Shown in pieces: positions 1 through 64,000 of a stretch of 64,000 nt of DNA (the stretch's first letter is position 1; every line of letters begins with the position of its first letter). Source of the DNA: Candidatus Latescibacterota bacterium (GTDB lineage Bacteria > Latescibacterota > UBA2968); the NCBI GenBank assembly GCA_965208125.1, contig OZ242320.1:4800001-4864000 (forward strand), given 5' to 3'. The position numbers and the translations under genes are program-made. The notes under the pieces are model-generated. The model saw only the letters and a program-made list of their open reading frames with translations. It did not search any database and was not told the DNA's origin.

Positions 1-1
1 G

Positions 2-256
2 ACGATAATAAACGACCTGAGGCGTTTCACGATTCACTTTGTGTATATCTCTCCATCAGAATCGGATTCCTGGGGGAGAGACAGACTGGGGACAGATAAT
101 ATTCTTGCTCCTGAAGAAAGGATAATGCTGGAACTTGAAAAGGGAACGTACGATATAAGGATCGTTGATGAGGATGGTGAGGAATACATCAAGAGGAATC
201 TGCAACTGAATAGCGATTACACCTGGCAGGTCAGGCTCTCCGATTTATCTACATAA
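2..256 (+). CDS. 3' part of a gene truncated by the window edge; small beta-sandwich-like domain (TIIND...FTIHFVYISPSESDSWG.D.LG...G.YDIR.VDEDG)
   Basis: The frame is open from base 2 to TAA at 254-256; the ORF-track start at 41 is an internal GTG. Confidence 0.7.
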   Translation, partial: TIINDLRRFTIHFVYISPSESDSWGRDRLGTDNILAPEERIMLELEKGTYDIRIVDEDGEEYIKRNLQLNSDYTWQVRLSDLST

Positions 257-394
257 GTGATGTTATGCAGCACCTGTATAGCTTGTGATTTATCGGTTTG
301 TAACGAAATGCAAATGGTCTCTCTGTGCGCTTTGAATACGATGCGGGGCAAGTCCAGACCAGATAGGACTTAACCGAAAAAGAAGGAGAAAGAA
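191..394 (+). repeat. Direct repeat copy A (about 204 bp): gene 3' end, intergenic region and RBS; copy B at 3251-3454
   Basis: aagaggaa(t/c)ctgcaactgaa...agataggacttaaccgaaaaagaaggagaaagaa is near-identical at an offset of 3060. Confidence 0.95.
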
Positions 395-788
395 CACGCC
401 GGATTTGATGAGCTATTGTGACAAGGACACCTACCCACACAAATGGATCATCGCGTATAACTTTGACAAGGCGTTAAACTACCGGTAGCCTGCGACGTCG
501 AGCAAACGGACGATTCTGAGCGCCGCGCCGGTCAACGCGCTGCTCCTTTCGGGCGGACAGAGGCCGGATGGGGAGATGTTTCTTTGGCCAGCTTTCGTAG
601 GGGAAGCCAGTCCACAGCTACCACCAGAAGGAGGCCAGTACAGGATCGGCGGGCAGGACGCGCAGGGTAGGGATCTGTTCTCCTATGACTTCGACATGAC
701 GGAGGTTGCAGACGGGGAAGGCACCTCGTCTTTTGTGTTCGCGGTTCCGGTACGGCAGGAGCTTGTATTTATACCGTTTCAAAGGTGA
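395..788 (+). pseudogene. Relic of the metalloprotease C-terminal region of a paralogue of 3456-8396
   Basis: 395-761 aligns to 7787-8147 (TPDLMSYC...FVFAVPVRQE). It has no start of its own and has an in-frame TAG where the intact gene has CAA (NYR*). Confidence 0.9.
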
Positions 789-833
789 ATCTGGCAGAAT
801 CAATAGACAATTCTAAAGAGAGGGTTTACTGGT

Positions 834-1313
834 ATGTTCCATAAATTTGCGCTTCTTGTTCTGGTTGTCTGCGTCGGTTGTGGCGACAAGGGTACAGAGC
901 CGGAGTCTCATCCTCTTGTTGGAAACTGGCGTCTGGTTAATTCGGACTTTCAGGGTCTGAGGAGGGCGATGGTGGATTACACAAGCAGGACCGGTACAAA
1001 TGTTACCGTGGATGAAAGTTTCGTCCATGTAGCCTCTATGCGCTTCAATGACGATTTTACGTGGTCCGATGATCAGGGAGAATCCGGAACCTGGAGTACT
1101 GACAGCGGCGATAGATTAACCATTACCGACTCTGAAGGCGTGAAATTGACAATGTCTTACTCGATCCAGGGCAACAGTCTGACGCTTAGTTTCACAGGTT
1201 CTGATTTTATACAGTCGGGAGCCAACAGTCTGGAAATAGCGTTCTTGCAACAAATTCTGTCCGGTCACGAAAATACGGTTCTTGTTCGTTTTGTCCTCGA
1301 GCGGTCGTCGTAA
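834..1313 (+). CDS. Lipoprotein with lipocalin-like beta-barrel domain
   Basis: Signal peptide with lipobox-like VCVGC; LVGNWRLV and GTWS..GD.LT motifs. Confidence 0.7.
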   Translation: MFHKFALLVLVVCVGCGDKGTEPESHPLVGNWRLVNSDFQGLRRAMVDYTSRTGTNVTVDESFVHVASMRFNDDFTWSDDQGESGTWSTDSGDRLTITDSEGVKLTMSYSIQGNSLTLSFTGSDFIQSGANSLEIAFLQQILSGHENTVLVRFVLERSS

Positions 1314-1400
1314 AAAGCCTGTATTCCTGCACGGCTATATTGACGCGACCATGGCTTCTGTCTTCTAATAGGACTTAACCAAAAAAGAAGGAGAAAGAAA

Positions 1401-3011
1401 ATGTGTAAGTACTTGACACTTGTCGCACTCATTGGACTCTTTTTCGCAGGTCCAGTCTCTGCTGATTCTCATACAGATCCAGACTTTAACGACGATGGTG
1501 TGGTCAATTTTGCCGACTTTTTGGCATTTGTAGGTCAGTTTGGGGCACGTCAGGGCGATGGGCGGTATGAGGCGAAGTATGACTTAGACAGCGATGGTGC
1601 GATAGGTTTTAGTGATTTTCTGATCTTTGCCAACAGTTATGGTCAACAAGTGCCGCCATCTGGTGGTGAGACGCCTGCCATCTACAAGGAGACCCTCGAC
1701 CTGTATGCTTTCAACGGTGATCCGGGGGGTATCACGTATGCCAATAACAGATTCTATGTGGTTGATTGGGCGGATGACAAGGTGTATGTGTACAATAGTA
1801 GTGGTCAGCGAGTAGCAAGCGCTGACTTCGACCTGGATAGCGACAACAGGGGTCCGACAGGTATCACGTATGCCAATAACAGATTCTATGTGGTTGATTG
1901 GGCGGATGCCAAGGTGTATGTGTACAATAGTAGTGGTCAGCGAGTAGAAAACGCTGACTTCGACTTGGATAGCGACAATAGTTATGCGACAGGTATCACG
2001 TATGCCAACAACAGATTCTATGTGGTTGATAATGATGATAACAAGGTGTATGTGTACACGAGTTCTGGTCAGCGCGTAGCAAGTGCTGACTTCGACCTGC
2101 GCAGATACAACAGTTCTCCGAGAGGTATCACGTATGCCAACAACAGATTCTATGTGGTTGATGATGAGTATTTGGATGAGAAGGTGTATGTGTACACCAG
2201 TAGTGGTCAGCGAGTAGCAAGTGCTGACTTCGACCTGAATAGCGGCAACAGTTATGCGACAGGTATCACGTATGCCAACAACAGATTCTATGTGGTTGAT
2301 AATGATGATAACAAGGTGTATGTGTACACGAGTTCTGGTCAGCGCGTAGCAAGTGCTGACTTCGACCTGCATAGCGGCAACAGTGCTCCGGGGGGTATCA
2401 CGTATGCCAACAACAAATTCTATGTGCTTGATGATGAGTTTTTTGGTATTAGTAATATTAGTAAGGTGTATGTGTACACCAGTAGTGGTCAGCGAGTAGC
2501 AAGTGCTGACTTCGACCTATATAGCGACAATAGTTCTCCGACAGATATCACGTATGCCAACAACAGATTCTATGTGGTTGATGGGTTTGATGACAAGGTG
2601 TATGTGTACACCAGTAGTGGTCAGCGCGTAGCAAGCGCTGACTTCGACCTGCATGCTTTCAACGGTGATCCGAGTGGTATCACGTATGCCAACAACAGGT
2701 TCTATGTGGTTGATGTGAGGGATGACAAGGTGTATGTGTACACCAGTAGTGGTCAGCGCGTAGCAAGTGCTGACTTCGACCTATATAGCGGTAATGGTGA
2801 TCCGAGCGGTATCACGTATGCCAACAACAGATTCTATGTGCTTGAGTGGTGGGATGAGAAGGTGTATGTGTACAGTAGTAGTGGTCAGCGAGTAGCAAGT
2901 GCTGACTTCGACCTGCATAGCGACAACAGTAATCCGGAGGGTATCACGTATGCCAACAACAGATTCTATGTGGTTGATTACTATGATGACAAGGTGTATG
3001 TGTACGAGTAG
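1401..3011 (+). CDS. Secreted protein: signal peptide, dockerin/EF-hand-like pair and 10 NHL-like beta-propeller repeats
   Basis: RBS aaggag; DFNDDGVVNFADF and DLDSDGAIGFSDF motifs; ten GITYANNRFYVV...KVYVY repeats. Confidence 0.9.
   Translation: MCKYLTLVALIGLFFAGPVSADSHTDPDFNDDGVVNFADFLAFVGQFGARQGDGRYEAKYDLDSDGAIGFSDFLIFANSYGQQVPPSGGETPAIYKETLDLYAFNGDPGGITYANNRFYVVDWADDKVYVYNSSGQRVASADFDLDSDNRGPTGITYANNRFYVVDWADAKVYVYNSSGQRVENADFDLDSDNSYATGITYANNRFYVVDNDDNKVYVYTSSGQRVASADFDLRRYNSSPRGITYANNRFYVVDDEYLDEKVYVYTSSGQRVASADFDLNSGNSYATGITYANNRFYVVDNDDNKVYVYTSSGQRVASADFDLHSGNSAPGGITYANNKFYVLDDEFFGISNISKVYVYTSSGQRVASADFDLYSDNSSPTDITYANNRFYVVDGFDDKVYVYTSSGQRVASADFDLHAFNGDPSGITYANNRFYVVDVRDDKVYVYTSSGQRVASADFDLYSGNGDPSGITYANNRFYVLEWWDEKVYVYSSSGQRVASADFDLHSDNSNPEGITYANNRFYVVDYYDDKVYVYE
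1698..3008 (+). repeat. Intragenic tandem array of 10 units of about 132 bp (44 aa) with two variable loops
   Basis: Constant gtatcacgtatgccaa(c/t)aacagattctatgtg and aaggtgtatgtgtac blocks recur ten times. Confidence 0.95.
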
Positions 3012-3250
3012 TGGGTAATAAGGAAGTGGTGGGGGTAGTTCGGCAAGTGCAACCTTGAGAGATGAAAAAACGGTCTGAAGCGGTGTACAACGGGTCGATT
3101 TTCAGACCCGTTCATCAGGATGAATGGGATGAAAGGATGGCCAGGATGAAAGGCGATGCGCGGTGGAGGGCTTTCGCGGTTGGCAAGCCTGTCAGCCCTC
3201 CGCCGCTTTGACAACAGAGACAGGTCGTCACCTGCTCTGTTTCTCAATCT

Positions 3251-3454
3251 AAGAGGAACCTGCAACTGAACAGCGATTACACCTGGCAGGTCAGACTCTC
3301 CGATTTATTTGCATAAGTGATGTTATGCAGCACCTGTATAGCTTGTGATTTATCGGTTTGTAACGAAATGCAAATGGTCTCTCTGTGCGCTTTGAATACG
3401 ATGCGGGTCAAGTCCAGACCAGATAGGACTTAACCGAAAAAGAAGGAGAAAGAA
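3251..3454 (+). repeat. Direct repeat copy B, the leader of 3456-8396
   Basis: Matches 191-394. Confidence 0.95.
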
Positions 3455-3455
3455 A

Positions 3456-6400
3456 ATGTGTAAGCACTTGACACTTGTCGCACTCATTGGACTCTTTTTC
3501 GCAGGTCAAGTCTCTGCTACTTCTCATACAGATCCTGACTTTAACGACGATGGAATCGTCAATGAATTGGACTTAAGGCTCCTTATTTCCAATTGGGGAA
3601 CGCGAGCAGGTGGACCAAATTGGGATGCGAAGATCGATCTGAATAGTGATGGAATCGTCGATGAATTGGACTTAAGGCTCCTTATTTCCAATTGGGGCAA
3701 GACATTTCCAGTGATACTGAGCGAGCGCGATGTACTGGTGGCGCTATACAATGCGACGGGTGGCGTCAATTGGACAAATAGCACCCATTGGCTCAGTAGC
3801 AACGACATTTCCACCTGGCATGGTGTCAGCGTTTCTAACGGTTTGGTTACAGGCCTGGACCTTAGTAATAATAATCTGATGGGGGAGATTCCCGCGGAAT
3901 TGGGCAACTTGACCAACCTGACAAGGCTGGATCTTTCCTTCAACAGCATCACGGATGTGTCTGCGCTATCTGGACTGACCAACCTGGCAGTGCTGGGGCT
4001 TGACAACAACAGCATTTCGGACCTTTTGCCCCTAATTGCGAACAGGGGCTTGGGCAGTGGAGATAGGGTTGATGTGAGGAATAACCCACTGAGTGCCGCA
4101 TCGCTCAACACACACATTCCAGCCCTTCAGAATAGAGGAGTTAATGTGCTGTTTGACACGCCGCCAAAGATATACTGGACGGACTTGTGGACGGGTACGA
4201 TCCAGCGTGCGAACCTGGATGGGAGCGGGGTGGAAGATCTGGTTACGCACACGGGGGGAGTCAGTCTGGCGTTGGATTCGGGCGCTGGCAAGATGTACTG
4301 GACGGTCTTAGAATTGGACAAGATCCAGCGTGCGAACCTGGACGGGAGTGGGATAGAAGATCTGGTTACGCAGGCGGAGGCGGCATTCGGTCTGGCACTG
4401 GATCTGGGTGCTGGCAAGATGTATTGGACCGGAAGAGACAAGATTCAGCGTGCGAATCTGGATGGGAGTGGGGTGGAAGATTTGGTCATCACGCGCGGGA
4501 CAGATAACGATCCATTCGACTTGGCGCTGGTTCCGGGTGCTGGCAAGATGTACTGGACGGCCACTGAAGGGGGCACGATTCGGCGTGCGAATCTGGATGG
4601 GAGTGGGGTGGAAGACTTGGTCACGGGATTGGGAGGGCCATTCAGCTTGGCGCTGGATCTGGGTGCTGGTAAGATGTACTGGACGGCCATTAATGAGGGC
4701 AAGATCCAGCGAGCGAATCTGAATGGGAGTGATGTGGAAGATCTAATCACGGGATTGGGAGAGACATTCGGTCTGGCGTTGGATCCGGGTGCTGGCAAGA
4801 TGTACTGGACGGTGATTAAGGAGGACAAGGCCCAGCAGAAAAGCAACACGATTCGGCGAGCGAATCTGGATGGGAGTGGGGTGGAAGACTTCATCACGGG
4901 ATTGTATGCGCCAGGCGGCTTGGCGCTGGACCTGGGCAACCAGGGCGGTGATGTGATCCCGCCACCGCCTGAGGATCGGGAGGCATTGGTGGCACTGTAC
5001 AATGCGACGAACGGTTCCGGCTGGACGGACAAGACGAACTGGCTCAGCGACAGGCCGCTGGGAGAATGGTACGGCGTCACCGCGAATGCCCAGGACCGAG
5101 TGACCAGGCTTGTCCTCGACAACAACAATCTGACGGGCGCGATTCCTTCTGAACTGGGCAATCTCGCCAGCTTAGAGGTGCTGGCCCTCTGGTACAACAA
5201 CCTGACAGGTACGATCCCTGCGGAATTGGGCGACCTCGCCAACCTGCAAAGCCTGTTCCTCAGCCACAATAACCTGACAGGTGCGATCCCGTCTGAATTG
5301 GGCAACCTCGCCAACCTGGAAACGCTGGTCATCAGCCACAACAATCTGACGGGTGCGATCCCGTCTGAACTGGGCAACCTCGCCAACCTGGAAACGCTGG
5401 TCATCAGCCACAACAATCTGACGGGTGCGATCCCGTCTGAACTGGGCAACCTCGCCAACTTGACAGGACTGTACCTGGAAGACAATTCCGATTTGTTCGG
5501 TCCCTTACCTGAGACCTTGACTGCGCTTGGTAAACTCCAGGCACTGAATACTATAAATACGCAGTTGTGCATACCGTCTGATCCCGCGTTTCTGGCGTGG
5601 CTGCAATCGATAGAAGCTGGGGGACGGCTGTGCGTGGTGAGGATGGCGGTTGTGTCGGGTGGTGGGCAGCGCGCCGTTTCCGGAACGCGGCTCCCGCAAC
5701 CTGTGGAGGTGCAGGCCATCGGCGCGAACGACGTACCCGTGGAGTACGCGACGGTGGTGTTCTCGCCCGGAGAAGGGCACGGCACGGCGAATCCGGACGA
5801 GGCCACGACCGACAGATATGGGATCGTGCAGACGTTTTGGACGCTGGGACAGGTCGTGGGTGAACAGACGCTGACCGCGACCGTGGAGGGGCAGTCGGTT
5901 CAGGTGGTGGCCACGGCCACGGCGACGGCGACGGATCGGGAGGCATTGGTGGCACTGTACAACGCGACGAACGGTTCTGGCTGGACGAACAAGGCCAATT
6001 GGCTTAGCGACAGACCTATCGGGGAATGGCACGGCGTGACCACTGACGCATCGGGAAGGGTCGTCCGCCTTTCCCTCGAAGTGAACAATCTTAAGGGGCC
6101 GATCCCGTCTCAACTCGGCAATCTCGCCAACCTGACGCACCTGTACCTCACCACCAACAACCTGACGGGTCCGATCCCACCCTCACTCGGCAATCTCGCC
6201 AACCTGGAGGTCCTGTCCATCCAAAGCAACAACCTAACAGGTCCGATCCCACCCTCACTCGGCCGCCTGGTCAACCTCCAACGCCTGTATCTTGGCAACA
6301 ATCAACTGGCGGGTACAATCCCGCGTGACTTCACGCTGCTGTGCAACTTACGATACTTGTACCTTCATGGGAACGCACTGTCCGAACTGCCGTCGTCCGC

Positions 6401-8396
6401 CCATCCCTGCTTTGGCCAGGAATTGGAAGTGCTACATCTTCACGATAACGATTTTCTGGGGCCATTCCCTCCGTGGCTTGCCAATCTTACGAGCCTAACC
6501 TATTTGACATTGGGTGGTCCAAGCGATACCTGTGTGCCAGCAAACGACGGTTTCAGGGCCTGGGTGCGTGATCTCCACCAGCGCGGAGCTTTGGCTGAAT
6601 CAGACACTCCCACCTATTGCGGAGAGGGCTTCTGGTTCACCTGGCGGTTCGAGCAGACGACAACTGGCCGGAGCTGGACGGGGGCACGGCCGTTTGCCGC
6701 TCACAGAATTCGTGGAAAGCCTATGCTGCTCCGCATTTTCATGGGGATGCAAAACAACAACCACGGCAGTTGGGGCATCCAAAGTCCGCGCATGAAGATT
6801 ATGTTCTATGAGGGCATTGTGATCGATACGAGCGAGCCGACGGTTGACGTACCAGCAGGCGCCATCCCTCTATGGGCGACCCGCGACCAGGCGTTTCTTT
6901 TGGATCCATCCTACCGGCAGTCAATCAACATATTGATTCCGGGCCACCTGCCGATGCGAGGTCGCAGTACATCTATACGCATCGAGTTTGATCCAGATAA
7001 TACGTTTAGAGAAATAGTCGGGAACCGGATGCCTGCTCTTCATCATGATCCGCAATTCGCCCATTCGGATTGGGTTCGCATGATAGACTATGGGCAAACA
7101 TACGAGATACTGTCAGGTTACGACGCGAATCCCCGAGCTGGATGGCCTATTCAAGAAATGCCACCGGCCAAAGTCTATCTGATGCCTTTAATGAAATCGC
7201 AATCGGACGACAGAGGCATGATTCGTGCGATTAATGATCTTGTCAGGAAGGGACCGAGCCACTCGTTCTTCTGGGAAACACAGAATCTGCTCCCCATTAA
7301 GGATCTCACCCTTCACAGCGGGCGTGGTCTGATGTTGGGATATCATCCGACGGACGATAACAAGTTGTTCGTATTGAGTGCGTTGGAGGCGAGCTTGCTG
7401 TTCAGAACGTGGGACAACGAGTTCGATTATATTGTGGGTCTTATACCAGAAGGCGGAGGTATCGCAAATGGCACTGGAGGAAGGCTTTCTGTTGTAGGTT
7501 ATAAAGGAGGTTCGCCGAACAACGCGCTGGCACACGAACTTGGGCACAATATGGACCTTGGTCATGCGCCGTGCGGAGTTACTGGTTTCTTCAACAAAGT
7601 GGTGATCGACGACAGCTACCCGTGGGATGACGGCAAAATCGGTGGTCCCAGCGTTCGCGGGGTTGATCTCGGTATCGAGAGCCTTCGGCGCAACCATGTG
7701 CGGGCATGGGATGGCGAATATGTAAAGTCAATCGATCGTCCGATGTTGTTGGATCCAGATGAAACTGAGTTCATAGTAGATGGGGACACGCCGGATTTGA
7801 TGAGCTATTGTCGCGAGGACACCTATCCACGCCAATGGATCAGCGCGTATCACTTTGACAAGGCGTTAAACTACCGGCAACCAGCGACGAGTAAGCCAGC
7901 TACAAGCACTGCGCCTGTCAACGCACTGCTCCTTTCGGGCGGACAGAGGCCGGATGGGGAGATGTTTCTTTGGCCAGCTTTCGTAGGGGAAGCCAGTCCA
8001 CAACTGCCGCAAGAAGGAGGCCAGTACAGGATCGGCGGGCAGGACGCACAGGGCAGAGAGTTGTTCTCCTTTGACTTCGACATGACGGAGGTTGCAGACG
8101 GGGAAGGCGCCTCATTGTTTGTGTTCGCGGTTCCGGTACGGCAGGAGTGGGCGAACGCACTTGCGCGTATCACGCTCACAGGACCGGAGGGGGCGGCCAC
8201 ACTGGACAGAGACGGTGCGGCGGCTGCGGTTCTTCTGCGGGATTCGACCGGGGAGGTGCGGGGTATCTTGCGTGACTGGAAAGATAGTGCGCTAACGGCA
8301 AGCGCCATTGCTGAAGCATTAGGGGATCCGAACATCAAGGATTGGGATGTCCAGATCAGCCGCGGTATCCCGAACGCCTCCTACTGGAAACGGTGA
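3456..8396 (+). CDS. Large secreted modular protein: dockerin-like, LRR blocks, 6 YWTD (LDL-receptor class B-like) repeats, Ig-like domain, M66-like zinc metalloprotease
   Basis: Signal peptide; duplicated DxNxDGIVxELDL; LxxNNLTGxIPxELGNL plant-type LRRs; KMYWT...IQRANLDGSGVEDL repeats; HELGHNMDLGH near 7533 with a Met-turn-like DLMSY. Confidence 0.9.
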   Translation: MCKHLTLVALIGLFFAGQVSATSHTDPDFNDDGIVNELDLRLLISNWGTRAGGPNWDAKIDLNSDGIVDELDLRLLISNWGKTFPVILSERDVLVALYNATGGVNWTNSTHWLSSNDISTWHGVSVSNGLVTGLDLSNNNLMGEIPAELGNLTNLTRLDLSFNSITDVSALSGLTNLAVLGLDNNSISDLLPLIANRGLGSGDRVDVRNNPLSAASLNTHIPALQNRGVNVLFDTPPKIYWTDLWTGTIQRANLDGSGVEDLVTHTGGVSLALDSGAGKMYWTVLELDKIQRANLDGSGIEDLVTQAEAAFGLALDLGAGKMYWTGRDKIQRANLDGSGVEDLVITRGTDNDPFDLALVPGAGKMYWTATEGGTIRRANLDGSGVEDLVTGLGGPFSLALDLGAGKMYWTAINEGKIQRANLNGSDVEDLITGLGETFGLALDPGAGKMYWTVIKEDKAQQKSNTIRRANLDGSGVEDFITGLYAPGGLALDLGNQGGDVIPPPPEDREALVALYNATNGSGWTDKTNWLSDRPLGEWYGVTANAQDRVTRLVLDNNNLTGAIPSELGNLASLEVLALWYNNLTGTIPAELGDLANLQSLFLSHNNLTGAIPSELGNLANLETLVISHNNLTGAIPSELGNLANLETLVISHNNLTGAIPSELGNLANLTGLYLEDNSDLFGPLPETLTALGKLQALNTINTQLCIPSDPAFLAWLQSIEAGGRLCVVRMAVVSGGGQRAVSGTRLPQPVEVQAIGANDVPVEYATVVFSPGEGHGTANPDEATTDRYGIVQTFWTLGQVVGEQTLTATVEGQSVQVVATATATATDREALVALYNATNGSGWTNKANWLSDRPIGEWHGVTTDASGRVVRLSLEVNNLKGPIPSQLGNLANLTHLYLTTNNLTGPIPPSLGNLANLEVLSIQSNNLTGPIPPSLGRLVNLQRLYLGNNQLAGTIPRDFTLLCNLRYLYLHGNALSELPSSAHPCFGQELEVLHLHDNDFLGPFPPWLANLTSLTYLTLGGPSDTCVPANDGFRAWVRDLHQRGALAESDTPTYCGEGFWFTWRFEQTTTGRSWTGARPFAAHRIRGKPMLLRIFMGMQNNNHGSWGIQSPRMKIMFYEGIVIDTSEPTVDVPAGAIPLWATRDQAFLLDPSYRQSINILIPGHLPMRGRSTSIRIEFDPDNTFREIVGNRMPALHHDPQFAHSDWVRMIDYGQTYEILSGYDANPRAGWPIQEMPPAKVYLMPLMKSQSDDRGMIRAINDLVRKGPSHSFFWETQNLLPIKDLTLHSGRGLMLGYHPTDDNKLFVLSALEASLLFRTWDNEFDYIVGLIPEGGGIANGTGGRLSVVGYKGGSPNNALAHELGHNMDLGHAPCGVTGFFNKVVIDDSYPWDDGKIGGPSVRGVDLGIESLRRNHVRAWDGEYVKSIDRPMLLDPDETEFIVDGDTPDLMSYCREDTYPRQWISAYHFDKALNYRQPATSKPATSTAPVNALLLSGGQRPDGEMFLWPAFVGEASPQLPQEGGQYRIGGQDAQGRELFSFDFDMTEVADGEGASLFVFAVPVRQEWANALARITLTGPEGAATLDRDGAAAAVLLRDSTGEVRGILRDWKDSALTASAIAEALGDPNIKDWDVQISRGIPNASYWKR

Positions 8397-8602
8397 GTTT
8401 GGACCTGCTCCGCTTTCACGGACGATTGGTTTTCGGGGTTGATAGTGTCTGATGTGGACTTGACCCGTTTTGGGGTCAAGTCCATTGGGCAAAATAATCA
8501 GCGTTTTGACACTATGGCACCAGATCAATAGCTTGCAGAGAAATACCACTACTTGGTTTGATAACCTCGATTGACAGGTCAATTGGTTTTATTGTCAATA
8601 GA

Positions 8603-8887
8603 TCAATTGGGGATCAACTCAATGTTGAGCCGACAGCCTACGGCCTCCGCGTATTTTCGCAGCGTTTCTACTTTTGGAGAATGTTGGCTATTGGCAGACT
8701 CTAAGCGGGTGATCGCTGTTGCCTTCGTGCCCATCTTCTCAGCGACCTGCTCTTGAGTCATACCAGCGCGTTTTCGCGCTTCAAGCATCTTGTGTAGCAA
8801 CTCAAATTCAGGTGCTGCTTCATCATACTTTTCTTTGTATTCAGGTTGTGACCGCATTTTTGCGATTAGTGCTTTATGGCTGAGCAT
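8603..8887 (-). CDS. higA: HigA-type Xre/HTH antitoxin
   Basis: ARKRAGMTQEQVAEKMGTKATAITRLES HTH; lies downstream of a RelE-family toxin; has an RBS. Confidence 0.85.
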   Translation of the reverse strand: MLSHKALIAKMRSQPEYKEKYDEAAPEFELLHKMLEARKRAGMTQEQVAEKMGTKATAITRLESANSQHSPKVETLRKYAEAVGCRLNIELIPN

Positions 8888-8940
8888 TTTCCCTCCTGTG
8901 AGGATTATTTTATTTTGCCTGCGACGTGTTCAGAATAATT

Positions 8941-9241
8941 TCATTGTCGAGCATCCCTAAATTCTGACCGCCGTCTTCTTGCGGTATTGAGTTCTTTCTT
9001 CGGTGTCTTTTGAGACTTTTTCACAAAGCAGTGTAGCATCACTATTTTTCTATTGACACCTGTGCTGCGCTGAGGTCCTGTGGACGGGATCTGTGAAGTA
9101 ATTGTGCAAAAGAACACACGACCAATTCCCTCTTTGGCTCTCAGTCTAAGCTCAAACAAACCGTCCCCCAAGGCTCGCGTGTGTGGCATTCCAAGATTGG
9201 GACCAAATTCTTCCATGAGTGAAGTCAGGTGATCATATCGC
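8941..9241 (-). pseudogene. higB: RelE/HigB (Gp49-like) toxin, N-terminally truncated, with a 14-aa in-frame insertion
   Basis: GPNLGMPHTRALGDGLFELR...IVMLHCFVKKSQKTP. Upstream of RYDHLT the DNA is the antisense of an LRR relic. Confidence 0.8.
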
Positions 9242-9482
9242 ACCTCTGGTGGAAAACACAGGATTGGGTAGTGGAGATGAGGTTGATGTGAGAAATAACC
9301 CGCTGAGTGCCATATCACTCAACACGCATATTCCAGTCCTTCAGAGTAGAGGCGTTAATGTGCAGTTTGGCGCAGGGAAGCCTGCGGTTTTGGAGAAAGA
9401 GACGCGCCCGCCCCGTGGTGCGGTGATGAACCCATTTGGGGGTAGGGGGCCAGAAGAAGGGGAGGACATTCACCGCAGGTAG
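9236..9482 (+). pseudogene. Relic C-terminus of an internalin-type LRR protein (LRR cap and tail)
   Basis: IAPLVENTGLGSGDEVDVRNNPLSAISLNTHIPVLQSRGVNVQF is homologous to about 4020-4155 of the 3456 gene; no signal peptide. Confidence 0.85.
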
Positions 9483-9516
9483 AAGGTCAAGTGTATTGAT
9501 CCGGCGAATATGCAGT

Positions 9517-11064
9517 TCAGGCGCGTGCGACTTCAAAGGCCGTGATATTGCGAGTGTTCTTGCTGAATTCTACTGCTATAAGGTGGATCGGCTGGTCAAG
9601 GTCGCGATATTTGTCGGCATATCGCTTTTCCTGCAATTGCGCCATTGCAGCACCTTCAGACGCCATTTCGACGACTTTGAACTCGAACAGGTAAATGTTG
9701 TCATTGAAGTGAACGGCCATGTCCAGACGCCCATGGCTACTGCTGTCTTCTACCGTGATATTCAGTCCCAGTCCCGCGAAATAGGAGTAGAATACGCTGG
9801 CATAGTAGCCTTCGAAATTGGCGATGTCGTTGTTGGTGTACCATTCGTAGGGGATGCTGGCGAAGAAGGCATGGAATAAGGTCTCCAGGCCAGCGAAGTC
9901 GTTAGCTTCCAATAGCCGATACAGGCGTACGGTGTTCGCCATCTGGCGCGTCGAATCTTTTACCAGATAGCGCAACAGGCTCTCGTTGAGGCTTTGGCGC
10001 ACTTCCCGATTGGGATAGCCCAACTGATAGAGAGACTTGCCGCCGAGGTCTTCTTGCTCTGTGATGGTGAGGTAGCCTGTCTGGAACAGCAATGCCTCGG
10101 TTGCCATGTCATCGACGTCAAAGGTGGATAACAACGCGTCATCACCGATCATGTTATCCAGTTCGAGGGAACTGACGCGGCGGTTGAAGAGGGTTTCGAT
10201 GAGGAAGGTGGGCGTGCCCGTCTCGAACCAGTAGGCTCCGAACTCGCGGCTGTCAAAGAGCAGGAGGATGTCAAAAGGATTGTACACCTTTTCGTCACCC
10301 AGCCAGCTATAACCGTTGTACCAGTCGCGTATCTGATCTCTGTCCAGTCCGGGCAGTTCTGGTGCGAATATCGTGTCGAGGTCCGCATCGGTATAGCCGC
10401 AAATAGTTGAGTAGCGCGTATCCAGCGTGATGTCGGTCAGGTTGTTGAGACCAGAGAAGATGCTCGCTTTGGAGAATTTGCTGACGCCCGTGAGAAAGGT
10501 GAAGTGAACGTGTGCGTCGCAGCCTTTAATGGTGGCATAAAAGCCGTGCAAGAAGTCGCGATTGGCGCGTGCAATCTCCGGGACTTCGAGTGCGTCTAAA
10601 ATCGGCTTGTCGTTTTCATCAATCAGAACGACAACGCGCTGACCGGCACGACCGTGAAGGATTTTCAAAATAGACGCAAAGCGTCCGGAGGCTGTGGTGT
10701 GCTCGGAGACAATTTTCGCGCGACGTTCTATGGCCGCGAGTTGTTCCATCACATTCGCCTGCAGGTAGCCCACCTCTTTGAAATTGCCGCTGCCAAAGCT
10801 GAGGCGCAGAACAGGATAGCGCACTTGCCAATCCCAGTGGTCGTGAATGTACAACCCCTCAAACAGTGGCTCGTTGCCCTCAAACAGTTCTTTCAAGGTG
10901 TCCAGAAACAGGCTTTTGCCAAAGCGACGTGGTCGCGATAGGAAATAGTGCGTGCCCTCGTTAAGCAATACTCGGATATACTTTGTCTTATCGACATAGT
11001 AGCAATTCTGATCCCGAATTTTGCGGAAGGTCTGAATGCCAATGGGTAGTCTGCGTCTGGTCAT
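9517..11064 (-). CDS. AAA-ATPase-like + PD-(D/E)XK nuclease protein (PF09820/PF08011 type)
   Basis: Start MTRRRLPIGIQTF with RBS gagga; YYVDKT, RPRRFGKS Walker A, YNPF, YWFETGTP, GRLDM...FEFK. Confidence 0.9.
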   Translation of the reverse strand: MTRRRLPIGIQTFRKIRDQNCYYVDKTKYIRVLLNEGTHYFLSRPRRFGKSLFLDTLKELFEGNEPLFEGLYIHDHWDWQVRYPVLRLSFGSGNFKEVGYLQANVMEQLAAIERRAKIVSEHTTASGRFASILKILHGRAGQRVVVLIDENDKPILDALEVPEIARANRDFLHGFYATIKGCDAHVHFTFLTGVSKFSKASIFSGLNNLTDITLDTRYSTICGYTDADLDTIFAPELPGLDRDQIRDWYNGYSWLGDEKVYNPFDILLLFDSREFGAYWFETGTPTFLIETLFNRRVSSLELDNMIGDDALLSTFDVDDMATEALLFQTGYLTITEQEDLGGKSLYQLGYPNREVRQSLNESLLRYLVKDSTRQMANTVRLYRLLEANDFAGLETLFHAFFASIPYEWYTNNDIANFEGYYASVFYSYFAGLGLNITVEDSSSHGRLDMAVHFNDNIYLFEFKVVEMASEGAAMAQLQEKRYADKYRDLDQPIHLIAVEFSKNTRNITAFEVARA

Positions 11065-11378
11065 GGTTCCTCTGTATTCACAAGATTCCACTTTGCCAGG
11101 GTATTTTTCAGGCGTCTTTTGCCAGAAAGTATCATAAGGATAGCACTTTTGCACAACTATTTTTTTTCTTGATGTTACGCATGTCTCGCGTTTGGGCAGA
11201 AAGCGGAAGCCTTTGCCCTTTCGCAATCGCGGCTGGATGTCCAAAAGTGCAGTTGCTAACCAGCGCGAGTGTTGATTTGAATTTGTCCATCGCTTCACAT
11301 TTCTGGTCCGTTGAACACTATTTACACAGGAGAATCTGATGCGGAATCTGATTCTGTCAATGTTATCAACACTTGCAC

Positions 11379-12030
11379 TGGAGTTGCCCCGCTTCAGTGG
11401 AGAGTTTAGGGCTTGTGTATCAAGCCTGTGAATGATGCAGTTTTTCGTAAACTATCGGCGCATAGTAGGCGATGGAAGAATGCCTGCGATGCGGGTTATA
11501 CCATCCTTCAATGTAGGAGAAGATAGCCAGCCGCGCTTCCTTGTGTGTACGGAAGGACCGGCGATTGATCAGTTCACACTCCAAGGTGGCGAAGAAGCTC
11601 TCGCACAGTGCGTTGTCATAGCAGTCGCCAGCAGCCCCATTGAGGGACGTACGCCTGCTTCACGACAACGCTTTCCAAATGCTATCGAGGTATATTGCAC
11701 CCCCTGGTCAGAGTGGTGGATCACATCTTCGGGTCGGCGCTGGTAAAGGGCCATATTTAAAGCTGACAAGACCAACTCGCTTTGTAGGTGTGTCGCTATT
11801 GCCCAGCCCACGACGCGGCGAGAGAAGGCATCCATGACAACACTGAGATACAAGAAGCCAGACCAAATGGACAGATTCGGAATTCGGCAACAGCATCCAA
11901 AACGGGTCAAGTCCACGTCGCGGGCTACCCAGCTTCTACGATACCGAGCCTTTTCGGGCGCGGTTTCTGGTGTTGATGGTCTCAGGAGAATGTCAAGACG
12001 GAGCGGTTCAAGGCGAGGTCGCTGACGGTA
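11379..12030 (-). mobile_element. IS3-family insertion sequence remnant (frameshifted OrfB integrase core and one terminal repeat)
   Basis: FLYLSVVMDAFSRRVVGW, HHSDQGVQYTS and, after a frameshift, DCYDNALCESFF; IS3-like end tggagttgccccgcttcagtgg at 11379. Confidence 0.85.
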
Positions 12031-12326
12031 GAATTGAGGCCACCGTCACGGCATGGGGAGAAACAGAGCGCATTGTTCTGAAATGAGACTCATCAGATGT
12101 TCTTATATTTTCTTTGACTCTCAAATCTACCAAATTATATTCTATTGGCACTTGCTCAACTTATGGCATACGAAAATTTTGACCCATACGATGTGTGTCT
12201 TTCTCAATATCATCCGCCATCGAGATCCCCTTGATTTTGATGGCCTCGTTCACTTTTGAAGTCACACATCACGTTATTATTATTTAAGTTTGCAAATGTG
12301 AGATACAATATATAAAAAGGTTCTTT

Positions 12327-15300
12327 TTGATGATCCAATCACTTGACCGTACAGGCACCTGGAGAACTTATTCCATGGCCGATGGCCTGGCCGGGATGCG
12401 CGTTGAACACATAGCCGAAGATAGAGACGGCTATCTCTGGTTCGCCACATGGGACAACGGTGTTAGTCGCTTCGATGGAGACGAGTTTCGAAATTTTACA
12501 CAACAGGACGGTCTTATTGGAGATAGCGTTTATTTTGTTTCAAAAGACTCTCAGAATCGGTTGTGGTTCGGCACATTAAATGGCGTCTGCTGGTACGACG
12601 GTGCAAACTTTCATCATTTGGAAGACGACGGGATAGCAGGCCGTGCTGTGCAGTTCATTTACGAAGACAGCGAGGGGCATATATGGTGTGGTGGTCGCAG
12701 GACTCTGGGATATTATGACGGCATTGTGTACCACGACCTGATGCCGCTCTACCTTGAGCACTACGAGCCGCTACCTTTGTATAAACAGTGCCGGGGTATA
12801 GCCCAGGACCTGGAAGGTTGTCTGTGGTTTGGCTTTAATCACCTCATTCGCTTTGATGGCACATCTTTCTATTGCTACGGAAAAGAAGTGGGATTCCCCG
12901 ATCTCTGGAGGAGCTATGCCGTTGGTCAGGATGATACCGGTAAGGTGTGGGTCGGTCAGCGTGGACCTCAGAACGGCGGACTCTGGTACTATACCGATGG
13001 CTCCTTCCAGCCTGTTCAAGTCGATTTGGATAGTGATCTGCGCAAAATTCAGTGCGACGGTACAGGTCGGATGTGGTTTAGCACTTCAGAAGGCGTGCTC
13101 TATCAAGACGGTGATGGATTCAGCAGGTTTACCCCTGCCGATGGTCTGCCTCATCCCGCAGTCAAAGCCGTGTACCAGGATCGCGAGCATCAGTATTGGT
13201 TTGCTACGTGGGGTGGCGTCGGTCTTTACGATGCGCATAGTATCAGCATTTTCGACTTCAGTGCAAGGGTCTCTGAAGGCGTGAGTGAGGTCTCGCAGAT
13301 CGTGCAAGACAGTCGCGGTGATATATGGGTGGGGTCTGTGTCTCCTGTTTTTCAATATCAAAGCAATAGCGTCTTTCGCTTTGATGGAAAGGCCATTGAC
13401 CTGATAGGCCCTGAGGATGATTTTGATATCAATAACTGTTTTGCCATCTACGAAGACCACGACGGGTATCTGTGGTTTGGTGGCATCAATGGCTTATTCC
13501 GCTACGATGGGCAGAAGCTGAAAAAAATGCAAACAACCGCAGGTTCAAGCAGTATTTGTGCAATTGCCCAGGATCGGGAAGGGCAATTTATTTTTGGTCA
13601 TTGGGAAAAGAAAAAAGACAAAAGAGACACAGACCTTTTTACCAGTCCATTGAGGCTCACTTATCAGCGGGGTGAGCAGTTCCAAACCATTTTTGTAAAA
13701 GATAAAAATCAGGATCCTCGCAGCTACATCGGTACTGTGATTGCCGGGCGCGATGGCGAGGTTTATTTTTATCTCGCTCATCAACATTTCTCTGACATCG
13801 ACAAGGGCTTCGCCCGCTGGCATCCCAAAGATGACCTCAAATTTTACGGGGTTGAAGACGGACTGATCGACGACAGGGTCAGTGACTTGCTATTAGACCG
13901 CCATGGCAACCTGTGGGTGGCTACCCAGGGCGGTCTCGCCTGTTTTAATGGTAGCACCTTCCAGACCTTCACGACTGAAGACGGTTTGCCGAACAACCGC
14001 ATCCATTGCTTGCTTGAGGACTCTCAAGGTCACCTCTGGCTTGGCACAGGCGGCGGCGTAGTTCACTACGATGGCCAGCTTTTCCAGACCATCAAGTCAT
14101 CACACATAGGACCGGTGCTCAAAATACTCGAAGACCGCGATGGCGCCTTCTATTTCGGTACAGCCCAAAACACTCTGGTGCGCTACCGCCAGCGACAGAC
14201 GCCGCCCATGATTCGCCTGATTCAAGTTGTCGCTGGTCAGGTCTATGAGAACCTGAAGGAAGACATCGTCTCTACGATGGATCAAGATGTAATTTTTGAA
14301 TACAAGAGCCTGAGTTTTTCTACACACCCTCGCGACATGCTCTATGTCTATCGCCTGAAGGGCTACGATGCTGACTGGCAGCCTGCGACACGAGAAATGA
14401 GGGTGCATTATCAGAACTTGCCGCCAGGAGACTACACGTTTCAGGTCAGAGCGATAGATCGCGATCTCAATTACTCAGAGATGGCGCAAGTACAACTCTC
14501 AGTAAAGCCAGATCCACGTATTGAGGGCCTGACTGCGACACTCAATACTCAGGGGGATAACGAGTTTATTGGTCAGAGTGCGGCCTTACATGCGTTTCAA
14601 AATCAGCTCAGACAGGTAGCATCGACTGATATAACGGTGCTGATTCTGGGTGAGACGGGTGCAGGCAAGGGACTGGCTGCTCGGATGCTACACGGACTGA
14701 GTGCCCATCGCGATGGTCCTTTTATACAAGTCAACTGCGGTGCTTTGCCAGTAATGCTGATTGATAGTGAACTCTTTGGTCACGAAAAAGGGGCTTTTAC
14801 CAGCGCGGTTTCCCGTAGGCTGGGCAAGGTGGAACTGGCTAAGGGCGGCACGCTCTTTTTGGACGAGGTCGGCGATATGAGTCTGGAAACGCAGGCCAGG
14901 ATGTTGCGATTGCTGGAAGAGGGCACGTTTGAGCGCGTTGGGGGTAGCGAGATACTGAAGGCTCAGACGCGTATTGTGGCAGCGACAAATCGCAATATCA
15001 AGGAGATGGTCAGATCAGAAGCTTTCCGAGAGGACCTCTATTATCGCCTCAATCCCTTTCCAATATATTTGCCGCCACTGCGCGAGCGCAAGGAGGACAT
15101 ACCAGACCTTGCCGAGTATTTCAAGAATCGCATGGCAGCGCATTTGGGCAAGCAAATTGAACCCTTGACGCCAGAGGTTATCGAGGTGTTGCAAACCTAC
15201 TATTGGCCTGGAAATGTGCGGGAACTGGAACATACCATAAACCGAGCCATCATTGTGTGTCGCAGTTCTCAAATTGAAGCGCGGGATCTGGGACTGTATA

Positions 15301-15512
15301 ATTCTCAGCCCGCAGGTGCAGATCCTGGTCATAAGCTATATCAAGACCGAGAAGTCGTGTCTTTGGATGAACTTGAACGGCGCCACATTCTCACAGTACT
15401 CAAAGCGACCAACTATCAGGTAAAAGGTGTTCAGGGTGCTGCGGCACTGCTGGGATTACCGCCTTCTACCCTTTTCAGCAAAATAAAAAGACTGGGCCTT
15501 AAGCGCCCTTAA
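12327..15512 (+). CDS. Sigma-54-dependent enhancer-binding protein with N-terminal two-component-regulator beta-propeller and Y_Y_Y domain
   Basis: Repeated EDxxGxLWFGT/DGL propeller motifs; YVYRLKGYD...[12 protein letters not shown]; [38 protein letters not shown]; Fis-type HTH. Confidence 0.92.
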
Positions 15513-15696
15513 GGGCGAATGATCGCCCAATAGCCATAAATATTTAAAAATAAGCAGGATACGAGCCAGACTAACTTATATCTGGGCGATGTATTGTCCC
15601 TTGATATAAAATTGAGTCTGGCTTTTTGTTTTTAATGATATTTCTATCCTATTAAAAAATAACATGTTGTGAATATATTTTTCTATCCATTTACAG

Positions 15697-15712
15697 TGGC
15701 ACACTTTTTGCT
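15697..15712 (+). promoter_or_regulatory. Sigma-54 -24/-12 promoter
   Basis: TGGCAC-ACTTT-TTGCT matches the TGGCAC-N5-TTGCW consensus and is preceded by an AT-rich tract. Confidence 0.85.
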
Positions 15713-15871
15713 TTTTATGTGGTTTTTCTTTCCGTGATCCTAAGGTCACCCTTAAAACCAAAATACGCTTCGCTTTTGGCTGCACAAAAGCCTTTAGACA
15801 GTGTGGGAAACTCAAAAACTGGCTCCGTTCTAAAAATTTTGCGATTCTATCGCCTTGCCAGTTTACAGATC

Positions 15872-15950
15872 GGTAAGGGCAGTGCCTTGTGCCTGCCCGA
15901 TAGTGCTGTATTTCTATCCTATAGGGAGGGATTGGAAGATGACACTCAAA
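15872..15950 (+). repeat. Conserved leader/RBS element, copy 1 of 3 (others at about 21443-21515 and 26581-26660)
   Basis: g(c/t)agt.cc..gtgcc...g.ta..gctgtatt(t)ctatcct.tagggagg...aa.atga in all three copies. Confidence 0.85.
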
Positions 15951-18900
15951 TATTTCCTTTTGATGATCGCCCTGACGTTGCTTGTGGGTGCAGGTCAGGC
16001 ATCTGCACAGGGTCCGAGTGTGTCGCTCAGGCATGTTCCCGATGCAGGTGGCACCGAAGGCATCATTTCTGGACCGGGCACGACCTTTACGGTCAGGGTT
16101 TCCCAAACAGGTGTTAACGATATTCCTGGGATTGCCAATGCGGCTCGCCTGAATATTGATTTTGCATTTGATACATCTGTTGTAAATCTTACTACTCCGA
16201 TTGGCTTTCGCCGAGCCGATAATGCAACTGGTACTACGCTTACCCTGATCGCTTTTCCGAGACCTACCCTAACAGTGCCAGACTCCGTTGATCTCACTTT
16301 TACGACGAGTGCTGATTATGATGGTTCTGAGTTTACCATTGAAATTACGGGGGTCAGTAGTACAGGGATTGCAATTCCTCTATCAGAAAAGCTCACCTTT
16401 AATTCCGTCCGTCCGCTTCCTCTCGATCCCCAGCTTCATCTGGATACACAGATTGAAAGTCCTGCACAGAACAACAGTGTGCTGACCTTCACGGACAAGA
16501 GGCCGGGTGATACCCTCCAAATTCAGCTTTTTGTGCCAAATGTAGCAGGTCAGGACATCCAGGCTTTCACACTCGAACTGGCCTTACAGGGCAAGACATT
16601 TGCCGATTTTATCAGTAGCATATCCGGCAGTGATTGGACAGGTGGCGACCTATTCCCTGGAACATCTGCATCTAACCTCCCAACGCTGAGTGGGCTGTTT
16701 CTCAATGCTGCGCCTGTACCTATGACGGGGTATCTGGGTCAAATAGACCTTGAGGTGATCGGTGTGCTGAGCGACCAGGACAAGTTGCGCGTCACCAGTG
16801 CTTTCCTCGCTGTTGCGGGTGGGGCACTACAATCTATGGATGTGTCCGATGTGGAGGTTTCCTTTGCGCCAATCTGTCCTGGAGATTTTGACGACAATGG
16901 GATCGTCAACATGGCAGATTTTATGCTCTTTGAGGGGGTGTTTGGCACGCGGTCTTCGGATGCTGCTTACAATGCACTGATGGACATGGACAGCAGTGGG
17001 GGTATAGATGTGGCAGATTTTATGCTCTTTGTCGATGTATTCGACACTACCTGTAAGCAACAACCTCCGGGTGATGGCGGTGGTGGACAAACGGGAGTTT
17101 CTATTCCGGATGCGAACCTTCGTGCTGTGATTGAGGACAGTCTGAGTAAGGCGAGCGGTGCGCCGATCACGCAGGCAGAAATGGCGAGCTTGAGGCGCCT
17201 TGAAGCACCGGACTCGGACATCGGCGATTTGATCGGGCTTGAATTTGCAATTGGTCTGACAGATCTGGGTCTTTACAGCAACAGCATCTCGGACCTCTCA
17301 CCTCTATCTAACTTGACCAACTTGACATGGCTGCGGCTTTCCAGCAACAGCATCTCGGACCTCTCACCTCTATCTAACTTGACCAACCTGACATGGCTGA
17401 GTGTTCACGATAACGATTTATCGGGTGAACTTCCGTCTCCTTTGGGCAACTTGACCAACTTGCGACATCTGGAGGTTGGTTGGAACCGGCTTTCAGGTGA
17501 GCTCCCATCGTGGCTGGGCAACTTCACCAACTTGGAAGTGCTGATACTTAGTAACAACCAGTTTTCGGGTTCTCTTCCGTCGTGGTTGGGCAACCTCACC
17601 AACATGCGATTGCTGTATCTTTCCGATAATAATTTCTCGGGCGCACTCCCTTTGTCTTTGGTCAATCTCAGGTTGGAATCGCTATTTCTGGATAACACGC
17701 AGTTGTGCGTGCCGACGGATGCCGCATTCCAGACGTGGCTGGAAGGCATCGAGAACAAGCGTGGCGTTGTCAACTGCGCGGATGAGAGTAGTGGTAGCGG
17801 AACGCCAAAGATGTACTGGACAGACCATGTGACGGACAAGATCCAGCGGGCGAACCTGGACGGCAGCGGGGTGGAAGACCTCGTCACCGGATTGAGCAGT
17901 CCAACCGACCTGGACCTGGGCAACGGCGGATTTTACTGGACGGACTACGGGACAGGCAAGATTCAGCGGGCGAACCTGGACGGGTCGGGAGTCGAGGACC
18001 TCATCACTTCCGGGTTGCGCGTCCCATCCGGTATTGCCCTGGATATGGGCAACGGCAAGATGTACTGGACGGATGTAGGGACGGATAAGATCCAGCGGGC
18101 GAACCTGGACGGCAGCGGAGTGGAAGACCTCGTTACGGGATTAGATCACCCACACCGCATTGCCCTGGATATGGGCAACGGCAAGATGTACTGGACGGAC
18201 GGGGTGACGGATAAGATTCAGCGGGCGAACCTGGACGGCAGCGGAGTGGAAGACCTCGTCGTCTCCGGTTTAAACGACCCAGTTGGCATTGCCCTAGATC
18301 TGGATAACAGCAAGATGTACTGGACGGATCTGAGGGCCCTTAAGATCCAGCGGGCGAACCTGGACGGCAGCGGGGTGGAAGACCTCGTTACGGGATTGGA
18401 GGGTTATCCAGACGGCATCGCTCTGGACTTGGGCAACGGTAAGATGTACTGGACGACCGCGTTGACGGGCAAGATCCAGCGGGCGAACCTGGACGGCAGC
18501 GGGGTGGAAGACCTCGTTACGGGATTGGGCAATCCACACGGCATTGTGTTGAATATTTCAGGGGATAGTGGCAGTACGTCGGTTACCATCCCTGATGCGA
18601 ACCTGCGCGCTGTTATTGAGGACAAGCTCGGCAAGGCGCGTGGTGCGTTGATCACCCCATCCGAGATGGCGAGCTTGACGAGCCTTGATGTGCCGCCGAA
18701 CTCGAACATCAGCGATTTGACCGGGCTTGAGTTTGCAACTGGTCTGAACAGTTTGGATCTTGGCATCAACAGCATCTCAGATGTGTCCGCACTGTCTAAC
18801 CTTACTAACCTGACAGTGCTGTCTATGAACAACAACAGCATCTTAGATGTGTCTGCCCTGTCTGGTCTGACTAACCTGACAGTGCTGTCTATGAACAACA

Positions 18901-20774
18901 ACAGCATCTTAGATGTGTCTGCCCTATCTAACCTTACTAACCTGACAAATCTGTATCTTGGCGGCAACAGAATCTCGGACGTGTCTGCTCTGTCAGGACT
19001 GACCAACCTGACATGGCTGGAGCTTGGATCCAACAGCATCTCAGATGTGTCTGTCTTGCCTGGCCTGACCAATCTGACATGGCTAAGTCTTGGCCAAAAC
19101 AGCATCTCGGATGTATCGTCACTGTCTTCCTTGACCAACCTGAGAGGGCTGTTTCTTGACGGCAACCAGTTGACGGGCAGTATCCCCTCTTGGCTGGGTA
19201 GCCTCACCAACCTGCAAAGGCTGGGGCTATCTGACAACGCCGGTCTTTCCGGCCTCTTACCAGGTTCGTTCACCAGTCTCGCCAATCTCCAGTATCTGTA
19301 TCTTGCAGATACGGGGTTGTGTGCGCCAACAGATGCGGCGTTCCAGGCATGGCTGGAAGGCATCGAGAACAAGAGCGGCGTTGTCAACTGCGGCGGTGGC
19401 CTGTCAGGTCCTGACTTCGCCAAACATGTGATCGATGATGTGGATCGTCTTCTCAACGTCGAAGACCTCTACGGGCTGGATCTCGACGCCGATGGCGATC
19501 TGGACATCCTCACGGGCGGGGCAAATGCGGACGTGCATTGGCACGAGAACGACGGCGGCGTCTTCACCCAGAGGTTGATATTTAGCGCGGGTAGCGGCAG
19601 GCGCGTGTACCCGGCCGACGTCGATGGGGATGGCGATGCCGACGTGCTCTCCGCCGCCTGGAGCGACGACAAGATCGCGTGGCACGAGAACGACGGCAGC
19701 GGCGTCTTCGTGGAGCGCGTGATCTCGACGAACGCGGACGGGGCCCAATCGGTGCATGCGGCGGACCTGGACGGGGACGGCGATGCCGACGTGCTCTCCG
19801 CCTCCAGTTACGACGACAAGATCGCGTGGTATGAGAACGACGGCGGCGTCTTCGTGGAGCGCGTGATCTCGACCGACGCCGACCGGGCCGAGTGGGTGCA
19901 CGCCGCCGATGTCGACGGCGATGGCGATGCCGACGTGCTGTACGTCGCTTGGGAGGACCACAAGATCGCGTGGTATGAGAACGACGGCGGCGGCGTCTTC
20001 GTGGAGCGCGTGATCTCGACCGATTTCGTCGGCCCCTATTTCGTGCATGCGGCGGATCTGGACGGGGACGGGGACGCCGACGTGCTCTCCGCCTCCGCCG
20101 TGAACCGGGACGCGGAGATCGCGTGGTACGAGAACGACGGCGGCGTGTTCGAGAAGCGGGTCATCTCGACGAATACGAGCGCCGAAGTGCATACGGCGGA
20201 CCTGGACGGGGACGGCGATGCCGACGTGCTCTTCGCCTCCAGTTACGACGACAAGATCGCGTGGTATGAGAACGACGGCGGCGGCGTCTTCGTGGAGCGC
20301 GTGGTCTCAACGGTCCTGTCACTTCGGGGAGTAGGCGCGGCGGACCTAGATGGAGACGGCGACCTGGATGTGCTGTCAGCATCGGGTGGCGACGAGCCGC
20401 TCGCCTGGCACGAGAACCTGTCGAACCACGGCGACGACCACGGGGACGCGCCTGACGCCGCAACGCTGGCGACGGCGCTGCCAGCGTTCCTGCACGGCGT
20501 GCTGGAGTCGGCGGGGGACCGCGACGTCTTCCGCGTGGCGACCGGAAGCGGCACGCTCCGCGTGTACTCGAACGGACCGACCAACACGTACGGAACGCTG
20601 CTGGACGCCAACGGCGCAGTGATGGCCGGGAACGACGATTCCGGCGCGGGGTTGAACTTCGAGATCGAGACGGCGGTCGGGGCGGGGGTCCACTACGTCG
20701 AGGTCAGCAGCTACGCCGATGCAACGACGGGACCCTACACTGTGTCCATCGAGTTCGTTGCCAACCGGCCATGA
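15939..20774 (+). CDS. Large secreted modular protein: two cohesin-like beta-sandwiches, dockerin-like, LRR, 6 YWTD, LRR, FG-GAP/VCBS propeller, PPC-like C-terminal domain
   Basis: Start MTLKYFLLM after RBS gggaggg; GDFDDNGIVNMADF; IPDANLRAVI LRR caps; ADLDGDGDADVLSA repeats; DDHGD...GVHYVEVS. Confidence 0.9.
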   Translation: MTLKYFLLMIALTLLVGAGQASAQGPSVSLRHVPDAGGTEGIISGPGTTFTVRVSQTGVNDIPGIANAARLNIDFAFDTSVVNLTTPIGFRRADNATGTTLTLIAFPRPTLTVPDSVDLTFTTSADYDGSEFTIEITGVSSTGIAIPLSEKLTFNSVRPLPLDPQLHLDTQIESPAQNNSVLTFTDKRPGDTLQIQLFVPNVAGQDIQAFTLELALQGKTFADFISSISGSDWTGGDLFPGTSASNLPTLSGLFLNAAPVPMTGYLGQIDLEVIGVLSDQDKLRVTSAFLAVAGGALQSMDVSDVEVSFAPICPGDFDDNGIVNMADFMLFEGVFGTRSSDAAYNALMDMDSSGGIDVADFMLFVDVFDTTCKQQPPGDGGGGQTGVSIPDANLRAVIEDSLSKASGAPITQAEMASLRRLEAPDSDIGDLIGLEFAIGLTDLGLYSNSISDLSPLSNLTNLTWLRLSSNSISDLSPLSNLTNLTWLSVHDNDLSGELPSPLGNLTNLRHLEVGWNRLSGELPSWLGNFTNLEVLILSNNQFSGSLPSWLGNLTNMRLLYLSDNNFSGALPLSLVNLRLESLFLDNTQLCVPTDAAFQTWLEGIENKRGVVNCADESSGSGTPKMYWTDHVTDKIQRANLDGSGVEDLVTGLSSPTDLDLGNGGFYWTDYGTGKIQRANLDGSGVEDLITSGLRVPSGIALDMGNGKMYWTDVGTDKIQRANLDGSGVEDLVTGLDHPHRIALDMGNGKMYWTDGVTDKIQRANLDGSGVEDLVVSGLNDPVGIALDLDNSKMYWTDLRALKIQRANLDGSGVEDLVTGLEGYPDGIALDLGNGKMYWTTALTGKIQRANLDGSGVEDLVTGLGNPHGIVLNISGDSGSTSVTIPDANLRAVIEDKLGKARGALITPSEMASLTSLDVPPNSNISDLTGLEFATGLNSLDLGINSISDVSALSNLTNLTVLSMNNNSILDVSALSGLTNLTVLSMNNNSILDVSALSNLTNLTNLYLGGNRISDVSALSGLTNLTWLELGSNSISDVSVLPGLTNLTWLSLGQNSISDVSSLSSLTNLRGLFLDGNQLTGSIPSWLGSLTNLQRLGLSDNAGLSGLLPGSFTSLANLQYLYLADTGLCAPTDAAFQAWLEGIENKSGVVNCGGGLSGPDFAKHVIDDVDRLLNVEDLYGLDLDADGDLDILTGGANADVHWHENDGGVFTQRLIFSAGSGRRVYPADVDGDGDADVLSAAWSDDKIAWHENDGSGVFVERVISTNADGAQSVHAADLDGDGDADVLSASSYDDKIAWYENDGGVFVERVISTDADRAEWVHAADVDGDGDADVLYVAWEDHKIAWYENDGGGVFVERVISTDFVGPYFVHAADLDGDGDADVLSASAVNRDAEIAWYENDGGVFEKRVISTNTSAEVHTADLDGDGDADVLFASSYDDKIAWYENDGGGVFVERVVSTVLSLRGVGAADLDGDGDLDVLSASGGDEPLAWHENLSNHGDDHGDAPDAATLATALPAFLHGVLESAGDRDVFRVATGSGTLRVYSNGPTNTYGTLLDANGAVMAGNDDSGAGLNFEIETAVGAGVHYVEVSSYADATTGPYTVSIEFVANRP
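16413..17187 (+). repeat. 775-bp near-identical direct repeat shared with 27278-28052 (cohesin-like, dockerin and LRR cap)
   Basis: ccgcttcctctcgatccccagctt...gcaggcaga(a/g)atggcga at a constant offset of 10865. Confidence 0.95.
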
Positions 20775-21139
20775 TTCGTTGCGAGCGATCCGGGAAGCCA
20801 GAGCTACACGACCGGCATTGCGGAAGATCGGCATCGATCAAAACGGCGACAGCTGGTGGCAATCTCGTCAGGCTAACGAACAATTCCACACATGATGATC
20901 GTCCCGATTGGTCGCCGGATGGCTCCGAGATCGTTTTCATGTCCAATCGAGACAATTACGCTGGCGGTAAGATATACGTGATGAATGCCGATGGCAGCAA
21001 CTTCGTCCAGTTGACGGAGAGCGGCGACATCAGCGGATATGGAATCGATTGGTCGCCCGATGGTAGCAAGCTTGTTTTTGTCTCCAACCGCGATGGCGAC
21101 GATGATGTTTACGTCGCAGAGTTTGTGATCAGTTCTTGA
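20771..21139 (+). pseudogene. C-terminal relic of a TolB-like (PD40 repeat) protein
   Basis: Two PDWSPDGS.IVF.SNRD repeats; the N-terminus is non-homologous and lacks a signal peptide. Confidence 0.7.
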
Positions 21140-41339: not shown

Positions 41340-41380
41340 TAAAAAACAGTCGGTTGCCAGAGTAGAAGCACGCCGACTGC
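41340..41380 (-). terminator. Riboswitch expression-platform terminator
   Basis: Minus strand cagtcgg...ccgactg-tttttt between the aptamer and asd. Confidence 0.75.
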
Positions 41381-41400
41381 ATATAGCAGAGACTGCCCAC

Positions 41401-41573
41401 AAGAGAGTGCTCCACGGGATCATTTCCCGTGACAGTTCAGCAGATGTTATCTGTTGACCCAGCCAAATGCCCTGCGGAGAGACATTTGGCTTCGGCATCC
41501 CGACCCTTTCATCTGGCCTATAGATCCGCTTTCTGGTGCCAGATTACTGATGACGGGACGCGCCTCTACTCTT
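41401..41573 (-). promoter_or_regulatory. Lysine riboswitch (L-box)
   Basis: Minus strand AGAGGCGC...CAGTA...GAAAGGG...GCCGAA...CTGGG...ACTGTC...GGAGCACT with aagag/ctctt P1 pairing, directly upstream of asd. Confidence 0.92.
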
Positions 41574-41721
41574 GGTGGGAAGAAATCTCACATATTCTAT
41601 ATTTTTTGTCAACCCGAAAATGAAATATGTCGCTGATATTGACAGGCAGGCACTTGCAGATTATCATAATAGAGTAAAGGAAGAGGTTAGACAAATCCAT
41701 GAGTCACACAAGGAGAATTTT

Positions 41722-43128
41722 ATGAATATGGTGGTGATTTGCTGCGATACGTTTCGCGCAGATATTGTCGGAGCGGGTAAAAAGTTGAGCCATGTGAAAA
41801 CCCCTCATTTAGATCAATTGGCTTCTGATGGCCTGATCTTTAATCGCTGTTTTGCAGAGGGCTTGCCGACGATTCCTTTTCGGCGGTGTGTGTTTACGGG
41901 TATTCCGTCTTTTCCCTGGCGTTTTGATACGCCGAATGAAGGATTACAGCCAGCAGGCTCTGGCTGGCATCCTATTCCACCAGATCAGGATACGCTTGCG
42001 GAACGCCTGCACGATGCGGGCTTCGTTACGGGCCTGGTCGCGGATACCTATCACATGTTTAAGCCGACGCAGAATTTCACGCGGGGTTTTTTGTCGTGGC
42101 GGTTTATTCGCGGGCAGGAACAAGATGGATATCGCTCGGGGCCGCTGTCGCGCATTGATCTGGCAGCGCATGTACGGGATGGGGATGCAGACCCCAGGAA
42201 ACATGCGGTAATTGTTCAATATTTGCTCAATATGCTGGATCGGCAGGAGGGCGAAGAGAATTATCTCGCGGCTCAAGTGTTCCGCGAGGCATCGCAATGG
42301 GTGGAGGACAATAGGGGCAACAAGCCGTTTTTCCTGTGGATTGACAGCTTTAGTCCACACGAGTTATGGGATCCGCCCAGGCAGTATGCCGATGCTTATT
42401 TTTCAGATCCCTCGGTGAAGGATTATATCCATCATAGCGTCTTGTCCATTGACGATGCTACAGATGCGGAAATAGAGCGCACAAAAGCATTGTATATGGG
42501 CTATATCACATTTGTAGATCGCTGGATTGGACATTTGTTGGAAACGATTGACCGATTGAATTTACGGGACGATACGGTGGTGATGTTCATATCCGATCAC
42601 GGCACGCAATTGATGGATAGGGGGCGGTTTGGCAAGGGCGGTAATGCGCTGTTTCCCTTTAATACGCAGATAAACTGGATTGTCCGCCATCCGGATGGGC
42701 CGCGCGGACAGCACTCGGATACCTGGACGCAGAATCAGGATATTACGCCGACGATTCTCAATATGCTGGGCGTTGATTACGAAGAGATGGATGGCGCAGA
42801 TGCCTGGGCATGTGTGACGGGTGGATGCGAACCTGCTCGGGACTACATCACAACGGGTTGGGCAACGAACTTTAATGTGCGGGATGATCGCTATAGCGTA
42901 CACATGGATGTGGGAACGAGATCACCGGAGGCCACGGTTTACGATTTGAGTGTGGATGCCGATGAAAAAAATCCCCTGAGCGATCCGCCCCGCGAGGTCG
43001 TTGAGCAGGCATTGGAACGGGCGCGTGCTGTGATTGGCGATTTTCCCGATGTGTTTAGCGCGTACAAACAGAGACATCCGGCGCGGGCAATGCGGACGTT
43101 TATGAACAAGTATAATCTTGGAACATGA
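41722..43128 (+). CDS. Sulfatase-like hydrolase (alkaline phosphatase superfamily), Thr at the nucleophile position
   Basis: CDTFRAD, TPHLDQLA, TIPFR, PHELWDPP, SDHG; RBS aaggag. Confidence 0.85.
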   Translation: MNMVVICCDTFRADIVGAGKKLSHVKTPHLDQLASDGLIFNRCFAEGLPTIPFRRCVFTGIPSFPWRFDTPNEGLQPAGSGWHPIPPDQDTLAERLHDAGFVTGLVADTYHMFKPTQNFTRGFLSWRFIRGQEQDGYRSGPLSRIDLAAHVRDGDADPRKHAVIVQYLLNMLDRQEGEENYLAAQVFREASQWVEDNRGNKPFFLWIDSFSPHELWDPPRQYADAYFSDPSVKDYIHHSVLSIDDATDAEIERTKALYMGYITFVDRWIGHLLETIDRLNLRDDTVVMFISDHGTQLMDRGRFGKGGNALFPFNTQINWIVRHPDGPRGQHSDTWTQNQDITPTILNMLGVDYEEMDGADAWACVTGGCEPARDYITTGWATNFNVRDDRYSVHMDVGTRSPEATVYDLSVDADEKNPLSDPPREVVEQALERARAVIGDFPDVFSAYKQRHPARAMRTFMNKYNLGT

Positions 43129-44041
43129 GAGGCGGAATTTGAACTACACAGTCGAACAGCATCCCGATCATCACCGTTTGCATCACATCACAATTGATGC
43201 CGATGCCGCAGCGAGATTTGTGCGCGAGGTCGAAGACCTTACGGAACAGCGATTGACTTATGTGCCGTATTTGAGATTGATCGCTGCGGATCATCTGCAA
43301 AACATCGTCGGTGGCGATTTTTTCGAGCATATCAATGCGATCGTTAGAGACCGCGCAACAGGGGGTTTTACCATTTCTGCTGAGGGTGGGTTTGAGACGA
43401 TGGATCAGCGCGTTGCTTTTGGGACGGCTGTTTCGCATGCGATCGGGATTCCCAATTTTGACGATATGACGGGGAATTACTACGCCTGTTTTGAGGTGAA
43501 GGATACGGATAATAGCGATTCGTATTTGCGTCAGGCATATCGTCTTTTTACGCTCCATACCGACGGCACGTATGTCCGCGAGCGCACGGACTGGATTTTG
43601 ATGATGAAGATGGCGGAGCACGATGCGGTGGGAGGAGAGTCGCGGTTGTTGCATCTGGATGATTGGGAGGCGTTAGATCACTTTGCCAGCCATCCATTGG
43701 CTTCTTTGCCCCTGAACTATCAGTCTCCGCCGAGTAAGAATTATCCCGTTACGATTGAAAAAACGACGTTCTACGAACGAGACGGCAAAGCGTGTGTGTG
43801 TTTTATCGATCAGTTTGTCTATCCCGAGACCATTGAGCAGGGTCGATATCTGCGCGATCTCTCCGATTCGATGGAAGCGTCACAGGGGGTGGTTTCGCTG
43901 CCCTTGCCGCCCGATCATATAGTGGTGCTCAACAACCATTTCTGGCTGCACGGACGCGAGGCATTTGTGAAAAATCGCGAGCTCTACCGCTTGCTGATGC
44001 GGCAGAGGGGATATTTCAGGAAGGAAATGGAGGTGAAATGA
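43118..44041 (+). CDS. glaH: Glutarate 2-hydroxylase (CsiD), Fe(II)/2-oxoglutarate dioxygenase
   Basis: DNSDSYLRQ, LHTDGTYV, LLHLDDWE, PPSKN, IDQFV.P, NNHFWLHGR and LMRQRGYF match CsiD motifs. Confidence 0.92.
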   Translation: MEHERRNLNYTVEQHPDHHRLHHITIDADAAARFVREVEDLTEQRLTYVPYLRLIAADHLQNIVGGDFFEHINAIVRDRATGGFTISAEGGFETMDQRVAFGTAVSHAIGIPNFDDMTGNYYACFEVKDTDNSDSYLRQAYRLFTLHTDGTYVRERTDWILMMKMAEHDAVGGESRLLHLDDWEALDHFASHPLASLPLNYQSPPSKNYPVTIEKTTFYERDGKACVCFIDQFVYPETIEQGRYLRDLSDSMEASQGVVSLPLPPDHIVVLNNHFWLHGREAFVKNRELYRLLMRQRGYFRKEMEVK

Positions 44042-44044
44042 ATA

Positions 44045-45052
44045 ATGCCTAAAATCAACGACTTAGACTTAAAAAATTGGAAGGAATACAGCGACATTCT
44101 CACCGATAGCATGTGGTCAATTGATGAGCGCGACAGATCGGGTGCTCACAACAATGCTTATCACGGCAATTTTATTCCACAAATTCCTAATCAGATGATG
44201 AGGCGGTTTACGCAAAAGGGCGATGTGGTCTTGGATGCCTTTTTGGGGCATGGTACGACACTCATTGAATCGAAGCGATTAGGACGAAATGGTATAGGCG
44301 TTGAGTTGGTACCAGAAGTGGCAGAAATTGCTATGCAAAACTTGAGCCAGGAAGAATTACCATTTGGTAGAACTGAAGCACTAAACAGCGAAAATGTTTT
44401 GACGGAGGTTATTGTTGCTGATAGTACAACTCAATATGCGCGTACCAAAGTTTTGGAAGTACTCAACAAAATAGGAAAGAAAAATATCGACTTGATTTTA
44501 CTACATCCCCCATATCACGACATTATCCATTTTAGTGACAAAAAAGAGGATTTGTGTAATGCATCAACGGTTGAAGAATTTACCGCAAAATTCGGCGATG
44601 TGATTGAAAATTTTTCCGATTTATTAGACCGAGATAGATACATGGCAGTTATTATCGGCGACAAATACACAAATAGCGAGTGGGTACCGCTTGGTTTTTA
44701 TCTCATGCAAGAAACACTGAGGCGCGGCAAGGACTTACAGCTAAAAAGCATTGTGGTGAAAAATATGGTGAATAATCGGGCGAAACAAAATCAAGAAAAT
44801 CTGTGGCGTTATCGCGCGCTCGTTGGGGGGTTCTACATTTTCAAACACGAGTACATTTTTGCTTTTAAAAAAGTATCAAGCAAGACAACAAAAGTCAGCA
44901 CCTCTGATGCAATTAAGGTCTATACTACAAGATCGGGAACGAAGTACCATAGCGCCGACTGTCGATATTTAGGAAGAGATCAGATTTCCACCTCATTGAA
45001 AAATGCTAAGAAAGACTATTCTCCTTGCTCATTCTGCAAACCAGCAGAATAA
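44045..45052 (+). CDS. Amino-DNA methyltransferase (N4C/N6A type) with a C-terminal Ada-like Zn-binding module
   Basis: HGNFIPQIP, DAFLGHGTT, LHPPY; tail KYH...C...YSPCSFCKP. Confidence 0.85.
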   Translation: MPKINDLDLKNWKEYSDILTDSMWSIDERDRSGAHNNAYHGNFIPQIPNQMMRRFTQKGDVVLDAFLGHGTTLIESKRLGRNGIGVELVPEVAEIAMQNLSQEELPFGRTEALNSENVLTEVIVADSTTQYARTKVLEVLNKIGKKNIDLILLHPPYHDIIHFSDKKEDLCNASTVEEFTAKFGDVIENFSDLLDRDRYMAVIIGDKYTNSEWVPLGFYLMQETLRRGKDLQLKSIVVKNMVNNRAKQNQENLWRYRALVGGFYIFKHEYIFAFKKVSSKTTKVSTSDAIKVYTTRSGTKYHSADCRYLGRDQISTSLKNAKKDYSPCSFCKPAE

Positions 45053-45222
45053 AGTATCCACTGATTTTTTATGAAGAGAGACCCTAAATAGATCCAAGTA
45101 GAGTATAATCCACATCGACATTTTTCTATCGCCTGCTACGCACCAATAGCTTATGCACAGCCGCATCAATCACAGGTTTGAAACCCAAGCTATAAACACT
45201 TCACCAAAATAGGGAACTCCAG

Positions 45223-46392
45223 ATGACAACACATGTTTTCATTGTTGACTCAACGACATTCAAAATCCACTTGGAATATCTTTTTGCCGGTACTGGTGCA
45301 AAAGAAAACAGAGTTGACTTCAATAATAGTCCAGACATCTATCTTCACCCAACAAGAGAAAATATGCTTGTTGGCATGATTGCCGATGGAAGCAGAATTA
45401 GGCAAGGAGACCAAATTGTGTTCTACTTACAGCAGGATTTTTCGAGAGGAATTTTTGAAGGTAAGTTTTTTGGAATTTTCAAAGCCAAACACGACTGGTC
45501 GTTCTTAGACAATAATGACGGTCTGCAATATCTCAGAGACGAACTAAAAAAATCACTAACTTTCAGAACTTTTATTGAGCCATATAGAGTCTATGCCGAA
45601 GGCGTAACAGAATGGGAGGCGTTAGATGAAATTCAAAACATAAACTCTCCGAATCAAATGCTATGGAGCTTGATATACCGAAAACTGAAAGGCAATCGCG
45701 GCAATACAATGATAACAATTTATGAGGCAGAACGATTGACGCAACTTATTAGAAATAAAAATACACAAACAGAATTGAATTGCCAAAATAAGAGGCTTTC
45801 ATTTGACCCTAATGAACAAAAAATAGTTTGTCTTAACGACGAGCCAAGAACTTACGGGGGGATGAGGCAAGAGGAACTAAACCTATTACCGCGATTAATT
45901 GCAAAATATGAAGCTGGAAGAGCATTTGAATCGCATTTACAGGCGTACATAACAAAGAATATAGGAAGGAATATAAATGCGAGTTTGAACGAGGCAATAC
46001 TTGACGGCGCGCAAATCGAATGGCTTGGCAATGAAGTGTCCTGCGGCGTTGGTATGCAGAGAATTGATATTATGGCATCAGCCATACAAAATGAACAAAG
46101 AATACTTATTGCCATTGAACTTAAAGCGGTCGAAGCGCAGGAGAATAACGTAAACCAAATTCAAAGATACGTTGATTGGATTGAGCAATATTATATTCCG
46201 AACCGCCCAAGTGATATTCAGCCAATGCTGATCACAAAAGAAATTGCCAATAAACAATCATTGGTCTATCAGCAATTAATTCAGAGTTTTTACAGTTTTA
46301 ACCAGACAAATAACGGACGGTGTGACCGACTAAAATTTATTGAATTTAGCTTGGTTGGAGATGAGTTATATTTTTCAATCGTCCCTTATTGA
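45223..46392 (+). CDS. Putative restriction endonuclease: EVE/PUA-like N-terminus + NucS-like PD-(D/E)XK domain
   Basis: IRQGDQIVFYLQ...FFGIFK; ESHLQAYI, EV..G.G..RIDI, IELK, QIQRYVDW. Confidence 0.7.
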   Translation: MTTHVFIVDSTTFKIHLEYLFAGTGAKENRVDFNNSPDIYLHPTRENMLVGMIADGSRIRQGDQIVFYLQQDFSRGIFEGKFFGIFKAKHDWSFLDNNDGLQYLRDELKKSLTFRTFIEPYRVYAEGVTEWEALDEIQNINSPNQMLWSLIYRKLKGNRGNTMITIYEAERLTQLIRNKNTQTELNCQNKRLSFDPNEQKIVCLNDEPRTYGGMRQEELNLLPRLIAKYEAGRAFESHLQAYITKNIGRNINASLNEAILDGAQIEWLGNEVSCGVGMQRIDIMASAIQNEQRILIAIELKAVEAQENNVNQIQRYVDWIEQYYIPNRPSDIQPMLITKEIANKQSLVYQQLIQSFYSFNQTNNGRCDRLKFIEFSLVGDELYFSIVPY

Positions 46393-46454
46393 TGAAATTT
46401 GTAGGAATAAACGGCGAACCTTTGTCCGTGTCAACTTTACACTGACTACAATCT

Positions 46455-46692
46455 GTCTCGACCCTGTCACCTTGGTCCGAGACCCACTTCAAGGGGCCCC
46501 GCCCGCCACGTTAATATCGCACCACTGGGCGCGTGTGGGCATTCTGCGGAATTGGTCTGCCCCGCCGTTACAGGCCACGCAATCAACTGTGTCGGAACCG
46601 AACCTGGAGGTGGTTAGCTGCGGTATTCCCAATAAAGCCGCGTGGAACTGCTGAGAAATTTGCATTTGGATTGGTCGTCTCATATCCACAGT
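46455..46692 (+). ncRNA. Unidentified structured RNA candidate
   Basis: GC-rich multi-hairpin stretch between TACAAT (46447-46452) and a terminator; no credible ORF; strand inferred from the -10 box. Confidence 0.4.
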
Positions 46693-46728
46693 AAAAGCCC
46701 GACTTGATTAGAACAGGTCGGGCTTTTT
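46693..46728. terminator. Bidirectional intrinsic terminator
   Basis: aaaa-gcccgac...gtcgggc-ttttt. Confidence 0.8.
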
Positions 46729-46797
46729 GTTTCTGACGCAAGATTGGGAAATCGCGTCACGCATCCAATGCTTGCCCAAATGCCTCGATAAATGATG

Positions 46798-47250
46798 CTA
46801 TTCGAAACTTTCCAATGCCAGAATTAGATGCTCTGGAAAGTCAGGAGGTAAGTTTGTTCGATATCGTTTTTCGCTGGTCAACCAGATACAATCAAGTTTG
46901 TTTGCAAGGACGATATAAGTCGCATCATAAAATCCGCGATTAAAGCGGATAGCAAAATCCAAAATTGTTTGTCGATCTTGTACGCTCAAGTCACAAAACA
47001 CAATTGGCAATTCAGAGAATGTTCGATACGCTTCTATTGCTTGATCTGTTTCGATACGCTGCCTACCACTGCGCTGTGCCCGGGTGATAATGTGACCTAA
47101 TTCATACTCGAGAATATGCGGTGCATAAAAAACGATCTCTTTAGCTAAGAACCGAATGAGAAACGTCTCTGCAATATCTACCACGTCTTCGTCGTTTAAG
47201 AACCACTTAGCAGCAACTGACGCATCTAAAACGTATCTTTCATTGATCAT
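46798..47250 (-). CDS. vapC: VapC-family PIN-domain toxin
   Basis: VLDASVAAKW, YEL, FYDATYIVLA, LTSE. Confidence 0.88.
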   Translation of the reverse strand: MINERYVLDASVAAKWFLNDEDVVDIAETFLIRFLAKEIVFYAPHILEYELGHIITRAQRSGRQRIETDQAIEAYRTFSELPIVFCDLSVQDRQTILDFAIRFNRGFYDATYIVLANKLDCIWLTSEKRYRTNLPPDFPEHLILALESFE

Positions 47251-47401
47251 TTAACCGCCTTAAAATCTCACCAGAATTCACTACTACAGGACCAATAGCT
47301 TTGCGAATCTTTTTTATTCGATTAAATAAATTTTTTTCTGGTGCGTTCAGTTTGCGAATATCGCCTCGAATGAGTGGTCGTGTTGTCATCTGTCCAGGCA
47401 T
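47240..47401 (-). CDS. Putative 53-aa antitoxin (not in the ORF track)
   Basis: RBS aaggag, MPGQMTTRPLIRG...ILRRLNDQ*, overlapping the vapC start. Confidence 0.65.
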   Translation of the reverse strand: MPGQMTTRPLIRGDIRKLNAPEKNLFNRIKKIRKAIGPVVVNSGEILRRLNDQ

Positions 47402-47486
47402 ATTGTTTCTCCTTTGTTTTTACAAATTTACGGACTTTCCAATTATTCTTCAACCTGATTAACGATTGCCTATAATTCTGCGGATG

Positions 47487-50021
47487 CTAAAATTTCGGTG
47501 CCGGGAAATCCGGTAGCGGCGTATTTCGAAACGTTTCCCATTCTGTGCGGAGGTCGTTGAGCCATGGGGGAAGGGTTTGAAGGCGCGATTCGAGTTGGGC
47601 TTCGAAGAGCGATTCCGGTTCGACTGGGCTGCCGTTGGATTCGATGACCTGGAGGGTGCTTTCATTGAAGGTGGCGGGATCGCCGTGCAATCCGACGATG
47701 ATGGGCTGCACAAATCGGTCGCGAGCGTCGCCTGGTCGCCAAAAATCGTAGTATCTCAGAATGCCTCGATGTTTGAAATTCCAGAGGACATAATGCTTGA
47801 GGTGATTGGGATAATTGGCGAGGGACGCGCCGCTACCATACAGGATACCGCCATTGACGCGGTCGAGCAGGCTGGCATAAGGTTGGGCACCATGGGCGTC
47901 AATGCGTTGATCTGGACGCATGTCATAACGCCAGTACACGGTTCCAGCAGAGCGACTGTTCGTGCCCGGTCCATGCCAGTGGCCTGCAAGGTCTTCTGAC
48001 AGCCCGATCCATACGCCATAACCGCCATCGCTGGCAATAGATGAATGGCCCAGATTTCCCGCCTGTGTGACGTGGTACACGGATACGGAAGAACTCAAAC
48101 TTATGCGAAGGGCGCGATTACAATTGATGAAGGATGTGCGCCGTATCCAGGAATTGACGCATCGGGTGAGCCGGAGCAAACTCCAGCCACCATCGTGAAT
48201 AGCGTCTTTGTGGTGGACAAAATCATCCAGCCAGGTGCCGTGAAAGCTGATGTCTTCAACGCCGATTTCCTCGAGGTGCTGATATTCGCGCACGGTCCAG
48301 TTATGCGTGTGGTTGACATCGGTGTGCAGGGGTTCGTTGAGGCGAATTCGATTGCCCTGTATTTCGGCTATGCTGTGCTTTTCGCGCACCTGGATACCAT
48401 TGGTCAGCATGGTGGTCCAGATGGATTCTGCCGAGTAGGGCGCGAGAAATTCCGAGATGGCTGCGGTGCTGTTCATATAGAGCGTAATCCATTGACCAGG
48501 AAAGAGTCTGGAAGCGTCGGCTACTGTGATGTAGAAGGTTTCTCGGGCGGCACTTTCCGTAATAGGCGTCAGGGATCTATCGCTGGTGTTGCGGGGTTGA
48601 AAAATGAACATATAGGGCGATGTCCACAGTTGTTCGGGATTGAGTGGCGGCATGTAGTTCACCTGCCGGATGATTGTGCCTCCGCTTCGGCTACCGCTTC
48701 CCTTGAGGATGATATTGCTGTTGCGGATGTAGATGGACTGGTTGTTGTCGGCATTGGTATTGACGAGAAATTCGCCTGGGGGAAAGAAGACAATGCCGCC
48801 GTTGTTTTGCTCGGCTGCGGTAATGGCGCGCACGATAGCTGCCTGGTCTGAAAGGCCATCGTTGGGGATAGCACCATAAGCTGTGACGTCGAATACGTCG
48901 CCCTGGATATCGGGAATGGGTTTGTCAAAGTAGTGATAGCCCGCGTAGGAAAAGTCGGGTAAAATGGGTTCTGTGCCATTTTCTTTGGCCGCTACAAATT
49001 GTGTCCAGGTGCGTGCAGGCCCAATCTGGGGGACATAAGATATCCAGTTGCTCCGTGTCTGAATAAAATCAGCAACTTGCGCCCAAATTGGGATGGGATG
49101 TGTACTGGTGGGGTCGCGTGAGGCGAGAATATCCCGGGGAATTGGCACGCGGATCAGGGTTGTTCCCGCCTGAATGGTCTGTGTCAACAGGGGCTGTGTT
49201 TCGGTTCCCACCGCGATGTTTAAAGTTTGTGTGGTGTGATTTTTAAATGTGATGGGTATGTACCACTGCGTGCCGCCAGATCCGAATCCAGCGGTAAAAG
49301 TGAGAAAATCCCCAAAACCGATTTGTCCATCAGAATCGAGATCGTAGAGGGGATCATATCCCGCATCGGTCTGGGTTGCACCGAATTTTTGGGCGAAGAG
49401 TAGAAAATCAGTAAAACCAACGGCTCCGTTGCCATCAAAATCGAGATGGTCAATGGAGCCTTTTTCATATACAGGCGCGTCAACTTGCCAGGAAAAGGTC
49501 TGATCGACGGTTGCAATATGATCGATGAGCAGACGCGCATTTGAATTTTGACTGGTCTCTGTTCTGAATGTGATGTACCGCCTGTTGTAATCGGGTTCTC
49601 TGCCCCAGTTATCGTATTGGGGTTTTGCCAGTTCTACAACGGCAAGTTGCCACCCCTGAGGCGGTGTTTGTCCCTCCCATATCGTATATACAGCTTCCAT
49701 GCCGCCGACCAGGGGATAGTTGCGAACTTTGATTTTGAGGTCCCTCAGGCCACTGCCTTCTACTTTCCACCAGAAGCTCAGGCTGTGTTTCTGGGAGATG
49801 TCCTGCCCTGTGCTAAAAAAATTGTAGGTAAAGAATCCCGTTTGACCGACTGGTGGGGAAGCAACGATGGCAAAGCGACCCTCTGGCGCGTCTTTGGATA
49901 ATTGTACACCGCTGGACCAGCCGGAAAGATTGTCGCAATAGGTCAGCGTTTGCACCGGATCGCTGGCAGAGCAAGCACAGGCCCACAGAAATACAATTGT
50001 GAAGGTGATGGTTGATCGCAT
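47487..50021 (-). CDS. Secreted beta-helix polysaccharide lyase/hydrolase-like protein (DUF4955/pectate-lyase-3-like) with CBM-like N-terminus and internal dockerin-like pair
   Basis: Signal peptide; DFDGNGAVGFTDF and DLDSDGQIGFGDF; LPDFSYAGY, FDVTAYGAIPNDG.SD, VFFPPGEF, PESLFEAQL. Confidence 0.8.
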   Translation of the reverse strand: MRSTITFTIVFLWACACSASDPVQTLTYCDNLSGWSSGVQLSKDAPEGRFAIVASPPVGQTGFFTYNFFSTGQDISQKHSLSFWWKVEGSGLRDLKIKVRNYPLVGGMEAVYTIWEGQTPPQGWQLAVVELAKPQYDNWGREPDYNRRYITFRTETSQNSNARLLIDHIATVDQTFSWQVDAPVYEKGSIDHLDFDGNGAVGFTDFLLFAQKFGATQTDAGYDPLYDLDSDGQIGFGDFLTFTAGFGSGGTQWYIPITFKNHTTQTLNIAVGTETQPLLTQTIQAGTTLIRVPIPRDILASRDPTSTHPIPIWAQVADFIQTRSNWISYVPQIGPARTWTQFVAAKENGTEPILPDFSYAGYHYFDKPIPDIQGDVFDVTAYGAIPNDGLSDQAAIVRAITAAEQNNGGIVFFPPGEFLVNTNADNNQSIYIRNSNIILKGSGSRSGGTIIRQVNYMPPLNPEQLWTSPYMFIFQPRNTSDRSLTPITESAARETFYITVADASRLFPGQWITLYMNSTAAISEFLAPYSAESIWTTMLTNGIQVREKHSIAEIQGNRIRLNEPLHTDVNHTHNWTVREYQHLEEIGVEDISFHGTWLDDFVHHKDAIHDGGWSLLRLTRCVNSWIRRTSFINCNRALRISLSSSVSVYHVTQAGNLGHSSIASDGGYGVWIGLSEDLAGHWHGPGTNSRSAGTVYWRYDMRPDQRIDAHGAQPYASLLDRVNGGILYGSGASLANYPNHLKHYVLWNFKHRGILRYYDFWRPGDARDRFVQPIIVGLHGDPATFNESTLQVIESNGSPVEPESLFEAQLESRLQTLPPWLNDLRTEWETFRNTPLPDFPAPKF

Positions 50022-50131
50022 TGTTTTTTCCCGTGAATTTTATGCTAAAAAAATAGGGGTTGGACAAGATGACCACAATACGCTATCTTGTGATCAGTGA
50101 TGGACACGCCTTTTAAGAAAAGGATACCACA

Positions 50132-50368
50132 ATGGCAACAGTTGAAGAAACACAAGCGGAATTGAAAGGTCAGTTTGAACAGTTTTCACACCGACAACAA
50201 CGCCTTGAAACAGAAGTAGATAACACACGTAGCGAATTGACACAAGCGATTAGGGACTTGTCTAATAAGATAGACAGTAGTTTTTCATCCCTTCGGCAAT
50301 TACTCGTCACATTGATTATAGCTGCCTGTGCGGTCATCGGGCTGGTGGTCACGCTTTTTGGCAACTGA
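50132..50368 (+). CDS. Small coiled-coil protein with C-terminal TM helix (DUF1640-like)
   Basis: Heptad-rich N-terminus, hydrophobic tail, RBS aagga, downstream terminator-like hairpin. Confidence 0.65.
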   Translation: MATVEETQAELKGQFEQFSHRQQRLETEVDNTRSELTQAIRDLSNKIDSSFSSLRQLLVTLIIAACAVIGLVVTLFGN

Positions 50369-50599
50369 CTGGTCACTCTTTCTGTTTTTTCGCCCCTGTA
50401 CCCCTCGGTTCAGGGGCTTTTTCTTTTTTTAAATAATACTTTGGCCTGACAATTGAACACTGGCAATTTGACATGATATGCCAAAAATGGGTGCTTGTCT
50501 ATGCCATATCATCAGGCCGAGAGATGGTGCAGAATACCAAAAAAATTTAAAATGTTTATTTACAATATGTTATTCAAATTTTTCTAAAATAGAAATTTG

Positions 50600-50615
50600 T
50601 GGCACGGGAATTGCA
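50600..50615 (+). promoter_or_regulatory. Sigma-54 -24/-12 promoter of hsp20
   Basis: TGGCAC-GGGAA-TTGCA. Confidence 0.85.
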
Positions 50616-50671
50616 ATAGAAATAGGGCGAGACGAACAAGCAACCAACAACCAATAACAGGAGGTATTGAG

Positions 50672-51109
50672 ATGGCACTTATTCGTTGGCAGCAACCCCG
50701 TGAGTCTTTCGCGCTGAATCGCGAAATCGACAATCTGGTGAGCAAGTTCTGGGGCGACCTGGACACCTGGCACGGCACGGGCTGGCATCCCCGCGTGGAT
50801 GTAGTGGAATCGGATCATGAATTCACTGTTCACGCCGAATTGCCCGGACTGAACAAGGATGATATCAAGGTGACGCTCGAAGACAATGTGCTCACAATTG
50901 AAGGCGAGCGGAAGCACGAAGACGAGCAGAAGGATAAGCAGTTCTTCCGTCGTGAACGTTCCTACGGGAAATTTAAGCGCGCCTTCAAGCTCGGCACAGA
51001 AGTACAGGCCGACAAAATTGCTGCAAATTACAAGGATGGGGTTTTGACCTTGACGGTGCCCAAGTCCGAAGCAGCAAAACCGCGGCAGATTGAAGTTGCA
51101 GTGTCGTAA
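50672..51109 (+). CDS. Hsp20/alpha-crystallin small heat-shock protein
   Basis: PRVDVVE, AELPG, RERSYGKF.R.F, A.YKDGVLTLTVPK, IEV; RBS aggagg. Confidence 0.95.
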   Translation: MALIRWQQPRESFALNREIDNLVSKFWGDLDTWHGTGWHPRVDVVESDHEFTVHAELPGLNKDDIKVTLEDNVLTIEGERKHEDEQKDKQFFRRERSYGKFKRAFKLGTEVQADKIAANYKDGVLTLTVPKSEAAKPRQIEVAVS

Positions 51110-51128
51110 AAGAGCCAGCCCAAAAAAA

Positions 51129-51172
51129 TAAAAGCCCGGATGAACTTTTGAAAAGTTTTTCCGGGCTTTTTG
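51129..51172 (+). terminator. Intrinsic terminator
   Basis: aaaagcccgga...tccgggctttt. Confidence 0.8.
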
Positions 51173-51300
51173 TTTTATACATCCCCTTTTTCTTCTTTAC
51201 TCATATTATTCTCCGCTGTATCATTGAAACCATATCTGTTTCATCTTGAAATACCCAAAAATTCTGTATATCCCGGTTCAGAATAATTGAGGAGGCATTC

Positions 51301-52341
51301 ATGGCAGAAAGAGTAAAAGTGGCCGCATTGGGGCTGGCGCATGATCATGTGTGGTCAAATTTGCGGGCACTCAAAGCGCTGGATAATGCTGTGCTGGTGG
51401 CTGGTGCAGATGGCAATGCGGAGTTGCGAGAACAATTTGTCGAGGCAACGGGTTGTGAATTGGTATATGATGATTTTGAAGCGTTGCTGAACAATGAGGA
51501 GCCGGATGCGGTGTTTGTATTTACCCCGACGGCACACCACGCCGATGTGGTGGAGTTGTGTGCGCCGCGCGGGATTCATGTGATGGTTGAAAAACCAATG
51601 GCAGCGACCTTAGAGCAAGCGGACCGCATGTTGACGGCTGCGCGAAAGGCGGGGACGGTGTTGATGGTCAATTGGCCGACAGCGTGGAATCGCGGCATCC
51701 GCACGGCTTATCGCCTGGTGCAAGAAGGCGCGATCGGACAGGTGTGGCAACTGCTGTGGCGCGGTGGGCATTGTGGGCCGGATGAGTTGGGGTGTTCCGA
51801 ACATTTTTGCGATTTCCTATTCGATAGTCATCTCAATGGCGCGGGTGCTTTTAACGATTACGGGGGATATGGCGCGAGTTTGTGTGTGTTGTTTTTGGGG
51901 CGGCCAAATCGCGTGGTGGGAATGGCGGGGCGGCTGTTGAAAACGCATTTGCCCGTAGATGATAATGGGATGATGATTTTGCGCTATCCAAATGCGATGT
52001 GCCGGCTGGAGATGACATGGACAGAAGCCGTGCCGAACAAGCCGCCGCACGATTTGATGTTGCACGGGACGGAAGGGACGATTATTGCGGGAAGTGATGT
52101 TGTTTTGTACACGCGCGGCAGTAAAAATGGCAAAACAATTGCGCCAGATGCATTGCCCGAAGGGGAAAATAATGCCTCCGAACATTTTATTCATTGTATT
52201 CAATCTGACGCATCGCCCGGTTTTGTGACTTGTGCGGATTTGTCGCGCAATGCACAGGAAATTATGGAGGCAGGGCTTGTTTCTGCGACCAATGGCATTA
52301 CCATGTCATTGCCCATTGAAGATCATTTGTTCAGGGAGTAG
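51301..52341 (+). CDS. Gfo/Idh/MocA family oxidoreductase
   Basis: GLAHDH, MVEKPMA, GAFNDYGGYG. Confidence 0.88.
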   Translation: MAERVKVAALGLAHDHVWSNLRALKALDNAVLVAGADGNAELREQFVEATGCELVYDDFEALLNNEEPDAVFVFTPTAHHADVVELCAPRGIHVMVEKPMAATLEQADRMLTAARKAGTVLMVNWPTAWNRGIRTAYRLVQEGAIGQVWQLLWRGGHCGPDELGCSEHFCDFLFDSHLNGAGAFNDYGGYGASLCVLFLGRPNRVVGMAGRLLKTHLPVDDNGMMILRYPNAMCRLEMTWTEAVPNKPPHDLMLHGTEGTIIAGSDVVLYTRGSKNGKTIAPDALPEGENNASEHFIHCIQSDASPGFVTCADLSRNAQEIMEAGLVSATNGITMSLPIEDHLFRE

Positions 52342-52344
52342 GGG

Positions 52345-54615
52345 ATGCGGTGGTTTATTTTTGTCGTATTTACTATTGCTTTTGCCGCTCAAAGTGGGGC
52401 GCAAGAGAATGTGATTGATCGTGACAGTCTCGCAGTTTTACTGGCCGAAGTACCGGTTGATACACTGGTCGCAAAACTGGGTGACTCTCTGTTTTCACCC
52501 CCAGAGGGTAGGGCACGTATTTTGCGCGATGCCTATGGCGTACCACATATTTATGGGCACACAGATGTGGATGTCGCATTTGGTTTTGGCTATGCACAGG
52601 CAGAAGATCACCTCTTGCAGATGTTGAAGAATTTTCGCCAGGCCAGAGGGCGTTTGGCCGAGGTCGAAGGTGCTTCGGCCTTAAAATCAGATGAAATGGC
52701 TTTGCGGTGGCGCATTCACAGTGTGGCCGGTGAACGGTATGGAGATATTTCTGAGGAGACGCAGCAATATATCGCGGCTTTTGTTGAGGGTATCAACCAC
52801 TATATTGCGATTCATCAGCAGGTATTGCCGCAGTGGGTTCAGGATGTGCGAGCGGTAGATGTAGTGGCTCTTGCGCGGTGGATTTTATTTTTGTTTGCCG
52901 AGCAAACCGGTGAATCCGAATTGGCCCATGTGGGATTGACGACAACGGTTCCCAAATTGCCGGGATCCAATATGTGGGTTGTGGGGGCGTCTCGGTCTGG
53001 CAGTGGCGCGCCCTTGCTGGCGATGGATGTACAGTTGCCGTACACAACACCCTTTCAGCTTTGCGAGGCGCATCTGGTTAGCAAGGCGGGTTTGGATGTG
53101 ATGGGGGCGACATTTTTTGGGTTGCCGATTATTTTTGTCGGTCACAATAATCACATTGCCTGGTCAATAACCACCAATGATATTGATGTTTTTGATTTGT
53201 ACGAGGAGCGTCTGGATCCCATCAATCCCAGACGCTATTTTTACAGGAACGAGAAAAGGCGTGTGCTGTCGCGACATGTGAAAATTGGCATACATAGCGA
53301 GCATGGAATTCGGGAAGTTGAGCGCGAGTTGCGCTATACCGATCACGGCCCGGTTTATAAGACGATTGGCAACTGGGCTTATGCGGGGCGTACGAGTGTG
53401 GAAAATCGCGTGGATGCAATAGGGCAATTGTTGGGGATGAATCGCGCGGTAACACTGAACAATTTTCAGCAGGCGCTTTCGCATTTGGAGTTGCCGGTTT
53501 TCAATGTGATATACGGCGATGTGACAGGCGAAATTTTTTATGTGTTTAATGGCCGCTGTCCCGTGCGATCAGAAAATTTCGACTGGCGCGCACCCGTGCC
53601 GGGTTGGACGCCTGAAACAGAGTGGAGAAGTGTGATCGCATTTTCTGAATTGCCACAAGTGCATAATCCCGCTTCTGGCTTTTTGCAGAATTGCAGTGTC
53701 TCTCCAGATGTGGTTGCGATTGATAGTGGTCTTAAAAGGGACGATTTCCCACTGTTTTTGGGGTGGGGAACGCCCAATTATCGTGCACAGCGAATTGCGA
53801 ACTGGCTGCTCGCGCATCAAAATATCTCGGTTGGTGATATGCAGATTTTGCTGCGGGATGACTATCTCTTTGATGTAGAAGAATATAAGGGGCTGATTTT
53901 TCGCGCGTATAACCGCGCCTGGCCTGTGCTATACGACCCCAACTGGGAGGTAGGCAAGGCTGTTCAAATTCTCAGGGTATGGGATAATCGGGCGAGTTTA
54001 GAGAGCGTTGGCACGCTTTTGTTTTCGATTTGGAAGGCCCGATTCAATTCGTCGTTCGCACAGGTTCCGCAAAAGCGAGATATTTTGGTTCGGGAAAAGG
54101 TCGCATTGGAGGCGTTGCAACAGGCGGTCGCATATATGACCGCGACTTACGGGCGATTGGATGTGCCCTGGGGGCAGGTGCATTATTTGAAGCGAGGAGA
54201 TCGCACTTTTCCGGTGAGTGGTGCGCCTTCTGGTACGGAGGCTTTGCGTCAGACGCTGACCCGGATAGAAGCAGATGGCACAATGGCTATCGAAGGTGGA
54301 TCGGCTTTTGGAATGGTGGTTTCGCTGATGCAGCCGGTGCAGTCGTGGAGTGCGCTGGCTTATGGGAATAGCGAAGATCTCGAGTCTCCCCATTATGACG
54401 ATCAGGCCGATTTACAACATCGCAATACATTTAAGAAGACGGTTTTTACAATTGGTGATTTGCAACCTGTTCTGACTGATCTGACAACGGTTCCTTACGA
54501 TCCCGAAGAAGCCGAACACCAATCGCTTAAGGTTCTCTGGCGCAAGCAGTTGCAAACAGGTGTAGTCGCTCTCGATTCTACAAATACTGAGTCAGAATCC
54601 TCAAGCGACGATTAA
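52345..54615 (+). CDS. Penicillin acylase family (S45) Ntn-hydrolase
   Basis: RDAYGVPHIYG, GYAQAED, GSNMWVVG (beta-subunit Ser), SPHYDDQA. Confidence 0.9.
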   Translation: MRWFIFVVFTIAFAAQSGAQENVIDRDSLAVLLAEVPVDTLVAKLGDSLFSPPEGRARILRDAYGVPHIYGHTDVDVAFGFGYAQAEDHLLQMLKNFRQARGRLAEVEGASALKSDEMALRWRIHSVAGERYGDISEETQQYIAAFVEGINHYIAIHQQVLPQWVQDVRAVDVVALARWILFLFAEQTGESELAHVGLTTTVPKLPGSNMWVVGASRSGSGAPLLAMDVQLPYTTPFQLCEAHLVSKAGLDVMGATFFGLPIIFVGHNNHIAWSITTNDIDVFDLYEERLDPINPRRYFYRNEKRRVLSRHVKIGIHSEHGIREVERELRYTDHGPVYKTIGNWAYAGRTSVENRVDAIGQLLGMNRAVTLNNFQQALSHLELPVFNVIYGDVTGEIFYVFNGRCPVRSENFDWRAPVPGWTPETEWRSVIAFSELPQVHNPASGFLQNCSVSPDVVAIDSGLKRDDFPLFLGWGTPNYRAQRIANWLLAHQNISVGDMQILLRDDYLFDVEEYKGLIFRAYNRAWPVLYDPNWEVGKAVQILRVWDNRASLESVGTLLFSIWKARFNSSFAQVPQKRDILVREKVALEALQQAVAYMTATYGRLDVPWGQVHYLKRGDRTFPVSGAPSGTEALRQTLTRIEADGTMAIEGGSAFGMVVSLMQPVQSWSALAYGNSEDLESPHYDDQADLQHRNTFKKTVFTIGDLQPVLTDLTTVPYDPEEAEHQSLKVLWRKQLQTGVVALDSTNTESESSSDD

Positions 54616-54656
54616 AAAATACCCCGTACTTTGAGACATTGTATCAGGAGGTGATT

Positions 54657-57077
54657 ATGCGTTTTTGGATATTATTTTTCGCACTGATGGCAGTTGTTTC
54701 CGATCATGTATATGCACAGGGTATGGTCCAACAGGTAGTGGGGGATCTCGTTTATGTGAAAGGGCTTTCGGCTGATCTGGATGGGAAATTGCGGGTTGCA
54801 GGCGATGACGGTGCGGTTTTGCAGGTAATCAAGGTGTTGCCCAATATGGTGGTTGCACGCGTGGTTGAGGAAAATGGTTCGCCGGTAAAATCTGGGGATC
54901 GGACTCAGGTGGATGATGATACGCTTGTAGGCTCGCCGCGCAGGATAACGCATGCGACGCGGGTTGCAGAGGCCCCGCGCATTGACGGACGGTTGGACGA
55001 TGCGGTTTGGCAACAGGCGCAGGCCGCAGAGGGGTTTGTTCAGCGCGATCCAAAATACTGGATGCCGGTGACTGAGCGGACGGTTGTGAAAATTATTTAC
55101 GACAATGAGAAAATTTATTTTGGTTTTGAATGTTATGACAAAAATCCCGGTCTCATTGTCACCAATAATATGCGTCGAGATTCTCAGCTTTCCGGCGATG
55201 ACAATATCCAGTTGTTGCTCGATCCGTTTAATGACAAACAGAATGGGGTTTTCTTTTTTGTCAATGCGCTCGGTGCGCGGACAGATATGCTTTTGTCAAA
55301 TGAAGGGCGAACGACGAATGAAGATTGGGATTGTATCTGGGAGGCGCGGTGTGTGCGCCACGAGATGGGCTGGACTGCCGAAATAGCGATTCCATTTAAT
55401 CAACTCCGTTTCAATCCGTCTGATGAGATGGAATGGGGAATTAACATGGGGCGTTATATCGGTCACAAGAACGAAGAGACCGCGTTTATTGTCGGGCGAC
55501 ATACGCCGTCGCCCCGGCGGCGATATCAAATGACAGATATGGGTGTGTTGCGCGGATTAAAGGCTGTTGAGAGAAAGCGGCTTTTTCAGGTCAAGCCGTA
55601 TGTGTTGCCGGGGACTTCGCGCAATTTTGCGGGCGATGAGGATGAAAAACGCACGTTTGAAGCGGGTGCAGATGTGCGCTATGGCCTGACGCCCAATCTC
55701 GCACTGGATGTGTCTTATAATACGGATTTTGCCCAGGTCGAAGCCGATCAAGAGCAGGTGAATTTGACGCAGTTTTCTCAGTTTTTTCCTGAAAAGCGAG
55801 AATTTTTCCTGGAGGGGGCGCAGTTGTTTGACTTTGGCGAGGCCGCGTCAACTCGTGGGGGCGATGTGCGCCCACCAACACTGCTGTTTTACAGCAGAAG
55901 AATCGGTCTGGATGAGGGGCAGCCTGTGCCGATTCTCGCAGGGGGCAAATTGGCCGGCAAAGCCGGGCGTACCAGTATTGGCGCATTAAATGTGCTGACG
56001 GATTCTGAGATGCTGGACACGCAGACGCTACCGCGCAGGAATTTTTCCGTGCTTCGGATCAAGCGCGATGTGTTCGCGCGGTCCAATGTGGGATTTATCT
56101 GGGTAAATAAACAAAGCGAAGTGTCCGAAGGCGGGTGGGGCGACTACAATCGCGCAGGGGGGCTGGATTTCAGTTTTTCGCCTTCAACAGCGGTCAATAT
56201 TCAGGCGTTTTATGCGCGCACCTGGGATAAGGACGCCGAAGAAGTGGATGACGCGCGGTATCTTCGCTTTTCGTATAGCGGTACCAAATACTCGGGTTCG
56301 GCAACAGTTCTGGATGTAGGGGACAATTTTGAGCCGGAGGCGGGGTTTGTCAACCGGCGGCGTGGCATTCGGGGATTTCGGCGTTACAATGTCAATCTAT
56401 CCTATTTGCCGCGTCCCAGAGTAGCCAATATCCGCAATTTGAGGTTCACGCCCGATATTCAAGTGATTGAAGACGACGAAGGCGAGGTGCCGTTCCAGCG
56501 GTTCAGACTTGACGGTGTGCTCGCACTTCAGACGGCTGACCGCTTTTTGGTGCGTATGGAGAGAACCCGCGATGTCGTCACACGGCCTTTTAGACCGTCG
56601 AGTAAGCGGCCCGATGTCGCCATTCCGCCGGACGAATATACTTTTACATCGTTCAGGCTGGGACCGGATACGGCAAGTTATCGCAAATTGCAGTTGGATT
56701 TTGATTTTCTGGTGGGGACCTATTATACGGGACACCTGTATCGGGTGACGGCAGAGAATGCCTATCGGCCCAATGGCAGATTGGGTATTGAGTTGATTTA
56801 CGATGGCAATTGGATTCGCTTGCCACAGGCCAATCTCAATATTCAGGCATTGAGTACGCGGTTGATTTACTCGTTTACAACCGATTTCTTTTTTAAAATT
56901 TTCGCACAGTGGAATAGTGATAGCGAATCCGTGGGCGCAAACTTTTTGCTCAATTACCGGTTCCGGCCGGGCAGCGATATTTTCTTTGTCTATGATCACG
57001 GGTTTGGAACCGCTGGCGATCTTCACCAGACCAGCCGAGCCTTGCTGCTCAAGGTGTCGTATTTGATTGGGTTGTGA
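54657..57077 (+). CDS. CBM9-like + DUF5916 outer-membrane protein
   Basis: PRIDGRLDDAVW, GWTAEIAIPF, NTDFAQVEAD, FFPEKREFFLEG, LFYSRRIG. Confidence 0.85.
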   Translation: MRFWILFFALMAVVSDHVYAQGMVQQVVGDLVYVKGLSADLDGKLRVAGDDGAVLQVIKVLPNMVVARVVEENGSPVKSGDRTQVDDDTLVGSPRRITHATRVAEAPRIDGRLDDAVWQQAQAAEGFVQRDPKYWMPVTERTVVKIIYDNEKIYFGFECYDKNPGLIVTNNMRRDSQLSGDDNIQLLLDPFNDKQNGVFFFVNALGARTDMLLSNEGRTTNEDWDCIWEARCVRHEMGWTAEIAIPFNQLRFNPSDEMEWGINMGRYIGHKNEETAFIVGRHTPSPRRRYQMTDMGVLRGLKAVERKRLFQVKPYVLPGTSRNFAGDEDEKRTFEAGADVRYGLTPNLALDVSYNTDFAQVEADQEQVNLTQFSQFFPEKREFFLEGAQLFDFGEAASTRGGDVRPPTLLFYSRRIGLDEGQPVPILAGGKLAGKAGRTSIGALNVLTDSEMLDTQTLPRRNFSVLRIKRDVFARSNVGFIWVNKQSEVSEGGWGDYNRAGGLDFSFSPSTAVNIQAFYARTWDKDAEEVDDARYLRFSYSGTKYSGSATVLDVGDNFEPEAGFVNRRRGIRGFRRYNVNLSYLPRPRVANIRNLRFTPDIQVIEDDEGEVPFQRFRLDGVLALQTADRFLVRMERTRDVVTRPFRPSSKRPDVAIPPDEYTFTSFRLGPDTASYRKLQLDFDFLVGTYYTGHLYRVTAENAYRPNGRLGIELIYDGNWIRLPQANLNIQALSTRLIYSFTTDFFFKIFAQWNSDSESVGANFLLNYRFRPGSDIFFVYDHGFGTAGDLHQTSRALLLKVSYLIGL

Positions 57078-57110
57078 GATAAGGGGAGAATAAAAAAGAA
57101 AGGTGCAGCA

Positions 57111-57899
57111 ATGTACAACCTATTATGCGTTCTGATTCTATCAATGGTAATAGGACCTCCCGATTCGGTAAAGGCAGTTGATGATTCGAAAACGTTGGAT
57201 CGCGTGAGAATCGGTGACAAGTGGGGGTTTGCCGACTCGACAGGCAAGATGGTTATCGATCCGATTTTTGACCTTACCTGGGGATTTTCAGAGGGATCAG
57301 AGGGATTGGCTGCTGTGAAAGTTAGGGACAAGTGGGGATATATCAACCCTGAAAGTGAGATCGTTATCAAGCTGCAATTTGATGAGGCCTGGTCTTTTTC
57401 GGAAGGATTGGCGCGTGTAAAAATTGGTCGCAAGTGGGGATATATCGATCAGACAGGTGAGATGGTGATTAAGCCACAGTTTGACTATGCCCAGTCTTTT
57501 TCAAAAGGGTTGGCTATGGTGCAAAACGAGGGGTATTGGCGGTACATCGACAAGAGTGGACAGTATATCAAGAATACAGACGGCAGTGGCATGAATACGA
57601 TTGACGGTTTGCCACCACCGCCATCGGGTGTAATTGAGCAACGACCAGAACTCGTGCATTCCGTATCGCCGGTTTATCCCAAAGATGCCTGGGAAGCCAG
57701 GCTGACTGGAAAAGTGATTTTGAGATTTTTGGTTGAGAAGGATGGTCGGGTGAGCAATGTGACGGTGCTTAGAGGTCAAGAAGTTTTCCGGCAGGCAGCG
57801 ATTGATGCTCTTATGCAATTCCGGTTCAAGCCCGCACAAATAGACGATGAATCGATTTCCGTCTGGATGACACAGGCGATTTCATTCAATTTGAAATGA
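57111..57899 (+). CDS. WG-repeat + TonB C-terminal domain protein
   Basis: KWGYI...FSEGLA repeats; PVYP..A...G.V.L.F.V..DG.V...F.PA. Confidence 0.85.
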   Translation: MYNLLCVLILSMVIGPPDSVKAVDDSKTLDRVRIGDKWGFADSTGKMVIDPIFDLTWGFSEGSEGLAAVKVRDKWGYINPESEIVIKLQFDEAWSFSEGLARVKIGRKWGYIDQTGEMVIKPQFDYAQSFSKGLAMVQNEGYWRYIDKSGQYIKNTDGSGMNTIDGLPPPPSGVIEQRPELVHSVSPVYPKDAWEARLTGKVILRFLVEKDGRVSNVTVLRGQEVFRQAAIDALMQFRFKPAQIDDESISVWMTQAISFNLK

Positions 57900-58082
57900 A
57901 GTGACGACTTCAAACAGATGGTCTGCTAAGCAGTTGTAATCGCCTCCCTCAGCCATATCATAGGAGATAATGTAGCACCTGTTCATTTCAGTTCATCTTA
58001 TAAAAAAACAGTCAAGGGAGAGGCCTCGCTACCTCGGTAATAGGCCCAACCTTGACTATGCGATAATTTTACTCCACTCTCA

Positions 58083-58481
58083 TCAAGAAACGTCAACCGT
58101 GTTGGATTGTTTTTTGGTTTCATGAGATAACACAGCCAAAGCAACCTTTCTTGCCCAAAAGAGATTGGGTGTACCATCAACTATTATTTGTGCCAAAAGT
58201 TGACCTTCGTCTGGGTTGTAATCCTGGATAATGGTCAAGTAGGCTGCTATGGATATATCCCAGGGATTTTCATAATTTTGATCAATAGGACGATTGCAGA
58301 CTTCGACTGCCCTTTTCCAGAGTTTCCTATAAGCAGAGCCATCTTCGATGCGATCTCGAAGTTGTTTAACCTCATTTTGATTACAAACTATCGATCCAAA
58401 TGTTCGAAATCCACTCGCGACGCCCACTCTGGCTCCAAACTCGAAACTTTCAATCGCTTTGAATAAGTTTTGAAGACTCAT
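58083..58481 (-). CDS. Hypothetical helical protein, translationally coupled to the upstream gene
   Basis: ATGA overlap at 58478-58481; YENPWD motif. Confidence 0.6.
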   Translation of the reverse strand: MSLQNLFKAIESFEFGARVGVASGFRTFGSIVCNQNEVKQLRDRIEDGSAYRKLWKRAVEVCNRPIDQNYENPWDISIAAYLTIIQDYNPDEGQLLAQIIVDGTPNLFWARKVALAVLSHETKKQSNTVDVS

Positions 58482-58996
58482 GGATCACTCCTTCTTTCTG
58501 TCCAGACTTCCCAATCATCAAATTGCAATGCCTCCGGAAGATCTTTTATTTTGTGAAAATACTCCCCATCCTCTCCCCATTTGCTCAAAACAATCCGTTC
58601 AATTTCACCATCTTCATCAGGTGGTGCATTACCGAATATCCGCCCAACGTGAATGACTTCGCTGGATAATGTATAAACCACAATATCATCGCCCTTTGCT
58701 TCTACTTCCTCGATCTTCCGATAGCTGTCCTCTTCAAGGATCATGCGTACCTGCTGATCATCAATATGGACACGGCGTGTAGCGAAGACCATACCAACAC
58801 AATTGTAAACGCCACTAATTGATCTGAGATGAGCACCTACTCTGTTGGCAAAATTCTCGTGTACATCTATTTTCGCCTGTATTACCTCTGGCAGTAATTC
58901 TTGGCGCTTTTCATTGGGTATCCATACCCCTGATTTTGTGGATAGTTCAATGCTCTTTGAATCACTCGGGTTTCCCTGGTTGAAGATATGAATCAT
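58478..58996 (-). CDS. Putative papain/NlpC-P60-fold protein (DUF7689-like)
   Basis: YNCVGMVF...DIVVY...HVGR...SKWG...YFH pattern. Confidence 0.55.
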   Translation of the reverse strand: MIHIFNQGNPSDSKSIELSTKSGVWIPNEKRQELLPEVIQAKIDVHENFANRVGAHLRSISGVYNCVGMVFATRRVHIDDQQVRMILEEDSYRKIEEVEAKGDDIVVYTLSSEVIHVGRIFGNAPPDEDGEIERIVLSKWGEDGEYFHKIKDLPEALQFDDWEVWTERRSDP

Positions 58997-59254
58997 AGAG
59001 AGCCTATATAAGATACTTACTCTAAGAACTTTTTTAAAGCCTTAATTTAATAAGGCTTAGCACTAAAAAGAAATATGTTTATTCGCAACTCGGTCTTATT
59101 GACGTTCATCCTTGAACATGGTCAGATTTCTTAGTCCTGTTGATAATTTTACTCAAAATTTATGTGCAAATCAAGGGCGGTTGTGATAAATATTAGAAGT
59201 CGAGGCAGGGATGCCTCTCTTATAGGTTTATTTTTGCTATGTACTTTAAAATTA

Positions 59255-59286
59255 AAAAGCACCCGAGTTCCATCCGGGTGCTTTCT
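59255..59286. terminator. Intrinsic terminator of the PEGA operon
   Basis: aaaagcacccg...cgggtgcttt. Confidence 0.75.
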
Positions 59287-59346
59287 GTTTTTTGGGAGGG
59301 AGGGTATTATCTGCGTTCATCCGTGTTAATCTGCGGATGCTTCTTC

Positions 59347-61047
59347 TCACAGCGCGAGAGCAATGCCTATCCCGACGATGGGGATGAGCAGGTATTTGAG
59401 CAGTCCGCTGCGTTTGCCCTGGATGTTGCCGAGAATGGATGTTTCTAATTTTTTATTTCCTGTTTTGTAATACAGGCATTCCGTACCTGGGGTCGCGGCA
59501 ATGGCAGTAACCCCGGGCCAAACGGGTTTGATGCCGCTTGCAGGATAGAGAATAATATTTTCGCGGTGGCGTTTGTAATCGCCCATTTTGACCAGAAGTG
59601 CGTATTCGCGGCCAAAAGTAATCTGATCGGGTTGAACAATCGGGCCGAGTTCGTCCCCGACGACGGTTTGCAAGCGAACCGTATCCGACGCGGTTTTGGC
59701 GGTGGGTAACCAAAGACTGACACGCGGTGAGATAGGTAGAAAAGCGGGGGCATCTGAGATGCGGAATGAAATGGGAATGGCCATATTTTGCGTATCTTTG
59801 AGCATGTAATGGCCTTTGGGAAGGGTGAGGGAAAACTCTTGCTCCCGATTGGCGATATTGTCGTTCAGGATGTGTTCGGCAAGCGCAACGAGGCTGTCGT
59901 GCATGGCCTGTTCGTGCGGCGATGTGGCCGGGGGCACGGGTGCTGCTCGCGTGAAGCGCACCTGTTCAAAGCGCAGGGTATTGGGGTGCATGTTGCGAAT
60001 GGCGAGATAGGCCGCATTTACGTTGACATCTAATCGCCCGAGGCGCGTGTGCCATTGTTCAGCAAAGCGCGTGAGATCGCCCAGGCGGGACTCGTTTTCC
60101 CCTGGAAGGGGATTGGGTTCTTGTTCAATGGGAAAAGGAGAACGCCCCCGGGCTTCTTCAAAGAGTGCGTGAGCTTCTGAGAAGCGGCGGTATTTGCCGA
60201 GTACAATGCCGCGGTACACGTCAATTTGCGACAGCGCACGGAGCAGGCCGCGTTCGCTTTTTCCCATAAGACGCATCGTGCGTTCTAATTCGCGCGTCTG
60301 GTGGCTATAGTATTTCAGGTCTTTGATAAAAGGCGTCAGGCGCGGATCGCTGAGGCGGATAGACGCATTGGTTTCAACTGCGGGGACTGTTTCGCCAATG
60401 GCCAGGGCAGCGGCGAGGAGTTGCGCACTTTCGGCGAGGTATTGATCTGCGATATCCACGAGACCGGGTATGGACAATGCCGTGAGTGGCAGCGGATTGC
60501 GGGTAAGCCTAATTTCTATGAGTTTGCCACGCGGGGGCAGAAAGAGGTCTTGTTCGATGAGGTTAAAGCCGGGTTTGCTGATTTCGAGGCGGTATTTGCC
60601 TACAAAAAGGTCCGACATATAAGCCACATTGCCGCGGCCGATGTTGATAAACCCGGTGATGGTCGTGTCTTGATCTGCAAACCGAAGGTGTATTTCCGCG
60701 CCTAAGGCCGCGAGTTGATCTGACCGGATCTCCAGATGCGCTTTCTGGCGCGTGAGCGCAATATGCACCGTATCTGCCAAAACGGTTGTCGTAAATGTGC
60801 GCGTCCAGGGCTGGTAGCCGTGTGCATACGCCTGAATTTTATCGCCAATGTCCAGCAACTTTTCTGTGACAAATGGCGTATAACCCGCTTCCTGCCCGTT
60901 GATGAAGACCTGAGCACCTGTGGGTTCTGAGCGGATGTGAATCTTTGTCTTGAGAAGCGTCCTCGGCGCAGGCTCTGTTTCTTGAGCCTGGATATGGAAC
61001 GGTGTGGTCAGCAGGATGCAAAATAAAATGAATTTCAGGGTGTTCAT
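59347..61047 (-). CDS. PEGA-domain secreted/membrane-anchored protein
   Basis: Start MNTLKFIL (ATGA overlap); IRSEPTGAQVFING...GYTP; C-terminal hydrophobic anchor. Confidence 0.8.
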   Translation of the reverse strand: MNTLKFILFCILLTTPFHIQAQETEPAPRTLLKTKIHIRSEPTGAQVFINGQEAGYTPFVTEKLLDIGDKIQAYAHGYQPWTRTFTTTVLADTVHIALTRQKAHLEIRSDQLAALGAEIHLRFADQDTTITGFINIGRGNVAYMSDLFVGKYRLEISKPGFNLIEQDLFLPPRGKLIEIRLTRNPLPLTALSIPGLVDIADQYLAESAQLLAAALAIGETVPAVETNASIRLSDPRLTPFIKDLKYYSHQTRELERTMRLMGKSERGLLRALSQIDVYRGIVLGKYRRFSEAHALFEEARGRSPFPIEQEPNPLPGENESRLGDLTRFAEQWHTRLGRLDVNVNAAYLAIRNMHPNTLRFEQVRFTRAAPVPPATSPHEQAMHDSLVALAEHILNDNIANREQEFSLTLPKGHYMLKDTQNMAIPISFRISDAPAFLPISPRVSLWLPTAKTASDTVRLQTVVGDELGPIVQPDQITFGREYALLVKMGDYKRHRENIILYPASGIKPVWPGVTAIAATPGTECLYYKTGNKKLETSILGNIQGKRSGLLKYLLIPIVGIGIALAL

Positions 61048-62432
61048 GGGGAGGTGTCCTGTTTTTTGCTGAGTAGCGCGCTGCTGTGCTTTTCTTCGAG
61101 TTGACGCGCTTGCACATAGTTTCCCTGACTTTTGGCAATGCGATGAAATTCTTCCCAGTAGCGTTCTGGCGCGATACGATAGGCCATTTCCGCGGCCTGG
61201 TATGCTCTCGCTCCCACATTTTGCAGGTCGGAGTTGAAATAGGCAATGGCCAGAGTAATCAGGGCTTCGCCGCGGTCTTGCCATCCAAAGGATGTCACGG
61301 GATAAATGGTTGAAATCGCCTCGCGGTACGCGCCTTCTTTGAGTTTTACACTCGCCAAACTAAGCGAAAGCCCGCCATAGGTATCGCACACTCTCGGTTC
61401 GTATTGGTTGTGCGCGTATGCGTATTTGGCATATTCAACAGCTCTGGGCAAGTCGTCTCGGTACGCGGTGAAGGCCATGTCGAGATAGAGGGCGGCGCGA
61501 GAGGTGTCGGATCTCGCATAGACCAGAGCGCGTTGCATGGCGTGGATTGCGCGGTTGGCTTCTTCTTCTTTGCTGTGGCGCAATCCCTTGAGGCGGTAGA
61601 TGGCACAGCGCATGTTATAGCCGCCGTCAAAGCGCGCGGCAGCGAGCACTTGATTGAACCAGTCGGGGTTATCGCCCAAAATGCCGCGGGAAGATGCGGC
61701 GGCAATTTTGGGGATATAAAAATCGGGTTCTATGCCTTCAAAATTGGCCTGTCCGGCGGTCTCGATCAAGTTCAAGCTGTTTTCGATATAGACGCTTAAA
61801 TAAGCCTGAAGGGTGTCACTCATGGTGCTGCGTTGAGGCGCCGCATAGACAATTTCCTTTTGCGTTCTGCCGAGAATCGCCATCCAAATGTCGCGCAGAC
61901 CACCCTCTGCGAGATGCCATATTCGGTGCAAGGAGTCAATTGTTGCGGGTTGAAAGCGCGTGGGTATCCAGGTGCTGTCTCGCAATGCTGGCGGAGGCAA
62001 ATCCAGCAGCAGGGGTTGGCGGTTGTTTTCGCGCTCGAGCACGAAGTTGGCACGCGCCATCGCGTATTTGACAGTGAGACGTCCCAATTCGTAGCGAACA
62101 TCGGGGTCTTGCTCGCGGTCGAGTGCCGTGCGGTAGGCGTCGGCACTTTTTCTGAGCAGGTCCAATCGGTTAGGCGCGTCCTGGCCCGTGTCGTAGGCGC
62201 GCTCGCCTGCCGTGCCCAGCCAGATATAATAGGCACTGGTAAAGATGAGGGCCTGGTTGCACGCGTGCTCAAAATGTGCGACGGCTTCGAGATATCGCCC
62301 GCTCTCATAAGCACTGCGGCCCTGCTCGAAAGCCTGATAGGCGAGGGCGTCGTCCTTTTCCTGGGCAAGGACAAGGGATGGCAAAATCAAAAAAGCGAGG
62401 GTAATGACTATTTTTTTCATAAGCGATCTCAC
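61044..62432 (-). CDS. Secreted TPR-repeat protein
   Basis: Signal peptide; G...Y..GRY.EA...FE.A helical repeats. Confidence 0.75.
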   Translation of the reverse strand: MRSLMKKIVITLAFLILPSLVLAQEKDDALAYQAFEQGRSAYESGRYLEAVAHFEHACNQALIFTSAYYIWLGTAGERAYDTGQDAPNRLDLLRKSADAYRTALDREQDPDVRYELGRLTVKYAMARANFVLERENNRQPLLLDLPPPALRDSTWIPTRFQPATIDSLHRIWHLAEGGLRDIWMAILGRTQKEIVYAAPQRSTMSDTLQAYLSVYIENSLNLIETAGQANFEGIEPDFYIPKIAAASSRGILGDNPDWFNQVLAAARFDGGYNMRCAIYRLKGLRHSKEEEANRAIHAMQRALVYARSDTSRAALYLDMAFTAYRDDLPRAVEYAKYAYAHNQYEPRVCDTYGGLSLSLASVKLKEGAYREAISTIYPVTSFGWQDRGEALITLAIAYFNSDLQNVGARAYQAAEMAYRIAPERYWEEFHRIAKSQGNYVQARQLEEKHSSALLSKKQDTSP

Positions 62433-63790
62433 GAATTGCTCAGGGCGCGGTTGAGAAAGCGGATGCCCCGGCGCGCTTCGGTTTCTATGTGAAGGGCTTT
62501 GTCCATACCCGAACGTGCGAAAATCTGAATGCCGTCGAGTCGGCCCAGTCGAAATGTGAGGATAAATGCAACACCGTCGGCAAATTGTATTCTGGCTTTG
62601 TTTGGCGCCAATGTGAGTTGGGTATTTTCATAGATTCTGTTTTGAGGCGTTTTCAGTCGAGAAAGTGCGCGCTGGATACGGGTCAAGCGCACGAGTTCTG
62701 CCGAGAGACCAGCCGATGTATGAAAATTGGAAAAACCAATGCGTCCCGCTGGCCGGTAGCCTTTGAGATCGGTGGATTCCGCTTGTTGCTCGGGCTGATC
62801 TTTGCCTTTTGATGGCAATGTGGCAGGGGTGGGTGCTGGCATACTCATAGTGGCGCGCGCGACATGGACTTCTGGCCGCGAACCAAAAAACGACGATGGG
62901 TTTGCACCTCTGTCCAGATTGGGTGCCGAGACGCGGGGTGGTGTTTTCAATCCACCGAGCGACATGCCGAGCGGCTTATCGAGTTGACGCGGAATATCGG
63001 GTAGTGATGCAAGTGCCAATTTCGGTTTGTCTGGCAGCGCGATTTTTGGACGAGGCGCAGGCTTTGGGGCAGCCTGAACCCGGGGTTCAGGATCTGGTTT
63101 TGTTATGCTGTCTTCCTCGCGTGTATTTTGGTTCATGTCAAAGATACCCTGCGCGCTTACGAGCATTTCTTCAAAATTTGTGACAATGGCTTTGAATGCC
63201 CGCCCCCCCTGGGGAGGACTGAGTGCCAATAGCAAGACGATGCCCAGTGCAAACGCACCGGCCAATGCGGGCAAAAAGCGTTGTTGTGTGCGTTGAATAG
63301 GGGCATAGGGTAACCGGATGGACTGCGATTGGAGGGCTGTCGCCTGGACAGGAACAAGGGCGATGGCGATTTCTATTTCATGCCGGCGATTGGGGTAGTG
63401 CGTCCAGAGTTTGGAAAGCCCCAGATAGTTCTGTTTGGCTACAAGCGCGCATGCTTCGTGAAAGATATGGCCTTTGTAGAAGCGGTTGATGATTTCGCGT
63501 GAGGGCAATTTAAAATGGCTCGATGGCGAAATCTGCCCGATGCACTCCTCAAAGCTGTCGGTTTCCGCTGGGGGGACATAACCCAGGTCTCGCAACTGTT
63601 TGAAGAGGTGTTTGATGGCCTGATGATAGTCACTTGCAAAGTCTTCGGGCGAGGGATAATTACATGCTCGACGCGCCTCAGATAAGTTGCGAGTGCGCAG
63701 TGTGGCAGATAACACGCCAAAGAGTTTGGGATGGTCCCGGCGCATGCTTTTAGCAGCGCTCTGGATCAAATTTTTTTCACGGGGAGACAT
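62429..63790 (-). CDS. Membrane protein with central TM helix and Pro-rich periplasmic linker (TonB/TolA-like layout)
   Basis: ALAGAFALGIVLLLAL followed by KPDPEP...PKPAPRP. Confidence 0.55.
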   Translation of the reverse strand: MSPREKNLIQSAAKSMRRDHPKLFGVLSATLRTRNLSEARRACNYPSPEDFASDYHQAIKHLFKQLRDLGYVPPAETDSFEECIGQISPSSHFKLPSREIINRFYKGHIFHEACALVAKQNYLGLSKLWTHYPNRRHEIEIAIALVPVQATALQSQSIRLPYAPIQRTQQRFLPALAGAFALGIVLLLALSPPQGGRAFKAIVTNFEEMLVSAQGIFDMNQNTREEDSITKPDPEPRVQAAPKPAPRPKIALPDKPKLALASLPDIPRQLDKPLGMSLGGLKTPPRVSAPNLDRGANPSSFFGSRPEVHVARATMSMPAPTPATLPSKGKDQPEQQAESTDLKGYRPAGRIGFSNFHTSAGLSAELVRLTRIQRALSRLKTPQNRIYENTQLTLAPNKARIQFADGVAFILTFRLGRLDGIQIFARSGMDKALHIETEARRGIRFLNRALSNS

Positions 63791-63798
63791 ATTCTATT

Positions 63799-64000
63799 TT
63801 ACAATTTTCTTTTTTGACTTTCAAGCCCCCATTGCACAGTCTTAAATCCGCTGCTGTTGAGGGCGTCGTACACACCAACGGTATAAGTCACGGTTGCATC
63901 GCGTTCAAAATAGAGGCGCACCAAAATGTCATTGGGCGCAAATCCGTGTTGCGTCTGTAGTGCGAGTAAAGCTTTTTTTACGGACAAGAATACAGCGCGT
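63799..64000 (-). CDS. ExbD/TolR-like biopolymer transporter, 3' part (truncated by the window edge)
   Basis: VRLYFERDATVTYTVGVYDALNSSGFKTV fits the ExbD C-terminal pattern. Confidence 0.55.
   Translation of the reverse strand, partial: RAVFLSVKKALLALQTQHGFAPNDILVRLYFERDATVTYTVGVYDALNSSGFKTVQWGLESQKRKL

Follow-up and report, generated by a model that had tools for sequence, protein, structure and literature searches.

Gene layout and genomic context

We analysed a window of 64,000 nucleotides from the genome of a Candidatus Latescibacterota bacterium (contig OZ242320.1, positions 4,800,001 to 4,864,000). Near its start lies an open reading frame that, with the stop codon counted in its interval, encodes 536 amino acids: a signal peptide, a dockerin-like module and then ten NHL-like repeats of 44 residues (Table 1). 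The Pfam content of the protein is limited to the dockerin-like module and the propeller repeats; the same search found no NACHT or NB-ARC domain joined to an effector, the NLR architecture. The NHL profile PF01436 is matched with an E-value of 2.2e-20 summed over the repeats, each of which covers only positions 2-21 of its 28. The dockerin profile PF00404 scores 21.8 bits in an hmmscan of the protein, slightly below the cut-off of 22.9, and 27.1 bits, above the cut-off, in a six-frame search of the genome (G000 4801482-4801631). In the predicted structure this module has helices at residues 37-47 and 70-79. Residues 1-24 are modelled with pLDDT below 50, and the hydrophobic N-terminus suggests that the protein is probably secreted.

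The start of the gene is duplicated. The 141-nt direct repeat D10 recurs with 94% identity at 3423-3563, where it precedes the next gene; the proteins of this gene pair begin with MCKYLTLVALIGLFFAGPVSA and MCKHLTLVALIGLFFAGQVSA. A scan for promoters and terminators returned only antisense promoter-like matches borne by the repeats.

The gene sits inside an island of secreted NHL, LRR, YWTD, subtilase/VWA and laminin-G proteins, in a genome with 56 dockerin and 5 cohesin matches. Five genes of its family lie within 30 kb, on the same strand at 4,774-4,803 kb. In public data the family module has 4182 cluster representatives, with up to 14-28 copies per giant protein, and the MAGs that supply its named homologs carry the labels Poribacteria, Gemmatimonadetes, Gammaproteobacteria and Rhodospirillaceae. 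The gene itself has no ortholog in 20 relatives, where the best match from another species is 72-74% identical and has a different architecture. Neither the exact protein nor its paralog occurs in a collection of 15 billion proteins, and a JGI metagenome scan for relatives gave 34 pattern matches, of which 0 were confirmed. P0037, considered as an allele from a strain of the same species, was rejected because it is too divergent from the genome's own P0067.

Table 1. Features of the gene and its surroundings; coordinates are positions in the window.
Feature	Position	Strand	Basis
Secreted dockerin-like protein (secretion probable), ten NHL-like blades	1401..3011	+	ORF; Pfam NHL 72 bits (cut-off 20), DUF5128 six-bladed propeller 67.8 bits
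Shared 5' module (ribosome-binding region, start codon, signal peptide, dockerin start)	1368..1508	+	Direct repeat D10
Probable Sec signal peptide, aa 1-21, cleavage after VSA	1401..1463	+	Inferred from sequence; hydrophobic N-terminus
Dockerin type I-like calcium-binding pair, aa 28-77	1482..1631	+	PF00404
N-terminal strand, aa 95-100 (YKETLD), equivalent to a blade's outer D strand	1683..1700	+	DSSP strand E95-100
Blades 1-5, predicted first five-bladed propeller	1698..2363	+	Model residues 87-317 align to five-bladed glutaminyl cyclases
Loop 1 (D-A), blades 1-5	1704-1727, 1836-1859, 1968-1991, 2100-2123, 2238-2261	+
Loop 2 (B-C), blades 1-5	1767-1778, 1899-1910, 2031-2042, 2163-2180, 2301-2312	+
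Blades 6-10, predicted second five-bladed propeller	2364..3008	+	NHL-domain chains align to model residues 311-535 or 308-536, Z 18-19.5
Loop 1 (D-A), blades 6-10	2370-2393, 2520-2543, 2652-2675, 2784-2807, 2916-2939	+
Loop 2 (B-C), blades 6-10	2433-2462 (10 codons), 2583-2594, 2715-2726, 2847-2858, 2979-2990	+
121-bp tract, blade 3 (half of loop 1, framework, loop 2)	1980..2100	+	Identical to 2250-2370
121-bp tract, second copy, blade 5	2250..2370	+	Identical to 1980-2100
Cohesin candidate	32074-32880

Repeat units and predicted fold

The ten tandem units start at 1698, 1830, 1962, 2094, 2232, 2364, 2514, 2646, 2778 and 2910. Their period is 44 amino acids, except that unit 4 has 46 and unit 6 has 50; unit 10 ends after 33. 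An earlier note on this DNA, made from the letters alone, had described ten 44-residue repeats. Ten are indeed present, with units 4, 6 and 10 deviating in length, and every loop string that it quoted is found in the sequence. Its description of the framework as nearly invariant was too strong: the framework is highly alike, at 89-99% nucleotide identity, but not identical. Median pairwise amino-acid identity of the blades is 75.8% (range 66.7-95.5%, 45 pairs). At the nucleotide level the framework is 93.6% identical within the gene, as against 93.0% between the gene and its paralog.

How would ten such units be arranged? The AlphaFold model has a mean pLDDT of 86.8 and, by DSSP, four strands per unit; pLDDT dips at residues 311-320, and the pTM is 0.63 despite the high pLDDT. 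The best structural matches are 3mbr (Z 25.7, rmsd 2.1 A, 215/236 residues), 3nol (Z 25.0) and 2iwa (Z 24.9), which we take to be five-bladed glutaminyl cyclases, a blade number consistent with the length of the entries. Classical NHL domains have six blades. They match either half of the model with Z 18-20.6, and NHL chains of 274-292 residues align across just 201-214 of them. Foldseek with the whole model gave generic propeller matches only (TM 0.2-0.3); the five-blade match emerged in the VIA re-alignment.

Together these alignments give a predicted fold of two five-bladed propellers, with blades 1-5 in ring 1 and blades 6-10 in ring 2. A single ten-bladed ring was rejected on the aligned ranges, residues 87-317 and 311-536, and on the 5+5 linkers of homologs. 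In paralogs the units are grouped by 5 or 10, and glycine linkers follow strand C of the fifth blade. The model makes YKETLD the probable closing ('velcro') strand. The protein ends directly after strand C of blade 10, and the five-blade modules of paralogs have the same ending. From the four-stranded meander topology, the D-A and B-C loops would lie on the same face of the propeller. The earlier note's picture of a constant scaffold with two variable loops per blade agrees with this arrangement, as predicted from the DSSP strands of the model.

Loop variation, selection and recombination

Differences between blades are concentrated in the two loops, as had been claimed: over the nine full units, 28/33 loop nucleotides are polymorphic versus 17/99 in the framework (Fisher P=3e-12). 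The greatest variability among 272 canonical repeats, drawn from 109 homologs, falls at these positions too: entropy exceeds 3.3 bits at positions 7, 8, 10, 24 and 25 and stays below 1 bit across most strand positions. The loops also carry indels, their length running from 4 to 10 codons, and a conserved N and P within loop 1 are retained in nearly all blades.

Two further descriptions of the loops hold in part. Third codon bases are preserved in the three loop 1 columns cited for this property (codons 3, 5 and 8), but not in loop 2, where codon 25 reads GCG, GAT, GAG, TTT, AGG, TGG or TAT. Pairwise differences at codon position 3 average 0.26 in loop 1, 0.42 in loop 2 and 0.10 in the framework, and those at loop positions 1 and 2 average 0.36-0.57. 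Third bases are thus preserved only relative to the other two positions, and in the loops they vary more than in the framework. The loops were also called aromatic and acidic. Hypervariable sites of the focal gene contain 18.6% D, 11.4% Y and 5.7% W; at variable sites of the genome's whole family, enrichment is 3.65x for D, 3.2x for W, 2.4x for N and 2.3x for S (binomial P down to 4e-34), with depletion of L, V, I, K, P, M and C. The label fits D and W family-wide, but F is not enriched, and N and S are.

Are the loops under diversifying selection? Pairwise NG86 comparison between blades gives a dN/dS of 1.72 in loops versus 0.24 in the framework. Minimum-change counts give 1.45 versus 0.30 within the focal gene (Fisher P=0.02) and 1.76 versus 0.31 over three ten-blade genes (P=3e-5). 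Loop omega is 1.39-1.76, an excess over 1 that does not reach significance (P=0.33 in the gene itself, 0.077 over the three genes and 0.20 against the paralog), so relaxed constraint alone could yield the pattern. When all 55 canonical repeats of the genome are counted, the minimum-change loop estimate is 0.68, a drop that probably reflects saturation. The dN/dS comparison, a check that the earlier note proposed, separates loops from framework (1.4-1.8 versus 0.24-0.31), but the loop values do not significantly exceed 1.

An older paralog can be compared between species. In this ortholog pair (4017489 / G008), omega is 0.29 in the loops, 0.21 in the framework and 0.29 in the remaining protein, and such conserved loops suggest that a loop, once fixed, has a function. 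The dS between the focal gene and paralog 4784712 is 0.148 in the framework; the adjoining dockerin has 0.306 and the loops have 0.33. The framework value lies below that of the dockerin with few sites and P=0.089.

Blades share more than a common framework. The 121-bp tract of blades 3 and 5 is the sole exact repeat of at least 60 bp in the region and takes in 33/45 polymorphic sites consecutively (Sawyer-type permutation test, global P=0.0145). Several blade pairs have a pairwise permutation P below 0.04. A 20-mer common to units 1 and 8, at 1705 and 2653, occurs a third time in blade 1 of the paralog 16 kb upstream. Both sharings, 3 with 5 and 1 with 8, had been noticed before, and the inter-repeat conversion proposed to account for them is supported by the long tract, as recombination or duplication. 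Identical duplicated blades in a same-genus relative hint at polymorphism of repeat number and repeat order between individuals. In each of two adjacent family genes, 5674288 and 5676426, 10 framework nucleotides are common to at least 2/3 of the gene's own blades only. The focal gene has 0 gene-specific framework nucleotides, so that homogenisation within it is indistinguishable from a recent origin shared with the paralog.

One public run (Logan contigs) contained the stretch, with 49% of its words, in 79 short pieces; none spans the array and 28 fit two places. The pieces carry 14 'other letters' in 1698-3008, 12 of them in loops, and most stand 31-35 letters from contig ends, as paralogous blades produce. 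Because such fragmentary contigs cannot separate alleles from paralogous repeats, these loop variants are uninformative on population variation.

The earlier note had also raised a diversity-generating retroelement (DGR), in which a reverse transcriptase would rewrite loop codons from an adenine-rich template. The NNT/NNC look of three loop 1 codon columns is the sole point in its favour. The genome searched is a single contig of 5.75 Mb, 96% complete. Across it, reverse transcriptase PF00078/RVT_1 has 0 matches at E<=0.01 (controls were positive in 3/14 known genomes), the Avd family has no match, and no template copy lies outside open reading frames: all 18 genomic DNA matches to the array fall inside ten family ORFs. 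Nor are the differences adenine-directed. Among 1634 ordered repeat pairs, 0 have at least 80% of their differences at one partner's adenines, and the adenine share of differences peaks at 55% and averages 27%, which equals the A content. Columns with consensus A are variable in 13/30 cases versus 27/69 for other columns (P=0.82), and AAY codons adjoining the loops are intact (30/30). The loops, moreover, differ in length, and DGRs are not known to yield loop-length variation. For the assembled genome a DGR is refuted, and as an explanation of the loops we give it next to no credence. The protein resembles DGR targets in having a constant scaffold with variable residues, which bind ligand in those targets, and an NNY look in a few codons; without the enzyme, the template repeat and adenine specificity, and with indels in its loops, it is not a member of that class. 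An NNY codon pattern inside repeats is insufficient for calling a DGR.

Explanations and known systems

We think it probable that the gene encodes a secreted binding protein, a dockerin-like module followed by two five-bladed NHL-like propellers built from ten recently amplified blades, and that ordinary recombination and selection, with no dedicated mutator, shaped it. The four strands of each blade would be a constant scaffold kept alike by purifying selection. Recombination between blades, and between this gene and the paralog lying 16 kb upstream, by unequal crossing-over or gene conversion, would also homogenise it. The D-A and B-C connections would tolerate or favour amino-acid changes and small indels, the variation arising from ordinary point mutation, indels and the shuffling of blade segments. 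Because these connections, on one face of the ring, would accept change, each blade could bring a different loop pair to a common binding face. In a young array change would be accepted at about the neutral rate or faster; after a loop set is established, it would be conserved. A cohesin partner may tether the protein, whose function would be to bind a ligand.

Could the loops simply be unconstrained surface connections between strands under strong purifying selection, with neither adaptive diversification nor a recognition repertoire? Loop omega (1.4-1.8) does not differ significantly from 1, and loop dS (0.33) matches the dockerin background (0.31), so the loops carry the expected mutational load only. 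Neutral connections, however, do not account for the residue bias at variable sites, where D, W, N and S are over-represented (2.3-3.65x) and aliphatics along with K, P, M and C under-represented (P down to 4e-34), for the retained N and P of loop 1, or for the orthologous loops of the older family member, which are conserved between species like the scaffold (omega 0.29 vs 0.21). We regard this reading as unlikely. More improbable still is programmed variation, in which the five family genes and their blades would serve as donor cassettes for frequent gene conversion that exchanges the loops, on the model of antigenic variation. The clustering of same-strand family genes, the mosaic tract, the low permutation P values of several blade pairs, the loop 1 20-mer shared with blade 1 of the paralog and the duplicated 5' module and flanks all fit such a system. 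Yet all copies are complete ORFs, each equipped with a start and a signal peptide, and there are no silent cassettes; the best between-gene loop matches are no more than 69-86% identical, so that very recent transfer has not occurred; and the loops of the older member are stable between species.

The fold itself could point to a catalyst in place of a binder, an enzyme like glutaminyl cyclase or Vgb lyase. Glutaminyl cyclases are the top structural matches, the protein has weak Pfam matches to Glu_cyclase_2 (PF05096, 20.5 bits) and Vgb_lyase (44.3 bits), and streptogramin B lactonase 2qc5 is a sequence match (E 5e-6). Both Pfam scores, however, fall below their cut-offs (22.3 and 50), the best stretch on the cyclase profile is 26 residues long, and sequence identity to the cyclases is 14%. 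Ten near-identical blades offer no unique active-site residues, and repetition of the module up to 14-28 times in giant proteins is typical for binding modules. We consider enzymatic activity very improbable, and favour the secreted binding protein.

We found no description of hypervariable loops in bacterial NHL-type repeat arrays in the open-access papers searched. High-internal-conservation (HIC) WD40 repeats of fungal NOD-like receptors were reportedly described by Dyrka et al. in 2014 (PMC4986451). In fungal WD40 repeats, concerted evolution goes together with hypervariable sites on the interaction face, according to 10.1101/2025.01.13.632504. The HIC repeats of HET-D and HET-E resemble our array: near-identical repeats are kept by recombination, a few positions per repeat are hypervariable and lie on the interaction face (a face that is inferred for our protein), the propeller is double and repeats are shuffled between paralogs. 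HET-D and HET-E are NLRs located inside the cell. Their WD40 propellers have seven blades and vary at four positions per repeat, diversifying selection has been demonstrated, and the ligand is HET-C. The focal protein, in contrast, is bacterial and predicted to be secreted, with NHL-like rings of five blades, ~11 codons that vary in each blade and a loop omega not significantly above 1.

Highly repetitive propellers undergo continuous amplification, according to PMC9218822. The blades studied here compare well with those of that paper: their median identity of 75.8% is above its 60% criterion for consecutive blades, synonymous divergence between them is low, family genes have gene-specific blade nucleotides (compare its Figure 2 legend), and blade numbers are multiples of the propeller size. 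Unlike those propellers, ours is NHL-like and dockerin-linked, predicted to be five-bladed and extracellular, and its non-identical sites are concentrated in two loops; the term 'NHL' is absent from the main text of that paper. NHL-domain proteins (PF01436: TRIM2/3/71, Brat, Lin41) are alike in the NHL sequence match and in structure (Z 18-20.6); unlike them, the model has five blades per ring and fits five-bladed glutaminyl cyclases better. NHL-type 'eukaryotic-like proteins' of sponge symbionts are reported to alter phagocytosis when recombinantly expressed (PMC13747020). The focal gene is a bacterial and probably extracellular counterpart of the highly repetitive propellers and of the fungal HIC repeats.

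The array illustrates cleanly, in a bacterium, one way of constructing a binding protein: one blade copied ten times, with the copies differing only at presumed ligand contacts. It also documents an uncharacterised five-bladed NHL-like module found in MAGs labelled with several phyla. If the loops set ligand specificity, the family would be a natural scaffold for engineered binders and would give a handle on host or particle recognition by uncultured symbionts. A broader proposal, which we hold to be doubtful, is that the module serves as the basic unit with which bacteria build an extracellular recognition repertoire, in which blades are amplified, shuffled and loop-diversified in the island, fixed as binders and displayed through cohesin-dockerin pairing, and which distant phyla with the same host have in common. 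If true, this would be the germline-encoded equivalent of variable lymphocyte receptors or of the NLR sensors of fungi, with symbionts reading or evading their host.

Ten blades with constant frameworks and variable loops

The hydrophobic N-terminus of the focal protein looks like a Sec signal peptide. It is followed by a dockerin-like pair of calcium-binding segments, a short linker and ten tandem units. The dockerin scores 21.8 bits against PF00404 with hmmscan, just below the cut-off, and 27.1 bits, above the cut-off, in a six-frame search of the source genome (5,747,750 bp in a single contig, 51% G+C, 96% complete). In Pfam the units match the NHL repeat (72 bits summed against a cut-off of 20) and also DUF5128, a six-bladed propeller family. 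The unit is 44 aa long, except that units 4 and 6 have 46 and 50 aa and unit 10 ends after 33 aa. The periodicity of the sequence seems to account both for an antisense ORF across the repeats and for seven antisense promoter-like matches, which recur once per repeat.

Features of the focal gene and its surroundings
Feature	Position	Strand	Description
Focal ORF	1401-3011	+	536 aa
Starts of tandem units 1-10	1698, 1830, 1962, 2094, 2232, 2364, 2514, 2646, 2778, 2910	+	
Antisense ORF through focal repeats	1584-2372	-	262 aa
Shared 5' module	1368-1508 (focal gene) and 3423-3563 (next gene)		141 nt, 94% identity
Next gene	3456-8396	+	1646 aa; same signal peptide and dockerin as focal protein
Flank duplications	191-394 = 3251-3454; 394-497 = 7786-7889; 519-761 = 7905-8147		97%; 89%; 93%
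Cohesin-like protein	32074-32880	+	268 aa, signal peptide; cohesin 23.9-25.3 bits, at cut-off

The earlier note described a propeller with a constant framework and hypervariable loops, and this observation as a whole is largely right. We compared the ten units in a codon alignment, in which every loop string that it quoted was reproduced, and took column counts from the nine full units. Codons 3-5, 7-10 and 24-27 of the unit were counted as loop. Of 132 nucleotide columns 45 are polymorphic: 28 of the 33 loop nucleotides against 17 of the 99 others (Fisher P=3e-12). Nucleotide identity between units is 89-99% in the framework and 39-94% in the loops, and the median blade-to-blade amino-acid identity is 75.8%.

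The further claim that variable codons preserve their third base holds for codon columns 3, 5 and 8 and fails in loop 2. At codon position 3 the mean pairwise difference is 0.26 in loop 1 and 0.42 in loop 2, compared with 0.10 in the framework; only positions 1 and 2 of the loops differ more (0.36-0.57). Since any omega of at least 1 leaves third bases less variable than positions 1 and 2, the pattern does not call for a special mutational process.

The loops are mosaics, as proposed. Units 3 and 5 have 121 identical bases in common (1980-2100 and 2250-2370), the region's only exact repeat of at least 60 bp. Units 1 and 8 share a 20-mer (at 1705 and 2653) that also occurs in blade 1 of a paralog, at genome position 4785208. 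When polymorphic sites are permuted in a Sawyer-type test, the tract of units 3 and 5 has a global P of 0.0145, and seven of the eight top blade pairs have a pairwise P of at most 0.04. The exact tract and the permutation test together support recombination between repeats.

Origin of the loop differences

How did the loops come to vary so much more than the framework? Between focal blades, NG86 dN/dS is 1.72 in the loops and 0.24 in the framework. Counting minimum changes, which is conservative, yields 1.45 against 0.30 in the focal gene (contrast P=0.02) and 1.76 against 0.31 in three ten-blade genes (contrast P=3e-5). The loops lie clearly above the framework, but their omega is not significantly greater than 1 (P=0.33 for the focal gene, 0.077 for the three ten-blade genes). 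With all 55 canonical repeats of the genome the loop estimate falls to 0.68, a drop that we attribute to saturation. Adaptive diversification of the loops is plausible but unproven.

The alternative raised in the earlier note was targeted mutagenesis by a diversity-generating retroelement (DGR). At the three Asn positions within or next to the loops, 30 of 30 codons read AAY. RVT_1 is unmatched in the genome at E<=0.01, in a search that was positive in 3 of 14 control genomes, and so is the Avd family. All 18 genomic matches to the array DNA lie inside the ten family ORFs, leaving no non-coding template in this genome. The share of differences that fall on putative-template adenines averages 27%, with a maximum of 55%, among 1634 ordered pairs of equal-length repeats whose A content is 26%; likewise, 13 of 30 consensus-A columns are variable against 27 of 69 others (P=0.82). 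Loop lengths are also unequal within the focal gene (4, 6 and 10 codons). For the assembled genome, the DGR reading is refuted.

Comparison with the closest paralog (4784712-4786526, 81% identical) bears on the same question. In the loops dS is 0.33 and dN 0.46; dS is 0.148 in the framework and 0.306 in the adjoining dockerin, a contrast that involves few sites (P=0.089). The loops thus stand at the background synonymous divergence and the scaffold at about half of it, a pattern that suggests a homogenised scaffold, not hypermutated loops. Framework identity is the same within the focal gene (93.6%) as between it and the paralog (93.0%). The focal gene has no framework nucleotides of its own, and two near-fixed sites distinguish it from the paralog. 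Two adjacent five-blade genes, 5674288 and 5676426 (genome positions 5,674,288-5,678,471), each have ten gene-specific framework nucleotides, common to most of their own blades and present in no other family gene. One study (PMC9218822) describes such nucleotides as the signature of independently amplified or concertedly evolving propellers, and the signature of one or other process is clear in these two genes.

Predicted fold and role of the loops

The focal protein was modelled with AlphaFold2 from a 35-sequence alignment (mean pLDDT 86.8, with most repeat residues >90; pTM 0.63). The model gives every unit four strands: GITYA, RFYVVD, KVYVY and a short DF. Foldseek with the whole chain returned generic propeller matches only. 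VIA-align ranks glutaminyl cyclases first: 3mbr, 3nol and 2iwa align over 214-222 of their 234-254 residues to model residues 85-321 (Z 25.7-24.9, rmsd 2.1-3.5 A). These enzymes are five-bladed propellers, in keeping with their chain length. NHL domains, those of TRIM2/3/71, Brat, Lin41 and Thin, fit one half of the model or the other (residues about 94-313 or about 311-536; Z 18-20.6). From these ranges, the model is of two five-bladed rings. In paralogs and homologs the unit comes in sets of five, with Gly- or Ser-rich linkers directly after the third strand of the fifth blade. One ten-bladed ring would go against both the alignment ranges and these sets of five.

The connections of a four-stranded antiparallel meander lie on its two faces in turn. 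Loop 1 joins strand D to the next strand A and loop 2 joins B to C, so both variable loops are predicted to lie on the same propeller face. The mildly variable residues after KVYVY form the C-D connection, which by the same topology would lie on the opposite face.

Are the loops likely to be functional? Three results say yes: variable positions, residue use and conservation among orthologs. In 272 canonical repeats of 109 homologs, variability again peaks at these positions, and the strands are conserved across the proteins. Variable sites of the genome's family are enriched over the proteome in D (3.65x), W (3.2x), N (2.4x) and S (2.3x) and depleted in L, V, I, K, P, M and C. An older member (4017489-4020458) has clear orthologs and is 87% identical to that in the relative G008; omega between the two is 0.29 in the loops, 0.21 in the framework and 0.29 in the rest of the protein. 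Loops that have become established are conserved, with an omega like that of the framework and of the rest of the protein. Blades would be amplified, their loops would then change rapidly, at about the neutral rate or faster, and would later be conserved. Such a cycle fits these results; continuous randomisation does not.

We take the focal protein to be a predicted secreted binder. Each of its two rings would present ten different loops on one face. Carbohydrates or basic protein surfaces would be suitable ligands for loops that are acidic and rich in Asn/Ser and Trp/Tyr. Through its dockerin-like module the protein may attach to a cohesin partner.

Relatives and genomic setting

The five-blade module is widespread, with 4182 cluster representatives at E<=1e-3, or 459 when the threshold is E<=1e-30. 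Giant proteins contain up to 14-28 copies, each aligned as a single module in the whole-library search. The MAGs that supply named homologs are labelled Gammaproteobacteria, Gemmatimonadetes, Candidatus Poribacteria and Rhodospirillaceae, a spread over four distant taxa that hints at horizontal transfer or a shared habitat. Sponge-symbiont 'eukaryotic-like proteins' with NHL domains, expressed in cyanobacteria, are reported to alter uptake by sponge cells (PMC13747020).

The array matches two described phenomena: highly repetitive, recently amplified propellers (PMC9218822) and the high-internal-conservation WD40 repeats of fungal NLRs, in which concerted evolution accompanies hypervariable, selected sites on the interaction face of a double-propeller fold (10.1101/2025.01.13.632504). 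It differs from them in its NHL-like blade, five-blade ring, secretion with a dockerin link, and kingdom. No description of variable-loop NHL arrays in bacteria was found in the open-access literature searched.

Five of the ten family genes lie on one strand at 4,774-4,803 kb, in an island whose other products include LRR, YWTD, subtilase/VWA and laminin-G proteins; many of these carry the dockerin-like module too. Genome-wide there are 56 dockerin matches against 5 cohesin matches, two of the latter in very large ORFs at 2,271-2,278 kb, and no obvious cellulosome context. The cohesin-like protein in the table ends in a FlgD-Ig or type IX sorting-like domain, with sorting-domain scores below cut-offs, and could hold the genome's dockerin proteins at the surface.

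The 5' module shared with the next gene runs from the ribosome-binding region through the start codon and signal peptide into the dockerin, of which it holds the first residues. Recombination seems to have placed different cargo domains behind a single export/anchor cassette. A 3'-end fragment of the 1646-aa gene lies upstream of the focal gene, and ORF 576-788 repeats its C-terminal peptide; downstream, the gene that ends at 256 has left a fragment at 3251-3300. The duplicated flanks record segmental rearrangement in the island. The 1646-aa protein is another internally repetitive secreted protein, with LRR blocks (72-nt units, 85% matches), six YWTD/LDL-receptor class B repeats (126-nt units) and a Big_1-like domain; near its C-terminus a stretch weakly resembles M66 peptidases.

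In a same-genus relative, one family locus (G007, contig C134), part of which reads N, has protein-identical blades repeated two or three times, a duplicated two-blade unit and an apparent blade count of 7+5, not 5+5. These duplicated blades add to the evidence for recombination within the arrays. Three large paralogs (1233, 1235 and 1278 aa) at genome positions 4,774,371-4,795,591 have almost identical N-terminal halves, each with two near-identical domains of roughly 100 aa, and then 5+5 or 5 NHL-like blades; in the third paralog, near-identical 22-aa LRR units form an array where the second propeller would be.
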